A stretch of DNA of 14,614 nucleotides from Granulicella sp. (GTDB lineage Bacteria > Acidobacteriota > Terriglobia > Terriglobales > Acidobacteriaceae). Every line of letters starts with the position of its first letter. Within the stretch, counting starts at the first letter, position 1. Under the pieces are notes generated by a model that was not told the DNA's origin, made no database searches, and was given only the letters and a program-made list of their open reading frames with translations. Both the position numbers and the translations under genes were made by a program. Location of the stretch: assembly GCA_027339965.1 (NCBI GenBank), contig DAHWNL010000043.1:1-14614 (forward strand). The letters run 5' to 3'. This document shows positions 1 to 14,614 of this stretch, one piece after another.

Positions 1-1
1 T

Positions 2-166
2 TCATCGGGATCAGACGGTAATTGGTTCGGGGGTGTTACTGGAGCCGCTTCAATTGCTGCTTCTTTGGGTAAAGCTGCTCCTGTTTATGGTCAAATCCTC
101 TCTGGAATCTCACTTGCGGGTGATGTGTACAGCACTTATAAGGCGGTGGCCGGATGCCAGCCTTAA
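2..166 (+). CDS. 3' end of a gene running in from the left edge; Gly/Ala/Ser-rich hydrophobic C-terminus, probable polymorphic (RHS-like) toxin tip
   Basis: Frame 2 is open from base 2 to TAA at 164-166: SSGSDGNWFGGVTGAASIAASLGKAAPVYGQILSGISLAGDVYSTYKAVAGCQP*. GC is visibly lower (~50%) than the core genes and the stop overlaps the next ATG (154). Not in the ORF track. The toxin call is inferred from context only. Confidence 0.5.
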   Translation, partial: SSGSDGNWFGGVTGAASIAASLGKAAPVYGQILSGISLAGDVYSTYKAVAGCQP

Positions 167-549
167 ACAAGGTAATTACCGCTGAAGACAGGCAAATGCG
201 CCTGCCGTGGTGGGGAGTTCTATGCGTGATTATTGGCGCGCTTCCCGTGTTTTTCTTATTTGATCATTTTGGCAAGTTGGCTATTGCGCGTCCGACGCTC
301 TACTCGGTTGCGATAATTGCAATCACTATCGCAATGCGGTGGAAGCTCAGGGGGCATATGTGGTTCTGGATCACCATGATCTTTTTTGCCGCACTTCATG
401 CCTTGCTGATTCTACTTATTCCATGGACGACCCGGTGGATTCCAGCTCTCGTTGTTATCCCTATCGGTATGGCGGATTCGTACGCAATGCTCTGGGTAGT
501 TTCGGTTGTTGGGCAGTTCAGGGGAGCGTCGAAGGCTGCTGAGAAGTGA
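154..549 (+). CDS. small integral membrane protein (~4 TM helices), candidate immunity protein
   Basis: 131 aa with four hydrophobic stretches (WWGVLCVIIGALPVFFLF, LYSVAIIAITIAM, WFWITMIFFAALHALLILLIPW, WIPALVVIPIG..AMLWVVSVV). Overlaps the upstream stop by 13 nt, shares the low GC, and is followed by a terminator. Confidence 0.7.
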   Translation: MPALNKVITAEDRQMRLPWWGVLCVIIGALPVFFLFDHFGKLAIARPTLYSVAIIAITIAMRWKLRGHMWFWITMIFFAALHALLILLIPWTTRWIPALVVIPIGMADSYAMLWVVSVVGQFRGASKAAEK

Positions 550-575
550 GTCCCCGCGACAGAGCAGTGTGAACC

Positions 576-607
576 GCGAGCCGTCCTTCGGGGCGGCTTG
601 CTTCATC
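576..607 (+). terminator. intrinsic terminator-like hairpin
   Basis: GCGAGCCGTCC-TTCG-GGGCGGCTTGC is an 11-bp stem (2 G-U) with a C(UUCG)G tetraloop, followed by a weak T-rich tail TTCATC, 26 nt after the 549 stop. Confidence 0.65.
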
Positions 608-674
608 TGGCGGCATAGTCAGAGCCAGCGTTCCGGCCATGCTCACGCATGGGCAGTGGGTAGGACACGTCATG

Positions 675-686
675 TATGAAGGCGCA
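675..686. repeat. subterminal inverted repeat, downstream (right) end of the IS
   Basis: TATGAAGGCGCA; the reverse complement of 2035-2046 is TATGAAAGCGCA. Confidence 0.85.
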
Positions 687-689
687 TGT

Positions 690-695
690 TGTCAA
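690..695 (-). promoter_or_regulatory. perfect -35 hexamer TTGACA pointing out of the IS right end (half of a circle-junction promoter)
   Basis: Plus-strand TGTCAA at 690-695 just inside the IR, the usual position in IS110/IS1111 elements. No convincing -10 forms at the predicted junction. Confidence 0.55.
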
Positions 696-837
696 GTGGG
701 ACGTGTTTCTGTCATCTGTTTTATTCTTAGCCGCGTTTTGGCGAGGCCGTGGGTAGCACAGCTGGTTGGGGGATCGAGTTCGGCTCTCCTTTGCTGTGGG
801 TTCTGTTCTTCGTCCTCGGTTGGCTCAACGTATGGTT

Positions 838-962
838 TCGTCATGAATCATGTATTCGCCGTGGTTGCCGGCATGAGCCTGTGCTGATCGGCTTTCGCAT
901 TCACCCCGAGACCTGTGTGCTGGTCAGACGTGTCTCGCGTTTAGCCGAACCTGGACGAACTT
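838..962 (-). ncRNA. candidate bridge RNA / seekRNA of the IS110-family element (ends approximate)
   Basis: Minus-strand transcript reads UCGGC..CGC-GA-[GACACGUC]-U-GACC(8 nt)GGUC-UC-[GGGGUGA]-AU-GCG..GCCGA, then [AGGCUC]-AU-GCCG(7 nt)CGGC-GA-[AUACAUGA]. The bracketed segments match the two target flanks and the two element ends around a GA core. Confidence 0.8.
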
Positions 963-964
963 GA

Positions 965-2009
965 TCAGGCCGTAAGAAAACGCGAGCCCGGAGCCTTATA
1001 GGGTTGCCGTTTGCGCAGCACCCAGAAAGAAGCCTCTGCGAGGTGGCGGGCGACGGCAACGATAGCTCGACCGTGTCCTTTGTTGGGCGCGAGGCGATGA
1101 TAGAGAAGGTGGATATGAGTGCCTCGATATGCTTTGATCCGTATCGCGCAGGTAGCAGCTTCTACAAATCCCCATTTCAGGTACTGGTTGACGTTGCGGC
1201 AGGTGCCTCCATGCCGAATGCGTCCACCGCTGGCGATGATGCGCGGCACAAGCCCCGCGTAACCGGCCAGGTTCTCCGCTCGTGGGAAGCGGTCTATGTC
1301 GCCGATCTCCAGCCAGATGAGCGGCGCGAGGATGTCTCCGATGCCGGGGACAGTCCTTAGCAGGCGCACCTCCGGGGAGGGCTTCAGGGCGACGGCGATG
1401 CGGTCCTCAATCTCTTCGATCTGTGCTTCGAGTTGGTCGAGGGAGGTGAGCTGCACCTGAATCATCGCCGCGGTGTCGCATGGGAGGCGGTCGAGCACGG
1501 TGTCGATGTAGACGCGTTCCTTGACCCCGAAGAGGTCACTGATGCCGGTGGCTTGCAGGCCATAGCGGTCGATGGAGGCATGGATGCGGTGCTTGAGCGA
1601 TGGGCGAAGGTCGCGAAGGGCCATACGTGTGCGCAGCAACTCGCGGCGGGCGCGCAGCTCGCCCGGCGGAATCCAGCTCTCGGGCAACGGCCCGTTGTGC
1701 AGCAGGATAGCGAGCCCCTTGGCGACGAGCGCGTCGGTCTTGTTGGTCTTGCCCATGCGCTTCTTGGCTTCGGTGGGGTTGGCGAGATAGAGGGTGATGG
1801 CCTGCCTTCTCCATCTCATCGACCATCCAGTACCAGTGGCCGGTGGCTTCGAGAGCGATCTCGCTGCCCACTGGCAGCGTGTGAAGGAAATCGATGTACT
1901 CCTGGCGATGATGCTCGACTCTGACGGTGGGCGAGGTCTTGCCCGTGCCTTCAATGGTCACAAAGACCGAGAACTGCTTGTATGCTTCACATCCGATGGT
2001 TGCAGGCAT
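965..2009 (-). pseudogene. IS110-family DEDD recombinase/transposase, frameshifted
   Basis: N-terminus from ORF 1536..2009 (MPATIGCEAYK..IALEATGHWYW..AGHHP) continues in ORF 965..1954 (LANPTEAK..KTDALVA..TVPGIG..EIGDIDRF..LAGYAGLVP..ASGG..LKWGFVEAA..AIVAVARHL). One extra base near 1789-1790. SD AGGAG at 2020-2016. Two expected catalytic Asp positions read E (IGCE) and V (KTDALV). Confidence 0.9.
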
Positions 2010-2034
2010 GGGGCTCTCCTAGTGAGGCGCAGGT

Positions 2035-2046
2035 TGCGCTTTCATA
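2035..2046. repeat. subterminal inverted repeat, upstream (left) end of the IS
   Basis: TGCGCTTTCATA, partner of 675-686. Confidence 0.85.
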
Positions 2047-2281
2047 GGTTCGCCCCCGACGGGTTGCTGCGCGGCAACCTTCGGTTCCCGCGGCGTAAAC
2101 GTGAGCCGCGCCAGTGAGATGCAGCGCGCGAGCTCATAAACACTGGGGTTTTCGTGTTTACGCGGATAAACATGTTGAAGACAAAGCAGCTAAGAGGCAA
2201 ATGGGCGGCTGGCGGTTCCTGCGGGAGTAACCTTGGGTTGCTGTGCGTGAACGAGTTGAAAATGCAAGGCCGGGCATCGGT

Positions 2282-2336
2282 GGTGGAAGTACCGGGGTCC
2301 CCGGCGACAGGTCTTCGTCGCTGGGGTGGAAGTACC
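2282..2336. repeat. REP-like palindrome bounded by a 12-bp direct repeat
   Basis: GGTGGAAGTACC at 2282-2293 and 2325-2336 flanks the hairpin CCCCGGCGAC-AGGTCTTC-GTCGCTGGGG (2299-2326). Confidence 0.75.
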
Positions 2337-2502
2337 CTTCGCTCCATCGCCCGTCAAGCGGCTGCGCTCGCTACGCGACTCCCTGCGGTCGCGCTTGACT
2401 GCCGCCTCCGCTGCGGGTGGGAGCCAGCTATGAGAAGAATGTCTTCTTCTCAGGTTCGAGAACGTGAAGGAGCGAAAGAGCCCGGCCATCCAGCCGGTCC
2501 AC

Positions 2503-2508
2503 TATAAT
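2503..2508 (+). promoter_or_regulatory. -10 element for the histidine kinase gene
   Basis: Perfect TATAAT in GC-rich DNA, 15 nt before ATG 2524 and 36 nt before ATG 2545. Confidence 0.55.
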
Positions 2509-2544
2509 CGGGCAGGGGGGCGGATGCCGGCCCCGCAGCTTGCT

Positions 2545-4353
2545 ATGCAACTCTTCTACAAGCGCTTTGGCGTCATTACCGGCTTCCTTCTGCTGCTTGG
2601 CCTGTTGGTTGTCAACGCGCTCATCACGCAACGCCAGCTCCGCGGCATGATCGAGCATCAGGCGCGGGTGGAGTTCACCCAGCAGGTGCTGCTGGCGGTG
2701 AATCAGACGCAGTCTCTGGTGGAGGATGCGGACACGGGCGAGTTGGGCTATCTCTACACTGCGAATCCGCAGTATTTGCGGCCCTACACCCAGGCCTTTG
2801 AAGAGCTGGGCCCGCAGCTCGACCTGCTCAAGAAGATGACCGCAGGCCATACCCCGGAGGCCGGCGAGGTGGAGCAGCTCCGCGTGCTGGTCGAATCCAA
2901 GCTCGGCAACCTGGCCAGCAACATCCTGCTCTATCAGTCCGGGTACCCCAGGGCAGCCCGGCAGGTCATCCTCTCCGGAAGCGACCATCTGCTGACCCTG
3001 GAGATCAACAACCTGATCGGCGAGATTCTGCTCCAGGAGACCTCGCTGGAGTCTTCGCGGGCGGAGTCCGCCCAGCGCAGCGTTCACCGCGCCTACATCT
3101 CCATCGACCTGGCCACCCTGATCGCCGTCCTGGGCCTGTGTTTTCTGGCCTATTACATCTTTAAAACCATGGCCCTGCGCGACCTCTACGCACACCAGTT
3201 GCAGGAGCGGGAAGAGTGGTTTCGCACCACGCTCACCAGCATGGGCGACGCCGTGATCGCCACGGACAGACGCGGCCACATCACCTTTGTGAACTCCATG
3301 GCCGAAAGGCTGATCGGCATACCCTCGGAGCAGGCTCTGGGCCGGGCGATCGGCGAGGCCTTCCCGCTGTTCCATGAGACCACCGGCAAGCCCATGGACA
3401 ACCCCTTCCGCAGGGTAATGGAGCAGGGCTTCGTGATCAACATGGCCAGTCACGCCATGCTGGCGCACAGCGACGGCAGCCGCATCGCCATTGACCAGAG
3501 CGCGGCGCAGATCCGGGACGCGCAGGGCCGGCTGGTGGGCATGGTGATCGTCTTCCGCGACGCCACCCAGGAGCGCAAATCCCAGGAGTTGCTGCGCAAG
3601 ACGGAGAAGCTGGCCGCGGCCGCCCGCCTAGCCGCCACCGTCTCTCACGAGATCAACAATCCGCTGGAGGCCATCGGCAATCTAATCTACATCGCCAAGA
3701 CCACAGAGAACCTTCCTGAAGCGGCCGTCGCGCATCTTTCCATGGCCGAAGAAGAGTTGATCCGCGTCTCCCACATTACCCGCCAGACCCTGGGCTTCTA
3801 TCGCGAGTCCAAAATGCCGGGCGGGGTCGATCTGCCTACTCTGGTGGAGTCCGTTCTCAGCATCTACTCCAACAAGTTCCGCACCAAGCACATCCACGTG
3901 GAGCGCGAGTTGCATTCATGTCCGCTCATCTACGCTCTTTCCGGCGAGCTGAATCAAGCCATCGCCAACCTGGTCTCCAACGCCGCCGACGCCGTCTCCA
4001 ATGGAGGCTCGATCTGGGTGAAGATCGACTGCCAGAAAAGGGACGAAGAGGAGGTAGTGCGAGTGATCATCCAGGACAACGGACCGGGGATCCCCCCCGA
4101 GCTTCGCGAGCGGATCTTCGAGCCGTTCTTCACTACCAAGAAGGACGTCGGCACGGGCCTTGGACTGTGGGTCACCAAAGAGATCATCGAGCGCCACGGC
4201 GGCAGCGTCGAGGTCCACTGCGGCAGCGCCGAGGCCAACCAGGGAGAAGCGGCCACAACCTTCACCGTCACCCTTCCCGTTCGCCCAGAGGCCGAGAGCT
4301 TGGGCGGCGAGGACCCGGCCCGGAACAGCGCCGAGCAGGCTGTTTCCGACTAA
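2545..4353 (+). CDS. membrane sensor histidine kinase (TM-CHASE3-TM-PAS-HisKA-HATPase)
   Basis: CHASE3-like DADTGELGYLYT..YLRPY between two TM helices; PAS (TLTSMGDAVIATDRRGHITFVN); H-box SHEINNPL; N-box NLVSNAADA; G1 DNGPGI; F IFEPFFTTK; G2 GTGLGL. Start is likely 2545 or 2524, not 2464, because TATAAT lies at 2503. Confidence 0.92.
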   Translation: MQLFYKRFGVITGFLLLLGLLVVNALITQRQLRGMIEHQARVEFTQQVLLAVNQTQSLVEDADTGELGYLYTANPQYLRPYTQAFEELGPQLDLLKKMTAGHTPEAGEVEQLRVLVESKLGNLASNILLYQSGYPRAARQVILSGSDHLLTLEINNLIGEILLQETSLESSRAESAQRSVHRAYISIDLATLIAVLGLCFLAYYIFKTMALRDLYAHQLQEREEWFRTTLTSMGDAVIATDRRGHITFVNSMAERLIGIPSEQALGRAIGEAFPLFHETTGKPMDNPFRRVMEQGFVINMASHAMLAHSDGSRIAIDQSAAQIRDAQGRLVGMVIVFRDATQERKSQELLRKTEKLAAAARLAATVSHEINNPLEAIGNLIYIAKTTENLPEAAVAHLSMAEEELIRVSHITRQTLGFYRESKMPGGVDLPTLVESVLSIYSNKFRTKHIHVERELHSCPLIYALSGELNQAIANLVSNAADAVSNGGSIWVKIDCQKRDEEEVVRVIIQDNGPGIPPELRERIFEPFFTTKKDVGTGLGLWVTKEIIERHGGSVEVHCGSAEANQGEAATTFTVTLPVRPEAESLGGEDPARNSAEQAVSD

Positions 4354-4689
4354 GGCAAACCGCTCTCGGTCCATCTTGATTCCGCCGATCCCGGTCTGGC
4401 AACTCGGCTCCAGAACACCCACAACCCCCGCCACACAAGTTGCAGCCGTATCGCGGCCGGAGAGCAAGGCTCCCTCGAACCGGCAAACTGCGCTTCCAAC
4501 CGCAGGCGGGCCGTGCTCTACGCTGGAAGGCAGCCCCCATGCCCAAACCTCGCGCTGCGGCGCGGCTACCTGATGGCCGCTTCGCTCACTGCCCCGGCGT
4601 CTCGCCGGTCTGGCACTTCTGCTCTGGCTCTCGGCCGCGCTCACCCTGGCCACCATGCGCTGCACAGTTTGGCTCTACACTGGTTATCG

Positions 4690-5625
4690 ATGGATCTCAA
4701 CGCGCTCGCCCAACACTTCAGCATCCCCGGCATTCTTAGCTTCTCCCAAACCGAACATGGCTTGCGGCGAGCCTCCATTAGCAGCCCGGCCTGCAGCGCC
4801 GAGATCTATCTCCAGGGAGCGCACCTCACGCAGTGGCAGCCCAAGGGAGCAAAGCCGGTCTTCTTCCTCTCCGAGCGCTCGCAGTTCGAGAGCGGCAAAG
4901 CCATTCGTGGCGGCGTGCCTATTATCTTTCCGTGGTTCGGCAACCGCACGCCAACGGCTTTGAGCCAGCGCAGTGACGGCCCCTCCCACGGCTTTGCCCG
5001 CACTGAGGAGTGGACCTTGGCGTTTGCCGCTCTGGCCGGAGACGAAGTACATCTGACCCTGACGCTGGATCCCTCGGAGACAAGCCGGTCGCTGGGCTAC
5101 GACCAGTTTCAACTGGTCTATCAACTCTCCCTGGGGGCTGAGCTGCGGCTGCGGCTGACGGTACGCAACCTGAGCTCGGAGCCGCTCTGGTTCGAGGATG
5201 CGCTGCACACCTACTTCGCTGTAGGCGACGCCCGAGAGATTGCGATCCATGGGCTGGCCGGAACCCGCTATCTGGACAAGACCGATCACTTCAAGGTGAA
5301 GGTGCAAGACGAGCCGGTGCTCCGGCTGACCGGCCGGACCGATCGCCCCTATCTGGATACGGTCGCCGCCGTTGACCTGGAAGATCCCCTTTACGCGCGC
5401 CGCATCCACGTGGAGAAATCAGGCTCCCGAACCACGGTGGTCTGGAATCCATGGGCCGCCTCCGCCGCTCAACTCCCGGACCTGACCCCGGAGGGCTGGC
5501 TCCAGATGGCCTGCGTCGAGACGGCGAACGTAGCTGCAGACGCCATCACCCTGGCACCCGGAGAGCAACACACCACCGAGGCGCGCATCCTCGTGCGCTC
5601 AGACGCAATCCGGCAGCCATGTTGA
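4690..5625 (+). CDS. D-hexose-6-phosphate mutarotase / aldose 1-epimerase family (YeaD-like)
   Basis: Motifs QGAHLTQW, AIRGGVPIIFPWFG, HGFAR, ALHTYF, TVVWNPW, CVETAN. Start trimmed from 4513 to ATG 4690. Confidence 0.9.
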   Translation: MDLNALAQHFSIPGILSFSQTEHGLRRASISSPACSAEIYLQGAHLTQWQPKGAKPVFFLSERSQFESGKAIRGGVPIIFPWFGNRTPTALSQRSDGPSHGFARTEEWTLAFAALAGDEVHLTLTLDPSETSRSLGYDQFQLVYQLSLGAELRLRLTVRNLSSEPLWFEDALHTYFAVGDAREIAIHGLAGTRYLDKTDHFKVKVQDEPVLRLTGRTDRPYLDTVAAVDLEDPLYARRIHVEKSGSRTTVVWNPWAASAAQLPDLTPEGWLQMACVETANVAADAITLAPGEQHTTEARILVRSDAIRQPC

Positions 5626-6212
5626 TCCTGGCCTCCGCCTCTCCCCGCCGCCGCAGCCTACTGGCCCAGGCCGGAGTACGCTGCGAGGTGATTCCCGCCG
5701 AGATGGATGAGACGCCACGCGCGGGCGAGACGCCCATCGCCTACGTCGAGCGCCTGGCTTTGGAAAAAGCGCGAGTGATCCACGCGCTGCACCCGGAAGC
5801 GACGGTGCTGGGCGCGGACACCACGGTTGCGATGAGCGCCACGTCGGGCGGCAGCGGAGGAGAACAGACCATCCTGAGCAAGCCCGTGGACCTGGCCGAG
5901 GCGGAGCGTATGCTGCTGGCGCTCTCCAACCGCGTCCATGAGGTACACACCGGAGTTGCCCTGGTCCTGCCCGGTCTGGCCGCCGCGCAGCGCACGCATG
6001 TGGAGACGACCCGGGTCTTCTTCGGCCCTATTCCAGCCGAAGAGCTGGCCTTCTATCTCTCCACCGGCGACTCGCTGGACAAGGCCGGCGCTTACGGCAT
6101 CCAGGGTTATGCCGCGCGCTGGATCACCCGCATCGAGGGCGACTTCTTCAATGTGATGGGACTGCCCGTGGCCGCGACGGTGAGCCTGCTGCGCGAGACC
6201 CGTAATCTCTAA
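5619..6212 (+). CDS. maf: Maf-family nucleoside triphosphate pyrophosphatase (YhdE-type)
   Basis: MLILASASPRRR, DE, LALEKA, GADT, KP, DKAGAYGIQG, NVMGLP. Start overlaps the upstream stop (ATGTTGA). Confidence 0.93.
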   Translation: MLILASASPRRRSLLAQAGVRCEVIPAEMDETPRAGETPIAYVERLALEKARVIHALHPEATVLGADTTVAMSATSGGSGGEQTILSKPVDLAEAERMLLALSNRVHEVHTGVALVLPGLAAAQRTHVETTRVFFGPIPAEELAFYLSTGDSLDKAGAYGIQGYAARWITRIEGDFFNVMGLPVAATVSLLRETRNL

Positions 6213-7375
6213 AGCTGGGCGAGAACCGCGGCCAGTAAGGCCGTCCGCTGCACCAGGTGCTCGGTGAGCACATGCTCTTGGGCGGCGTGCGCTCCGGCAC
6301 CCACGGCGCCCATGCCGTCCAGCGTGGGCACCCCCATGGCGGCGGTGAAGTTTCCGTCCGAGCCCCCACCGGTGGCGGCCTCCTTCAGATTCAGGCCGAG
6401 CTGAGCAGCGAGCTTCCGGGCCAGCCGAAACAGCTTTACCGTTCCCGGCGTGCGCTCCATGGGTGGCCGATTGATGCCGCCGGTGACGGTGAGCCGGCAG
6501 GCTGGGTCCAGCACTTTCAGTGCGGCGAAGCTCCTCTCCACCCGCTCCGCATCCCTGGCCCGGCGAATGCGCAAATCAACCTCCGCGACGCACTCGGCCG
6601 GCACCACGTTGGAGCGCGTTCCGCCCGAGATGACCCCCACATTCACGGTGATCCCACGCGCCGGATCGGTAAACCCGGAGACCGTCTCGACCAGACGGGC
6701 CATCTCTCGCACCGCCGAGTGTCCAGCCTCAAAGTCGACCCCCGCGTGGGCCCCGACGCCCTCCACGCGGAGGGTATAGGCTCCCACGCCCTTGCGCGCC
6801 GTCTTGTAGGCCAGTCCTTGAGCCGGCTCCAGAACCAGCGCCGCCTCGCAGTCGGCAGCCACTGACTCGGTCAGCGTCCGAGAGACGGGACTGCCGACCT
6901 CTTCGTCGCTCACCAGCAGCAAGGTGGCGGGCCTCAGGGCACCCAGCTTCTGCAACGCGGCAAAGGCCTCCAGCGCCATCACCACACCGGCCTTCATGTC
7001 CAGGACGCCGGGGCCGGACAGCCGGCCGTTGGCCTCTTTCCAGGGCATCTCGTGCAGCGTTCCCAGGGGCCAAACGGTGTCCAGGTGCCCCAACAGAAGA
7101 ACCCGCCTCTGGTGGAGTGCTCGGCTGCTCGCCTGGCTTTTCGTACGGCTAAGCTCGGGGCCAAAGCGTATCTCCAGCAGGTCGCCGTACTCCCGCTGCC
7201 GATGCCGCCGGATCCGGGCGCCCTGCGCCTCCGCCCAACCCTGCACCAGTCTGCCGGCGCGGTCCACGGCTGGCTTGTCGTCACTGGGCGACTCGGTCTC
7301 CACCAGCTCCCGCACCCGGTCCTTCAACCGCTCCTCGGCGGCTGCCACCAACTGTTCCAGATCGGTGATGCGCAT
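6209..7375 (-). CDS. M20 metallopeptidase, carboxypeptidase G2-like
   Basis: GHLDTV, GVLDMKAG, SDEEVGS, LEP, AHAG, GGTRSNVVP, GGGSDGN, GAHAAQE. Stop overlaps the convergent maf stop. Confidence 0.92.
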   Translation of the reverse strand: MRITDLEQLVAAAEERLKDRVRELVETESPSDDKPAVDRAGRLVQGWAEAQGARIRRHRQREYGDLLEIRFGPELSRTKSQASSRALHQRRVLLLGHLDTVWPLGTLHEMPWKEANGRLSGPGVLDMKAGVVMALEAFAALQKLGALRPATLLLVSDEEVGSPVSRTLTESVAADCEAALVLEPAQGLAYKTARKGVGAYTLRVEGVGAHAGVDFEAGHSAVREMARLVETVSGFTDPARGITVNVGVISGGTRSNVVPAECVAEVDLRIRRARDAERVERSFAALKVLDPACRLTVTGGINRPPMERTPGTVKLFRLARKLAAQLGLNLKEAATGGGSDGNFTAAMGVPTLDGMGAVGAGAHAAQEHVLTEHLVQRTALLAAVLAQL

Positions 7376-7509
7376 GCCACTACCCTATACCACCGCAACA
7401 AGATCGCCGCCAAGAGAAAAACTCTGCCGACGGGTCCGGCCTTGCCAGGGCGGCCGCAGCCAGCCGGGCCATGCGAGAGACCGGAGCCGCACCCGAACGG
7501 AAAAACACT

Positions 7510-7529
7510 GTGTGGTAAATTTGCCACAC
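7510..7529. promoter_or_regulatory. 20-bp near-perfect palindrome overlapping an extended -10 upstream of lpxC
   Basis: GTGTGGTAAA|TTTGCCACAC, 9/10 symmetric, containing TG-G-TAAATT (7513-7521). Lies in the divergent M20/lpxC spacer. Confidence 0.5.
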
Positions 7530-7583
7530 TCGGCTGTGCCCGTCCTGGATGTAGGCTGGGAGGGAGTTTTAGAGGAGAGTTAC

Positions 7584-8534
7584 CTGTCCCGTTATCCTCA
7601 GTTCGAGCAAACGATTGAAGAAGCGGTCGCTTTTCAAGGAATTGGTCTGCACTCCGGGGCTGAGGTCGCGATGCGGCTGATCCCCGCACCGGCCGGATCC
7701 GGGGTGGTCTTCCGACGATCCGACCTCGACAACTTCGAGATACCGGCCATTGGCAGGAACGTGGCGCGCGTCTCTTATGCCACCTCCCTGATGCGTCAAG
7801 GGGTGCTGATTCAGACCACCGAGCACCTGCTCTCCGCGCTGATCGGACTAGGCGTGGACAACCTGATTGTGGAGATCGACAACTTGGAGGTTCCGATTCT
7901 AGACGGCAGCGCTCTGCCGTATGTGACGGCTATCCGGGCGGCCGGGGTGAAGCGCCAGCGCCGCAAGCGCGAGTACCTGCGGATTCTGAAACCGATCGAG
8001 GTGCGGGAGAAGTCGGGGGCAGGCGAAAAGTTCATCGCCGTCTATCCCGGCGACGGCTACTCGATTCAATACGCCATCGACTTTCCCGAGCCCATCGGCC
8101 ACGACATCTTCAGCGGCGATCTGGAGGCCGGCGACTACGCCAACCTGATCGCTCCCGCCCGCACGTTCGGCTTCAAGGAGGACGAAGCGATGCTGCGAGA
8201 CATGGGTCTGATTCGCGGCGTCTCGGACGATTCCGCGATCATCGTGACCCGAACCACCGCGGCCCGTCCCGGGATGGCGCTCAACGGCCCGCTGCGCTTT
8301 CCGGACGAGTTTGTCCGCCACAAGGTGCTGGATCTGATCGGCGATCTGGCCCTGGCGGGCCGCCGCATCTGGGGACGCGTGGTGGCCGAGCGAGCCGGCC
8401 ATGCCATGCATACCGCGCTGGTGCAAAGGCTGCTTCGCGACCGCTCCGCGTGGGAGCTGGCCCACCGCTACGAGAGCGAAGAGGAACTGCCGACGGAACT
8501 CTCCCCTCAGGCGGAGAGATCCTCGGCGGCGTAA
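7584..8534 (+). CDS. lpxC: UDP-3-O-acyl-N-acetylglucosamine deacetylase
   Basis: EQTI..GIGLHSG, TTEHLLSAL, EVPILDGSA, APARTFGF, RFPDEFVRHKVLDLIGDL, GHAMH. The 6924 start is an artefact overlapping the M20 gene. Best start is CTG 7584 after AGAGGAG; alternatives are GTG 7536, TTG 7521 and GTG 7512. Confidence 0.95.
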   Translation: MSRYPQFEQTIEEAVAFQGIGLHSGAEVAMRLIPAPAGSGVVFRRSDLDNFEIPAIGRNVARVSYATSLMRQGVLIQTTEHLLSALIGLGVDNLIVEIDNLEVPILDGSALPYVTAIRAAGVKRQRRKREYLRILKPIEVREKSGAGEKFIAVYPGDGYSIQYAIDFPEPIGHDIFSGDLEAGDYANLIAPARTFGFKEDEAMLRDMGLIRGVSDDSAIIVTRTTAARPGMALNGPLRFPDEFVRHKVLDLIGDLALAGRRIWGRVVAERAGHAMHTALVQRLLRDRSAWELAHRYESEEELPTELSPQAERSSAA

Positions 8535-8674
8535 GCGATGCCACCTCTCCCGGCTCGCCTCGATGGCACAAGCGGCCGGAGCCGTCGCAGACTCCTGTCT
8601 GTGCCTCCTGAAGAGCAGCTTGACGTTCTCTCTCTTCCTGTCCGGTCGAGAGAGCCGGGTCCGGAGCGCCGTCC

Positions 8675-9289
8675 ATGATTGCCGCCATCGCCCTGGGTTC
8701 GAATCTTCCCTCACCTTTTGGACCGCCGCCGGTAAACCTCCGCGAAGCGCTGCGGTGCCTGGGCGAGATAGGCCGCGTCAGCGCCGTCTCCAGCTTCCAC
8801 ACCACGGACCCGGTGGGCTATGCGGATCAACCCCGGTTTCTCAACGCCGCGGCGCTGCTGGAGACACCGCTGGCGCCGGTCGATCTGCTCCAGGCCCTGC
8901 TGAAGATTGAAGCGGCGATGGGAAGGGACCGCTCGGCCGCCAGCCTGCTCCATCCCAAGGGACCGCGGGTCATCGATCTGGATCTGCTGCTGTGCTGGGG
9001 CGAGGACGGTAGGCCGGAGGTCCACGGCTCGGCCAAGCTCACTCTGCCCCACCCGGCGATGCACCAGCGGCGGTTCGTGCTGGCTCCGCTGGCGGAGATC
9101 GCCCCGGATATAGAACATCCCGTCCTGTGCCGCTCGATCGCCAGCCTGCTCGAGGTGCTGGTCGAGGCAGAGAGGCGAGGCGAGGCGCTGGAGAGGCGTG
9201 GCCGGGAAGGGGCTGGGGAGGGGCTGGAGGCTGGGGAGGGGCTGGAGGCGAGGGCAAGGACGGCGAGCCCGGCAAGGAAGACGGGCTGA
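8675..9289 (+). CDS. folK: 2-amino-4-hydroxy-6-hydroxymethyldihydropteridine diphosphokinase
   Basis: IALGSNL, DQPRFLNAA, IEAAMGR, GPRVIDLDLL, LPHPAMHQRRFVLAPLAEI, followed by a ~40-aa low-complexity C-terminal tail. Confidence 0.95.
   Translation: MIAAIALGSNLPSPFGPPPVNLREALRCLGEIGRVSAVSSFHTTDPVGYADQPRFLNAAALLETPLAPVDLLQALLKIEAAMGRDRSAASLLHPKGPRVIDLDLLLCWGEDGRPEVHGSAKLTLPHPAMHQRRFVLAPLAEIAPDIEHPVLCRSIASLLEVLVEAERRGEALERRGREGAGEGLEAGEGLEARARTASPARKTG
9211..9249 (+). repeat. 18-bp tandem repeat in the folK tail
   Basis: GGCTGGGGAGGGGCTGGA at 9211-9228 and 9229-9246, plus a partial GGC; encodes (AGEGLE)x2. Confidence 0.85.
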
Positions 9290-9377
9290 GCCGAGCCTTG
9301 GGGCGCGCCCGGCCTGCAGGAGTGATCGGGATCGGATTGGGTAAACTCTTTCTGGAAGGGCTCCGCAGGAGGTTCCC

Positions 9378-9791
9378 ATGCCCTATGCCGATGTACTGCT
9401 CAAGCCCAGCCAGGCCGCTATCGCCTTGGGCGTCAGCTACCCCACCCTGAAACAGTGGATTCTGAGCGGGAAGCTCAAGACGGTGAAGACCCCCGGCGGT
9501 CACCACCGCATCCCGGAGAGCGGCTTGCAGCCGCTGCTCAAGACCGGACCCAGCCCGGAGCGCCGGCGGTCCCGCGAACGCTTTCGTAACGTAAGCGGCC
9601 GCAATCAACTTGTGGGAGTCATCGATGAGGTGAAGATCAGCGGCCTGCTGGCGCAGGTGAAGCTGAAGATCGGCGACCAGCGCATCACCTCGATCATCAC
9701 CGCGGACGCGGCGCGCGAGATGCAGCTCCGCAAGGGCCAGACGGCCGGAGCCTTGATCAAGTCCACCGAGGTAATGATCGTGCGGGTGTAG
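9378..9791 (+). CDS. excisionase-type HTH plus TOBE (molybdate-binding Mop) transcriptional regulator
   Basis: N-terminal LKPSQAAIALGVSYPTLKQWI..KTPGGHHRI; C-terminal SGRNQLVGVI..ITSIITADAAREMQLRKG..ALIKSTEVMI. SD AGGAGG and an upstream TAAACT. Confidence 0.88.
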   Translation: MPYADVLLKPSQAAIALGVSYPTLKQWILSGKLKTVKTPGGHHRIPESGLQPLLKTGPSPERRRSRERFRNVSGRNQLVGVIDEVKISGLLAQVKLKIGDQRITSIITADAAREMQLRKGQTAGALIKSTEVMIVRV

Positions 9792-9892
9792 CGGGAGCCA
9801 GATGCGCCAGGGCGGCTTCGTGTGCAGGCTGCGTCAGGCTGCATGAGCGGCTGATCAGCCCTGACCCCAGCAGGGAGCGCCGCGCAGCCGGA

Positions 9893-10279
9893 TCAGCGCA
9901 AGCTCACGAAGGTGTCGTGACCGTCCCCTGCGAGGTAGTCGACGGTTCTGCCGTCCATGGTGACCATGGCCCGGTCGTCAAGGGCGAGCAGTTTGGGCCA
10001 ATGCGCATCCAGAAGGCAGGCCACATAGGCGATGCAGTGCATCTCCGCGGGTGTGCCCACGCGGCTGCCATGCTGAATCAACTCCGCGAACATGGGCGGA
10101 TGGTAGTTCTGCAGCAGCACGTCGCCGGTGTAGCTGATGAGCACCTGCGTCCCGGGCTGTTTGACCCCATCGCGCGTGACCGACGCCAAAGGATCCCGGA
10201 CATAGATCCGTTGCCGGTGCCAAAGCACAAATGCCAAGGCTGCCAGAACCAGCAACACTCTCCAACCTCTCAACGTCAC
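9893..10279 (-). CDS. hypothetical protein with N-terminal membrane anchor
   Basis: 128 aa; GAGGAGG SD 5 nt before GTG; hydrophobic N-terminus VLLVLAALAFVLW; 28 nt downstream of the oxidoreductase on the same strand. Confidence 0.75.
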   Translation of the reverse strand: MTLRGWRVLLVLAALAFVLWHRQRIYVRDPLASVTRDGVKQPGTQVLISYTGDVLLQNYHPPMFAELIQHGSRVGTPAEMHCIAYVACLLDAHWPKLLALDDRAMVTMDGRTVDYLAGDGHDTFVSLR

Positions 10280-10307
10280 AACATCCTCCTCAGCCGCTCA
10301 AGCCGGC

Positions 10308-12101
10308 CTAACCTTTCTTCTCTTCGTGGTACTCCTGTTCGGAGTTGATCTCCCAGATGGCCTGCTTGTTGACATAGCCGGTGGCGATTCCGTCCACCAC
10401 CGCCATGGCGGTGAGCATCGAGTGGTCCTGGTTGTTGTACTTGTGCATCCCGTTGCGGCCCACCAAAAACAGGTTCTCAAAGCGGTCGATCCACTGGCGC
10501 AGTTCGCTGAACCGGTCGTAAGTTCCAAAGTACGCCGGATAGGTCTTGGGCACGCGCACCACATGGGCGTCCAGCACCTGACCGGTGCTGAGGATGCCGA
10601 TCTTTTCCAGCTCGCCGGCCGCAAATCGCTTCAATTCTTCATCCGGCATACTCCAGAGCGGATCGCTCTCATAGCAGAAGTACTCCAGTCCGATCCATAC
10701 CTTGGTGGGATCGGAGATCATGTAGGGACTCCAGTTGTTGAAGATCTGGAGCCGACCGAGCAGGACGTCCGGCTCCTGGATGTAGATCCAGGTGTCCTTG
10801 ATGAGGGTCTTGTCGGACTCGGTGACGTCCAGACGGTTGGCCAGCACGCCGACGGTGATGAAGTCGCGATACTGGAGCCCTTCGCTCACCTGCTGCACGT
10901 TGGCGGGAACCTCGGCTTGCAGGGCGCGCACCAGGTCGCGGATGGGCATGGTGGAGAGAAAGTAGTCGCCCGCAAACCGCCGCCGCTCTCCGGCGGCGTT
11001 GACGGCCTCAACCGCGGTGACGCGGGCTGCTTCGACCTCGACGCCCACCACGGTCCAGCCTAGATGGATCTCGCCGCCCATAGCCGTGACCCGTTCGGCG
11101 ACGTGCTCCCAGAGCTGCCCGGGTCCGAATTTGGGGTAGAGAAAGCGCTCGATGAGCGAAGTGTCAGTGCCCTTCTGGGCGATATCCTGCGCCCGCGCCC
11201 GGCCTGAATCTGATCCACTATTTTGGGATGTACCCACCGTATGGGATGTACCGTTTGTTCCGGATGTGCCGCCAGAACGGGAAAGCAGGTGCTTGCGCAG
11301 GAAGTGCTTGAGCGCGGTGGTGAGGCTCAGGCCCTTGATCCGCTGCGCTCCCCACTCCGCGGAGATGGTATGGCAGGGCGTTCCCCAGACCTTTTCGGTG
11401 TAGCTCTTGAAGAAGGTGAGGTAGAGCTCGCGCCCGAAGCGGTTGATGAGAAAGTCTTCCAGGCTCTTCTCCTGCTTGATGGGCCGCAGGCGGCTCATGA
11501 CGTAGCTGACTCCGATGCGGGCCATGCGCAGCGGGCCGAGGTTGGCCAGCGTGGTTCCATTCAGCTTGATGGGGTAGTCGAAGAACTTGCGTAGGTAATA
11601 GATCCGGCTCTTGCGCGGACGAACCAGCATCACCAGGTCGTCGCTCGGCGAGGCGGCCGGAGCGACCACTGTCACCGTGGGCACATGTTCGGCGAGTTCC
11701 TCGGCACTGATCTCGTCGTCGTGGGTGTGCTCGGCGTGGGCCTCGGCGGCCCGCTTGGCCTTTGGTTCAAGCGGTCCCATGCCCCGCAGGGGGGGCTCTT
11801 CCTCCACGGCCAAGGGCACGGTGACGGTCTTGTGTTGTCCCTGGTAGGTGACCTCGACCGGCCCCTGGGCTTCTTCCACGGGCATCAGGTCCATCCACCA
11901 CTGCATGACGCGGTCGCTCTTGGAGAAGAACCGATGGCCGCCGATATCCATGCGGTTGCCCTTATAGCGGATGGTCCGGGAGATTCCGCCGATCTCTTCG
12001 GAGGCCTCCAGCACAATGGGCTGCACGCCGGTGCGGCGCAGAAACTCCAGCGCCGCGGTCAGCCCCGCCGGCCCAGCTCCGATCACAATCGCTTTCTTCA
12101 T
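10308..12101 (-). CDS. FAD-dependent oxidoreductase, UDP-galactopyranose mutase / protoporphyrinogen oxidase-like family
   Basis: [10 protein letters not shown] dinucleotide fold, [74 protein letters not shown]. Two low-complexity insertions. Confidence 0.88.
11226..11270. repeat. imperfect 18-bp-period repeat inside the oxidoreductase
   Basis: GGATGTACC at 11226 and 11244 and GGATGTGCC at 11262; encodes [15 protein letters not shown] on the minus strand. Confidence 0.75.
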
Positions 12102-12664
12102 GCAGTTCTTCAGCGCTCCGGTTCTTCTTTAGCTGTGGCTCTTCCGCACTTCGGGTCGCTCCCGGGACCGCAACCCGGAGTCTAGCCCTCTCTCCAAAAT
12201 CAGCCCGCCCGCCGCTGACTTGCTCCTCTACACTCTACCGAAGTTTATCTCCCGGCTGATTTGAGAGGCGGTGAATGCGATGCGCCGCCGCAGCGTCGCC
12301 CACCGCACAGCGAACATACGAGAAAGGAAGACGTCACAGCCAGGACCCAACAGTCTGAATCCATACTTATCCGCTCCTAGAATTCCACGCCCAGAGATCG
12401 ATGGTTTGAACGAGCCAACGCAGCCGCGATTGACAGCGGGAGAAACGCGATCGCCGCGGCCGGCATCCCCGCAATCCGGAGGTCAGGTATCCCCGAACGA
12501 GATCAAGGTATGGACGACCAGCGCGCGACGACATCGAAAGAGGTGGGGCAGAGAGAAAGCAAGAGATACGTATAGAGAGGGACCTACAAAGCAGAGATCT
12601 CCGTTACCACAGGATCGACGCTAGGCCAGGATTACCCGGCCCTGAGCTTTGCGCAATACCACAG

Positions 12665-12699
12665 AGTATATCGTCCGCCGCTGACCCCCACGCTATACT
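12665..12699. promoter_or_regulatory. back-to-back TATACT -10 candidates (minus 12670-12665, plus 12694-12699)
   Basis: Two TATACT hexamers in opposite orientation between divergent genes; the plus copy lies 44 nt before the UbiA-family ATG. Confidence 0.4.
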
Positions 12700-12743
12700 T
12701 TCCATCAGTAGCCAGCGAAAACGCCCCCGGGAGCACCCTGCCG

Positions 12744-13877
12744 ATGTCTCAACGCGAGCGCACCAGCGTACCGGTTCGAGACCGGCTCGGAGCCCACCTC
12801 GCCATCGCCCGGCTGGACCACTCGATCAAGAACCTCTTCGTCCTGCCCGGCGTCATCGTCCCGTTGAGCGTTGACCCGGCGCTGTTCAACCTGCACCTGA
12901 TCCGCACCCTGGTTCTGGCCCTGGTCTCTATCACCCTGGTGGCCTGCAGCAACTACGTAATCAACGAGGTACTGGACGCTCCCTTCGACCTTCTGCATCC
13001 CATCAAGAAGAACCGTCCCGCCGCGCGCGGCCTGGTCAGCATCCCCTGGGCCTACGCCCAGTGGCTGTTGATGATGGCCGCTGGCCTCGCAATCGCCCTC
13101 ACCATCTCCAGAATCTTTGCCCTGGTGGCGCTGATCCTGTGGATCATGGGCTGCCTGTACAACTTCCCGCCCATCCGCACCAAGGACGTTCCCTACCTGG
13201 ACGTCCTCACCGAGTCCATCAACAACCCGCTGCGCATGCTGCTGGGCTGGTACGCCGTCACCCGTGTGCTGATCCCGCCAGTCTCTCTTCTGGTGGCCTA
13301 CTGGATGATCGGCTGCTACTTTATGGCGCTGAAGCGCTTCAGCGAACTCTCTGAGCTGCACCACTCCGGCGACCACGCGCTGGCCGGAGCCTATCGCGCC
13401 TCCTTCAAGCGCTACACGCCAGAGTCGCTGCTGGTCTCCGTGGTCTTCTACGCCTCCGCGGCGATGCTCTTTCTGGGCGCCTTTATCATCCGCTACCGTA
13501 TCGAGCTGATCCTCAGCTTTCCTCTGGTGGCGCTCACCATGGCCATCTACCTGCGGCTAGCCTTCCAACCGGATAGCGCGGTGCAGAACCCGGAGAAGCT
13601 GTATCGTGAACCGCTGCTGATGGCCTCCTTCTCCGCAACCGTGCTGGTGATGGGTATTCTGCTGTTTCTGCGCATACCGCGGCTGGAACAGTTCTTTCTG
13701 CCGACTCTGCCGACCACGACCTCCTCGGAGCAGGAGATCTTCCCGGCGAATGGCGATGGCCCGGCGCGGCAGAGGCGGGCCGTTCTGGCGGCGCGAGTCG
13801 ATGAGAAGCAAGGCCGGAGGAAGTCAGCGGAGATGCAAGCAGCGCAGAGGAGAGTGTCCGCAACGGAGATCGCATGA
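12744..13877 (+). CDS. UbiA-family prenyltransferase, polyprenyl-phosphate phosphoribosyltransferase (DPPR synthase)-like
   Basis: RLDHSIKNLFVL, SNYVINEVLDAPFDLLHPIKKNRPAARG, LYN..KDVPYLDV, LRMLLG, KRFSEL; multiple TM helices; polar C-terminal extension. Confidence 0.82.
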   Translation: MSQRERTSVPVRDRLGAHLAIARLDHSIKNLFVLPGVIVPLSVDPALFNLHLIRTLVLALVSITLVACSNYVINEVLDAPFDLLHPIKKNRPAARGLVSIPWAYAQWLLMMAAGLAIALTISRIFALVALILWIMGCLYNFPPIRTKDVPYLDVLTESINNPLRMLLGWYAVTRVLIPPVSLLVAYWMIGCYFMALKRFSELSELHHSGDHALAGAYRASFKRYTPESLLVSVVFYASAAMLFLGAFIIRYRIELILSFPLVALTMAIYLRLAFQPDSAVQNPEKLYREPLLMASFSATVLVMGILLFLRIPRLEQFFLPTLPTTTSSEQEIFPANGDGPARQRRAVLAARVDEKQGRRKSAEMQAAQRRVSATEIA

Positions 13878-14614
13878 GGCGAGATAGCTCCCCGACAACC
13901 GCTGGTTCGGGTGTGACGCAGGGTCCCCGGAGGGCCGCCGGTTCCTGGCTTCTGCCGGGGTTCTTTCTTGTGCTGAGCGCAGCGCTCTCACTGCTGTGGT
14001 CGCACGCCCGGATGATGTGGAACGACGAGTTCCTCTCCTTCTACACGGACGGCGTGGCCAGCTTCAGACAGGTGATTCTGGTCCAGCTCCGCTATCCCAT
14101 CTCGCTGGACCCGCCCACGTACCATCTGCTCTCTCATCTGTGCATGGAGGGGCTGGGGCGCAATGCCCTCGCGCTGCGCCTGCCAGCGCTGGCGGGCTTT
14201 CTACTCTTCCAGCTCTGCGTGTTCTTGCTGGTGCGCCGCATGGCCGGGGAGCGCGCCGCGGTGGTGGCGATGGCTGTGCCGCTCTGCACGGCCAGCTTCC
14301 GCTACTCGGTGGAGGGCCGGCCTTACGGGCTGCTCCTGGGCCTCTACGCTCTCGCGCTGCTCTGCTGGCAGATGGCGACCGAGGAGCCAGGGACGGGGAC
14401 GGCTGCAGTGCCTGCGGGCTCGCGCCTGCCTGCCCTGGCCGGCCTGACGCTGGCGATTGTTCTGGCGATTACCAGCCACTACTTCGGCGTGCTGATCCTG
14501 ATCCCGGTGACGCTGGGCGAGTTCGCCCGCTGCGTCATCCGCCGGCGCCTCGACGCCGGAGTGGTGACCGCCCTGGCGCTGGGCCTGGCCTCGGTGGGCC
14601 TGATCCTTCCCTTC
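13874..14614 (+). CDS. GT-C fold membrane glycosyltransferase (GT39/ArnT-PMT-like), truncated by the window end
   Basis: ATGA overlap with the UbiA-family stop and open to the window end: MRRDSS..LLWSHARMMWNDEFLSF..LDPPTYHLL..ALRLPAL..YSVEGRPYGLL..ITSHYFG. The WxDE, PPxY, RLP, ExRxY and HY motifs are typical of GT-C. Absent from the ORF track. Confidence 0.85.
   Translation, partial: MRRDSSPTTAGSGVTQGPRRAAGSWLLPGFFLVLSAALSLLWSHARMMWNDEFLSFYTDGVASFRQVILVQLRYPISLDPPTYHLLSHLCMEGLGRNALALRLPALAGFLLFQLCVFLLVRRMAGERAAVVAMAVPLCTASFRYSVEGRPYGLLLGLYALALLCWQMATEEPGTGTAAVPAGSRLPALAGLTLAIVLAITSHYFGVLILIPVTLGEFARCVIRRRLDAGVVTALALGLASVGLILPF

Follow-up and report, generated by a model that had tools for sequence, protein, structure and literature searches.

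A predicted bridge RNA downstream of a damaged IS1111-type transposase gene in Granulicella, and the covariation of its guides with target flanks and element ends

The DNA analysed here, a 14,614-nt stretch of a Granulicella sp. contig (DAHWNL010000043.1) referred to below as the window, carries on its minus strand an IS1111-type insertion element of ~1.38 kb with a broken transposase gene and a predicted guide RNA gene downstream of it. The features are as follows, the element first and its parts in minus-strand order:

670..2052, minus strand: whole IS1111-type element, counting the letters shared by the two junctions
2036..2046, minus strand: left subterminal inverted repeat (sTIR) TATGAAAGCGC, reverse complement of the right repeat
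965..2009, minus strand: transposase gene, broken, present as open reading frames 2009-1536 and 1954-965
837..959, minus strand: predicted guide (bridge/seek) RNA gene of ~123 nt, from outer stem to outer stem, 137 bits with model R1
959-954 / 842-837, minus strand: outer stem UUCGUC/GACGAA, closing the RNA, added beyond the stems of the initial annotation
888..948, minus strand: target arm, with stems UCGGCU (948-943) / AGCCGA (893-888) and CGCG (939-936) / UGCG (899-896) enclosing the target loop
927..934, minus strand: 5′ target guide (RTG) GACACGUC, reading the top strand right of the insertion point
910..925, minus strand: hairpin GACC (925-922) / GGUC (913-910) between the target guides
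901..907, minus strand: 3′ target guide (LTG) GGGGUGA, with the letters of the left-flank top strand and hence pairing with the bottom strand
872..880, minus strand: 5′ donor strand AGGCUCAUG, candidate RDG, matching at 8/9 letters in the window and weakly supported in the family
858..872, minus strand: donor hairpin GCCG (872-869) / CGGC (861-858)
848..855, minus strand: 3′ donor guide (LDG) AUACAUGA, the same as the final letters of the right end together with T-G-A
690..695, minus strand: TTGACA, a −35-like hexamer close to the right end that may form half of a junction promoter
675..685, minus strand: right sTIR GCGCCTTCATA, one letter off the family's GCGCTTTCATA

The boundaries of the element were taken from the point at which right-side similarity to a second genomic copy ends, after GACGTGTC, and from the junctions tabulated for 40 relatives together with uninterrupted target sites. 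Read along the minus strand, the left flank ...GTCGGGGG-CGA is followed by the left end ACC-TATGAAAGCGC and the start codon at 2009, and the right side consists of GCGCCTTCATA (685-675), CAT-GA (672-670) and the flank CGTGTC. The letters shared at the junctions, CGA on the left (2052-2050) and TGA on the right (672-670), leave the boundary ambiguous by 3 letters, and 1378 bp separate the two GA. The sTIRs are 11 bp long, within the ~7-17 bp (usually 11-13) of the IS1111 group, and are complementary at 10/11 letters in the window and at every letter in most relatives and in the second copy, which lies on contig C10; ATGAAAG is kept in every left end read. As in the IS1111 group, it is the downstream side of the transposase gene that has the longer non-coding region, with 40 bp on the left (to the start codon) compared to 293 bp on the right (from the stop codon).

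Alignment to the intact C10 copy revealed an extra T near position 1789 that shifts the frame of the window transposase, and the first catalytic Asp is replaced by Glu (D8E; IGCEAY instead of the IGCDAP of the intact copy), making the window copy doubly damaged. Its product matched PF02371 with an E value of 4.7e-20 and scored 17.2 on PF01548, below the Pfam cut-off of 29. The C10 copy, which is 84% identical to the window copy, has an open 347-aa gene that scored 219.3 bits on NF033542, ‘IS110 family RNA-guided transposase’ (cut-off 140). It combines a DEDD (RuvC-like) N-terminal domain with a PF02371-type C-terminal domain, as is characteristic of the IS1111 group, carries the motif GLVPSIFASG (the S/T-G nucleophile motif) and keeps all five catalytic residues (D8, E54, D92, D95 and S260, invariant in 13 relatives) as well as the same target guides as the window copy. 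Only these two copies were found in the genome, and their 84% identity indicated that neither was a recent transposition product of the other. With its frameshift, the D8E substitution, one changed sTIR letter and a C-G left junction, the window copy cannot move by itself.

The predicted RNA lies ~160 bp inside the element and starts 5 bases past the transposase stop codon. This stretch was visibly conserved across the 55 loci found in a scan of reference genomes (protein identity 41-94%), most of them from Acidobacteriaceae MAGs and a few from Chloroflexota, Planctomycetota and others. Folding of a plain MAFFT alignment of 32 distinct sequences (A3) by RNAalifold yielded the target-arm stems UCGGCU/AGCCGA and CGCG/UGCG and both hairpins, with compensatory changes at 12/20 predicted pairs. 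From A3 and our structure, with the outer stem included, we built a covariance model, R1, and obtained 51 matches with it in 58 sources. Metagenomes scanned with an alignment of 13 proteins gave 605 stretches and 578 relatives, and R1 matched 78 of the best 80 of these 578 loci, always on the strand of the gene and just after it; the two loci without a match were L098, where the sequence stops at the end of the gene, and L102. Over the 95 distinct RNAs, 95.5% of 2269 cells were paired and 20/24 pairs had changed on both sides, a level reached by 0/500 shuffles, with slid controls at 33.6-40.8%; in a smaller set 96.8% of cells were paired and 15/24 pairs were compensatory, both counts coming from alignments fitted to our structure and from sequences that are related and not independent. 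In the target arm, helix 2 showed compensatory change at 6/6 pairs and helix 3 was nearly invariant (95 rows); the figures were 4/4 pairs for the hairpin between the target guides (helix 4) and 3/4 for the donor hairpin (helix 5). The stems CGC/GCG, UCGGC/GCCGA, GACC/GGUC and GCCG/CGGC of the initial annotation are all present in the sequence, and the covariation across homologues that it had proposed as their test was borne out.

No relevant Rfam match was obtained in window positions 400-2400 at E values up to 10. Among 151 genomes of the phylum, R1 matched only the Granulicella genome itself and, weakly, one other (G006), indicating that the family is patchy in the reference genomes searched. 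The latter match (L084, G006:C6:25921-26033, 30 bits) comes from another family of the phylum, is without the whole target loop and may be a degenerate or divergent relative of the guide RNA.

The initial annotation had held that four short segments of this RNA match the target and the donor of its own element, and all four matches are present on the minus strand, as an 8-mer complement, a 6/7 match, an 8-mer identity and an 8/9 match. On the target side, GACACGTC (934-927) is the reverse complement of GACGTGTC (671-664), and GGGGTGA (907-901) agrees with GGGGCGA (2056-2050) at 6/7 letters; the resulting right-before-left order, also part of that proposal, is that of IS1111 seekRNAs (PMC11187229). 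On the donor side, ATACATGA (855-848) equals 677-670, and AGGCTCATG (880-872) matches the reverse complement of CATGAACCT at 8/9 letters, its UCA being complementary to T-G-A and its AGG to CCT of the left end. Within the 14.6-kb window, GACGTGTC occurred only at the junction and in the RNA (expected 0.41; 14/200 shuffles gave at least 2), and ATACATGA in only two places, the right end and the RNA (expected 0.13; 3/200 shuffles); GGGGTGA was unremarkable (2 found compared to 2.4 expected). These statistics made the window alone suggestive; the decisive evidence was comparative.

For the comparison, loop strands were taken from alignment columns and junctions were read from the loci by motif and coordinate; a second, inverted IS in L053 was left out of the computations. 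A first test scored the longest exact runs in 11 lineages with different flanks against 20000 re-pairings, and a larger test scored the mean longest run after removal of constant letters against 5000 random re-pairings, which ignore relatedness. The values for own and foreign pairs, and the re-pairings reaching the own value, were as follows:

5′ target strand (RTG) and right flank: 11 lineages, own 6.78, foreign 2.96, 1/20000; larger set (n=61), own 5.05, foreign 2.67, 0/5000
3′ target strand (LTG) and left flank: 11 lineages, own 6.00, foreign 3.48, 0/20000; larger set (n=56), own 4.04, foreign 2.21, 0/5000
3′ donor strand (LDG) and right end: 11 lineages, own 7.00, foreign 4.23, 1/20000; larger set (n=22), own 4.77, foreign 2.93, 0/5000
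5′ donor strand (RDG) and left end: 11 lineages, own 3.22, foreign 2.92, 2815/20000; larger set (n=59), own 2.56, foreign 2.18, 1/5000

Runs of at least 5 of 6 letters between the LDG and the right end were found in 18/22 own pairs compared to 11/380 foreign pairs, and in one lineage (L057) the RTG matched a wholly different right flank at 12/12 letters. The assignment of the RTG, the LTG and the LDG from these alignments is thus firmly supported by covariation across dozens of lineages with other targets, and both the bispecific RNA proposed downstream of the gene and the proposed covariation of guides with flanks held for these three segments. The fourth, AGGCUC against the left end, stayed weak. 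An anchored count gave 1.80 of 4 letters for own pairs and 1.31 for foreign pairs (39/20000), the crossover-adjacent letter was matched in 3/15 combinations, and one row (L061) was a false left-end call. The 3′ part of this strand, CUCAU, is nearly constant (the strand ends TCAT in 69/95 rows), and AUGCUC is constant in Acidobacteria lineages with differing left ends. In L053 (2900-3260), a pair of related elements is arranged tail to tail, with 8 bp (GACACGTC) separating the right ends, and the right-flank guide of that lineage is the reverse complement of that of the main lineage, so that the two read the same 8 bp from opposite sides.

The covariation bears directly on whether the region might be nothing more than a 3′ untranslated or terminator structure belonging to the transposase gene, with flank matches that arose by chance. 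A start only 5 bases past the stop codon and a single-sequence fold mildly better than that of shuffles (−40.6 kcal/mol, z −1.91; 6/200 shuffles fold as well) would suit such a structure. However, the guides change with the flanks across different targets and re-pairings reach their match in 0-1/5000 cases, no terminator-like site was called at the RNA region, and the 8-mers are absent elsewhere in the window, which together leave this explanation almost no weight.

A conserved structured RNA gene adjoining the transposase gene, in which a pair of target guides reads opposite strands and varies together with the flanks, is what is expected of a bridge RNA or seekRNA. The covariation of stems and guides would be equally compatible with a folded single strand of DNA, and the stretch could in principle act as DNA, through transposase-binding sites in cis or single-stranded hairpins, with the flank matches reflecting DNA-DNA recognition. 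A σ70 promoter scan found no complete site in the linear element, and the signal for an RNA in public data, from one of 4 runs, amounts to a single metatranscriptome contig of 213 nt, from a relative, that spans 833-950 with 10 differences and could be DNA carry-over and is not proof of transcription. Against a role as DNA stand the position of the region ~160 bp inside the element and not at its end, and the closely analogous regions of ISEc11, ISPa11 and ISKpn4, whose RNAs are purified together with the transposase and function in trans (PMC11187229). Pairs of the G-U type are common in the stems (GU occupies one pair in 90/95 rows), so that RNA fits better than DNA, and we regard the DNA-only explanation as very improbable.

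The target itself was found without an insertion at two sites in related genomes. A search of the genomes of five relatives for exact GGGGTGACGTGTC gave 2 matches and 0 control matches; both sites (L086 and L087) are intergenic, lie in the same repeat context and read GGGGTGACGTGTC once, indicating insertion without duplication beyond the shared crossover letters. This context, common to both genomic copies and most Acidobacteria relatives, consists on the left of a hairpin run ending ...CAGCNCCC....GGGGTGA and on the right of CGTGTC followed by a GNRA-type hairpin. In the two genomes holding it, 1 to 6 copies of the repeat were detectable per genome. In the Granulicella genome no exact empty target was found, 7 one-mismatch matches were at control level, and a search for the left flank as a repeat returned only the two IS-adjacent copies; an Rfam scan of the empty target site gave no match. 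Insertion in a repeat agrees with the preference of IS1111 elements for repeated palindromic sequences (PMC11187229), of which the IS110 group also offers a case (PMC12288879). The repeat is a low-copy sequence of Acidobacteriaceae with several hairpins (L086:1420-1560, L087:1470-1560, window 600-669 and 2053-2190).

A further ~400 bp on the left side of the element are common to both genomic copies with ~72-75% similarity (window 2050-2430, minus strand; L002:1180-1560). The shared stretch begins at the palindrome GAGAAGAAGACATTCTTCTC and in C10 directly follows an IS5-like ORF pair (L002:402-1162), and a reverse-complement look-alike of its start is found inside the right ends of the elements in L035-L037; the stretch may itself be a small mobile or repeated element. 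The flanks in L124, L132, L143, L145, L146, L152 and L157 resemble the T-arm and acceptor end of a tRNA (TCGAATCC...GCCACCA). ARAGORN called 0 tRNA in 8 loci and 6 in-silico empty sites, and tRNA 3′ ends as the target of the L124/L143 lineage were therefore not supported.

We put at roughly 90% the probability that window positions 959..837 (minus strand) encode the bridge RNA/seekRNA of an IS1111-group member of the IS110 family. This analysis rests on the conservation and position of the RNA, the covariation of its stems and of its guides with the flanks, the empty targets and the anatomy of the element; production of the RNA, its binding by protein and the chemistry of exchange are inferred by analogy. 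In the proposed mechanism, the outer stem would close the target arm and the donor part of the RNA. In the internal loop of the target arm, GACACGUC would read the top strand on the right and GGGGUGA the bottom strand on the left, and in the donor part AUACAUGA would read the right end of the element and AGGCUCA, weakly, the left-end junction. By analogy with ISEc11 and IS621, the RNA would bind the DEDD/serine transposase and bring the circularised element, its right end joined to the left, to GGGG-TG-ACGTGTC in the low-copy intergenic repeat, where strands would be exchanged at the shared dinucleotide, most likely T-G.

Junction promoters are known for ISEc11 and IS621 (PMC11187229; PMC12288879), and on that model TTGACA near the right end is a candidate half of such a promoter in the circular form. 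TTGAC[AGT] occurs at the corresponding place in the right ends of relatives. Joining of the ends, read by eye, would place a [C/G/T]ATGAT hexamer 17 bp after the TTGACA-type hexamer in distant lineages and CATGAA at 15 bp from TTGACA in the lineage of the window.

The dinucleotide at which exchange would occur had initially been given as a GA core. The lineage of the window has T-G-A at both junctions, and the window thus cannot separate G-A from T-G. Across the family, the left junction read TGA in 64/67 elements and CGA in 2, one of them the window, with 1 unresolved; the right junction (n=77) read TGA in 31, TGG in 17, TGT in 13 and TGC in 6, the 10 irregular junctions, mutated or mis-called, being left out of the letter tables. 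The letter after T-G on the left was A in 66/67 elements. Both junctions were readable in 51 elements; in 26 of these, T-G was followed on the right by a non-A letter, and all 26 had A on the left. An exchanged position would sometimes carry the letter of the target on the left, which was never seen, a finding that favoured T-G over G-A; the asymmetry was already apparent in five close relatives (L029, L047, L055, L061 and L065).

The T-G register also reproduces the terminal extensions published for IS1111 elements, which run 7 bp beyond the left repeat and 3 bp beyond the right one (PMC11187229). With the repeat taken as the 10-bp ATGAAAGCGC and T-G assigned to the left, the extensions are 7 on the left, (T/C)GAACCT, and 3 on the right, ACA; in the GA register they are 6 and 4. 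In IS621 the top strand is cut just 3′ of the core (PMC11208158), and the T-G register fits such a cut. The 5′ target strand ends CAU in 63/95 RNAs, with CA complementary to T-G; in the lineage of the window it ends UCU. Points favouring G-A are its symmetric placement between the repeats (4+2+4) and the left junction of the window, which reads C-G-A. Judged from the junction letters, the crossover dinucleotide is probably T-G, and the GA core probably one letter off. In L097, L035 and L103 the right junction has A-G in place of T-G (ACAAGA) and the right-end guide is still AUG; these junctions could be mutations or tolerated first-letter mismatches.

The letter after UG in the right-end guide agreed with the one that directly follows T-G at the right junction in 53/67 rows (44/52 distinct guide pairs), and the left-flank guide always had A at this place. 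Since the letter in the right-end guide follows the right flank and that in the left-flank guide is fixed as A, the guides spell both integrated junctions exactly: the left-flank and left-end guides always carry T-G-A, and the right pair shares A, G, T or C after T-G. In non-A lineages the insertion substrates would then each have one mismatch and the products, which are the substrates of excision, none. It is conceivable, if unlikely, that in this IS1111 clade the four guides are tuned to the two integrated junctions and not to target and donor as separate substrates. If true, such guides would be the bottom-strand counterpart of the ‘handshake’ pairing described for IS621 (Hiraizumi et al. 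2024, PMC11208158), and might favour one direction of the reaction or make its products more stable. In the IS621 design template the right-end guide covers only the first core letter (supplement 7 of PMC11208160), unlike the family described here.

The initial annotation had left open whether this might be an undescribed subgroup. For 93.0% of IS1111 elements a right-end bridge RNA has been predicted (Durrant et al. 2024, PMC11208160), for four IS1111 members seekRNAs have been reported, along with the order of their guides and the way they are naturally re-aimed (Siddiquee et al. 2024, PMC11187229), and a crossover dinucleotide other than CT is known from ISPpu9, where it is AG (Pares-Guillen et al. 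2025, PMC12288879). Every testable feature of the IS1111 group was found, and the kind of system is clearly one already published, in a sparsely sampled host group; Acidobacteria IS names were not found in the portions of the Durrant et al. supplements available to us (PMC11208160).

The closest likeness is to ISEc11, ISPa11 and ISKpn4/ISPst6, which carry the RNA in a long non-coding region downstream of tnp and have sTIRs and a 330-350-aa transposase with the motif GL-P----SG (PMC11187229). As in the ISEc11-type seekRNA, the pair of short matches to the target overlaps at the point of insertion, the top-strand one lying 5′, relatives are re-aimed by changes of the guides, and the target is a repeated intergenic sequence (PMC11187229). 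The present elements differ from the ISEc11 type in forming a sequence family from Acidobacteria and soil or sediment metagenomes with the target GGGG-TG-ACGTGTC, and in matching the donor ends as well, the published seekRNA description being confined to target matches (PMC11187229). The forms of the ISEc11-type seekRNA were measured at 82-154 nt (PMC11187229), whereas the ~123 nt given here are predicted from the stems.

With IS621 the RNA shares four guide segments on one molecule, a target pair and a donor pair, each of which reads opposite strands and overlaps at the crossover dinucleotide (PMC11208160, PMC11208158). The right-donor guide is short and interrupted in both (design template, supplement 7 of PMC11208160), and catalysis by DEDD and serine (PMC11208160, PMC11208158) is predicted here from sequence. 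In contrast, the IS621 RNA lies upstream of its gene, is 177 nt long, has a left-before-right guide order and uses a CT core (PMC11208160), compared to the shared letters T-G of the present elements; the donor guides here are also placed in the junction strands that border a small hairpin within the outer stem, and not in a separate stem-loop. ISPpu9 of Pseudomonas putida (IS110 family) resembles the element in having a fixed dinucleotide inside a repeated palindromic intergenic sequence, but belongs to the IS110 group, is without sTIRs and has a downstream sRNA, Ssr9, that is dispensable for transposition (PMC12288879).

With 95 distinct RNAs, a covariance model, ends and empty targets, a well-supported family from Acidobacteria and other soil or sediment bacteria joins the catalogue of natural RNA-guided recombinases. 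Its many re-aimed guides amount to a natural experiment, one that probably places the crossover at T-G, and the single letter of the right-end guide that follows the target and not the donor may help the design of IS1111-type tools. For the window itself, the result accounts for an intergenic repeat being interrupted by a 1.4-kb insertion, and for no more than that.

The family assignment could be right while the system is a fossil in this genome, its RNA gene persisting only because there has been too little time for decay, a possibility that we regard as real, if less likely than not. The frameshift, D8E, the changed sTIR letter and the C-G left junction of the window copy would agree with it, as would the existence of only two copies, 84% identical, and an RNA barely better conserved between them (110/125 columns) than the gene (883/1045). 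The C10 frame, however, is open over 347 aa with the five catalytic residues and the same target guides, and all 12 of the 12 RNA differences between the two copies spare the target guides and the stem pairing.
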